DNA of 64,000 bases, taken from positions 135,966,001-136,030,000 of the forward strand of contig OX597814.1 of the NCBI GenBank assembly GCA_951406725.2, read 5' to 3'. Below are positions 1 through 64,000 of this stretch, one piece after another. The notes under the pieces were generated by a model. The model was given only the letters and a program-made list of their open reading frames with translations, had not been told where the DNA came from and searched no databases. The stretch is from Octopus vulgaris. Lineage: Eukaryota. The stretch's first letter is position 1. Every line of letters begins with the position of its first letter. The translations under genes were made by a program, and so were the position numbers.

Positions 1-2092
1 TGTGATGTCACTGGTGCCAAGCTGTGTCAGCCTTTGCTTTTCGTTTGGATAACATTGATGATGTAGAGAGGGGAAGCTGGTATACATGGGTGATTGCTGG
101 TCTTCCATAAACAACCTTGTCCAAACTTGTGCCTCGGAGGGTAACTTTCTAGGTGCAATCCCATGGTCATTCATGATTGAAGGGGGTCTTTTTTTAAATA
201 GGGCCATTTTAAGTATCAAATGGCAAGGAGGGTCCACCTGAGTAAAATAGGTCCTGAGATAAAAAAAAATGGCCGAGAAACAGTTGCACAGTTACCCCAT
301 ATACATTCTGAAATCCATTGTCTTAAAAAAAGAAAAATTAGATTTAACAATCTAGTAGGAGTTAACCACAATAAACTACAAAATACCATTAATTCCAGAA
401 AATAGAGTATTACACTGTTGTTCCATTCTCCCAAATCACCTGGAGCCAGTGGTTGTTTGCTCTGTTAGAAATACCTTCTTCAAAGCCAAACTTCCTGAAA
501 TCCAAACCCTTGACATTAAAAAAAAAAAAAAAGCAACATCTTAAATAATCTAGAACTAGGGTACATTGATATACTGTGTCTGAAGGAATAGTCACAGCTG
601 GAGTGCCTTTGACTATAATTCTGCTTGATTAGGGTTAACTTGGGATGAAGCACCTCAGCACTTAGAAATCCAACCCATAAATGACACTAACTTTTGTAAT
701 CTCTACAAAATGCTTGGTTTTATATTCTGATGACTTCTTATTTTATTTGATAAAGCATAAATCATCCTCTTTCAGAACTCATAACTTGCTGGTCATTATT
801 ATTGGAACAGTGCTACTCTATGGTTTGAACTTTTAGATAACTGTACTGATGTTGAGTAACTGGAGAAATAATTTGGTAAGGTCATTCTCAATGAAATGTC
901 TAAGATATGGGTCAGCAATTTTTTGTTAAAGGTGTGGCTGAGTGGTCAGTTCTCAATCATGTGGTCTTGGGTTCAGTCCCATTACATAACACTTTTGGAA
1001 AGTGGTTTCTACTATAGCCCTGGAACAACCAAAGCCTTGTGCATGGATTTGGTAGATGGAAATGGAAAGAAAGGCCTGTTTTGTGTGTGTGTATACATAT
1101 ACATACATACATACATATTTAATTTTTCCCTCCACCTTACCCTTGCCTGCTTCTCCTCCTCTTTTCATCTCTCTCTCTCTCCCTCTCTCTCTCTCTCTCA
1201 TTACTACTTTCCTGTCTACATACGCAAGCTCATATCTTTGTCTCAATTGTTGCTAATTGCTCAGATAGAGAATGTGTAAAACTGTTGTTTTTACTCTTTT
1301 TCTTTACAGCCATATTACCCTTGTCGCCTTACTGGCACCTGTGCCGGTGGCATGTGTAAAAAGATTCAAGCGAGGTCATTGCCAGTACCGCCTGACTGGC
1401 TCCCATGCTGGTGGCATGTAAAAAGCACCCACTACACTCTCAGAGTGGTTGGTATTAGGAAGGGCATCCAGCTGTAGAAACTCTGCCAGATCAAGATTGG
1501 GGCCTGGTGCAGCCATCTAGTTTGCCAGCCCTCAGTCAAAATCGTCCAACCCATGCTAGCATGGAAAGTGGACGTTAAATGATGATGATGATATAAATAT
1601 ATATATATATATATATGTGTATGTGTGTGTTTGTGTATTTTCTAGTCTAAGTATCATGTGATGGTTGTAAATGATGATGATCATTATCTTCATACAAGTG
1701 ATGTGGTTCATTTCTAGCCTTTTCTGAAAAACATGTCTATCTGTGGGAAATTATTTCCTTACTTGGAAACAGATGAGAGTTGGTGACAGGAAGGACACCA
1801 GGCTGTAGAAAATCTGCCTCCTGCAAGTATAGAAAAGTGGATGTTAAATGATTTGCACATATCATATACCTTACATATATTAATATGTCTGCGTATCCCA
1901 CCCATTTCCCTCTGTGGCAATGCCCATATAAATAACAAACAAAAAGAAAAAATGGCACATTAGACTACAAGTCATCTGCTGCTCAATGATGCAGAAATAA
2001 AACTGTTTTGAAAATTCTTTTTGAAAAGGTCCAAGGACCTGTTACTGACCTTATATTGGACCAAGCAAAACCCTTCTAGGCTACACCAGTAA

Positions 2093-2300
2093 TTTAACCA
2101 TTCATCTTTCAGATTACTTTGTCAAATATAATGCTTATTTATTCACTTTGCTTTGAATTAATCATGCATTATCTTGTAGCTTTGAGATTTTGATGATGTG
2201 ATTGTTCATTTTTAGATGATGAGAGGCCAAATTTAGCCATTTTGACCACAAAACAGAATATTTTGCTCAGATATGGTCAGTTTAAATGCTAAAGAGTTAA
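2093..2300. mobile_element. TTAA-ended MITE-like repeat; inverted second copy at about 7749-7935
   Basis: Ends atatggtcagtttaaatgctaaagagTTAA. Its reverse complement matches ttaaccttttagtgtttaaactgaccatat at 7749 and continues internally. Confidence 0.55.
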
Positions 2301-5300
2301 TAGTTGTTGTTTACTGGTGCTGGTGTTTTATTAGCTACCAAGTGTGACTTTATTGTTATTGACTTAGGCAAAAATGCATACAATTTTATCTCAAGGTGAT
2401 AATTATCTTAAGTAGTGGAAGAAGGGAGGATGTATTATATCTCTAAAATGATTTTTTCTAATTACCTACTATCACACCTGCTTACTGACATGTCTTATTT
2501 CATTGAAATGATAAACAAGCTTTACACTTCCATCAAAATATAGTTTGTATAGAATAGTATTTTATTACCAAACCGCCATATCTAGTCATTTATAATTATA
2601 ATTTGAACTGGTATTTAAATTTAGACATAGTTAATCTATGCAATCATGAAGGGAAAAATGGGTATAAATGTAAAAAGAAAAAAAACCCCTCAAAACTGGC
2701 TGTCTTTTTTTCTAAGACTGCTAGTTCAGTTGATAATAGAGGATATTTTTTTTATTTTAGAAAGTGAATAGTTAGTACTACTGATGAATAATAAAAACTT
2801 GGCAGACTTTCATTTACTTAATGTAAATTGAATGTCAGTAATAAGAATTACAATATTCAGCTTGTAGTTCCAGGTTCTTTTTAATCAAGTAAATTTGTTT
2901 TAATATCTTAAATTTTATTAATACTGCATAATATATTTCTTTTCATTCATATTATCTTCTTAACCTTTATTATTCTGTCAATAACATTTGTGGCAGTTAT
3001 CATCTGTACGTCAGAACATTTTCAAACATGCTCAGATTCTTTCCTCAACTGAAAATCTTGTTCATCCTTCAGTTGATTCATAATTGGATATGTATAATTC
3101 TTTATTATTACCAGTGGTTTAATGCATGAATACAGTTTGTATTCAGAATCCTATAATCCATCCTATATCTAACAAGATTGCGAAATATTGCAAAGCTTCG
3201 GTAGGTCAGTATTGATTAGAAGATATTTAAATGTCTTATTGATATTGCTTCCGTTGCTGTTACAAAACTTCTTTTTAAAGATTCTACATTACTTCATGTT
3301 ACATTATTTCCAAGCAGTATGATGATAAGACATTCACTTGTCATGCTTTAAGATATTGAAGTAACCACCCACTGGAAAATCTTAAGCTTTTTCAGAAGAG
3401 GTCTTGAAACATTTCACCAAACTTTTAGCAAAGACTTGTGGGTCTATTGAATGAGTAAGAGTTATGTGATATGAATTGAACAATAATTTCTCTGTTTCTT
3501 CACGATGCAGTATGTTACTCCGAATGAATATCTTTGAATGGTCAATGTGTGTATTTACATTTACACATGATTAAAGAAGAAAAAAACACTCATTAAATAG
3601 TGAAGGCTGATTTTGTAAGAGAAATTATAAATTCAAGATATGGGCCAAACTATATTTATTATCATTCCTGTAAGATGCAGGCATGTGCATGCAAGTAAGA
3701 AGCTTGCTTCCTAACCACATGGTTTTTAGGTTCAGTCCCACTGCGTGGCACCTAGGGCAAGTATCTTCTGCTATAGCCTTGGGCCAACCAAAGCCTTGTG
3801 AGTGGATTTGGTAGACAGAAACTGAAAGAAGCCTGTTGTTTATGTGTGTGTGTGTCCCTCCATGATCCAACAAAAGAGATCATTAGAATAAGTACCAGGC
3901 TTGAAAAAAAAAAAATACTGGGGTCAGTTCATTTGACTAAAAGTTCTTCAATGCAGTGCCCCAGCATGGCTGCAGTCTAATGACTGAAACAAGATAAAAG
4001 ATATGTTCTGAGTTCAATTACCACCAAAGTTTCCTTTGCCTTCCATCGCATCCTGGGGTTGGTTGAATAAATGATAGGTATGTATTATGTTGATTGAATT
4101 TGTCACACCCCTCTCCTGAGAATATATGTTTCTCTTCAAATGTCGGGAATAATTAAGTTACATAAACCATATTGAATCCCACCTACCCTTTTTAAAGAGA
4201 GTTTAATAAATGTTTTACAAAAACTGTTTTCTATCTAAAGTTAGCAAGCAAATAAGATGGACTCGTGATGTTGCATTTTGCCTTTGATTTCACATAAATA
4301 CAGAATGGGTGGAATTATAGTTAACATTATTTAATGATTCATTTCTGTAGTTGGCAATAAATGATTAGTTAGATGAAAATGGCTTTAAATATCAATAAGA
4401 GAAAATTTTAATGGAGAGGCTAAAATTAGATTATTTCATGTTTTAGTTTTTAATAAAAAATTGTGATTTGTTCATAACTTGATTTAATGTTTGAGTCATC
4501 AGTGGAAAATGAAATATTGAAATTTAATATTTTTTCTTTTCATATGAAACATCTGCATGATTTGCTAGCCCATGTTTTGCATCTTAATGACAAACCAACT
4601 AACTATTGAGTTGTCAAATGGATGTGGCCTGTATTTTACAATTAGGCTAAAAGAAAAACTGGAGCCCATAATGCCTAAACACAACTATGTGCTGTTGGGC
4701 TGAGTTAAAAAATCCTTAACTGGATTTATTAATATGAAAATTTTAAAAATTTTGAAAAAGAAGGAGCTATCCTTTCTCTTTTTGAGTTATTCATAAATAA
4801 TTTCTTTTAGATTCTGTTATAATTTTGAATATCAATATTCAGTTGTAAAACTACATTAAGTCTGACCATCTACGTCTCACAGTTAACCTGTATACACCGT
4901 TGACTGATGTCTTTGTCCCATATAAAAGCCTCTTTTAGAAATCCTGTGTTTAAAAACAATATATATTGGAGGGAGATTAAAAACTGTCCCCGCAACTGCT
5001 AATGAGACTACCAGATGCACTTTAGTCTTCTTGGGCCTTGTAATTAGCATGTACTCATAGCCAGACACATGCCTGGACAAGAGTTTCACCTCCAGTATAG
5101 GAATCAGTGAATAATACATTCACTGGTATTGCAAACAGCTGTCGGGTTGAATAAATAATCTGGTGTATGCAATCAAAGCAGTATTAAATTAAAGCAGTTA
5201 TAGCTATATTGGTGCTATACTTAATGTACATACACCACAAAATATATTGGATTGTGGTGAAAAATTGTCCTGGCAGCAGCTATCAAGAACACAAAACATA

Positions 5301-6290
5301 TTTTGGCCTTCTTGGGCCTTCTCAATGATGTGTACTTACAGCTAACCTTGTGTCTAGATATGATTTGTCACCTCTGATATAAGAAACAGGGACAAATATA
5401 TTTGGCATTCTTGCTAACCACTGTCAGGATGGTTTTTCCACCTCCCTCTGATATATGTGTTTTTAAACCCAGCATGTCTACAAGGTGAAGTTGCATGGCT
5501 TGGTGGTTAGAGTATTCAGTTCATGATCTTAAGGTTGTGAGTTTGATTTCCAGCAGCATGTTATGTCCTTGAGCAAAACACTCTATTTCATGTTGTTCCA
5601 GTCTACTCAGTTGGCAAAAATGAGTAGAACATTCATTTCAAAGGGGCTAGCTTTGTCACATTCTTTGCTATGTTGAATCTCCTGAGAACTGTGTTAAGGT
5701 TACGCGTATCTGTGGAGTGCTCAGCCACTTGCATGTTAATTTCACTGTTCCATTGGTCGGATCAACTGGAACCTTCGTCATTGTTACTGATGGAATGCCA
5801 GTCTATGTCTATAAGAAATTTTGTCTTGGACAAAAACCACTGTAACTTGCCTGTCATTAAGTATGATACATAAATGGCTACTTTAATGTAATTCTGTGAG
5901 TATATGCTGTTAACAAAATCCAAGAAGGCTGAAATTCACACTATGTTCTCATTAGCTGGTGTTGGGATGGTTTTTCATCTTTCTCCATGATATACATTGT
6001 GTTTTTAAACGGGATGGAAACTACAGTAGCTTACCTATTGCTGGTGTATATACATTAAATATTGAGAGCAATTTGGCTGCTATCTCTAGCATGTTGAACA
6101 ACTAGTTAGAATCTTCTTTATTGGCTTGAGATTGTATAGGAGAGACAAGCTGGACTCACAGATGATGTAGTACATGGTTTAACTAGAAGTACATAAAGGA
6201 AAATGTGGGATGAACTAAGATGCAGCTTTGAAAAGTAGTCTTTAAAAGCAAGAGTTTGTTGGGGTGTGTTAATATTACAGAACCATATAA

Positions 6291-6506
6291 GGCGGCAAGC
6301 TGGCAGAATTGTTAGCATGCTGGGCAAAATGCTTAACAGTATTTTTGTCCATCTTCATGTTCTGAGTTCAAATTCCACCAAGGTTGACTTTGCCTTTCAT
6401 CCATTTTGGGGTTGATAAAATAAGAACCACTTGAGCACTGGGGTTGATGTATTTGACTTATCCCTCCCCCACAAAATTGCTGGCCTTGTGCCAAAATTTG
6501 AAACCA
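6291..6506 (+). mobile_element. SINE family with Deu/Nin-like core; copies about 16741-16910(-), 16941-17160(-), 24705-24935, 26185-26395(-), 56570-56736, 56787-56995, 63297-63500, 63518-63714
   Basis: Recurrent gttcaaattcc B box followed by gactttgcctttcatcct..ggggt(t/c)gataaa.taagtacc. Family assignment is from recalled similarity. Confidence 0.8.
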
Positions 6507-8191
6507 GTATTACAGACTCATGTCACCAATGATATCCTCAAGAAATAGACATACACCTGGTGATTAAAAAAAAAAAAGATTCTCACAAGGATTTGGGAAG
6601 CAGGTTTTATATAATATATTAAAAAAAAATTTTATTATGCTATGTTGTTAAGACAGTTGTGCATGCTTTACAGTGTAATGCTCCTCTTAATGCTAATTAC
6701 TTAACTGTGAAGTAGAAATTGCACTAATTTTTAGTTAAGATGATTGCCAAGAAAGCAATTGTAATGTGCTGCTTTGCTGTTTATTCCCACTAAACTATGA
6801 TCAAAAGCATTCCAGCTGTGATAATCTTGTATTTTGTTTTCAGAGACAGTAGGAAAATTTGAAGGAGATTTGGCTGATTTATTTAGTTGGCTAGGTGACT
6901 ACATTGTCTTTGTTTCTATCACAGATAGACACAAGGCTATCTCCCTCATTATTATTCCCCTTCTTAGTTGGGGATGCATTTGACTTGCACGTTACTTGGT
7001 GACCTTGCTGGTGCCATGCAAAAAGTGCCCAGTACACTTTGTAAAGTGGTTGGCATTAGTAAAGGTATCCATCTGTGGGAACCATGCCAGAGCAGGCAGT
7101 TGAGCTTGGAGCAGAGGTAGATTGCTACCTTATGTGAAACCATCAAATCCATACAAGCATGGAAAATGAATGATGATGATGATGATGTCCTTTGTTGAAA
7201 GGAAGATTGGAATAATTGCAATCATGCTGCTATGTTGAAATTAATAATCATGGGCTTCTTTGTATCATACCATAGCAATTGTGTTATGCTATTTGAGCAC
7301 AGGGTGCAGATTAACAGATTAATTAACATAATACTTCATGTGAGTAGTTTGAAGAGATCTGGCAGTAAGATCAATTACTCTATCAAGATGTAAATTTCAA
7401 TTACTTCAAAACAATCCATCTACACAAACAAGAAGAAATATTAACCTCACCCTCAAAATTCAGATTTGTTCATGACTTTCAATTAACAATATCATTAATT
7501 CATGACCTTTTTTTAAATTTTTTTTTTTTTAACATAAGCTTTTTATTTCTGGGAAATCCTTTTTATTTCTGAATCATTGAATTTCTGTATAACTTTTGCC
7601 CTTTGACAGCATTTGATCTCAGAATATTACTGAATACCATTTTCAGTTTACTTGATGCTCTAAGGTAGTGTTTCTCAACCATTTTTTATTTCTGGATCCC
7701 TTTGATTCCTGTTTTACTTGGATGTGTCCTCCTCTAGCCATTCGATGTTTAACCTTTTAGTGTTTAAACTGACCATATCAGGCCCAAATATTCTACCTGT
7801 TTTATGTTCTAAGTGACCATATCCAGCCCTTCACACCTACCCGACAATGTCAATCTAAAAACAAACGATTACATCATTGAAATCTCAAAACTACAAGACA
7901 ATGTATGATAAATACAAAGCAATGTGAATAAATAATATTTGATTATACTACCAAATCTTAATCAGTCTTTATATGTGAATATTATCTTGGAAAATTGACC
8001 AACTGACCAGCCATATTTTTTTTTCTTTTAAATATATAGCCTTCCATGAGATTGATATAGTGGCAAAAAGGCTGAATTTATAGAGTACTGAACTCCTTAT
8101 GGCTCTATTCTGAAAGTCATTACAGGTGTTTTATTATTTTTACTTAATGAGATACTTAATTCAATGTGTTTTAGTACACCTTCCTATTAGA

Positions 8192-8515
8192 AATGGCTCA
8201 GTGGTTAGTGTCTGGCTCACAATCATGAGGTAGTAAGTTTGATTCCCAGACCGGTCTGTATTGTGTTCTTGAACGAGACACTTAATTTCACATTGATACA
8301 GTTTATTCAGCAGTAGAAATGAGTTTTGATGTTACTGGGATAAAGCTGTATCAGCTTTTGCCTTTCCCTTGAATAATATCAATGGTGTGGAGAGGGGAGG
8401 ATGGTATGCATGGGTGACTGCTGGTCTTCCATAAACAACCTTGTCCGAACTTGTGTCTCGGAGGGTAACTTTCTAGGTGCAATCCCATGGTCATTCATGA
8501 TCAAAGGGGGTCTTT
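8192..8515 (+). mobile_element. tRNA-derived SINE family A; other copies 1-190 and 24203-24500
   Basis: A box tggctcagtgg, B box gtttgattcc, shared body ctttctaggtgcaatcccatggtcattcatga in three copies. Confidence 0.85.
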
Positions 8516-11026
8516 ATATTTATAAACTCTTAGGTTATGATATTTGTACGATACTAGGACCTTTCCCTGAGGGTTATATACATATATAGTCATAGAACTG
8601 GAGTCTTGGAAACATTTACTATAAATACAAATTGCAGATGAATCTCATATTATGAATATATTTATAAGGTTGATATTGATCTTGGCTATTTAGATTAAAT
8701 ATATATATATATATATATATATTTTAAAATCTAATTATATAACATTTCCGTGAAGGCAATAGTATAGCCAAAATAACTAGATTTTTAGATATGAACTTGT
8801 CCTTGGAAGCTTCATCCCACACATTTGCTGATGTGAAATGACCAAACATACTTATATAGTAGATAATACTGTTGCTATGGCCGGAAATCATCTTCAACTT
8901 GACTGTTATTTCTGTACCAAGCTGGATTAAGCAGTACAGCAGCTATTTTCAACCAATCAATACACTGTCTTACCTGAATTTCAAGTTCTTTATCATGATG
9001 CAGATTATGATATAGTATTAAAGGTTTTGGGCTGAAAGATTTAATCTATTAATGTCGTTTTACTATTTTTTTTTTTTTTTTACATATTTTTTCACCCTAG
9101 CTTCCTTTATTTTCTGTTTTGCCTTCTTTTTTTCTCAGGCTTTCATTTTTTATTTAAATAGATTTGAAACTTATCCAAACAGTTTGTTTCTGATTATTGA
9201 TTAGTTGTTTCATGTAATTATTTGAAGTGGTTAACAAGTCTAACAGGATTAATTTTATATATTATGTTTATGATGATTGTATGTTTTGTGGGTGAATAAC
9301 AAACATTAATAGAATTTACTTTACAGTTAGATGACTGAAATTTTTTTATCTGAAATCAAATGTTTTGATGTTTTTAGTTACTTCTGTGTATTTTTTGTGA
9401 TGAAGTTGTCCTGATAACCGTTTATCTCATATTTTCTCTCTGGCAAAGGACATACTATAAGTAGGTTAGACATTTCTAGAGGAGTGAGTAAATGAGCTTG
9501 GTAGGTGCATATTGAATTGCTATTATTTTCAATTTCATTGGTTCTGATATCTAGTTTGTAGCTGAAGGCTTAATGTGGAAGAAAGTTGTGGTTGATTTTG
9601 AGATTATATAGTGTAAGTTTGTAAAGGAAGATACTTCAGCTACAGAAGGAGAGCTAAGAAAAAGTAATATTTGTTTTGTAGTCTAAATGGTTGATTTCTT
9701 TCTTTTATGTCTTTATATTAAAAAAAAAAATACCATTGCACATTTTAAGCTCCTTGTGTGATTCAGTGATTGTTTAAAATCACTTAATGATTATCTCACT
9801 CAACAAGATAATTAGTAGTTATTAATGTAACTATAACTTCAACAAATTTGAGAATCCACCCTCTCTGTGTTCTATCATGTTTGAACTGCTTAACAGCCTC
9901 TGTTTACACCCACATAACTAAAAAGAGAGAAAGAAAAAAAAGAAACTGTTGTAGATTTTGAATTCCAGCATAAATCAACATAAAGAAAATTTTATGTTGA
10001 TAGTTCTTTTCTTTTGTTGCTGACTATCAGTATAAATAATTAATCTTTTTATAAACCTCTGAGACTCATGAGACTAGTTCTTTAATTCTAGTTTTTGTAC
10101 TGTGAATAGGACAAGTCCAATGCAGGTAACTATGCTAGAAGATCTTAGTACCGATTCATAAACGCTAAGTAAGCTGAGACTTGGAAGAATAAAGTGTCTT
10201 GACAAAGTCACAAAACATTAGAACTCAAATTACTCTGAGCTGGTGGTTGTTGTTTAGCTCCAAGTCAGCTCTGCTAGAGTAGTCATTTGCTCAGAGCCTT
10301 TCAAAGAATGACCCTGTTTTTATCTTCAAGAATAGTGTGCCTCGGATTACATTTTTCAGTGTGTTCATTTTTAAGATGGTAGAGTGCAGTTTGAAGGAAT
10401 TTTGGGTCTTATTTCTGGCAGGTTGAGCAACAGCAGCATGGCTATGTGGTTAAGGAAATCACTTTGCTACTACTTGGTTTTAGGTTCAGTCTTACTGCAT
10501 GGCATTTTGGGCAATACCTTGTGAGTGAATTTGGTCAACAGAAACTATTAGAAAGCCTGGTATATTATATATTTGTAAAATGTGTGTGTGTGTCTTTGTG
10601 TTATGTTTGTTCCCACTTGCCATTTGATAAACCATACTCAAATCCACCTATGTATACATCTATAGAATTATATGTGTGTGAATGTATGAACCAAAGAGGG
10701 AGCTGCCACATAACCTGCTAAAAATAGCAACCAAATCTCCATCTTTAATTTCAATATTTGAGTGTGTGTTATGCATATAAATATATAGATGTGCATATGT
10801 GCATATTATAATGCATGTTGTTTGTGGTTTTAAGTTTTGCTTGATGAAACTTGAAATTTCAAGTCAACACAAATTTTCTAACAAAGTTTGACTTTATTCT
10901 GAGTATTGAGCCCATCTATTAGTAATTGTTCTGTTGTTATTTTAAAACTTGCTTTCAGTTTATAATATTTAATTTCACACACACACATGCACACACCAGT
11001 TACTATTTGACTCCAGTATGTCTCAG

Positions 11027-11725
11027 CCTGATAGAATTAGCTGCCAAAAGTACATAAATCTCACTCTGCATTCTTCATGTATAATCCTATGAGACCAACC
11101 TCTACATTGCAGTTAGATCTGATAGAAATAGTTGCCAAATCTCCCAGCTAATGTCTTCTGTGTATATGTTTTCCTCTGCTTGGAATAGCAAATAAATTTC
11201 TCTTAAGAGATAGCTACTGCTTTGAGTGGATATGGGCCACAGTGTATGTGGTAGCATGATCTGCTTGAAATAGTAGCCAAATCTCCCTCAAATCACACCC
11301 TTCTGTCTTATGTAAGATCTGGTAACAATCTTATCAGGTGCTGATCTAGTATAGAGGCCAAATTTCTTTCACATCACACCCTATTAGCTTATACACACGC
11401 ACACACACACACTCACACACACATATATATATGGACATATGTATAAGCAACAAAAGAGTTGTCTATATTACCGCTACACCTTGTAGAAATAGCATCCAGT
11501 TCTTCAAATCACACTTTACTGTCTTAGCCAATGAGGGTGCTGGTATGGGGTATTTCAAATTGAAAGAAATAACAGCTAAATTTCTCTCAAATAACACCCT
11601 TCTGACTGTATATTTATATGTATGTATGAAGTAACATACAAGATATTACTTGACATATGTTAGCTTGACATATCAGAAAGAGGAGCCAGTTCTCTCACAG
11701 ATCACATCCTTCTGTATTGTGTTGT
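11027..11725 (+). repeat. Degenerate array of about 8 copies of a ~50-bp motif
   Basis: ctg.tagaaatag..gccaaatctc.ctcaaatcacaccct.ctgtctta variants at about 11027, 11119, 11176, 11261, 11341, 11480, 11566, 11675. Confidence 0.7.
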
Positions 11726-13814
11726 TTTGATGCAATACTCGAATACTGTTTGTCATCAATATTGCAATTCTCATCAATATTTAATTGTATTTTCTAGATT
11801 GACATGTTTGATCAGGTTCCTAAATTTTCTCTCTCCAGTTATTCCCCCAACTCACCTTGGTTTAGTCATTGTTCAGATTTTGATTTTCTTTTTAGCTTAC
11901 AATATTCTAACAGTATTTCATTTGAGTTATGGCCATGTGGTTATGAAGCTTGCTTTCCAACCATGCGCTTTCAGGTTCAGTACCGTTGCACAGCACTTTG
12001 AATAAGTGTCTTCTGCTAGAGCTCTGGGCTGACCAATGACTTGAGTGGATTTGATAGACAGAAACTGAAAGAAACCCATCATATATACTATAATCACCAT
12101 CAACATTTAACGTCTGTTTTCCATGCTGGGATGGGTTGGATGGCTTGACAGGAACTGGCAAGGCCAAGGGCCTCACTATGTTCTGTAGTTTGTTTTGGTT
12201 TGGTTTCTACAGCTGGATGCCCTTCCTAATGCCAACCACTTTACAAAGTGTATCGGGTACTTTTTTATGTGGCATCATCACCAGTACCAATCCTTTTTAT
12301 GTGGTTTTAGAATCTCAATACCATTGTGGTGGTGGGTCTTCTTGCATCACATATCTCAGTCCTCTTTCATCTCTTTCATAAAGCTCAGCATAATGAGATC
12401 AGCCTTCAATATATATATATATATATATATAAACTAATGTCGCCGTCTCACAAGCAATGTCATTTGTTTCCAGTCTTTTGGAAACTTGTGAGATTTGGCA
12501 ATAGGAAGGGCATCCAGTTGTAGAAAATCTGCTTCATTGAATTTAGTCTGATCCACATAAGTATGGAAAAATGGACGTTAAAACTATGATGCTGCTGATG
12601 ATGATTCTCATCTTATTTTAGTGAAAATATAATTGTTTCTCTTGACATTTGAAAGACTTGAAAATTTGACTCAGACATTCACTGGTAAATTTCTGTTTTT
12701 AGACTGGTCATATGGGATTAGTTTCTTTACTGGCATAGCGAAAGCATTGTCTACTATCTTCTAATATTATTAATTCTTTTGGGAATGACATGCAACCTAA
12801 CTTCTCATTGTCTTAAAAACTATTTGTCAGTTATATCTTTCATCAAGAAGCAAGTTCGTTTCATTAAGAACAAAACAAATTCTGTTTATTTGATGAAAAT
12901 CCAAACCTGGTTGTTCTACTTTGTTATTATCGTATTTGTGTATCCAATATAGTATACTAGTTTTGATCAATAGGATCTATATATCATGTAAAGAATGCTA
13001 AGTAATAATTGATTGTTGAGCTTTCTTGCTGTTAGTTTACTGGTAGGCCTTGTCTGCTATAGTTCTAGATTTTTATTTTTTCAATAACTGCCTTAAACAT
13101 TCTGAATTAAATTCTTTCATTTCTATAGTAAACTCATAACTTGAGTAAAGCTTTCTTGATTACTTGAAGATAACACATAACTTTTTATTATTACTTTTTT
13201 ACTAAAGATAATTTCTTACAGAAACTGTAAGACCATGTAATGTTTTGGACCACATCTGGTTTTAATATTTCATAACATGACATATACATTGTTCCAGTGT
13301 ATTTATCTTACTAAAAAGACTTCACATAATTTATCATGAATTCAATTCATCCTATTCTTTCCAAGTTTCTGCTGCTTGATCTGTCATAACTATATAACAT
13401 ATACTTCTCATGTATTACATACATTGTTGAGCGTTAATAACTTTGCTTTACGATCAGTAGGTATTATGTTCCACTGTGTAGCATCCTAAGCAAGTGTCTT
13501 TTACTGTAGCCTTGGGTCAACCTAAACTTTGCGAGTGAAATTGGCAGCTAGATTGAAACTGCATGAAAGCTTTGTCACGAAGTGTCATTGATTTGGTTTG
13601 AGAATTACATTAAGGGTTCACATGTCATAGAATATTCAGTCATATAGGTGTTAATTTAATGTGTAGATAGTTTTTCAACTGATGGAACAACTGATTGTTA
13701 AAAACTTATGATGGCATCATCATCATTACATAAGTGAAAATGACTTGTTAGCAGTCCTTGACCAGTATGTCCAGATCAAAATTATTGATAAATGTACACT
13801 TTTCTATCAATAGA

Positions 13815-14185
13815 TTTTCCATCCATTCACCTTCTCTGCTCACTACTCTTGAGAGAGTCAATGGGTTAGAGCCCTCCGGACCCTCTTCCATAGGAGGAGT
13901 TGCTAAGGAAGTGTAATAATGGTTATTCTGTTAAAAGTAACTGTCATTAGATTTCCTGCCTAGATTCCCAAGCATGACCAATTGAGATTATGGATATAAT
14001 CTAACCATCTCATTCTTGGTCTACCCTTAAGTCTCCTGCCAGTTGGCTCAGCTTGCAGAATCTTGCAGTTCTTTCCTTCAGCATTCTTATCACATGTCTG
14101 TAGTGCTGGAGCTATGACCTCTCAATGTGGACAAGTAACAGTCCGACCTGGAGAGACTCTCTGATCTCCAAACCCTGCAGGATTG
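13815..14185 (-). mobile_element. Decayed RTE-type LINE 3' end; second copy at about 38905-39205
   Basis: Minus strand gives HIERS.LQ.YRHVIRM and AEPTGRRLKGRPRMRW, with (CCAT)n remnants at the tail. Confidence 0.6.
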
Positions 14186-17100
14186 ATAGATTAGATTGTA
14201 TCAATACATTGTACTGCGTCAGTTGATTAGTTCCTACCAATATATTGTATTCTCTCAATAGATTAGTTTCTACTAATAGATTAAATTCTATTTGTGGATT
14301 GTATTATTGCAGTAGATTGGAATTAGTAGAGATTAATTACTACATGGTTGTCAGTTTTACATATCACAAGACTTGAGAAATAAAGAGAACAATTTTTTAT
14401 AATCTAAAAAAATAATTTCAAAATCTTTTGAAAAAAATATTGATGGTAATTTACAGAAATTTTATCAATTTAAAAATTAGATTACTTCAATCAGCACAGC
14501 TGAAAGAAGCTGGATTATTGTGCTTAACGATCTTATTAAAACAACATTTCATTATGGTTTAAGTTTGTTATATGAAATGTATTAAATCAACAGCATGGAG
14601 AACATGGTTTCTTTTTTTTTTATTATTTAATTGGTAAATACTTTCTCAGCAGAAGCTTTAAGATCTTTACAAATGACTAAACTTATATTTGTCATGTTTC
14701 TCCTTCAGTTACTGCAACACACTCTGCTTCTCTAGTCTTATAGTAAAATTTTGTTTTCCTTTATGTCAATAACAGTTTAGATTTAAGTTAAATCATGTTG
14801 GGCCCATTAGTGCAGTTGTTGTTTAGCCCCAAGATATCACTATGATTAAGCACATTCAAGATGTGTTCATCTTGTTTTTAAGATTGTGTATTGAGGACTA
14901 CATTTGGAAAAATCATAGAAGTATTTAGTAACTTGATTTGATGTTGGGAGTGAAAGAATCTAGTGTTTCAGGCACTTTATTTCAAGTAAAGCAATCTGTA
15001 GAAGTGTCATCGGCATCTTCTGTCCCTCCACATTGGTCTCATATAAACCTATGGACTCACACTTCTACTTTGACTTTTCTTCCTTACATCCCACTCTCAC
15101 CAAATCTACCATCCCATTCTCACAATACTTACAGTACCACTACTTCTGCAGTAAAGACCCTGACTTTATTTTCAAGTCACAGTAAATGCATTATTTTTTC
15201 TCTCTCATGTGAGTAGTTTTAACCTATTGTGGGCACTGCCCTTGACTGGACACATTAGCCACATGCACTAGTTGCCATGGATCCTTTTTTTGGTTCTCTC
15301 AATGTTCAAGAATCTTGGACTAGCTACAAAGGAGTCAAAAGATGCTGCCAGAAAATTGTTGGAAGCTGCTAAGAAAGCAAGCCATTACATCTTGTTGAAG
15401 AGGGAGTACAATTGTTGCAGCAAAAACAAGTAACGAGGATGGTAGAAACATCTGGCCTAGAGTCACAACATAACAAAACTTGTACTGTTGTGTGGGAATT
15501 TTGTCACCTGCATTGGTGGGTGGTCCCAGGCAAGTTTGGTGTTGCTGTGGAAAGGGCTGAAATACTCACAGAGCTGCTTCATTGCCTGATGAGACATTGA
15601 TTCCTGCATTTGGATACAGAGTACATCAGTACCATCAGCACACAAGTGTTTACTGTAAAAGCAGTGCAGTTTTTAACCCAGGAGATGAAAAGTAATCATG
15701 ATGAATTTTTGTTAAAGTATTTGTAGACTGAAGGATCAAGCTACAAGTGTAAGTTTCAGTCAATTCAAATTGTTAGTGATTAGTTGATAGCAAGAACATC
15801 AAAAGAGCTGCAATTATTATAGGAAATATTAGCCAAAAAGTTGAGTCTATTTAATTCCAAGAAAATGGTATAAAAGGACATTAAATACTCTCTACTCACC
15901 TTGAGTGCAGATATGCTTGTTAGGTATATGCCATTTTAATGTCCACTTTTCCATGTTTGCATGGGTTAGACAGAGTTCATTGAGGCAAATTTTTGATGGT
16001 AAGATGTTCTTCCTGTCACGAACCCTCACCAGTTTCCAAGCAAGGTAATATTTCCCCATGGTCAGACACACTTACACAGAATAATGGAAATGAATGACAC
16101 TGCTTGCATGACAGTGATACTCATTTACAACTATAATGTGATGTCAAGACAAGGGGTGACCCACTCACTTATTCACACGAACATAGACATACATTCACAT
16201 ACACACATGCATATATATGATGGGATTCTTTCAGTTTCTGTTTACCAAATCCATTCACATGGCTTTGGTCTGCCTAAGGTTATATTAGGAGATACTTGTC
16301 CAAGGTGTCACATAGTGGGACTTAACCCATAGCCATGTGGCTGGGAAGAATCTTCTCAAGCACACAACCATGACTCCAGTTAAGAGTCAATGTTTTGTAC
16401 CATACCATTTAAATTTACTCCATGCAACAGTGAAGAGGAGAGAAACTGGAGCAGATTTTTTTTTTATCTTGAAAAAGAACAGGTTCTATGATGCCATTTT
16501 CATCCGGCTATATTTGGTTGTTTTATGAATGGTTGTTAGTCAAAGAGAGATAGTCTTAGCAAGTATAGAAAGTATGAGATATGGACGAAAGTAACTGGAT
16601 ATTTGTCAATGGAAATTTAAGCAGTGTGTTCCTCACTACAATAGGCTGCATAGTAGTAATGAACAAATCAATAAAAACAGTTGATGTGGATGTTGTATAA
16701 GCTTTCCTGTCATTCATAGCAGTGCAAAATTATAATAATGCTTTCAAATTTTGGCACAAGGCATGCTCAGCTGATTATTATTTTATTGACCCTCAAAGGA
16801 TGAAAGCTAAAGTTGACCTTGGTGGAATTTGAACTCAGAAAGTAAAGATGGGTGAAATGTTGCTAAGCATTTTGCCTGGTGTGCTAATAATTCTGCCAAC
16901 TCACCATCTTAGTGTAAAATTACAATAATGATAATAATAATTGTTTCTGCTTTAGACACAAGGTCAGCACTTTTGAAAGGAGGAATTTAATAATATTATC
17001 AACTCTAATACTTGATTGGTACTTTATTTCCTTGACTCTGGAAGGACAGAAAGTAAAGTTTACCTCAATGGAATTTGAACTCAGGATGTAAAGAGCCTGA

Positions 17101-17653
17101 AGAAACACCACAAAGTATTTTTTTTTCTACTGCTCTAATGATTCTCTCAGCTTGCCACTTTAATTAATAATGAAAATAACAGTGATGTCCTTATCAAAAA
17201 TTTTCTGATGTTGATGTAGGTCAGGCCAAATGTATATTTTTCCATTGCATTGGTCTGGAGAAAGGGGTTGTGTCCATAGCCTTTGCAGACCCTTTGGAAC
17301 CAATGTTGTTAATGTTCCTCTTGGATATATGTAAGTCTCACAGATTTTGTCTTTTGATGATACTTGGGTGTAAAAGGTTAGAAAGGAATGAAGGGTGGTA
17401 TTATTTTTCTAGGAAAGAGCACTGTTGGAATTGACAGCAAGAAGATTATGCATAGAAAGTAGATTGTCAAGGACAAATCCAAACTCTGAATTATATTATA
17501 GTTGGTAGTGGAGGTCAGCAAGAGTGCAATTTGACAGGAAGCCAACTGACCCATGAGATCAGATGGATGCAACCTATAGGTGAGCCCTTTTACCTGGAAA
17601 TTTGTGTGTAAGACAACTGAAAGCCTTATTGATGTTAAAGAACAACAAAACTA

Positions 17654-18054
17654 TGTGAAGTATATTTGCCATCTAAATGTGGCTAACCACTAAGGGTGGA
17701 TGTTACTATAGCTTGTAGCCCCAGGAGAACATCTTCTCCAGCTATTGACACACTTTCTGTGCCCTATCGGTATTTGCAAAGGGAAGCCATCCTTCCCATC
17801 GTCGACCTGACGTGATACGCACAGACCCGGGTTTCTGGTTATTTACCCGTCATCAGTGCACGACAATCACCGGTCTTTGATGTGAAGGGGTCCCAATGCA
17901 AATACATATATCCTTTTTCCAGTGACTTTTCGTCACTGATCTCAAAAATGTGTAAACAAGCAATAATAAATCTATGAACGAGGTATAAACAGTAACTGCA
18001 CGATATTGTGAAGTATATTTGCCATCTAAATGTGGCTAACCATTAAGGGTGGAT
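17654..18054 (-). mobile_element. 353-bp unit with 48-bp terminal direct repeat carrying a hammerhead (retrozyme / Penelope pLTR-like)
   Basis: tgtgaagtatatttgccatctaaatgtggctaacca(c/t)taagggtggat at 17654 and 18007 with one mismatch. CpG-retaining interior. Confidence 0.7.
17804..17875 (-). ncRNA. Type I hammerhead ribozyme motif with palindromic stem III
   Basis: Minus strand reads GACC G GTGAT TGT CGTGCA CTGATGA CGGGTAAATAACCA GAAAC CCGG GTC TGTGCG T ATCAC GTCA GGTC. Stem I is extended in three segments, ACCCGGGT is a palindrome, and stem II is imperfect. Confidence 0.75.
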
Positions 18055-20295
18055 TTATTATAACAACACAACTGTTTGCAGTAAATATTTTGAGAGTGAT
18101 AGCATACTTGTGAATGACATAGAGTAAACTTCCATTCGATTTGGCTTTTTGAAAGCTGTACTGATAGTCATAAAGGAAGGTGAGGAAGAAATTCAAAGTG
18201 ATGGAGAAGATTATAGTTAATGTCTTTCTCTGTCACCTTTAAGATTTTGGATGTGTGTTAAGACAGGGTCTGAAGAGTTGTTCTTCTTTGGAATGGGATA
18301 TATTATTGGATGTTTCCAAAAATATCAGGATATATCCTTAAAGAAAATGAGTTAGAGAGTGAGGAGTGAGAGGGAGAGAGCGATTAAAGATTATGGTAAA
18401 GATGGAAGCATTGGGGTGTATTTGTGGGTAGTAGAAGGGTTATTACAACCAGTGGTTTTGATTATTTGAAGCTAATGGAGGTATTTTTGTACTTGGTGTG
18501 CATGATGATTAGCCTAATGTAATGGAAAGCGATAGTTTTGGGGAAGATTTACTTCATGTGTAGGTGAGAAGTGGATGTAAAGGGGTTTGAGAAAGGGGAA
18601 GCTTTCTTAGTGGAAGTACTGCTTGCATAACCTTTAATGTTGAGAAGATGAAGAAAGAAGGATTTTGAAAAGTTGATAGAGATCCTTTTTGACAAAAGAT
18701 AAAAAAAAATTGTGAATGGAGTAATACACTCCCCTACCCAACTTGATGATTAAGGATAGAATAATTTAAAAAAATTATATGGGTACAAACAGTATAATAC
18801 ACAAACCCATATACACATTGACATACATATGCACACCTAACACATAAACATACACACATGTACAGATGTAAACACATGCGCAGATAGGGTTACATATACA
18901 GAAAGACAAAATGGAATAGAGAGGACAAGACCAGAGAGGAGTAGAGACATGAGGAACAAAAAGTCACTGGAAAGGTCACAGAATGTGTGATGAAAGAATT
19001 CTGATTATAGAGCTAAAGTGGAGATGGAATAAATGTGTGTATTTATTGGCAAAAAAGAAAAGAAAATAGCCATTCTCAAATATTACAATATCGATTTCAA
19101 CACACAATTTCACACCAAGTACCTTGCAAAACAAGTATATAAACATTACCCCCCCCCCAGAAAAAAAAAGATTATCTGTAGTTTAAATTTTGGGAAAGCT
19201 TGTAGTTTTATTCATAGTGCAGATAATAGCCTTACATGAGTTGTGATGCTGTAGTGTGTAGAGATTGATGATTTTCTCCATGCAGTGTAGGGCATGTTCT
19301 TTGCCTGAACTACTACAGAGCAGTTATGAGTGAATCACTTGGAGTCACTTGAGGCTATGAATTTTGGATTTGAGCATGATGTGCAGGGTTATGTGTAATA
19401 AGATAGCTTTAGTCAACTACCCAGCTGTTTCTGATGGGTCATAGGTGAAGCACATGTATTACCAGGGATAGCATAGAACTGGCAGTGTTTCCAACCAGTC
19501 AACCAACTTGAAGTGTCATAGGGGCTGAGAAGTGTGTAGAAATCTGGTGGGTAGTTGCAAAAGCTAGTGGTGAAATGGTCTGGTACGTGCAAAAATGGTG
19601 TTGGTTTGGTCTTGGTTAGGTTTGGAATGTGTGTGTCTATTAGGGATATAAGTAGAGGTATGATATAGTCAAAGAGTTGCTAGTAGTTGGAATTGGGAAA
19701 GCATCAGAGGTAGAAGCAGTTGTTGTATTTGGAGATACGGGAGAGGTAGACTGGAAGTCTTTCTTGCTGATATCCAGATGGTAGAGGTGAGTGGATGCTA
19801 TATATGTGTACACACCACTTTTCTGAGTAAAATTTCTTTGTATACTGTTTAGCTTGGGCAGCAGAGATGGACTGTGGACAAGAGTGGATAGAGTTGTCTT
19901 GGAGAGGAATAGAATGTGGCTTGTGACATATGGGATCTAGGATGCTAGAGTAAAGGAAGGAGAACAGCCCTTTGGGTTTAGACATCTAGGTAACTACAAT
20001 GTCTTAGTGTACAGTGATGTTAAAATAACCTTGTACTGGGAACCTGATTTGAATGCTTGCAATGGCGCAAACTCCATGAAAGATAGCCATGGGCCAGTAG
20101 GTACTGTTAAACTGGGCAGCATGACCACTGCTGAGAAGGTGTAGTTACTTTATACTGTATACAACAGGACTGATTGTCTAAACCAGTGGTTCTCAACCAA
20201 GGTCCATATGGGCCTTGGAGTTCCATATAAGATTTTGTTAAAATTTATCAGAAATAAATTGTTTATACTTCTACAATACACAAAACATGCAACTG

Positions 20296-20604
20296 AAAAA
20301 AACTGTATTATTTATATGATGACCAGACATTGCCCTATCTGATTATCATTTATTCCACAGTCTTCAAAATCATTTGGACAGAAAAAAATATGATTTCTGT
20401 AGACAAGGTCAGAACAGTACTGGAGGAGTATATTTTGTCATGGTCAAGTGAATTTTGGAAGAGGGGCCTTGCAAGTCTACCAGATAGGCAGAAGAGCATT
20501 GTAGAAAATGGAGAGTATATTTAAGATTAAAAAAGAACTTTGTTTATCTTAATTTTGAAAAGTAGAAGTATTAAAAAACTGCATTATTTATGGGATGACC
20601 CAAT
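20296..20604 (+). mobile_element. Mariner 3' fragment with TIR
   Basis: PDIALSDYHLFHSLQNHL and EFWKRGLASLPDR..IVENGEYI; ends gcattatttatgggatgacccaata. Confidence 0.8.
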
Positions 20605-21956
20605 AGTATTTTGCTAGAGAGCTTGCAACCAAGAGGCTTCAGTGAGTAGCAGAAAGGTGGATATGCAGAACTTGTACATCAAATCATTGTTTTGGACTTT
20701 ATTCACTTGGAGATCAAATAGACATCTACTGACTCTGATATTTTGAACTCTAGCATAAATTTCAGTCTCATAAAACAATCAGTCCCAAGTTTAACCTTTA
20801 AAAATGGTTGAGAAATTAGCTTTAAACTAGCACCTATTTTTTTAGTGTGAAGAATCTTCTGCTGTCCTTTGTGTTCACACTTATATAAAGGCAGGTTTCC
20901 TACAAAATGCTATAGGAAACAATCCCTGTCTGTTTATGGAAGAATTTTCTGATCAAAATGAAGAGTGAATTTCTTTAGAGTTAGATAAAATTTTGTATTT
21001 TATTACTGTTTATTTCATCCTGTTAATATATGCCACAAGTAGGCAATTAGCTGACCCCTTTCATGATCAGAGGTATGCATCAATAAATTGATCAGCATAT
21101 TACCCTTTTCTCAGAAAATGTGATAACTCAACAGCTAGGTGATACGAGGCAATGAAGAATAAATTGTTCTGACAAGAAATACAATAGAAATTCTTGCCGC
21201 ATATTTGAATTCTTTTATCCATTCATCCTTTCCATTTCTTGCATTTTAGTATTTCAATACAAAGAAGACGGTTATTTTATAGAAAGAACTACTTTTCTAT
21301 TTATGAAAAATCTTTAAGTAATAGATTTTCTTGGCATCTAGTCAAATAAAAAATGCTTTTGCTTGTAGATCTTAGCTCAATTTTGGAACATATGGAGATG
21401 CTTTGTTGAATTTCCATTTCCAAATCTCATGGACATATTATATTAATTCAATATGATTGGCATTGGTACACAGGGATCAATTAATCAATGATTTTTAGTC
21501 ATATCATGCAGGTTACAATAAAGAAAATAGTTAGAATTCTTATAATCAGATCTACCTTTCAGTAAGTAAGCTTGGAAATGGATAATGGATGACATTCATG
21601 TCATTCTCATGGGTATTATTTGCATAAATGAAACAGTACAAGGAGGATCAACACTAATTTGTAACCTTAATTGATTAGAAACTTAACTTCTTCTTCATGA
21701 TGCTTCTCATGGAGATATACACTATTACTTGAAGATTTAAAGTGTTCTATGGTGTAATTGGATATACAGTTATCCAAAATGAAATTTTGTGCTGTCAGAC
21801 CTGTCCATGTGGTTAAGAAATTTCCATTACAATCATGTGGGTCTGCATTTGGTCTCTATCAAGCTTACTAGAACCTTAAAAGTGAAATTTGGTAGACAGT
21901 AATTGTAAAAGTTCATCAACTATATATATGTGTGTGCATGTATATCGGATGAACTT

Positions 21957-22040
<84 letters not shown>

Positions 22041-22214
22041 CATCATCGTTTAGCATCCGCTTTCCATGCTAGCATGGGTTGGATGGTTCAACTGGAGTCT
22101 GGGAAGCCAGAAGGCTGCACCAGGCCCAATCTGATCTGGCAATGTTTCTATGGCTGGATGCCCTTCCTAAAGCCAACCACTCCATGAGTGTAGTGGGTGC
22201 TTTTTACGTGCCAC

Positions 22215-22265
<51 letters not shown>

Positions 22266-22271
<6 letters not shown>

Positions 22272-23000
22272 GGGGTTGGACAAAATGGAAGCACCATAAA
22301 ATTTCAAACAAATTCATTTTAATATGGGGTAGGACTGCCTTTGGCAGTAATTACAGCTTGAATTCTATGAGGTATGGACTTGTACAAAGTTTGAATTGCT
22401 CTAGGGACCAATTCTGTAGGTTTTTACTCCACTCTAAACGCTTAGCAACGTTTGTTTTTGAAAGTAGTGGTTTTCTGATTGCAGCCCTCCCATGAAATCT
22501 GGCTTTGTGCTGCTCCTGGTGAACAGATTTTGTGGAAACTGGGTTCACGAGGTGGTCATTAAGCTCTGCAATAATTTTGGGAGCTGTACTTTTGTGATCC
22601 TTTCTAACAATTCATGTAAGAGTCCAACAGTCCCTATCTGAAAGTTTTGGTTTCCTTCCCGAGTTTTGTTTTGATGAGGAGGTTTTTCCCCCTTTCTCAA
22701 AGGCTGTCATTACTTTCGAAACAGTACTTCTTAATACACCAAACATTTTGGCTGTTTTCGTTATGCTAGCACCTGCCATACGAGCACCAACAATTTGACC
22801 TCTTTGAAAGTCTAATAGATCTGTCATTTTAATGAATTTTAATTACCTTTTTCTGATGATATCTGGAAAGAAACAGCAATTTTAGCAGAACATATTAGGC
22901 AACACTAATAATAAAAAAAAACAAAAATAAATAAGCTTTTGACAATTTTATAGATATTTCAGAATTATGATGCTGTGTGTTTCTATTATTTTGTCCAACC

Positions 23001-23006
<6 letters not shown>
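22266..23006 (-). mobile_element. Internally deleted Tc1-family transposon
   Basis: Imperfect TIRs ggttggacaaaat..gaa at both ends. HTH region FQRGQIVGAR...SGRKPKLSDRD and RKPLLSKTNVAKRLEW present, DDE domain absent. Flanked by (TA)n/(TG)n. Confidence 0.9.
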
Positions 23007-23082
<76 letters not shown>

Positions 23083-23673
23083 TACATAGATAGACATCAC
23101 TAAAGTGATAGAAGGGCACTAAGTAGCATCAAAACAACTCAGTAGCCACAGACATCTATAAATTTGTCTAAGTTGTTAAATTGCTAATAAGCCACCATTA
23201 TTATTTGTAGCATATTTATAAGAGAGGGAGATATATATCATGATCATATTTAACATCCATTGTCCATGTTGGCATGGGTTGAACAGTTCAATCAGAGCTG
23301 GTAAGGTGAGGGGCTGCACCAGCCTCTAGTCTGATTTGGCAGGGTTTCTGTGGCTGGATGTTCTTCTTAATGCCAACCACTCCAAGAGTGTAATGGGTAC
23401 TTTTATGTGCTACCAGCATGGGTGCCATTTGCGTGACACCAGTATCTGTCATGACTACGATTTCACTTGGTTTGATGGGTCTTCTTCTCAAACATGGCAT
23501 ATTGCCAACGGCCTCGGTCATTTGTCATTGTTACTGCAAGGCCCAATGCTTGAAAGGTGTTTTTTTATGTGCCACCAGCACAGGTGCTTGTTACACGACA
23601 TTGGCATCAGCGACATTGCCTCCATGCGGCCCAATGCTCGACAGGTGTTTTTACGTGCCAGCAGCACAGGGTA

Positions 23674-23723
<50 letters not shown>

Positions 23724-26700
23724 GTGATAAATAAAAATATATGCATACATACAAACATATATGTACGTACCTACATCTACATGTATATATACATGCATAT
23801 ATAAATAATTATACGTGAGTACAGGACATATATATAGGGTTCAGTCCCATTGTGCAGTAAAGTGTCATCAGCTATAGCCCATGGCTAACCAAATTTTTGT
23901 AAGTAGATTTTATTGACAGAAACTGAAAGTAGCCCTTCACATATGAATATACGTTTCTGTGTGGGTGTGTTTTTGTTTACATTGTGCTCCTTCAAATATC
24001 ACGCCCTACAAGTGGTAATGTTGTCATTTCTTTTGGTTTTGCACTTTCAAAAAATGTATGAAAGAAGAGATCCCTTTCTTGAAAATCAGGTAAGGGTTAT
24101 CAACAGGAAGGACATTCAGCTGTAAAACAATGCTTCAATAAGATATTCATCTAACCCATGCTAGCAGTGAAAAACAAACAATGAAATGAATTTAAGTATG
24201 TGGCACATGGCTCAGTGGTTAGAGCATCAGGTTCACAATCACGAGGTAGTGAATTCAATTCCTGGATTGGGTTCTGTGTTGTGTTCTTGAGCAAGACATT
24301 TTATTTCATGTTGCTCCTGTTCATTCAGCTGTAGAAATGAGTTGTTAGGTCACTGGTGCCAAGTTAGTGGCATGGAGAGGGGAGGCTGGTATTCATGAGT
24401 GACTGCTGGTTTTCTATAAACAAATTTGCCTGGACTTGTACCTTGGAAGAGAACTTTCTAGGTGCAATCCCATGGTCATTCATGACTGAAGGGGTTTTTA
24501 CCTCTGTGTGTGTGTGTATATATATGTGTATGTGTATATCATCATCATGATCATCATTGTTTAGTGTCCACCTTCCATTATATATATATGTAAATATATA
24601 TAAGCAACAGAGGCAGTATTAATGCTAAGAAGTAATATTTATTCCCACTTAAATGTGGATGTTCTGTTAGAACACACTATACTGCAGTAGATTCTATGAG
24701 AAAGCGGCGAGCTGGCAGAAACATTAGTGCGCCGGACGAAATGCTTAGTGGTATTTCATCTGCTGTTACGTTCTGAGTTCAAATTCCGCCAAGGTCAACT
24801 TTGCCTTTCATGCTTTCAGGATCGATAAATTAAGTACCATTTACGCACTGGGGTCGATGTAATCGACTTAATCCCTTTGTGTGTCCTTGTTTGTCCCCTC
24901 TATGTTTAGCCCCTTGTGGGCAATAAAGAAATAAGTAGATACCATGAGAGAAACTCCCATATTGGCTTTTGGTGTAAAATATCCACTTGTTTATATCGCT
25001 AGTGGGGATTATATATATTTACTCACATACACACACACACAGATGAGATAGAATCATCCAGACAAGTGTATGATTACATTTTTGTTGCCTCTGCTTCTGA
25101 CCAAGTTGATTTTCACTATGGAGTTTATAAAATAAGTAGCAAAGTAGCAGACTGATGCTGATGTAAGCAATTAAAAAAAAAAGCACTTGAAGGTAGTGTC
25201 CCACTGCTGTCATGCTTTGATATGTCTGAAACCAGTAAAAGAATATATTTAAATATTTTACTTGAGTAGACACTTTCTATTGAAAGATGTAAATATGATT
25301 GTGACAATTAGCTTATTTACCTTAAAACACTTTCACATGTTTGCTTAAAAAATGCTGTTCCTTTTTTTTTCTTTTCATTATGTACTAAGTTAAGTAGTGA
25401 CATTCATAACCAAATTACTACTTACTACAGATTATGTTAATTGGTAATCATTAACATTATTATTGTTATGGTAGATAAAAGGAATTTTTCTTGATTTTTA
25501 AATTTTGACCATTGTCCTCAATTTTTCAATTTTATTTTTAGGTGTGATCTAGTGGTTAGGGTGTTGCCCTCATGGTAACAAGATCTTGGTTTCAATTCCC
25601 AGACTAGGTGGTACATTGTGTTTTTGGGCATTTCATTTCATTTCATGTTGCTCCTGTCTACTTAGCTGTAAATGACAGACTGGCATCTTGTTCGAGAATT
25701 GTGATCTTGGTCACTTATACACTATAGAAACCAGGTGACCAGCCCTATGACTTGTAGGACTCAAAACAGTAATGTGTAGGGGTTGATGATTCTCATGATG
25801 ATTATCAGTCTAATGTTAGGCTGGAAATACTACCCAGCATCATAGTTTGTCTTCAGAAGGGGTTACTCTGTTGGAAACATTTGGTGCAGACTACTGGTTT
25901 CCTTACAATCAAGGTGTTGAAGGATTTGTTTGGCTGCATCAGTCCGGCCAATCTAGGAAGGCCTGCATATGTCATAGGCACTTCTCTCCTCCTATAAAAA
26001 AAGAAGAAATAAAACCCCATAAAAGATTTTTTTTTAAAGAAAAACTATCTTTTGGTCTCATAGCATCTCTTTCAATAACTTATTTTTTCTCAAGTCCCTT
26101 CTCCCTTTTTTCCTTGTACTACATATTAGTAATTCCTTATAAATGGTCAAGCTCAACCAGCTGTTCATTCTGTTGATGATAATTCTAATTTTGGCACAAG
26201 GCCAGCAATTTTGAGTGGAGGAGGCAAGGTTATTACATTGACCCCAGTGCTTAACTGATACTTTAGTTCATTGATCTTGAACGGATGAAGGGCAAAGTTA
26301 ACCTTGGCAGGATTTGAACTCAGGACATAACGAGGCAGAAGAAATGCCACTGAGCGTTTTGTCCAACTTTTTAAAAATTATTCCAGCTTACTGTTGATGA
26401 TAATGACTAAAAATATTCTCTATTTAAAATACTTGTTGATTGTTGCTTACTACTCATAGCTTTTCTTAGATAATTCTTTCATAGCCTTAAATAAAAATTT
26501 GGTATTTTTTCTTCAAGGAAAAGATCCCTGCCTCAAAACATTAAAAGTCACCTTTTCTTACAACACACAAACCTTACAAATTTTATGTAGTTTTTTTTTT
26601 TTCTCTAAGCAGACTTATCAATCACTAGTTTTCTAGGATTCTAGGTTTATTACTTCATTTAGTTTGGCAGTTTTCCCGATTAACCTGTACTAATTGACTG

Positions 26701-27723
26701 AATATATTAACATATTTTTACAACTTGCATTGAAGTATTTGAATTAAAGATTAATTGGTATAAATTAATTTAAGTTATTTCTTATAAGAGACCTACTGCT
26801 TCTTTCATACAAAGTATTTGATTTCAGTGAGTTAATAAAATGATGAGAGCTTAATTATAAAGTTTTAAGTTTTAGAAATAGTTTTTAGTTTTTGTTATTT
26901 AGTAACTGGTTTCGAATCAAATTTGTAAAATACACTTATTTTATTTGCTAGTGATATAAAGTTAAATGGCTACATGATTTATTTTTTCCTTACTCATTCT
27001 CATTGCTGTGCTGATAGAGAAAAAAAAATGTGTAATAAAAGCAATTCTGGAATACAGGATGAGGAAAACAATTGCCAGCTCATGTGAAATATTGATCGGG
27101 CTGCAGAGTCCTACATAATGAATGGATACAAACTGTGGAGGAAGAGGAGGAGGAAATTGACTATAGGGTTAGACTGGGTGGGCCAACTCTAGTTCTCAGG
27201 TGATTCAAAAGAGAACATTAATTACTATGTTGCAGATGAATTAATGAATAGAAAAAAAAAAAACGACAACAAAAACATTCACTTGAATTATTTTCGTATG
27301 AAAATAACATGATTGATTTCTATCATGACCTTTAGTCTGCCTAACTATAAGATTGTGAAAGTATTAGAATAAAGTTAATACTATACTAGCTTCTACCAAC
27401 CACCTGACAACAACTATATAACATTGAGCTTTACTCTCTTGAGGAAGACTCATTCAAATTTTGAAGCTATCACATAGTCTAAGGGAGATATTGGAGTGAC
27501 AGCATTTCAGTTACCAGAGGAGTGACTAACTGGCTTTAATTTTAGATAAACGAGGTTGTCGATGATAACTTTTTGCCAGTTGACAGTGTTGGTTAGTCTT
27601 TCAATACTGCTTTTTCGGGACTTACTTTAACCAAGGGCAACTCTCTACAAATTTTGCTTGACACTACTTTTGGGGGTGCTCTGGTACCTTGGTGTTGCAG
27701 TAAGTTTTCTGTCACCATTAGTT

Positions 27724-27855
27724 ATGGACAAGCAACAAATATTATGGCCTCCGTCATGGAATAACAATCATCTTGTTGATAATGCTTCAAATAGCACACG
27801 TGTGGATACCCAAGCTGTGGCAGAGCATAATTCTGTTGTTGTTCGCCTTATGAAG
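27724..27855 (+). CDS. NDRG: Candidate alternative first coding exon A: MDKQQILWPPSWNNNHLVDNASNSTRVDTQAVAEHNSVVVRLMK
   Basis: gttATGG start, 44 codons, phase-0 donor AAG|GTAATT, in frame with the 38619 exon, repeat-free context. Confidence 0.55.
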
Positions 27856-28599
27856 GTAATTAGTCTTTTTGTTTCTTTGCCTAAGCTCTTCTATAGCCTT
27901 TTTATCAAGCAGCTACTTTTCTTCTATATTTTTTTCTTTCAATTATTGCTTCTAGCAGTGACCAGAAGTTTTGTCTCAAATATATAAGTTTTTAGAGAAT
28001 ATTGAACTAATTATTGGGAGTAATTTTCTATATGATTATTTAACACAATACTTCTTTTTAAATTATCTTTATTTGTTGTATAAACAATTCAGTTAATAAT
28101 TTCTTATTTACTATTTTTTTTACTGTTTTCTTATGTATTCTTAATCAATATTTTCATAATTGTTTCTTGTCTTACAACTTCATGATTATTAACTTCAAAG
28201 GGTGCCTTTTATTTGAAAAATGCAACAAAAATATATGATTTGTAAAGTTATTATTATTGTTGTTGTTATTAATAATGTTATTGATGATGATAATGATATT
28301 AATAATAGTAGTATTTCAGTGCTTGAATTTTCTTCAAGGGCTGTGTGTCCTTGAATTATATATTATTTAAATTTTGCTTTTTGATTTTATTTCATAATAT
28401 ATAATTTATAATATATAACTACCTGTTGATTTGATTTGTTTGAGAGAGGAAGTAGAATTGCTACTGTAATAGTCTGCTGCCATGTTCTGATGAGCAGCTA
28501 GTTTATCTATGGCATTGAACATAATAATGGGATTAAAATATCAATAATTGGCAGCAGTACAAGTGTCCCTTCTACTATTCAGATTGGATAAAGTCTCGA

Positions 28600-28715
28600 G
28601 TGAGAGCCAGGAACAGCAACTAGTCTGCACATTACGTGTGCACGAGTCAATACTTCAGTTTTCCACAGTAGCGTTTCGTTATATTCTCTTCAGTCGCCAC
28701 TTTTCCTCCAGTGAT
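28600..28715 (+). promoter_or_regulatory. Putative internal promoter / 5' UTR for exon B
   Basis: Several CpGs in a CpG-poor window. TACGTG at 28633-28638 and TCAGTT at 28655-28660, about 60 nt before the ATG. Confidence 0.3.
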
Positions 28716-28772
28716 ATGGCAACTGTCAGTATGGTTCTAGGTACGGTAGATGTCATGAACAGTGAATATAAG
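28716..28772 (+). CDS. NDRG: Candidate alternative first coding exon B: MATVSMVLGTVDVMNSEYK
   Basis: gatATGG start, 19 codons, strong phase-0 donor AAG|GTAAGA, local CpG enrichment and an upstream TCAGTT initiator-like motif. Confidence 0.6.
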
Positions 28773-29292
28773 GTAAGAGAACAGATGCTTTTCACAAGTG
28801 TTTGTAGCCATTTTGTAGCTGAATGATTTTTTTTTACTTTACAAGGCTTCTCATGAAATGATAGACTACAATTAACAGTGAATGCTAAAGCAAAATGAAA
28901 TAAAATGGATGAAATTAACAAAAAAATTACAATTGGTATATTATTAGTATATTAAATGCAGGTTATATTTAGACATTATTATTATTATTACTATATTTTT
29001 TTGGTATATATTTCAAAGGAATATTGAATTCTATTTCTATTTAAATTTCTTGTTGCTTTTGTTGCTTTCACTCTAAACTTATCCAAAACAAATCTATTTC
29101 TGTATGCTGTATATAATGTAGACAGCGTTGTCTACATAGGAAAGTAACAATCTTCCTCATTATCATATTAGTTGAAATATTGTAGCCTTTTTGTTCACAT
29201 TATTGATCTTTTTTCTTGCAGTAGCTTTCTACATTATATACTTACTTTACTGGATACTGCTTTAACTATGGAGTAGCAATAAGTATCATGGG

Positions 29293-29344
29293 ATGATGGG
29301 CATTACTACGTCACTCTTTAAAGCAACTACTTTTAATTGTTTCA
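29293..29344 (+). CDS. NDRG: Candidate alternative first coding exon C: MMGITTSLFKATTFNCF(S)
   Basis: ATGATGG start, donor TCA|GTAAGA in phase 1. In frame only if joined to the 32599-32648 exon. Confidence 0.35.
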
Positions 29345-29859
29345 GTAAGATTATTAATTAAACATTGTAAGATATGGGATTCTTTTATTGTAGAAAATTC
29401 TAGTATTTTCCCAGAAACTAGTTTATATTTCTTACAGAAGCATATTTACATCAATTTGTTTTGAGAGTCAACATTTTTTTTTTTTTTTTTAATTTATGAT
29501 ACATAGCCATAATCTTAATGGCATTTTAAATTTCTATGTTAAATTAATTGTCAAAGCTTCCCATTAGTTATAATTTTTATAATGCAAATGGTGCCGGCTA
29601 GAGAAAAACGTATCTCTTTTCAGATGTGAATAAATTTAAGTAAATGACCTTGAAAATAGAATATGCTTGTATTTGGTCAAGCAGCTTTTCCCCCCTTAAA
29701 GGTTAATTGTCAAAATATGTATATTTTATTTGTGAATTTAACCACTACAAAAAGAAAAAAAAAAAAAATGCGATGATGTCATTTCCTAAAGTAAGATCGT
29801 ATCCTAAATGTTTAGCTATAAATTGTCCAATATTTATTCTCATTTATATAAATGTGTAT

Positions 29860-29936
29860 CTGTGAATGTATAATTGTATGTATATAAATGTATATCTGAA
29901 TGTATATTTGTATGTATATATGTATCTATATATGTG

Positions 29937-29976
<40 letters not shown>

Positions 29977-30285
29977 ATGTATGTATGTATTATCTATATA
30001 TATTATATATATATTGTATGTATGTATGTATTATCTATATATATATATATATATTGTATGTATGTATGTATTATCTATATATATTATATATATATTGTAT
30101 GTATGTATGTATATATATATTATATATATATTATATATATATTGTATGTATGTATATATATATTATATATATATTGTATGTATGTGTATATATATATATA
30201 TATATGATATATATATATTGTATGTATGTATATATATATTCGATATATATATATATATATATATATATGATATATATATTGTATG

Positions 30286-30316
<31 letters not shown>

Positions 30317-30391
30317 TGTATATATGTATATATATATACGATATATATATATTGTATTATATATATATATATAATATATATATATTGTATG

Positions 30392-30454
<63 letters not shown>

Positions 30455-30461
30455 GATATAT

Positions 30462-30520
<59 letters not shown>

Positions 30521-30542
30521 ATATGATATATATATATGTATG

Positions 30543-30573
<31 letters not shown>

Positions 30574-30948
30574 GTATGTATATATATATATATATATATG
30601 ATATATATATATTGTATGTATGTATATATATATATATATATGATATATATATATAGTATGTATGTATATATATATATATATATATACATATATATGTTTG
30701 TGTGTGTGTGTGTGTGTGTCTATACATGTGTGTACATATGTGTATATGTATGTATATATATGTGTGTATATTTGTGTATATATATATATATATAAATGTA
30801 TGTGTGTATGCGTATGCATATATGTGTGTATATATATGTATGTGTGTGTATATATATGTATATGTGTGTGTATGTATGTGTCTATGTATGTGTGTGTGTA
30901 TGTATACATGTATTTTACACACAAGCACACACACACATGCACACACAA
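29860..30948. repeat. Compound (TA)n/(TATG)n/(TG)n microsatellite
   Basis: Visible directly; source of many spurious Y/I/V/C ORFs. Confidence 0.95.
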
Positions 30949-32091
30949 AAGTCATGAGACAAACTTCATCTAAATAAATAAGCTAACTCTTGCTATTTGT
31001 ATTTAACTTAATGATTTGAATTTGTTATTTAACATGCACTGAAAACTTTAGATATATTAGGATTTTATATTTTCAAGACATCCACTACATATTAGTGTTG
31101 TTCTTTCCCAAGGAAGGCATTCTTAGATTTATATAATTTCTGTTGTTACAGATCTATTACTGTGAAATTCCTTTTAGTCTTTCCAATTTGAATGCTAGCT
31201 TATTACAGCACCTTAAGTGTTATTTTCAAAGCCACTTATCAAGTTTAGTTAATAATATTTCTTTTTTAGTGGGTTTTTCTTGAGTTGTATCTGTTAAGAT
31301 TCTTATAAAAATCTCTTTAGTTGATTTCAACTTTTTGAGATTTTTTCCAAATAACCATTTTAAGATGTATAACTAATAAAAGGACTGTATTGAGTTTTCA
31401 TTTTATTTTTCAATGTTTTGAACATTACACTATCTATACCTTGCATTCCAGAAGATCTTTTAATATATTTTCATTTGGAAACAAAAAGAAAATTGTTTGC
31501 TATCTGGATAAATGACAGAACTATTTTAATATCCTGATACTAACTTGAGCTACATATTATGCTCTTCATATATACAAATACCCTAAATCTTTTCTGGTTA
31601 CATTTTCTGCTTGTTGCTTTTGCAGCGAAATATTTCTATTTAGATTTTCTAACTATTGTATGTCTTATTATTTTGTCAACATAATTTTTTTTTTTGGACA
31701 ACTTGTGACATTTTTTTATTTCATTCATCATTTGAATTTAATATATAACATACACCCACATATAAATAACACACTTGCATCAAAGTTTATATAAGCCCTG
31801 CTTATTCAGTTCTTAGCAGCATTATATTGTCTGTCTATGTGTTAAATTAGTTGCTGATAAAGCTGGCTGAATTTGAAGGGCAGATCAAGGTGATCAATTA
31901 GTTCTGCTCATTGACACTGCTATTGAATGTTTCATCCCTGACAAAAATCATTATACATAGTTCATCTGCAAGCCCAGTTGACCTTTATCTGCATAGCACA
32001 CTTTTATTTCATTTTCTTTTTTGCACCTGAACTTAAAGATATTTATATTTGTATTTTTGTTGTGCATGTTTTTAGTTAACTTAGCATGGTG

Positions 32092-32125
<34 letters not shown>

Positions 32126-32598
32126 CACACATACATGCATATATACACTAATGATACGAATGTAATAATTAAAGAATGATTATTGCTTAAAGTTTCTCAT
32201 TTTTAACTCTAATATCTTTTAGTTACCTTAATTTATTTTCATTTACCTTTATTTTTTGCTAGAAATTAAAATTTCTTCTCTGTATTAAAACTAGTTTGAA
32301 AAGTTTGTATATATATAGAGATGCATCCATCTGAATGCTGTGGCTATTTTCAAGGTTACTTCACCGAGTATTTTCTCCCGTTTTGGAACCAAATAAAAAC
32401 ATAAATAAAATTGATTATTCCTTACTGAGGCTAATGGGTATAGACCAGAGAATGGTAACATTTGTGATTACCAAATACAGGGATTGTTTATTAATTAAAC
32501 CTTCAATTACCAATTACTTGAAAATGGTCACATTCATTCCTATAGATTATTTGCTACATTGTTGATGTTGCTATGATTGTTCTGTTTGCCAATATCAG

Positions 32599-32648
32599 GT
32601 CACATGGAGTTCACCAGCCTGCTCCAAGTTCCTTGCCCTGAGGATGAG
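32599..32648 (+). CDS. NDRG: Candidate 50-nt exon (S)HMEFTSLLQVPCPEDE, with its own ATG at 32604
   Basis: Acceptor tgttctgtttgccaatatcAG, donor GAG|GTTAGC, cacATGG context, exits in phase 0 into the 38619 exon. GC-rich island in an AT-rich intron. Confidence 0.45.
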
Positions 32649-33280
32649 GTTAGCTTGCACCCATTTTTTTAGTTTCCTTTCATTCTTCCCCTTTTATTTT
32701 GTATTTTGCTTCAACACTGTTATAACCTTATGCTTTTTTTCTCTGGCTGCTTTTCATATATTTTTCCATTTTCATTTTCACTCTTGCTTCCCCTTTCAGT
32801 TTTCTCATGAAACATTATTGTTATCCACTGTCTATTCCATATCCCTTTGTCCATATGTGGTTTTATTAACCTTTATTCTTTTGTTGCAGTGCCAGCAAAA
32901 TCTTTTAGGTGGTGGGTCGTTTGGTAAATATATATATATATATCAAACAGGATATGAATATATTTATTGAATAAATAAATGATTTATCAGGAAGTCTACG
33001 TTACATCAAAGATAGATTATAGAGACTATTTTATAACTAAGGTTATTTTAACATTAACATCAGGAAAGCTAAGAGTGAATTATATAAGTATGGGATGTAT
33101 TCTAATATAATGCAGTTATTATTAATCTAAAATGTATGTAACCACATTTTGAATATGACTGTTAAAGGCATTATAAATCAAATAAGCTAGTAGCGAATTA
33201 AGTAGGGAAGATAAGAATGTAAGTTTTTTTAAACTGCTTTACACTGTCAGTTCTTTTCTGTCATGGACAGACACAAGTAG

Positions 33281-33600
33281 TATATGAATGTGTGTGTGTG
33301 TGTGTGTGTATGTGTGTGTGTATGTATGTATGTATATGTATGTATGTATATGTATGTATATATATGTATGTATATGCATGTATATGTATGTATGTATATG
33401 TATGTATATATATGTGTGTATATATATATGTGTGTGTATATATGTGTATATATATATATATGTGTGAATATATATGTGTGTGTATATATATGTGTGTGTA
33501 TGTATGTGTATGTATGTATGTGTATATATATATATGTGTGTATATATGTATATATATGTGTGTATATATATGTGTATGTATACGTATATATGTATATATA

Positions 33601-33637
<37 letters not shown>

Positions 33638-33642
33638 ATATA

Positions 33643-33673
<31 letters not shown>

Positions 33674-33716
33674 ATATATATATATGTGTGTGTGTATATA
33701 TATATATATGTATGTG

Positions 33717-33749
<33 letters not shown>

Positions 33750-33760
33750 GTCTGTATATA
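33281..33760. repeat. Compound (TG)n/(TA)n microsatellite
   Basis: Visible directly. Confidence 0.95.
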
Positions 33761-36700
33761 ATGAGAGTAACCAACTAATTATTATTGAACATGGTTTTGT
33801 AGATATCTTAGGAGTATTCCTACTAGTGCAACTGAAATTTCTAATATATGAACATACTTGCAGAGATTTATGTCCAGATAATCTATTCACCATTGATATT
33901 TTGTTGTTGATAGGCAGATTCGAATTGTAGTTGTTTGGAAGCCAAAGCAAGTTGATGTTATTAATGTTCCCCATCTTAATATTCATGTAAGAAAAAAGAA
34001 AAGAAAAGAAAAGAAAATATGTGATCCTAATAGAAAATCCAGTATTCTCAATGTAATTAATGGAATATTGTTGATCTGGAAGACTACACTAATATTAAAT
34101 ATCAAACTGACCTTGACAGCTTTGTAGTTTCAGATTTGAAGTGATAGATTTTAAGCAGAGATAATAATTTCCTCTCTTCTCTGTCAAAACTAGTCTTGCG
34201 TTTGACATAAGGAACAAGTTTTTTTTTAAAAATATGTTCGCTGTCCTAAGGTGATAGGATTTTGCCTGTAACCTTTAAAATGTTTTCTCAGAAGATTACT
34301 TAAGTGATGGTAATATTTAATTTGAAATTGTGAAAGTCAACAATTATTTTAAACACATAGACATGATAGGCCTTGAGATAAAATTGAGGTTGACCGTCAA
34401 CAATTTTGACATTAATGTCTTACTTAGAAAATGAAGGTTATGCATGAGCAAAATGGTGTTTGGGTCGAAATAGTAATGAATCTTTTTCTATGTGGTTTTA
34501 CCATTTACTGTCAGTTGAGCTTATGACAGTTGAGCAACTAAGGGGTTGATGTAGAGAGGTTTATTATCAGCTATCTTAATAGTACAAGCTTGTGCCTATC
34601 AGCACTTGAACAGATTGTTGTTTTGGCACTGGTCAGCCCTGATCAAGTAGATTTATGTTTAATGACCAGGACCAGTGTGCATTTTTTTGCCATATCTAAG
34701 ACCCATCTTATCCATTATGCTGACAGTTACAATGTGTCTCTTTTTTAAAATGGTAGAATATAATTTAAGGGAAGTCTACTTGTTAGTTTTTGTAGATCAA
34801 GTAACTGTGTAAAGATAGGGGTAATGAAATAAAGTGAGAATTAACTTAAAATATAATCGTTTCAATTAATGATTTAGAATGTAAAATCAGTAATTGTGGC
34901 AAAATTCAATGGCTTGGTAATTTTACCCTTGTCACTAGCATCGAATCTTGAATAGGCTTACACTGATGAACATCATCAGCATAATTGGCATTATAATTCC
35001 TTAGATTAACTTCAAGGTAAAGGTCAACTGATCTTGTTGCTCTTTATAGATTAATTCATTGTTTGTCGCTGTCTGCTGACAGCTTGTTTAATCCTACTTC
35101 TGGGTTGAGTGATTAGATATCCAGACATTAGTTTTACACATTTTAGCAATTTAGCAATCTATAGGAAGAAGATTGATAGGAAGAACAACTGAATATTCAT
35201 GCAAGTTGTAACGTGATTGAATAATTGTCATTCATTAACACTTCCACTGAAACTTTTGCTTGGATAATGCTAGGTTTAAGAAGTTTAGGGAAATAGAGTA
35301 ATACATAGTCATTTAAAATAGCTCATATTTATATGTCTTAATATTGGTAAAGGACAATTGTAGGTAAATTTAATAATAGTCCTTTTTTAGCACTGACAGT
35401 AACTAGAAATTAATGAAAGATTCCTGCTGTTTTTAAGTGGATTTCTTCATAGTTTCATTTTATTATTGCATTAACAATATTTCTAATTTAAGGAATATGT
35501 GTATTTAAATCATGAAATATCAGAAGTGTAAATCATCATCATCATTGTTGTTTAACATCCGCTTCCCATGCTGGCATGGGTTGGACGGTTTGACTGAGAT
35601 CTAGCAAGCCAGAAGGCTGTACAAGGCTCTAATCTGATCTGGCAAGGTTTCTGCAGCTGAATGCCCTTTTTAACACCAACTACTCCGAGAGTGTAGTGGG
35701 TGCTTTTTACATGTCACCAGCATGAGGGCCAGTCAGGTGGTACTGGCATCAACAACACTTGAATGGTGCTTTTTACATGCCACTGGCATGGGAGCTAGTC
35801 AGGCAGCGCTGGCAATGACCACATTCGATGGTGCTTTTTACATACCACCAGAGAATAAAGTAATTTATTGCTATTGACTATTTTAGTTTTGACTGTTTTT
35901 TTTTTAGTTGTAATAGAAAGAAAGAAAATCTGCCACTGACAGGTTTTATTCCAGTAACTCTATTCTGGACTGTACCACAAACACCATTAGGAAGAAGTAG
36001 ATTATTGGCTTATTTTTATGGTTATTAGATCATTTAGTAAATGTTCCGTTTAAAAACAAAACAAAAAAAAAACAGACCAATACACTCGAAGAGTGTGTCC
36101 CAGCAGCACAGTCCCTATGGGCAGTGACTGAAACCAGTCAAAGAAATTACCAAATGATAATTACGGAATATTCTTTGTCTGCCGACAGCATGTACTAATC
36201 CCAGTTCTTTGTTGAGTGACAAGAGATCCAGATATTAGCTTTACACATTGTAGCAAGTTAGCAATCTATAGGAAGAAGTTTGATAGGAAGAACAGCTGAG
36301 TATCTAATGAAGTTCCATTATATCATTTAACATCTATGTTCCATGCTTGCATGGGTTAGGTGGTTTAACAAGGATTTGATGAGTTGAAGGACTGCATTGT
36401 GCTCCAGTGTCTCCTTTGGCATGCTTTCTATGGCTGGATGACCTTCCTAAAGCCAACCATTTTACTGGGTGTTTTTTTTTCATGCTGCTCACACTATTGA
36501 AGTTACCATGTAGCTCACAAGCCAACAAATCCAGGGAGGGAGGATATTGCACCCATATGTTAGATGGGGGTTGACGTTTCTAAATATAAAATGATTAGAT
36601 ATAAAATGATTAAATATGCTAATGCTTTATTATAGTTTTCAAAGCCTAAAAATAATATGTGCATTTATTTGATTTGTATCAAATTCTGACGGATTTAAGT

Positions 36701-38618
36701 CCTCTTAATGTTCAGCTTACATGTAGAAATGTAGTACATCTAACTTTACTGTCTTTTGAAAGCAACCATTTTATGGACACATATTTTAATAAAGTTTAAT
36801 TACTTAGCTTTGATTCTAATTGATTCATTAAATTTTAAAATTCAATTTTTAGTGTTTTATGGAAAAATAAATTGAAACTTTTCTTCAAGCTTCTCTTTAT
36901 AGTAAAATGTCAATTCTAGTTATAATCCTCTATCAGATTCCTTATTATTTAAGTAACTAATGAGTTATCAGCCTGCTATTTTAACTCTCTAGCTACTCTG
37001 TTCTGTTCATCTAGTCTATCTCGTTAATCAGCCAAAAAGCTGCACTGATTTAACTCTAATGCCTTTTCAAACTACTAACTTGCTTTTAAACCTAGTATTG
37101 ACTTCATATGAAATTTATAATTTTATGAGAGAAAATATATTATTTCAAAATACTTTCAGTGATAACTTCAATTTAACGTAAGTGTTTCTACAATTTCATG
37201 GTTTTGGTACTAATTTTATGAAAGGTTTGTCACCTTTATATCCTCTGATATGGTTTGTAAATGTCATTTGTTATTTCATTCTTTAATTACACTGTGTTGA
37301 TGCTGGGGTAATGCCTTCATGAGTGTTGGTGATTACATTGATTTTATTGAATTGGGTAGGATGAAGGACACCCTAGACTTGAGTGAGATTATTTGAACTC
37401 AGAGCACAAAGTGACACAATTGAATACCCACTGTGTAGTACTGATTCTGATACCCACCTGCCTTGTCTGTACTTTTTCCAGACACTGTTCTGGTGCAAAT
37501 ATTCAAGTTTGACAACTGATATTGCATATCTAGGACAACTTTTTTGAGACTATCATTTCGTAATAGAATATCAGTGTTGCATATGTCAAATATACATAAT
37601 TGTTTTATGCAGCATATATTAAATATTAGGATCATTCCCTCCTTTATGTTGTGGAGTTTCTATGCTAAAGCTACAAAGGGAAGATTTTGATGCTATTGAA
37701 TGGCATGCATAGTTCAACCATAGTGGATTGCTGATAAAATTTCTTATATATATATTAATGCATATTGAATTATATATGTATAATCTTTGGTTCAAAGATA
37801 TACCATTCTGCACTGTATCATCTAAACTTGTGATATATGCAGAATTTAGAACAAAATGTGTATGCTGAATATCTCTAGTGTTAGCTCAAAATAATATTGA
37901 AATGCTAAAGTCAATTTTATATCTGACTCACATTATGAGACAGCCAGTTTCAAAAATTTACAAAACCTGGTTTAGATAAAGAATGTTTCTCATGCCTTGT
38001 CAAAAGAATTATTTATGAAGATGGTGATCTGCAGTTATATATATGTAACATTACAAACATCTGCTTGCTTCTTCCCAAAGAAATGGTATATATTGGTCAA
38101 ACTTTAGTTTTATGTATCAAGCAATATAATCAAACTTTTGATTTTGTTATGAATAATATTGATTAGAATTTGTTATTTGAATATTTGGATTATAGTTATT
38201 TTAAAATAGGAACGAATATGATTATGGATTTTATAGTTTAATTTTGACCTAATAAAGAACCTTATGCTAATCTATTAGTAATAAAGATAATGCTGACAGT
38301 TTGGTAAGAAGATAGGAAGTTAATATTTACTGATTCATACAAAATATGTTGCAATTTTGTTTTCCATTTCTAAAAATTTAATGTAAATTATTGAATGCAC
38401 TTTTAATGTTGAAGATTCAGTTTTTGAACTTGAGGAAAGTTAGAACACTATTAAAGTATTTTAAAGTTTAAATGAATTACTTATTGAAAAGAGTGGGTAG
38501 AAACAATGCCTATCTAAACATGTTTTGATTTTTCCTTCCCTTATAAAATTCACTTGAAATTGCTAATACATATATTCTTTGCAACTATATTCTGTTATTA
38601 TATAACTTTTATTTTCAG

Positions 38619-38723
38619 GGCCGCACAATGGAAAGACTGACTGATATAGAATTGAGTAGTGTCCATGCAACTAAGCCTAAAAGTGCTGGTTTGGTTAACG
38701 ATGCCACATCAATTGTCTTGCAG
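38619..38723 (+). CDS. NDRG: NDRG-family gene, shared N-terminal exon: (GRT)MERLTDIELSSVHATKPKSAGLVNDATSIVLQ, ATG at 38628
   Basis: Acceptor ctttttattttcAG-type tract and donor CAG|GTAGGT. 105 nt, phase 0/0, no stops. MERLTDIEL resembles the NDRG N-terminal ELQDVQL-type motif and joins the next exon in frame. Confidence 0.85.
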
Positions 38724-40494
38724 GTAGGTTTTCATTTACAGTGAAATACTTTTTCTTTAAATTGTCATCTGTATTTGGTTTTTTTTTGCATCAGTCATTC
38801 ATTTATTATGGTAATTTACCACTTAGGAAAGGTTGTGTCTAGTAGGTTTATCATTTAGGTAGATGAGCATCAAGGATAGTTTGACACTTAATTGAATCCA
38901 TCAGTTCATCCATCCATCCATCTTTCCTGTCCACTGTTACTGGGAGGGTTGTGGAAGTAAAGTCTCCAGGCACCTCCTCCATAGAATGCTATCAGAAGTA
39001 ACCATCATTATACTTTCTCAAATATGACCAACTGAGACTATGGATATTTACCAACTGTCACGTTCTTGGTCCTAGGTCTTTTGCTCAGTTGGCTCAGCTT
39101 GAAGAATCCATCTTGTGAGATTTTACTACAACATTCTAATCACATGTCCATAGTATTGGAGCTGTAACCTCTCAATGAGAGATTCCTTGATCTCCAAGCT
39201 CCTCTGTAGATACTTGTGTACATTACTTACCCCTGTATGTGACAATTGGTGCCATTCTCCCTAATTGTGAAAATGTTAAGTGGTTCAGAGGCATCTCTTT
39301 CTCTAGATAGGTTTTGGTTAAGTGATGACATCTTCACTAAAATTTAATCAAAATCTCATCAACTTATAAGTTTTCTTGCTATATACAAAGATGAGCTGTA
39401 TCCACCTATTTACAGTTCAGTAGGTTATGATATTGAGTTATGTGGGTCAGTTAGGACTTAATTTTACATGATTTTATTGGTTAAATAAATATGCTTATAC
39501 GTGACCCAAGTCCTGTACAAGTCCTTTGTACAGGATTTAGTCATTTAATTTTCTTTGAAATTTCTTTACTCTATTTGCAGTTTTAACTCCTTGCTCAAAC
39601 ATTTGGAGTTTGTGTTCTTGTAATTCATATTTTGTACTCCCCAATGTTTCTTTTGTTCATTTTGTTTTAAGGATTAAGCTAAATTGTCCATTTAATCCTA
39701 CTCCTTGTTTTGTATTTCTAATTTTCTTTGTTCAACTTCATTTCTACGTCTGAGCCCCTTTGTAACTTCAACATTAAAGATATTACACTTGGTTTTTCTC
39801 CCCCCTCACATTCCTTATCAAATATCTCACCTCTGCTAACGATTACATTGGTATTGCAGCCTATCTAATACCTGAAAGTAATGATCTTGAGTTACAACTA
39901 TTTGGACACATGATACTTTTGTAAATTGTATCACCTACCAGCTGCATTACCTGCATGGTTTGAACTTTGCTCTTACACTTCAGTTCATAAGCCATCAAGT
40001 TGTAGGGACACTATTGGAGACTGCTTTTAGTGAATCTAGGTCATGTGAGCTTGATAGCACCCACCTCTTTTCAAGGCAGCTGGAAGTTATTTTCATTAAA
40101 TAATACTCAAGTCCATATCTATTGAAGAAATATATTACAGATTTATTTTTCATATTGGTCATTGAATATTCTATATAGACAGATGAGCAACAAGTTCTGA
40201 ATCTGGTCTTGAATTCAGAACTTCAAGAGTTAAAATACATAAAATCTTGAAGATTTAATTTCAATGCTCATAAAGTATACTTTTAAATTTTGATCTGATA
40301 AAGGATTTAATGTCAGAAACCATCTAAACTGAAGATAATCTTCACCAGGTTAGTTTAATTAAGCTCTTTTTGATTATCCAGTTTTTTCATTTCAGTTCTG
40401 TTAACTATGATGTGTTACACTATGTTAGAGCTGTTTGTATTTTGTTGTTGTTCCTGGAAAAGAATTAACTTTGTTAAATTTGCTAGCTGATGCT

Positions 40495-40728
40495 ATATAT
40501 ATTTATTAATTTGTTATTATATATATATATATATATATATATTTATTAATTTGTTATTATATATATATATATATTTATTAATTTGTTATTATATATATAT
40601 ATATATTTATTTATATATATGTATATATATATATATATATATATTTATTAATTTGTTATTATATATATATGTTTTATTTATTAATTTGTTATTATATATA
40701 TATATATATGATTTATTTATTAATTTGT

Positions 40729-40763
<35 letters not shown>
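40495..40763. repeat. Higher-order repeat tttattaatttgttatt(AT)n, about 6 copies
   Basis: Unit recurs at about 40502, 40542, 40574, 40644, 40677, 40716. Confidence 0.9.
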
Positions 40764-40764
<1 letters not shown>

Positions 40765-40774
40765 CTTTCTTTTC

Positions 40775-41740
40775 CATAATGTTATTCATTAAAGCCTCAT
40801 TCAGTTTTAATAACTGCTTCTATATGAGATCTAAGTTGTCTACATGCTCAAATCAAGTGGTCCTGGTTCATTTTGGACATTATTTTGACTATGGTGCCTT
40901 TCAAAGAATCTTTGACTCATTGACCTCTCTCTCAAAAATTCTCCACACATAATAGTCCAATGGATTGAAGTCTGGGGAATTAAGAGGCCAAATGTTAGGG
41001 GTTATGTGATCATGAAAATTTTCAACCATCCATTCCTGCATTACTTGAACCTTAGAGTTTTGCTGAAACACATATGGCCTTTCATTGTGTACACTGTCTG
41101 TCCAGGGTTTAACAACTGTTTCCAGGACCTCAATGTAGGCAGCACAATGAACTCTAGGGCCTTTTGGAAAGAAGTGAGGAGGCATCACATGCCCTTCATT
41201 ACTGACAACTCCTAAAACCATGACAGTTGCTGGAAATTTTGTGTGTATAACTTTTGGAGTGTGCAGTTTTGGTTGAAGTTTTCCTGGCTGAGGAAAACCA
41301 TATCAAATCTGCTGGATTTTTCAGTTTGTTTAAGATCCTTTTAGATCTGATGTAGTGATTTTCTTTTGCTCTTTTTGACATAAATTGACCTTTCCTCATT
41401 ATATAAGACTATCTGATGTCTTCATGGACAACATTTCTGATTGTTCCTTCTGACACATGGAAATCTTTTGCAATTGACCTCATGGATATTCTAGGATTCT
41501 AATCAATGGCTTGTTGAACTTGCTGGATAAATTCAGGTGGTCTGATAATTTAAGAGTGTTTAGAATACTTTCCATGCTTTCATACTGGTGATACATTTCC
41601 ATCTTCCGTCTCTAACTCCTCATGAACTTTGTAGATGAAAGATCTGGCAACTTTTAAAAATCAAGACATTTCAAAATTGCTGTGCTCATCCTTTATAGCC
41701 ATGATAACAGCATGCCTCTTCATTTCCTGAGTAAGTTGAA
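40775..41740 (-). mobile_element. Decayed Tc1/mariner-superfamily transposase (maT/DD37D-like)
   Basis: MVLGVVSNEG...YIEVLETVVKPW...YVFQQ...WPLNSPDFNPLDYYVW, with frameshifts. Confidence 0.8.
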
Positions 41741-43124
41741 GGTCTGCTATTAATATAAAACACACACACACTCCTGGATTCTGTGTTGTATATATTCCTC
41801 CCTTGGGCGGGGTGCTGGTCTGTTGCAGGATTACTCATTTTTACCAGCTGAGTAGACTGGAGCAATGTGTAATGAAGTTTTTTGCTCAAGAACACAATGC
41901 ATCACTTGGTCCAGGAATTGAAACCACAGTCTTACAATCATGAGTGCAACACCCTTACTAAGTCATGTATCTCCACACACACACACACACACTAATCAGA
42001 ACATTCAAATATTTGCTCCCTTAAGCTGGTTCATATTCTAATCCTATTTCTAAGTGCTCAGTTTATTGAAATACATGGTTAAGGTGTCAGGCTCATGACC
42101 ATAAAGTTGTACATTTGATTCCTGTACTGAGTAGCACATGGTATCCTTGAGTAAAGCACATCATTTCACATTGCTCCAGTTTACTCAGCTGAAAATGCTC
42201 TCCAGTTGAGTGTTGGTGCAGCCCTTTCTCTCTCCATCTAATGCATACTGGGTGTTACCATTGGCTCAAAAGGTGGTAGAGCATGCTTTTGACTATGTAG
42301 GCAACTGAAACAATTTTTGAAAGTATGGTGTATTACCAAGTTGCACCTGCTTGCAAGTGACAACTATGTTTTTTTTCACATTGTTACTCTTAATAGTATC
42401 ACATGTAACCCAGCTGACATACAATATGTTTCTGATATTGTTTCAAGAATAAAATCTGGTTTATTTTATTCACATAACTGTTAATACCATGTACTAATAC
42501 AGCTCACTACTGTAAGTAGTAGGAACTCGGTATATAATTCAGTATAATTACCTTGTTTTGAATTCAAATTCAGATAATACTCTTGTGGTCTGGAAGAACT
42601 AGACATAAGGCTTTGCTTATACCTAGTTGGAAGTTTAATAGCTTAATATGTTTAAGAAGATAATTAGCAATGTTGGAGGATATTCTAAAAATGAAAAGTT
42701 GAGGGAAGTGTTTAATATGACAGTATGTGGGAGGAAGGAAAGAAACAGTTATCTTCAAGTAAAGGTGCAGTCAAACAAGTGAATCAAAAAGATCCCAGGC
42801 TTAATGTCAAGCCTATGACCAGAGTTAATTTTAAGTTTGTCTTCCTGATTGATTGCTTTCCATTCACTACAGTCTGAGAGGTACAGTGGTTGTAAGGTTA
42901 GATTACTGGAGTGACAACCTCATGATAGATAATTAAGAATCTGTTATGACCAATTGGGTGTATTGTTTGCTTCAGTTTGTCTTGTTGAAAGTGTGTACCC
43001 AACCTTCTTACCAGTTGAAGAGTTAACAGTAAGAAGGTCTTCCAACTTTAAAATGTTGTGTACCAACAATGTGCAGATATCCAGAATTGTTAACACCACT
43101 CCACTTGAGATAATAAAAGAGGTA

Positions 43125-43330
43125 ATTGTTGTTTATTGCCTGAACAGCTATGATCAGGTAGACTTATGATCAAAGGCACTTCAGTGATGATCATTCTGTC
43201 TTGACACATAATGCATCATGGACTACATTATCTAATGTACCTCTTTCTTTGAGACAATAGGGTATGTTTTAGCAGAGATTTGACTACTATTTCTAGCAAT
43301 CTGAGTAACTATGTAGAGGTTTCCTCATTA
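43125..43330 (+). repeat. Dispersed repeat family D; copies about 6770-6905, 10245-10430, 34615-34810, 57790-58000
   Basis: Shared gttgtttag...tatgatcaaa.gc.ttc.ag...tttga.ggagatttggct.ctatttctagca. Confidence 0.6.
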
Positions 43331-45074
43331 GTTTAAGAAGAGAAGGTTGGGAGAAGTAAAAGAAATAATTTCATGTAGTACAGGGTATTTTAAAAAAATT
43401 TACTATCATTTCTGAATAACTACACAGTCTAGGCAATTGAGACTACTCTGGCTTAATGCTGAACAAAATAAAATTTATTCAAAGGTTTGAGAATTTCATG
43501 AATGGTTTCAGAAGAATTTTGATTTGTTTCTACATGGGCTGTTAAAATCATTTGAAAGAGAATTGGTCAAGTTATTAGATTACAAACTATTATCAATTTT
43601 ACCGAAAGACCCTGTATTTGAATGTTAGATATCACGAAACGAGATACTGAGATACAGTTTAACTTGTATTAGCTCCACACCTTCTCTTTCAGTTTCTTGT
43701 GTTTGATAATTTAGCTCTTAGGTAAGTGATAGATTAGTTTCTTTTTCTTTGATTTTTTTTTTATTATGAGGTAGAGTATTGACTTAGCCTCAGTATATTA
43801 CTGGTTCTCCTTAATTGGTGGAGCATGAGAAGAGTCAGTGTTGAACTAAATAGTCTTTGAGCTGAAAATATGCTTTTGTAATATTGACAATTCTCTGTAG
43901 CAGTTCTATTATTCCTCCATTAGATATAAAACCTCAGATTTCTAGAGGAAGATAATACAGAAGCTTTGATATCAAAACTTTTCCTAAAGTCAAAAAAATA
44001 AATAAATAAATAAAGCTTACACAGTTTACTGAGGCACCATTTATGGGATTTGAACCTTTGGCTCTTTGACTAAGTGGGTGAAGTCATATGATCTTAGATA
44101 TTGTGACTACTTTCATTATGATCTTCCATAAGCCTCTAATTTTTCTTAAAAAAAGTAATGAGAAATTATGACATTGATTCCTTTCTTAAAAGGGTCTTAA
44201 AACTTAGAAATATCTGAGTTAATCAAGAAGACCGAGTTGATCAACAACTTATTTAATTATGCTTCCTGAAGATGCTTCCCAATTTATATGTTAATGTTTT
44301 GCAAAAGATAAATTAAGTTGAGTGAATCTTTTATTTTATTCAGACACATCTGTCAAAGCTCTTTTAACTTTCAAATTAAAGTATGATTTCACGTCAGCTC
44401 TACATATGAAGGTAGCATTTGCCAATTATAAAGTGAGTTCTTTACAGCTGTAGGCTACAGTGCTCTATGGTACCTATTTGAAGTTTGTAAAGATTTTAGA
44501 CATTGTCATTGGACCACAAAGTGGTTTAGTAAACTGAGTTAAAGCCAAATTGTCACTGGTTGCAACTAAATACTGCAAGTATTTAGTTTGCAGTTGTTAT
44601 CTCTCAGCTTTCTATTTAGTTTAACTATAAGAAAATATAAGAGGTGTAGTTGCCAGGCAAGTTATTTGTTATCATGTATAGAAAGTAAATGAATTACAGC
44701 ATAGAAATCACATATTAGCCACTCAAAAACACAAAAGCTATCACTTCACTCAAACATTTATTATTTGGTGTCAAAAGTCTTGTTTCTATTTCATTGCATG
44801 ACATGCAGTGGAATCAAGACAATGACTAGGCTGTACTTAGTGCAAGAAAAATAAATTTAGACTCCAGATAATAAATATATATGAAGTCTACTTTGCTGTA
44901 ATTGTTTATAAATGATAACTTTTACTGAACCATTGTTTGGTAATAACTTCAAACCATATGTAGGATAGCTATAAAACTAGGATAAAAATGAAAAAAAAAA
45001 TTCTCAACTAAAACAATTTAAAACATATTTTTGTAATGTATATTTTCCTTGTTTTTTTTGTTTTGCAAATTTAG

Positions 45075-45174
45075 GAGGAAGATGTGGAAACCCCATGTGG
45101 TAACATTAGGGTTGCCATTCAAGGAGACCGAGCTAAACCAGCTATCCTTACATTCCATGATATTGGTCTTAACC
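45075..45174 (+). CDS. NDRG: NDRG-family exon EEDVETPCGNIRVAIQGDRAKPAILTFHDIGLN(H)
   Basis: Pyrimidine tract plus ttAG acceptor, donor C|GTAAGA, 100 nt, phase 0/1. Matches the NDRG signature ET-x-x-G...P-x-I-L-T-Y/F-H-D-I-G-L/M-N-H. Confidence 0.95.
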
Positions 45175-46890
45175 GTAAGATATATATTATTTTGGCTATT
45201 TTTATTGATTTTTGGACTGCTTAATTTTCCTGAAATTGTTTCTGTTCTTATTGACTATTCCCATTCATTTATGCTTGAAACAGTTCTTTGCCACAGACAC
45301 CACTTAACTCTAGCAGTAATCTATAGCTGTAACTTACAAAGAGGCAATTTCATGATTCAGTGTGAATTCAGACTGATTTGCACATTCTATCATGAAATTT
45401 AATAGGCTGAACAGTTGGATTTAACTTGCTGTTTACAGGTTTTTTTGAGGGATGGATTCTATTTAGAGCTCAATGCATAGTAGCCTCAATTCCACAATAT
45501 TTGCTAAAGAAGTGGTGCTTATTGGCTAATATATCATGTATTCATGAACATCAATTTGTTGGCGTCAAAAGAATTTATAAGCTTTGAGAGAATGTGAAAT
45601 AGTTAAATAATTCTCTTTGAAACAGTGGATCTTGAAGCTACTCAGCCTTCAACTTTTGCAACACAAGGGCTTTTTCAACCCAATATTTACATGCTTATTA
45701 TTTATAGCTTTATTTGCTTCAAGATCCACTGTTCCAAAAAAAAAATAATTTCATTTTATAAATTGATGTAATGTGAAATAAAACAGTCTAATGCTTTTTA
45801 GAGTAACTTATTGAAGAATAAATGTTGCTTCTGTTTAGTCTATTGTTTTTTTATGGTGTGTATTTTTATGTGTTTGTTTCTGTATCTGTGTGTGCATGTG
45901 TGTGTACACGTCTTTGTGTTCTGTATTTGCTAGACATGGATACATGCACACACATACACATGGACACATATACACACATACACACATAGATGCAGATGCA
46001 AATGCTTGTGCAAATAGGGATACACTCCATAGAAAGAATGGACTAAATAGACCAGGAGGACACATTGGGATGAAAGAAATGTTGCTTCATTATTCAGTTT
46101 GAACATTTATGACCTATTTGTAAAACAATATACGAATTTGCAGCAGTCTCTAACTTGTGTCAATAAGGAGAGAGAGAGAGAGAGAGAGAGAGAGATATGA
46201 TGATGATGATGTTTGGTGACCCACAGTGTTGAGATCAAATAAATTAACACACGTTATTGACTAAAACAGCAGTTCAAATAATGTTATAAATAATCTCATA
46301 AATTTACAGAACATGTAGATTATCTGCTTCAAAAAAGAATTTTATATTCTGTCATTACTACTATATATTATTTATCAGTCCATTTAGCTGTAAACAGCTC
46401 TATAGAGGTACAATTCTTTGTTGCAAGCACAACAGTAGCATTATTGTTACATTTCAGGCTCTTAGTCTTACATTTAAACAAGCAAATCTTTTAATTATTA
46501 CATCAGGCATGGTTCTGTGGTTAATAAGTTCAGTTCACAGCCGCAAGTTGTGTGTGTGTGTATAAAAATAATAATAATATGAGAGAATATTATTCCAAAC
46601 TTGCTAGGAAAAATTCAATTTAGAAATACTAAATCAAATTTCACAAAATATAATGATTGATTGATTGATTCTAGTTTCAGCTCTTGAGATGTGGCCATGC
46701 TGGGGCACCGCCATTTTAATATATATATAAATTAGAAAAAAACCCACCTTTTATCAATTCAATAATAAAATATTAAATTATACTATTGAGAAAGATTACA
46801 TATTATAAAAAGATTAAATATAAGATAAAACATATAACAATGATTAAGTAATGTGCAAAATAATAAATAAAACCTATATATTTGGTAGAA

Positions 46891-46985
46891 TAACGACACA
46901 TGTTTCGTGGCTATATTCAAGAAATGATAATAGTAATAATAATAGTAAAATCACTTCAATATAAATATAGCCACTCTTCAGGTTA
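46891..46985 (-). ncRNA. Type I hammerhead ribozyme motif, intact catalytic core
   Basis: Minus strand reads TAAC CTGAAGA GTGGCTATATT (46-nt loop) AATATAGCCAC GAAAC ATGT GTC GTTA. Stem I is 4 bp, stem II is a perfect 11 bp, stem III is minimal, and the cleavage triplet is GUC. Confidence 0.8.
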
Positions 46986-47135
46986 AAGATAAAAACAATA
47001 AAATAATTAATTAGATAAATTAATAGATATACGTAAATAATCTTGTAAAATACAAAATATCTTAACAAATATATTCTTGTTTAAATAAAAAAAATAGAAT
47101 AAAAAATAAGATACAATTAATTAAAATATTTGAAA

Positions 47136-47170
<35 letters not shown>

Positions 47171-47466
47171 AAATATATACATTAAATTAAATTATTAATT
47201 AATTTATTTATTTAATAAACATCTAAATAAAATCTTATACTCATTAAGTAATTTATATTAAAAATCTTAATGTTAAGTAATATACATAATGTTAGTACAA
47301 GCTATAAATATTAGAATTAAAAATAGGAAATGGTTCAAATATATACACAGCTATTAGATAAACTAACTATATTATTAATATATATGTAGTATCTATAGAT
47401 TTAATATTTTACTCAATTATATAGTTGACCAAAAATATCAATTAATATTAATATATATATAATATG

Positions 47467-47505
<39 letters not shown>

Positions 47506-47514
47506 GCATATATA

Positions 47515-49314
47515 TACCTAGCCAAAGATAAGCCCCTGTACCTGGCTTTTGTTGACATGGAGAAAGCCTTCGACAGGGTCCCTGATCCCTTATCTGGTGG
47601 TCAATGAGGAAACTAGGGATAGATGAATGGTTAGTGAGAGCTGTGCAGGCCATGTATAGGGACGCTGCTAGTAAGGTGAGGGTTGGCAATGAGTACAGTG
47701 AAGAATTCCGGGTAGAGGTAGGGGTCCACCAAGGCTCAGTCCTCAGCCCCCTCCTATTTATCATAGTCCTCCAGGCGATAACGGAGGAATTCAAGACAGG
47801 ATGCCCTTGGGAGCTCCTCTATGCTGATGACCTTGCTCTAATTGCTGAGTTGCTATCAGAACTGGAGGAAAAGTTTCAGGTGTGGAAACAAGGATTAGAA
47901 TCAAAGGGCCTTAGAGTCAATCTAGTTAAAACCAAAGTCGTAATCAGTAGGAAGGTAGACAAATCACAAACGCCTTCAGGTAGATGGCCCTGCTCGATCT
48001 GTAGAAAAGGTGTAGGTAGAAACTCTATAAGATGCACCAAGTGTAAGCTATGGACACATAAGAGGTGCAGCAATGTCAAAGGAAGGCTAACTAGGAAGAT
48101 GGTTTTTGTATGTGGCAGATGCTCAGGAACAATAAACACTGAAAATGCTCTGAGACCAACTTCCGTCACTTTCCAGGGAGAAAAACTAGAAATAGTTGAT
48201 AGTTTCTGTTACCTAGGTGACCAAGTCAGCAGCGGGGGTGGGTGTGCTGAAAGTGTAACTGCTAGAGTAAGAATAGCTTGGGCAAAGTTCAGAGAGCTCT
48301 TACCTCTGCTGGTGACAAAAGGCCTCTCGCACAGAGTAATAGGCAGACTGTATGATGCGTGTGTACGAACAGCATGCTACATGGCAGTGAAACATGGGCC
48401 GTGACTGCTGAGGATATGCGTAAGCTCGCAAGAAATGAAGCCAGTATGCTCCGATGGATGTGTAATGTCAGTACTCATACTGGCAGAGTGTAAGTACCTT
48501 GAGAGAAAAGCTGGACCTAAGAAGCATCAGTTGTGGTGTGCAAGAGAGACGTTTACGCTGGTATGGGCATGTGGCGAGAATGGATGAAGATAGTTGTGTG
48601 AAAAAGTGCCACACCCTAGCGGTTGAGGGAACCTGTGGAAGAGGCAGACCCAGGAAAACCTGGGACGAGGTGGTGAAGCACGACCTTCGAACTTTAGGTC
48701 TCACTGAGGAAATGACTAGAGACCGAGACCTCTGGAAGTGTGCTGTGCGCGAGAAGACCCGGCAGGACAAGTGAGACCATAACCCGTGGCCTTCTACATG
48801 GGATGGAGCCAGCCTACGTATGCATACCTTCCCTTCTTGGGACACAAAACTCTACTTGTGAAGACCTGTTGAGGCAAGTGAGGATCAGAATCGAAATCGA
48901 TCAATGGAAATTGCAGATGTGTTACCAGTGCTGGTGGCATGTAAGAGAACCATCCGTTCATGACCGTTGCCAGCGCCACCCTGACTGGCCTCGTGCCGGT
49001 GGCACGTAAAAAGCACCATTCGTTCGTGTCCATTGCCAGCCTCGCCTGGCCCCCGTGCCGGTGGCACATAAAAAGCACCATCCATTCATGGCCGTTTGCC
49101 AGCTCTGTCTGGCACCTGTGCGGGTGGCACATAAAAACCACCCACTACACTCACGGAGTGGTTGGCGTTAGGAAGGGCATCCAGCCGTAGAAACACTGCC
49201 AGATCTGACTAGGCCTGATGAAGCCTTCCTGGCTTCACAGACCCCAGTTGAACCGTCCAACCCATGCTAGCATGGAAAATGGATGCTAAACGATGATGAT
49301 GATGATGATGATGA
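47515..49314 (+). mobile_element. 5'-truncated RTE-clade LINE: RT, C-terminus, 3' UTR with internal repeats and (GAT)n tail
   Basis: AFVDMEKAFDRV, GVHQGSVLSPLLF, LLYADDLAL, FCYLG, RRLRWYGHVARM, GRGRPRKTW; stop at 48772-48774. Three single-base frameshifts near 47582, 48373 and 48482. Confidence 0.95.
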
Positions 49315-49540
49315 ATCACACCCTATGCTCTTCCCATGTTCCATGAGGGTCGACCAATGAGTACAAAAAGCAAGAAGAGAAAGTACGTAAGGATCAGATA
49401 AGTCCTTAGCTCCCAACAGTTTAGCAGGTTGGTGGGGGTGGGAGGGTCAAAGAGGTCAAAAACATGAAAGGTCATTGTTAATATCGTGTCAATCTCCATG
49501 ACACTCGGAGATTTTTCCTGGGCTAAGAAACTCAGTTATC

Positions 49541-49835
49541 AGATGTCCTCAGTCTACATAGTAGTAGAAAAGTACCACTGGTGAAAAACATCTCCTCAGT
49601 CCGCCTAGCTGTAAGTAGGTTCCACTGGCTAAAAGCAACACATCCTCAGTCCACTTAGCTGTAAATAGATACTACATGCTAGAAACATGTGCTTAGTCCA
49701 CCTAGCTGTGAACAGGTACCACAAGCTAGAAACATCCCGAGTCCACCTAATTCTAAATAGGCACTACATGGTAAAAACATGTCCTCAGTCCACCTAGCTG
49801 CATGTAGGTGACACAAGCTAAAACCATGTCCCCAG
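49541..49835 (+). repeat. Minisatellite, about 6 copies of a 45-50 bp unit
   Basis: cctcagtccacctagctgtaaataggtaccac..gctaaaaacatgt recurring at about 49547, 49594, 49644, 49691, 49736, 49783. Confidence 0.9.
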
Positions 49836-50997
49836 ACACAGAGAATATTTTCTTAGATAGTGCACTTTGATGTGTTCCTAAAAATTGCAGCCGCTTGGTG
49901 TAAAATATTCGGCAAGTTCTGTTGATCTGTTATTGTGCCGGATCTCTACATGTCCCACCTTCTGTATAAATATTATGGGAGAATCCTGAACACCCCCCAT
50001 GTGACTGAAAGTGGACTAACCAATTACAATGAATAAGAACTGAGTGAACTGTCAAGGGGGTAGTTAACCATGTTAGATTCACTGTTGAGTTAACAGTTGG
50101 TAGTTGAACAATGAATATGGAGTATCATACCTACGTTTGAGTTAATATATGTTTTTTGCAATAGGTTATTTTTAGATAACCACAACCAATTATTTATTTG
50201 TGTAATACCATATTACACTAGACATGTGTACCCACATCATCATCATCGTTTAACGTCCGTTTTCCATGCTGCCATGGGTTGGATGGTTTGAATGGAGGTC
50301 TGGGAAGCCAGGAGGCTGCACCAGGCTCCAATCTGATCTGGCAGTGTTTCTATAGCTAGATGCCTTTCCTTACGCCAACCACTCCGAGAGAGTAGTGGGT
50401 GCCTTTTACGTGCCACCAGCACAGGGTCCAGAGGGGACTGGCATCGACCATGTTTGGAAGGTGCTTTTAAACAAGAATTAATGATCTTAGACAGAGAGCT
50501 GGAGAAAATGCTTAACAGCATTTTGTCTGTATTTACATTCTTAGAGTATGATTGATCCATCCTCATTTCCTCTTGAGAATTCCTTGATGGATGCAAGTCT
50601 TGTTTGATCTCTCTCACAGACCTTTGTTTGAATAATTAGAGCTGAGTGAACTGTCAAAGAGGGTAGCTGATGGTGTAGTTAACCATGTTGGTTTAAACAT
50701 GTTGATTTAACAGTTGCTAGTTGAACTGTGAATACTGAATATCATACCTATGTTTGAGTACTACGGAATGATTTTCCCGTTAACATATATTTTCTGCAAT
50801 AGGTTATTTTTAGATAACCACAACCATCTATTTATTTGTGTAATACTATTTTATACCAGACATGTATACCCATGTCATAACAATATATCGTAACATTTCT
50901 GTCATGATTCATGAGAATATTCCAACTGTACCACACTTTCAGTCCTCAAAATGCATGAGGACCGATATATTTGTGAATTACTAACAATTACTTTCAT

Positions 50998-51370
50998 AGG
51001 TGCGGAAGTGGCTGTGTGGTAAGAAGCTTGCTTACCAACCACATGGTTCCAGGTTCTGTCCCATGGCATAGCACCTTGGGAAAATGTCTTCTACTATAGC
51101 CTTGGGCCAACCAAAGCCTTGTGAGTGGATTTGATAGACGGAAACTGAAAGAAGCCTGTCGTGTGTGTGTTTGTGTGTGTGTGTGTTTGTCCCCTTACCA
51201 TCACTTGAAACCAAAGTTGGTGTGTTTACATCCCTGTAACTTAGCGAGAAGGTAAAAGAGATCAGTAGAATAAGTACTAGGCTTACAAAAAATAAATCCT
51301 GGGTCAAACTGTTCAACTAAGGGTAGTGCTCCAGCATGGCCATAGTCAAATGTCTGAAACAAATTAAAGA
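50998..51370 (+). mobile_element. SINE family with CORE-like segment; copies about 931-1080, 3676-4000, 10435-10560, 11931-12080, 15935-16375(-), 23838-24170, 59545-59910, 61571-62085
   Basis: Recurrent gcaccttgggcaagtgtcttctactatagcc...gccttgtgagtggatttggtagac.gaaactgaaagaagcc followed by (GT)n. Confidence 0.85.
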
Positions 51371-51386
51371 ATTCAAGAATACATAT

Positions 51387-51423
<37 letters not shown>

Positions 51424-51432
51424 AGATATATG

Positions 51433-51490
<58 letters not shown>

Positions 51491-51496
51491 TGTAAC

Positions 51497-51806
51497 ACCC
51501 CATTGGTTACGACGATGAGGGTCCCAGTTGATACAGTCAATGGAACAGCTTGCTCATGAAATTAACGTGCAAGTAGCTGAGCATTCCACAGACACGTGTA
51601 CCCTTAACATAGTTCGCAAGGAGATTCAGTGTGACAAGGCTGGCCCTTTTTTGAAATACAGGTACTACTCATTTTTGCCAGCTGAGTGGACTGGAGCAAC
51701 GTGAAATAAAGTGTCTTGCTCAAGGACACAACATGTTACCAGGAATTGAACTCACAACCTTACGATCGTGAGCCAAATGCCCTAACCACTAAGCCACATG
51801 CCCTCA
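51497..51806 (-). mobile_element. tRNA-derived SINE family C; copy at 5485-5800(+), related heads at 25543-25760(+), 41770-41975(-), 42070-42200(+)
   Basis: A and B boxes on the minus strand plus gtgtccttgagcaagacactttatttcac.ttgctccagtccactcagctg. Confidence 0.8.
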
Positions 51807-52146
51807 TGTATAATATATATATATATATCATATATATATATATGTATATTATATACATATATCTATATATATATATATATATATATATGTATAATATATA
51901 TATAATATGTATAATATATATAATATATATGTATAATATATATAATATATATGTATAATATATATAATGTATATAATATATATGTATAATATATATAATA
52001 TATATAATATATTTTATATATATGTATAATATATATAATATATATGTATAATATATATACTATATATGTATCATATATAATATATATGTATAATATATAT
52101 ACTATATATGTATCATATATAATATATCTAATATATATAATACATA
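51807..52146. repeat. AT-rich low-complexity tandem tract
   Basis: atatatgtataatatata variants. Confidence 0.9.
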
Positions 52147-52674
52147 TAGCGGACCTTGAAGCAATCCAGAGAAGATTCACAAAGAAGATTGTCTCTTTGC
52201 AACTGCTCAGCTACTGGAAAAGGCTGAAATAGCTAAAACTCTACTCCCTAGAGAGAAGGCGGGAGAGGTATGCAGTAATATACATCTGGAAGATCTTGGT
52301 ATTGAAAGCTACAACAATGCAAGTACGGAACAACACCGCATAGTGCCAAAGATCCCAGCAACGCCTTCGCACTTCAGGACCAGTTACTGCAACAGCTTGA
52401 GTTTCAGGGGCCCACAGCTTTGTAATATTCTCCCAAAGAGCTTGAGGAACCTGCACAAAGTAGATGTAGGTGTTTTTAAATCAAAGCTGGACCTCTTCCT
52501 GTCAAGAGTCTCAGATGAACCTACTTCAATGCAAGAGGTGCAAATGAGGGTAGCTACATCAAACTCCATTCTTCACCAAGTGCCACACATTGGAGGAAGC
52601 TCTCAGTAATAACAGGGTAGCAAAACGGCAGTGCATCAGCATGGTCGCAGCTATGAGCTGAAACTGCAGAAATA

Positions 52675-52676
<2 letters not shown>
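52147..52676 (+). mobile_element. CR1-like LINE 3' fragment
   Basis: DLEAIQRRFTKKI...SYWKRLK*LKLYSLERRRER and GPQLCNILP...FKSKLDLFL. Short 3' tail; (TA)n-rich tracts on both sides. Confidence 0.85.
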
Positions 52677-52713
<37 letters not shown>

Positions 52714-52964
52714 ATGTACATGATGTACATATATATAATATATACATTTATGTTATATATATATTACATATGTTATATATTATATATATATTATATATAG
52801 ATATTATATATATATATATATAAATTAGAGAAAAACCACTATTATGCAATTACAAACAATGATAGACATAAACCAAAACATAAATAAAAAATAAAATATA
52901 TTTTTTTAAAACATAGCTAGATCACAAAAAGTACAAAAATGAATAAACAATATATAAGTAAAAA

Positions 52965-53069
52965 AATCTACATACGTTTCATGTCTATAATTTAAATTCG
53001 AATTACAATTAAATTTAAATTTAATCAAAAACAATTCAGTTTAAAATTATAGTCACTCTTCAGGTTAAC
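52965..53069 (-). ncRNA. Hammerhead-like motif in left arm of foldback element
   Basis: Minus strand: CTGAAGA GTGACTATAATTT...AAATTATAGACAT GAAAC GTAT GTA. Long stem II with one mismatch; stem I is poor. Confidence 0.6.
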
Positions 53070-54392
53070 AACAATAATAACAATAATAGTTAAATAAACA
53101 AGCAAATAGAATTAAACAATATTTCTTAAAGAAATAAAATCATGATTTTCTTATAGAAGAAACTCCATTAACTAAATTTGAAACTTAAAACATTCGGACC
53201 AGTTACCTACAATACATTTATTATGTTAAATATTTAAGGTAAAAAAATAGAGTAAACAGATAGAAAAACGTATTTATCTGTGAAGAAATAATTTAGTTTA
53301 ATAAAAGAAACAATAATAAACTATAGAATATCTTTAACCTAGCTATACTCTAATATTTAATTACCAAACTATTTTACAAAACAATCACTCTTAATATTTT
53401 TAGATTTTAGTTCACATATAATATAATTATAAAATAATAAATTTATATAAAAGTACGTATCTAAATTATAATCAACAAATATATTAATTAAAAATCTACA
53501 TTTTTTCAATCAATAAACATATAAATAATTAGATAAATAAATTACTCCTTTATTACTTAAATAAATATTATAGATATCATTCCGAAAATATTTATGAAAT
53601 TTTAAAATAAAGCTAAATATTTGTAGTTTTCATTGATAAAATGCTTCCATCTGTTTTTTCTATTTCTTTAAGCCACGTATTCACGAGTAAATTTATAAAT
53701 GCTAAGTCATACGGTTTTCATAATACACCTTTTGTATTATGATAAGTAGACATTTTTACTTAAGAAATATTAATGTACTCTATATAAGTATTGATTGTTA
53801 AATATGAATTTCTAATTTTTTAAAAATTTGTTAATGATAATTTAGATACATACATTTATTTAATTATTTTTATTTTATAATTATTATATCTGAACATAAA
53901 CTGTGAAATATTAGTTTGTCACTTTGTGATTTAGATAGTAAAAATGTTTTAGTATAACTAAAAGTTCTTATTATATTTCTAGTACTATTAAATTTAATAA
54001 TAATAATAATAAGTACTTTTTTGCAAGTAATTTTATAAACGATAAATTATACGTTTTTACTTTGGGATTTTTCATTTCTTATTTTTTATTTCATAAATAT
54101 TTTCAGAATGATATCTATAATATTTATTTAAGTAATAAAGAAGTAATTTATTTATTTATATGCTGATTGATTGAAAAATATGGATTTCTAATTTCTATAT
54201 TTTTTAATTATAATTTAAATATGTACATTTATTTAATTTTATAATTTTATAATTATTATATGTGAACTAAAACCTAAAATCATTAAGTGTGATTGTTTTG
54301 TAAAATAGTTTGTAATGTAAAATATTAGAGTATAGCTAGTGAAAAGATATTCTATAATTTGTTAATGTTATATTTAAAACTAAAATATATCT

Positions 54393-54570
54393 GAGACCGT
54401 GTGCTGGAACGAAAACAATTGCAGCGTGGAAGGTGTTTATAAGCCATTTAAGAAACACATAAAACCGATAGATTCACTTCAACATTTAAATTTAATTTGT
54501 CGAAATATTTTTGTCACTTTAAGACCGCGACCTGTTCACTGACAAAACATCGTATGCAAGTACATCTCCA
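54393..54570. mobile_element. 178-bp insertion with 12-bp target-site duplication in right foldback arm
   Basis: taaaatatatct at 54381-54392 and 54571-54582. The left arm shows the empty site near 53280-53300. Confidence 0.8.
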
Positions 54571-54792
54571 TAAAATATATCTTCACAGATAAATACATTT
54601 TTCTATCTATTTATGCTATATTTTTACCTTAGGTTTGAACATGATAAATGTATTATAGACACCTGGTCCTACTTTTTAAGTTTCAAATTTAGCCAATGGA
54701 GTTTCTTCTATAAAAACAATCATGATTTTATTTCTTTAAAAAATATTGTTTAATTCTATTTGCTTATTTATTTAACTATTATTGTTATTATT

Positions 54793-54899
54793 GTTGACCT
54801 GAGGAGTGACTATACTTTTAAATTGAATTGTTTTTCGATTAAATTTAAATTCAATTGTAATTTGAATTGAAGTTATAGCTATGAAATGTATGTAGTTTT
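54793..54899 (+). ncRNA. Hammerhead-like motif in right arm of foldback element (sense to NDRG)
   Basis: CTGAGGA (54799-54805) GTGACTATA...TATAGCTAT GAAAT GTAT GTA GTT. Inverted homologue of 52965-53069 and more degenerate. Confidence 0.5.
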
Positions 54900-55068
54900 C
54901 TTACTTATTATATATTGTTTATTCATTTTTTTGTGATCTGGTTATATGTTTTATAATATATTTTATTTTTTCTTTATGATTTGGTTTATGCCAGTCATTG
55001 TTTGAATTGCATAATTGTGGTTTTTCTTTAATTTATATATATTATATATTTATATTGTGAAATTTGAT

Positions 55069-55296
55069 TTAATCCTCTCATTACCAACCTGGCTGAAACT
55101 GGCTCTAGCTCTGAGTACAAAAGTCTTATCTTCATAAGTTTTGAATTAAAACCTTCCACCAAACCTTAGTCATAATCTATGTTCCTAACACTAGCTTAAT
55201 GATAACTAAGTTATTTTACAAAATTCTTTGTTATATTTTAAGTAATTTAAAGAATCACAGAGCATCTCAAAATAAATGCAGTAACAAAAGGGTTAA
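55069..55296. mobile_element. TTAA-flanked MITE (piggyBac-like)
   Basis: TTAAtcctctcattac ... gtaacaaaagggTTAA imperfect terminal inverted repeats. Confidence 0.55.
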
Positions 55297-55362
55297 TACT
55301 AAATTGAATTTTTCCCTGTAAGTTTGGAGTTCATCATCATCATCATCATCATCGTTTACTCC

Positions 55363-55394
<32 letters not shown>

Positions 55395-55397
<3 letters not shown>

Positions 55398-55582
55398 TCA
55401 TCATCATCATTTAGCGTCCGCTTTCCATGCTAGCATGGGTTGGACGGGTCAACTGGGGTCTGTGAAGCTGGAAGGCTTCATCAGGCCCAGTCAGATCTGG
55501 CAGTGTTTCTACGGCTGGATGCCCTTCCTAACGCCAACCACTCCTTGAGTGTAGTGGGTGTTTTTTACGTGCCACCTGCACA
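55395..55582 (-). mobile_element. RTE 3'-UTR-only copy; others at about 1320-1592(+), 7005-7187(+), 22040-22218(-), 23240-23668(-), 35532-35850(-), 50235-50470(-), 56345-56553(+)
   Basis: Close match to 49130-49310 including ccaacccatgctagcatggaaa and the (GAT)n tail. Confidence 0.85.
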
Positions 55583-55695
55583 CATATATACACACACACA
55601 CATATAGGGAGAATTCACAAAAAAACAAAAGATAAAGACAGGTGGTGTAGAAAACAAACAAATGTATTAATATAAAGCTCAGGAATTGAAAGTCT

Positions 55696-56300
55696 TTAAC
55701 ATATATATCTATATCTCTCTATATCGTTCATGTTGAAGATAATTATTTGGTTATCATCTGTGGTGGTGGTGGTGGTGGTATTGGGAATGCCAGATACTTC
55801 CTCCATGTTGCTGTTCCTTGATTGGTCACCATTTCTAGGTGTGGCAGTTGTACTGGTGGTAACATACGTTGCAGGTCTGGTCACTCTATCTGTGTCTATG
55901 CTTTGTTCATTATCTATGGCAGTGGCACTGGGGTGAACAGTGATGCTGGTCCTGGACTGGTTATTATATTTGGGTGTGGTAGTTGTACTGGCGTGAGGTC
56001 TTGTTAATCTGCTAATATTGCTTTTGGATGGTACTTTACTGTTAATATGGATAGCAGGTCTGAGTATCACTGTAGCCTCATAGATGACCCCTTCAGCCTC
56101 ACATCAGCCTCCTACTGGACAGTTATTGTATACCCTGCAAGAGCAACCTGCTTCCTCTCTTGTATTGGGGGTACGTGTTAAAATGATTTTTATGTTAGGT
56201 GCACAACTAAAGGAGACTCTTAGGTTGTGTCTGTTAAATAAATACCTGTATCTATGTGTGTGTATGAAATGTGTGTCTATCAATCTAAGGAAATTTCAGA
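55696..56300 (-). mobile_element. Penelope-like retroelement fragment (linker plus start of GIY-YIG endonuclease), disrupted
   Basis: One frame reads NFLRLIDTHFIHTHRYRYLFNRHNLRVSFSCAPNIK...CSCRVYNNCPVGG*CEAEGVIYEATV, then a Thr-rich run ending RYRYI. This matches the FNR..K.SYSC.PN and C.C....CP..G.C....VY.A.V pattern of Neptune-type PLEs. Confidence 0.75.
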
Positions 56301-56733
56301 CATTGTGTCTATAATAGAAATGATTATTATTATTATTAATACCCATGCCAGTTCATGTAAAAAGCATCTATGCTGGTGTCACATAAAAAGCACTCAGTAT
56401 ATTTTGTATACTGGCATTATGAAGGGCATCCAGCCATAAAAGCCAAGCCAAATCAGTCTGGAACCTTGTACAGCTCTCCAGCTTGCTAGCTCTTTTCAAA
56501 CTGTCCAACTCATGCCAGCGTGGAAAACTGATGTTAAATGACGATGATGATGATTCGCCCATCACTACATGTATTTTGCCCCTTGCTATGTTCTGAGTTC
56601 AAATTCCGCTGAGGTTGAATTTGCCTTTCATCCTTTTGGGGTTGATAGATTAAGTACCATTTGAGTACTGGGGTCGATGTAATCGACTATCCCACTCCCC
56701 CAAATTTCAGACTTTGTGCCTATAGTAGAAAAG

Positions 56734-56779
<46 letters not shown>

Positions 56780-57457
56780 GAAATCATTAGCAGAATCGTT
56801 AGCATGCCAGATGAAATGCATAGTGGTATTTTGCCCGTTGCTATGTTCTGAGTTCAAATTCCATCAGGGTTGACTTTGCCTTTCATTCTTTCAGGGTTGA
56901 TAAATTAAGTACCAGTTATGTACTGGGGTCAATGTAATCGACTGATCCCCTCCCCTAAAATTTCAGTCTTTGTGTCTATAGTTGAAAGGGTTATTATCAT
57001 TATGAGAAAAAGAAAGAAAGAAAAAACAAGATTGTAATCAAGAAGAATTAACCATCTTCATCTTTGAAGTTCTCTTGAAACTACCAGTGTTACACTACCA
57101 GATATACTGCTCTCAATCATTTATGTTGTAATATCACACGTGTTCTCACAAAAGACTTTAGTCTACTTATCTCCACAGAGATCTAATCCTTTCTGACAGA
57201 TAAAATAATGGAGTTGCTCTATAATTAACTAAACCCTTTGAAGGCTGTTCCCCAACATGGCCAGAAAGTTCAATGACTGAAAGTAGTAAAACACAATGTC
57301 TTTGTGTGTGTGTTCATACAGTTTCTCCATTTTTGTTTCATGAATGCAGTTTTGTCTTTCATTTTACAGTCATTAAATTTTTTTTTTTGTAATTCTAATG
57401 ATCTTGAAATTATAATGTAAAATCGTTTTTTTTTTCCTTTTGAATTTTGATTTTCAG

Positions 57458-57578
57458 ATACGACTTGCTTTCAAGGATTTTTTGGATTTGCTGATATGCA
57501 ACCAATCTTACGCCATTTCTGTGTGTATCATTTGAATGCCCCCGGCCAGGAGGAAGGAGCTCTTCAGTTGAGACCAGA
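57458..57578 (+). CDS. NDRG: NDRG-family exon (H)TTCFQGFFGFADMQPILRHFCVYHLNAPGQEEGALQLRP(E)
   Basis: ttttcAG acceptor, GA|GTCAGT donor, 121 nt, phase 1/2, in frame with the previous exon. Carries the NDRG motifs CF..FF...DM and H.(D/N)APGQ.EGA. Confidence 0.95.
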
Positions 57579-59023
57579 GTCAGTATTCATCTTTTTTTCT
57601 CTACCTTCTAAATATTATATATTGCTGTAAATTGAAGTCAGTGTATTCTGTATGTGTGCAATTAACATAGTAGTTTTTGGAAGTTCAGCTCTTTCAAAAG
57701 AGTTCTCTTTGACAAGAAGTGGAATATTTTAAATATATTGTTGCTGCATATTTGAGGACATTTAAATAACAGGAAGCCATTAACCTCCATATGTTGCTGT
57801 TTAGAGCTTGGACATCAACTCTAATTGAACAAATTTATGATCAAAAGTTTTCCAGTTGCAACCATCCTGTCATTTTTCTTTCCAAGAATAATGTATACGG
57901 AACCTGTTATCTTTCTTTTACAAGAGAGTAGGTTGGACTTGAGGGAAATTTAGCTGCTTTATCTATAGATTGTAATTGCATGGAGGTTCTCTTATTGACT
58001 TGCTGGACCTTCATCTTGTTTGGCAGTGCTACTTATTTAAGCTTATTTCAACTGCTATGAATTTATGAGAAATTGATCTTGTTTTTTAATGTTGATTAGA
58101 TTGAAACATTTTACAATGAATCTAGTCAGCATAGATTATATTTCAATAATGATATGTAGACAAGTGTTATCCTGCAAATGAATGTGTGTGCATATGTTTA
58201 GGTTAAATGCCACACTTGAAAATATGTATGATTCAACCATTTGAAATTGGTACATTGAAGTTACCAGAAATATAATTGATTTTATAATTTGGATTGACAA
58301 CCAAAGTGAATGTTAGGGTATAAATCAGTATCCATTAGTAATACTTTGACTAGAATTTAATACTTAGAGAAAACAAAATTTTGGTTCCCAACCAATATCT
58401 CAAGCAACAATATATGTAAATTAAGGCTTTCAGAAATTTAATGTTTCATCTGATAGATTTATTTGAAAGCTGTTCAAGTGTATGTGATATTGTACATTTT
58501 GATGCTATCGTCTACCAATGTACTGCTATGCATGCACCTCCTTATATAGTGTTGTACTCATGTTGTTAAAAGCCAAAAGGAAATTGATAGCTTTTTTTAA
58601 TCATTTACTTTTATTTTAAAATATATGTATTTTTCTTTTTGGCATTTGAAAACTGTTGAACTGTATTTGTAATCATGTGAAACCTTTTTATTTTTAGAAC
58701 TTGTCTTTGTTGTTATTTTTATAATTGCATTTGTTCTTTGAAGTGTATCAGTACAAGTTTCCCACTTATTTTCTCATATAACTACAGTTCTGTTGATAAA
58801 GACAAAACTACCCAATCCAAAAAGCAAATTGATTATATTTTGTTTTGATCACACATAATATTTAATGTTAAACCTCAAAAGATTTTATTTAGAAATAATA
58901 AATTACTGCATAATATTGTTGCCTAAGTTATCAAAATGAGAGATTTGGTAATTGAATGATTAGGGTGTTAAATTTACTGCAGATTACAGGTTCCTGTTCT
59001 TCAGGTTGTGCTCACACGGTATA

Positions 59024-59060
<37 letters not shown>

Positions 59061-61749
59061 GCTGAGGAAATTTCTGTATGGGTTTGATAAATTTGCAGAT
59101 TTAGACATTTCTATAATTATTGTGAAAAAATATTGTTATGGCCTGAAAACTTTTTAGATATCAGCTTTTATTATAAAAAGTTATCAGTTTGCTTTTAATC
59201 ATTACTTCAATACATTCGCTCTGTTTATAATTGATTCATTTCTGCTGTATTAGTAATGTTCACAGTTTATCAGAAATACCTGGCACTGAATTAAGAACAA
59301 TGAAACATTTGATCAATCATTATGTTCTGTTCAAGCTGTGCTACTAGCTTTAATTTCTGCTGTTGAGCAAAGCGAAAATACTCTACATTACTTTATTAGT
59401 CAGTTAAACTCACATATAATATTCTCTTTATAACTGTGTGGTTAGTATTAGAAACCTGTCAGTAACATATTTGTTCTGTCTTATAATTATCTGAATAATC
59501 AAAACCCGTATAACTCCCAGGAGCATAAAAGGCTCTGTAAAATATGCTTTGCAACCATATGGTTTTGGATTTAGTCTCAATGCCCTGCATTAATGGCAAG
59601 AATATACTTCTGTAGCCTCAGGCTGATCAATGCCTTGTGAATGAATTTAGCAGATGGAAACTGTGTGGAAGCCTGTCATGCACATATGTGTTTGTGAGTG
59701 TGTGTCTGTGTATTTTTGTTTTCCACTGCTTGACAATCAGTTTTGCGTTACTTCCATCCTTTTAACTTAGTGGTTTTGCAATGAGAGACTGATAGAATTA
59801 GTAGATGGATTAAAAAAAAAAAAGAAGCACTTGGGTAGATTTGGTTGAGTGAATCTTCAAGGCATTGCTCCTGTATGGCCACAGTTTAGTGACTGAAACA
59901 AATAGAAGGAAAGAATCTGCAAGAATATTGCTGGTAAAATGCACCCAGCACATTCTATAATGTAGTTGTTGGTGCTATAGAAACCAAGCCAAATCAGAAC
60001 CTAGTACAGCTCTCCTGCTTGCCAGCTTTGGTCAGTCTGTCCAACCCATGCCAATATGGAAAATGGACATTTGATGATGATGATTTATAAATGGTCTCAG
60101 AAATCTTCAGATGTTGAACCCATGTCAGCATGGAGAAAACAAGTTTAATGATAACATCAAGGAAATAGTTGGGACCAGCTTTTGTTCCATAATCATATAC
60201 TCCCTGCGATTTTTCTCCTTTAGTTAAAATATATAATAAAATCAAATAGTTAGACTTCAGTTGGATTTTAAATTTTGTTTTACTTTGAAAAGAGGGTAAA
60301 ATGACTTACATGTTAAATGGTTTGGCAGAAGAGCCTGAGGTTACCTGTCTGAAGAACACAGGCTAGTTTGATAATAGTAAAAGAAGCAGATGGACAATAC
60401 ATTCTGTTGGGAAGAAGTTCTGTCTTCTTTGCTTCAAAAGCTTTATGCAATTAGAAATCTCCTTCAATAACAGAACATGCAATGTTTAATTAAGAGGGAA
60501 ACTAAATTTTAGAGTAGAGCCATGGCTCTTAGCTGACTGCTGTGAACTGCCTTCTAACATGTGGACAATAAATATTTGATAATCAGCCATAAAAATTATA
60601 TATTTATAGTTCTTCAATTTCACTATTGGTAGACCATATGGACTGTGTTGTTACACAAATCTTCTAATCCATGGCTAACTTCATCTTTTTTAATTTTCAT
60701 TACTGTAAGGTCTGTTTAAAGTTTAAATGGTTATGTATTCTAATTGTTGGATACAATTTCAAATTATATTTATCTATTTTCTGTATGGCTTACATTGTAA
60801 ATTAAATAAAAAAAAAACTCAGAGAAAAAAAGAAAAGAAAAAATACAAAAAAAAATGAGATCCCTAACAGAATAGCTTCTTGATATAATGTATATTCTTA
60901 TATAATTTGCTAAAGTTGAAAGCCTAGTGTTACATTATGACTAGTTTCATCTGCTGTAAGATCCATACAGTTTTCAAAGGTATGATCTGCACAAGCATGT
61001 TGAAATCATTGGTTTATGTTTTCAGTTCTTTTCAGCCATTCACTGGTGATTTATACGAAAATTAACAAATGGCTTTTTTTTTTCCATACTGAATTAATGC
61101 GTTATCACTACGGTTGGAATTATTAGTTCTACACTGTACGTGAGCAATCTATTTCTGCACAACTAGTTTCAGGTTTTGAGCCTCAGTATTGCTGCTTACA
61201 ACACAAGTTGTATGCTAAAAGAATTCTGTAGATTCTCTGATATTTTACTGAAGTACTCACTCTAAAAAGACACTGCTGCATGTGAAATAACCTGCCTTTC
61301 AGTCTAGCATGTAATAATACATAGGTTTGCTTTTCACCCATCCACTCCATTCAAACATTCATTTCCTTCAATTAGTTTTGTTATTTCTATCATTAAATGT
61401 TGTAGGATAATTCCTTTTTGTCATCCAGCATGATTTATTTTTATTTGCAATTATTCAACATTGTTATTGGTCTCCTAATTTTCTCAGTGATATACTATAA
61501 AAAAAAAAAGATTAAACAAAAACAAAGATATAGATATTCCAACATTATTACTCCTTTAACAGATTTTTTTTGTGGCTGTGAGGTTAAGAAGCTTGCTTTC
61601 CAACCACATAGTTTTGAGTTCAGTTCCAATCTGTGACATCTTGGGCGAGTGTCTTCTACTATAACCTTGGCCAGCCAAAGACTTGTGAGTGAATTTGGTT
61701 GATAGAAATTGAAAGAAGCCCATCGTGTGTATGTGTGTGTGTGTGTGTA

Positions 61750-61789
<40 letters not shown>

Positions 61790-61803
61790 CACAAAACTAT
61801 GCA

Positions 61804-61841
<38 letters not shown>

Positions 61842-62392
61842 TGCATAGTTTTGTGTATGTGTATCTTTGCTTTGACATCATGTGATAGTTGTAAACAAAT
61901 GCCACCATCATACAAGTGGTGTCCTTAATTTTCAGTCTTCTGTGGAACTGTCTGGCCATGGGGAAACAGATGAGGGTGGCAACAGAAACAATGTCCAACT
62001 GTTGAAAATCTGCCTCAACAAATCCCATCTGACTCATGCTAGCATGGAAAAGTGGATGTTAAAATGAAGACAGTGATGATGAGGAATGCTTACACAGTGT
62101 TATTTCTCTTTCTCTCATACTTTCTCGCTCAACCTCAATCTCTCTTTCTCTCTCTCTCTCTTTTCCTACATGCACATTTTTACCCTTATTGTTTTAAAAA
62201 TCTTGAAAACATTTGCTTTGTTTTTGTTACTGGAGCAAATAACTGAATTTTTTTTTTAGAATATCAGTGAGAAATAGTTTCTCTTGAGTATCTAGTTGAA
62301 AAAAAATTTCTTGTCCAGTCATGTCTTTGCTATTTTGTTGCTCTAAGACTATATGTAGTGTTAAGCATATGTGCTGTTTTAAATATTATTAG

Positions 62393-62434
62393 GCAAGATG
62401 CCCTTGGTAATCCTGAAACCCTTAATGGGAACAG
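62393..62434 (+). CDS. NDRG: Candidate 42-nt symmetric exon of the NDRG gene: (E)QDALGNPETLNGN(S/R)
   Basis: attattAG acceptor and CAG|GTCAGT donor. Phase 2/2 matches the preceding exon, there are no stops, and GC is locally elevated in AT-rich non-repetitive sequence. Confidence 0.65.
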
Positions 62435-62744
62435 GTCAGTATGCAGTTCTTCTTAGATTGTAGTCTTACACAACTAGCGTCTTGCTTGCTATCACCTTTA
62501 CAGCAGTTTCTTTTTCCCCCCCATCCTGCTTTCACTGCTATATTTATATTATTATTATTTTAAAATTTACCCTTCTGTTTTCTGAAGTGATGATAATCCT
62601 AGTTAAAATAGTTGTTTAATAATAATTATATATTTTATACATTGCATGTTAATTCTATTTTTAAATTCCAAATTTAACTTGTAAATTCTTCATTTTCAGG
62701 AATATTATTTTTTAATTACTGTTTAATTCCTTTTAACCTGCCCC

Positions 62745-62792
<48 letters not shown>

Positions 62793-62995
62793 TATTATTA
62801 TTATTATGGCCTAGTGGTTAGGGTGTTGACTTAAGATCGCGAGATCATAATTTCAATTCCTATTGGCGACCAGCTGGCTGAATATCTGTTGTGCATAACA
62901 TAAACATGTTCTTCATGGTATAAATGTTTTACAGTATTATAAGGGGGAACCAGTCTCACCATTCATGGTATGTGTGTACTAATATAGAATTATAC

Positions 62996-63170
62996 TACAG
63001 GGTGATTCAAAGGTCGACATACATAGGAAAAATTTATTTATTTCTAAGAAACAGTTTATAAGAACATTTTTTATTTAATAGGCTCTATATGGTTTCCATT
63101 GTTTTGAATACACATTGCAATACGTTTACCCAACTCATTGTGAACTCGTAATAACACATCTGGTGATACC
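62996..63170 (-). mobile_element. Probable Tc1/mariner terminal fragment
   Basis: Begins TA-CAGGGTGATTCAAA, a Tc1/mariner-type terminus; no partner TIR found. Confidence 0.4.
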
Positions 63171-64000
63171 TGTTGTTGTTGATACATGGAGACTTGAATC
63201 ATACTGTTATGAAAGTGTATTGGTTTCCTTGTGTTGTAGAATTAAAGTGTAGGCCATAGGTACAATACTTTTACTTTTCAATATTTTACACTGCTAAGGT
63301 GGTGAACTGGCAGAATTGCTAGCACGCTGGGCAAAATGCTTAGTGGCATTTTGTCCATCGTTATGTTCTGAGTTCAAATTCTGCTTGAGTCAACCTTGCC
63401 TTTCATCCTTTCAGAGTCAATAAAATAGGTACCAGTTGAGCACTGGGGTTGATGTTATTGATTTACCTCCTCCTCTGAAATTGCTGGCCTTGTGCCAATA
63501 TTTCACACTGCTCAGATGGTGGCCTGGCAGAATTGCTAGCACACTGGTCAAAATGCTTAGTGGCATTTCATCTGTCATTATGTTCTAAGTTCAAATTCCG
63601 TCAAGGTTATCCTTTTGGGGTTGATAAAATAAGTACCAGTTGAGCACTGGGGTTGATGCAATCGACTTACTCCTCCCTACAAAATTGCTAAGCTTGTGCC
63701 AAAATTTGAAACCAACCTTTAACACTGCTGTGAATTAATAACCAGGTGAAATATTTAGAATATTTCCATGTTAAAAATGAAAGATTTTTTTTAGTTTCCT
63801 TATTAAAAATAATAATAAAAAAAAGCTTAATCACTTCAGACTCTTTGTTCACAATTGTTAGTTGTCCATGTGTTGATGGAACCCCAACTGTTCACTAAAT
63901 TTGCCACTGAACTCACTGCAGATCTTAATCCTTCTTTTAGCACAATCTTTCTGCAATTGATTGAAGTCAAACTAGAATTCAGTATTGCACATTCTCATCA

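Follow-up and report, generated by a model that had tools for sequence, protein, structure and literature searches.

The 64,000-nucleotide stretch of Octopus vulgaris DNA analysed here (the window) carries at 46891-46985 a motif resembling a hammerhead ribozyme, which raises three questions: whether the motif is a genuine hammerhead, what kind of element carries it, and whether it ever cut RNA in the animal. The original prediction held that every conserved core position is present, and on the minus strand this proved right: C3-A9, G10.1-C11.1, G12-A14, A15.1-U16.1 and C17 can all be assigned, with C3 at 46981 and C17 at 46895. Read along the minus strand, the order is UAAC, CUGAAGA, an arm of 68 nt, GAA, ACAUGUGU, C and GUUA, as follows.

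46982-46985, minus strand: stem I, 5' strand UAAC, pairing with 46894-46891
46975-46981, minus strand: catalytic core C3-A9, CUGAAGA
46907-46974, minus strand: elongated stem II arm of 68 nt, in which 11 Watson-Crick pairs next to the core are followed by a hairpin with interruptions; total length predicted at about 25 bp
46904-46906, minus strand: G12 A13 A14
46896-46903, minus strand: stem III, 8 nt, the near-palindrome ACAUGUGU (family form ACACGUGU); pairing predicted between two hammerheads
46895, minus strand: C17; predicted cleavage between 46895 and 46894, the 5' ends of family copies clustering just downstream of the equivalent site
46891-46894, minus strand: stem I, 3' strand GUUA

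Stem I is open and stems II and III are closed, which is the type I topology; stem I has 4 bp, stem II 11-13 bp (25 with its extension) and stem III 2 bp in a monomer or 8 bp in a dimer. The motif is the only match in the window to a permissive type I descriptor (dinucleotide-shuffle control, 1/200). It departs from the canonical fast type I architecture, in which a stem II of about 4 bp carries a loop that contacts an internal loop of stem I: here the terminal loop is predicted to lie about 25 bp away from the core, and stem I ends at 4 bp. The lowest-energy predicted folds of the window copy, both as monomer and as co-fold, catch the core in an inactive hairpin. As had been foreseen for tight searches, an Rfam covariance-model scan found no hammerhead at E ≤ 1 in the window or in a copy of the related family D described below, and none in the latter at E ≤ 5; the Rfam matches in these two sequences were to miRNA models only, driven by microsatellites, and we rejected them. 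Owing to the long arm, Rfam and descriptor searches undercount such ribozymes. From its sequence, we are close to certain that the motif is a type I hammerhead within a copy of a Hydra-clade Penelope-like element (PLE).

The expectation of a complete hammerhead lying inside a repeat element was borne out, in that this type I motif belongs to a repeat family, here termed family A. The copy in the window, and a related pair nearby, are laid out as follows.

46720-47460, minus strand: body (3' UTR / pseudo-LTR) of a family A Hydra-clade PLE copy that is truncated at its 5' side
46655-46718, no strand assigned: 64-nt fragment of an unrelated repeat, an insertion that separates body from tail and is missing from other copies
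46561-46654, minus strand: optional tail of about 95 nt; full-length copies have it about 50 nt upstream of the ATG
52821-55030, no strand assigned: inverted pair of ends of a second family (family B), with degraded hammerheads (C3 at 53063 on the minus strand and at 54799 on the plus strand) and arms of 76-77 nt

The window copy has a fixed 3' end at about 46720, inserted into (TA)n, and extends some 565 nt upstream of the predicted cut to its 5' end. This element end does resemble the foldback arm at 52821, as originally proposed. Contigs from sequencing runs have joints that skip 64-70 nt, supporting the 64-nt insertion; such contigs from two runs, RNA only by guess and uninformative as to ends and strand, cover part of the stretch and were left out as expression evidence. 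The tail appears to form two small hairpins, conserved by eye in families A, B and C (described below), which are possibly start sites for reverse transcriptase (RT).

We searched the genome assembly (2.8 Gb in 227 contigs). A 401-bp query gave 2807 candidates, and all 40 of those scored were 90-100% identical; a 26-nt and a 19-nt motif had 254 and 392 exact matches, and their reversed controls none. The 30 family A copies that were fetched vary at their 5' ends and share 3' ends fixed at the equivalent of about 46720, followed by (TA)n and often by the additional 95-nt tail. The hammerhead lies upstream of two fixed 3' ends, by about 175 nt for the first and 270 nt for the second. One locus (L032) is 91% identical to the window copy over 732 bp and, 1544 nt upstream of the cut, passes into a GIY-YIG C-terminus, and RT and endonuclease (EN) pieces occur together in fetched loci L063-L074, often with an inverted 5' arm. 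The hammerhead lies in pseudo-LTRs that flank the RT-EN ORF: those of families C and D have it on both flanks, those of family A on the downstream side as well as within inverted 5' arms. All of the family A ORF copies examined are broken. The window copy lies 3% off the family majority, and decay among family copies is alike in core, stems and flanks (1-5% versus 3.5-3.7% at non-CpG A/T sites), from which we take the window copy to be a dead insertion; selection on individual copies was not detected. Among window ORFs of at least 130 aa there is no convincing exon of a host gene, and the window copy shows no sign of host function. A LINE RT fragment at 47586-48404, presumably RTE-like, adjoins the 5' end of the copy, and the ORF at 40901-41302 reads like a fragment of what we take to be a Tc1/mariner transposase.

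Sister families were found by RT search. The closest intact sister, family C, has 80% RT identity, open frames of 838-852 codons and a compact arm of 16 nt; a 26-nt motif of this family has 4259 exact matches. Family D has 54% RT identity and an 85-nt arm in both of its pseudo-LTRs, and all 28 of 28 copies keep a perfect core and palindrome together with a stem I of 2 contiguous pairs. This family appears very young: the 40 copies scored are all identical over 301 bp, and its open frames are near 960 codons. In family E the arm reaches 100-103 nt.

Searches of Pfam and PDB sequences left the ORF without a useful family, so its clade was assigned by comparing its motifs with those given by Craig et al. 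(2021, PMC8557442). A protein homologue search gave 40 matches, mostly proteins of 600-800 aa on contigs of 2-4 kb and two of them from Argonauta, none bringing a clade label. By motif reading there is a single ORF with RT plus a C-terminal GIY-YIG domain, and it has in common with the Hydra-clade PLEs described in PMC8557442 the replacement of DKG by DKT (SDKT in the family ORFs), a CxCX5C linker (CTCRDKNTC), the absence of CCHH and insertion at (TA)n targets. The CxxC..E..N..CxH pattern reads CSLC..E..N..E..CKH, and the RWK position is KWK in A and C, RWR in D and RWK in E. The host element is a Hydra-clade PLE by motif match to section 11 of PMC8557442, the published RTs having been compared by eye; the Neptune clade, considered first, was rejected in the light of that paper. 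Unlike published Hydra PLEs, which are typically under 3 kb (a size that is not diagnostic), the octopus units measure about 4.4-6.3 kb, the hammerhead-to-hammerhead span being 5.6 kb in D, 6.0-6.3 kb in C and an estimated 4.4 kb or so in A.

As for the stem II arm, the original description of a perfect 11-bp stem closing a 46-nt loop stands for the stem, which has 11 Watson-Crick pairs (13 pairs with one G-U included), and fails for the loop: the inner 46 nt are predicted to fold as a hairpin (z -2.65; 2/200 shuffles equally stable), so that the whole arm would be an interrupted hairpin of about 25 bp. Nor did we find that stem II differs among these relatives yet still pairs: none of 12 predicted pairs changes on both sides among six family A and B sequences, and the relatives in the window have an A-C mismatch at stem II pair 4. 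Covariation in the arm is limited to the more distant families D and E, where 6 of 32 pairs change on both sides (8 sequences). Arms span 51-103 nt across several families of the genome, with 56-80 nt in family A, and the predicted arm stability is -40.6 kcal/mol in family D versus -22.6 kcal/mol in family A. In many long arms (families A2, B, D and E) the first 3-5 stem II pairs are followed by a mismatch or internal loop, at the place where a canonical loop II would sit; the subfamily of the window copy has a G-C pair there instead. In an RT tree of 18 copies from the Octopus genome only, midpoint-rooted, the compact-arm family C is nested among long-armed families, meaning that the arm was either lost in C or gained repeatedly. 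In flanking DNA about five more type I hammerheads were noticed, which are unrelated and combine arms of 51-65 nt with a palindromic stem III, at these loci.

L026 +1099, L096 +583, L025 -605, L045 +135, L080 +1332 and L149 +2580: further long-armed hammerheads

Stem III bears on how such a ribozyme would cut. The prediction that ACATGTGT lies one transition from a palindrome was correct, and that palindrome, ACACGTGT, is the form that family hammerheads most often have (28 of 63 distinct contexts with all C17 and flank variants; 22 of 63 with C17 and GUUA). A perfect 8-nt palindrome, in seven different sequences, occurs in 15 of 17 representatives, in a scan that had fixed only the outer two pairs (outer AC and GT). 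The inner pairs of stem III are impossible within one strand, which fits the dimer model as set out in PMC4209133 and PMC6765202, and the palindrome thus points, probably, to cleavage as a dimer, in support of the dimers originally proposed. For an intact family A copy the active dimer is predicted to lie below two folded monomers (-58.3 versus -54.6 kcal/mol), and the active monomer 5.7 kcal/mol above its own minimum free energy. Stem I also varies yet pairs, being UAAC/GUUA in A, GAC/GUC in B and CCAC/GUGG in C. Separately, two family A hammerheads occur in direct tandem, 411 bp apart (L065 8196-8711, L066 7552-8067), a natural dimer substrate.

Whether RNA was cut in vivo can be approached through the 5' ends of genomic copies, given here relative to the predicted cut at 0 (minus, upstream; plus, downstream). 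The main sample comprised the first 100 of 392 exact matches, in genome order, of a motif at +38, minus the window copy (n=99); some of these loci may be segmental duplicates. We re-read 11 automatic end calls by eye, of which seven at -42 to -53 and one at +13 were indel artefacts and were moved upstream, while the other three shifted within -100 to -15. Of these 99 copies, 65 end at 0 to +37, two at -14 to -1, five at -100 to -15 and 27 further upstream, a density of 1.7 ends per nt below the cut versus 0.07 above it. Nine ends, one of them an internal jump, lie at 0 to +3. Ends are most frequent at +11 to +15, on an ATATATA run at +10 to +15 (24 ends); with the ends on this run left out, 17 ends lie at 0 to +9 and none at -11 to -1. 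Two further samples, which partly overlap the first and were kept unpooled, gave a score-ranked control queried from +44 with 18 of 29 ends at 0 to +13 and none at -14 to -1, and a first search with 8 of 29 ends at -1 to +2, although there the query edge lay on the cut. In family B, 14 of 29 ends lie at +2 to +17 and none at -60 to +1; six ends at -189 to -196 were discounted as the limit of the reference copy rather than real ends.

Such a wall of 5' ends at the predicted cut makes it likely that cleaved RNA was reverse-transcribed in vivo. A possible objection is that no cleavage took place and that RT stalled at the folded ribozyme or the hairpin base, with trimming and (TA)n microhomology then spreading the ends downstream. 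The ends at -12 and -14, which are at the hairpin base, are what stalling would give; the arm is predicted to be very stable; and the ATATATA run, which takes its 24 of 99 ends, could anneal to a (TA)n target without any cut. Against this, the 17 ends at 0 to +9 are set against none of the 99 at -11 to -1, stem I offers just 4 weak pairs, and the stronger arm of family D was crossed in 28 of 30 copies. We consider stalling unlikely, though it is the most serious of the alternatives. A splice acceptor at the cut was also considered, and rejected: the 17 family A junctions checked share no leader to the left of the junction.

Families C and D provide a contrast. In D, where 28 of 30 copies run through the arm, one of 30 begins near the cut in spite of the perfect core and palindrome, a point that counts against cutting. 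Nine of the 30 begin at -563 to -578, a span of 16 nt surrounding a TCATA motif that lies behind two CCAAT boxes, and this pile-up is likely, to judge from the sequence, to mark a transcription start; we saw no second ribozyme there. Family C, whose DNA search gave no matches and which was sampled by exact motif instead, lacks a sharp wall: 10 of 30 ends lie at +7 to +26 and 13 of 30 at -40 to -50, many of them being the two arms of one insertion. At least four of the -40 to -50 ends carry a leader that starts at TCATA and is joined at a GT-AG junction. This spliced leader consists of a first exon of about 20 nt whose junction lies 8 nt upstream of stem I, and the hammerhead is uncut, an arrangement resembling the 5' UTR intron of Drosophila Penelope as described in PMC2377424 and PMC4209133. 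The relevant loci are as follows.

L143, about 7115: family D TCATA start, 571 nt before the cut (copies L215-L244)
L135, about 6790-6815 and 2322: family C leader evidence (short copies L286, L287, L294 and L295)

With C and D ends at likely starts and A and B ends at the cut, the places where copies of this clade begin seem to correspond to RNA 5' ends. The pile-ups in C and D at likely starts sharing TCATA indicate that RNA starts do leave walls in the clade, and so the A and B walls might themselves be capped ends, arising from promoter starts at or just after the hammerhead, rather than cuts. However, neither A nor B has TCATA at the cut, and their downstream sequences differ, yet both walls are at the cut; A and B are related, so the two walls are not independent proof. 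We give this promoter reading a little less weight than stalling.

It could also be argued that the pseudo-LTR carries the motif as a passenger without activity, its long arm being a chance AT-rich expansion. The similar decay of core, stems and flanks, the lack of two-sided covariation in A and B and the compact arm of the closest intact sister would all suit a passenger, but neutral decay after insertion is expected for any dead copy, the core is fixed across families whereas stem I, stem III and the arm vary without losing their pairing, and the wall of ends is left unexplained. We regard a mere passenger as the least probable of these alternatives. The preferred reading, drawn from the footprint of ends, is that the family ribozyme probably did cut its own RNA in vivo.

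On this preferred reading of cleavage, a transcript from an upstream promoter would be cleaved after C17, probably as a dimer through stem III. RT would start inside the RNA at two tail sites, as reported in vitro for the Poseidon element PAc of Anolis, and run back to the RNA 5' end, which on cleaved RNA is the cut, giving many copies of 175-270 nt that would lose 0-37 nt while joining (TA)n targets. About a third of copies, those that keep their hammerhead, would derive from RNA that was uncut or had been re-ligated; the window copy, reaching to about -565, would be one of them. The long arm would be tolerated, and in some families under structural selection, while being neither necessary nor sufficient for cutting.

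Hydra-clade PLEs were already known to carry such hammerheads, and those described in PMC8557442, for example Hydra-1_Obim, have a loop 2 of 3-10 nt on 3-7 bp. The octopus motif has in common with the Hydra-1_Obim type a type I fold near the 3' end, a short stem I and a short palindromic stem III, and differs from the Hydra PLEs published there in its arm, which measures 56-80 nt in family A while relatives reach 103 nt, and in a stem III that is a perfect 8-nt palindrome in most octopus representatives. Since both hammerhead and protein sequences differ from what is given for Hydra-1_Obim, the octopus element is a separate family. The metazoan PLE hammerheads of Cervera and de la Pena (2014, PMC4209133) likewise sit in pseudo-LTRs, with a helix I of 4-5 bp, an enlarged helix II, a palindromic helix III, a dimer model and single motifs in truncated copies; their helix II is 6-8 bp versus about 25 bp here. 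Those hammerheads cleave weakly in vitro, by the account in PMC4209133, which states that in vivo evidence was absent; in PMC8557442 in vivo cutting by PLE hammerheads and its purpose are called unclear. The wall of 5' ends suggests, as indirect evidence read from genomic sequence, that cleavage occurs in vivo.

In PAc (Frangieh et al. 2024, PMC11167929), as here, there are two fixed 3' ends with a tail between them and internal RT starts, the tail being 30-40 nt versus about 95 nt here. In vitro, as described for PAc, uncut RNA is the dominant substrate, cleavage is dispensable and no reads end at the cut. The PLE-X1 hammerheads of Selaginella (File S2 of PMC8557442) deviate likewise, with a loop 2 of about 29-34 nt; they differ in being from an EN-minus plant element with a shorter arm. 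Animal non-LTR retrozymes, as presented in PMC7229834 and bioRxiv 10.64898/2026.07.22.740005, likewise have type I hammerheads, dimer cleavage and a link to PLEs. They consist of short non-coding units in tandem, every unit having its hammerhead, whereas the octopus motif is single and lies in an ORF-bearing element, the one exception toward tandem units being the 411-bp partial tandem in L065/L066. By the features tested, the octopus motif belongs with the dimer-type hammerheads found in Hydra-clade PLEs, not with the retrozymes. It is new in degree, its arm being several times longer than the published ones; the literature searched, with Lunse et al. 2017 and some supplements outside it, contained no long-armed octopus PLE hammerhead and no cut-site footprint.

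The main weight of the finding lies with the family footprint rather than with the window copy. Insertion ends that form a wall at the cut leave a record in the genome, open to counting in any assembly, and the sister families, some with such a wall and some lacking it, offer a ready comparison for the bench. We tentatively propose, as a possibility short of an even chance, that octopus-type Hydra PLEs carry an undescribed class of long-armed hammerheads and that the genome records which RNA was copied: cut in A and B, spliced and uncut in C, unspliced and uncut in D. If this is true, where the template begins at its 5' end in vivo would be set by how efficiently the RNA is cleaved, a property tuned by stem I and not by the arm, and the conserved arm of 50-100 nt would be a platform that binds protein or promotes dimers.
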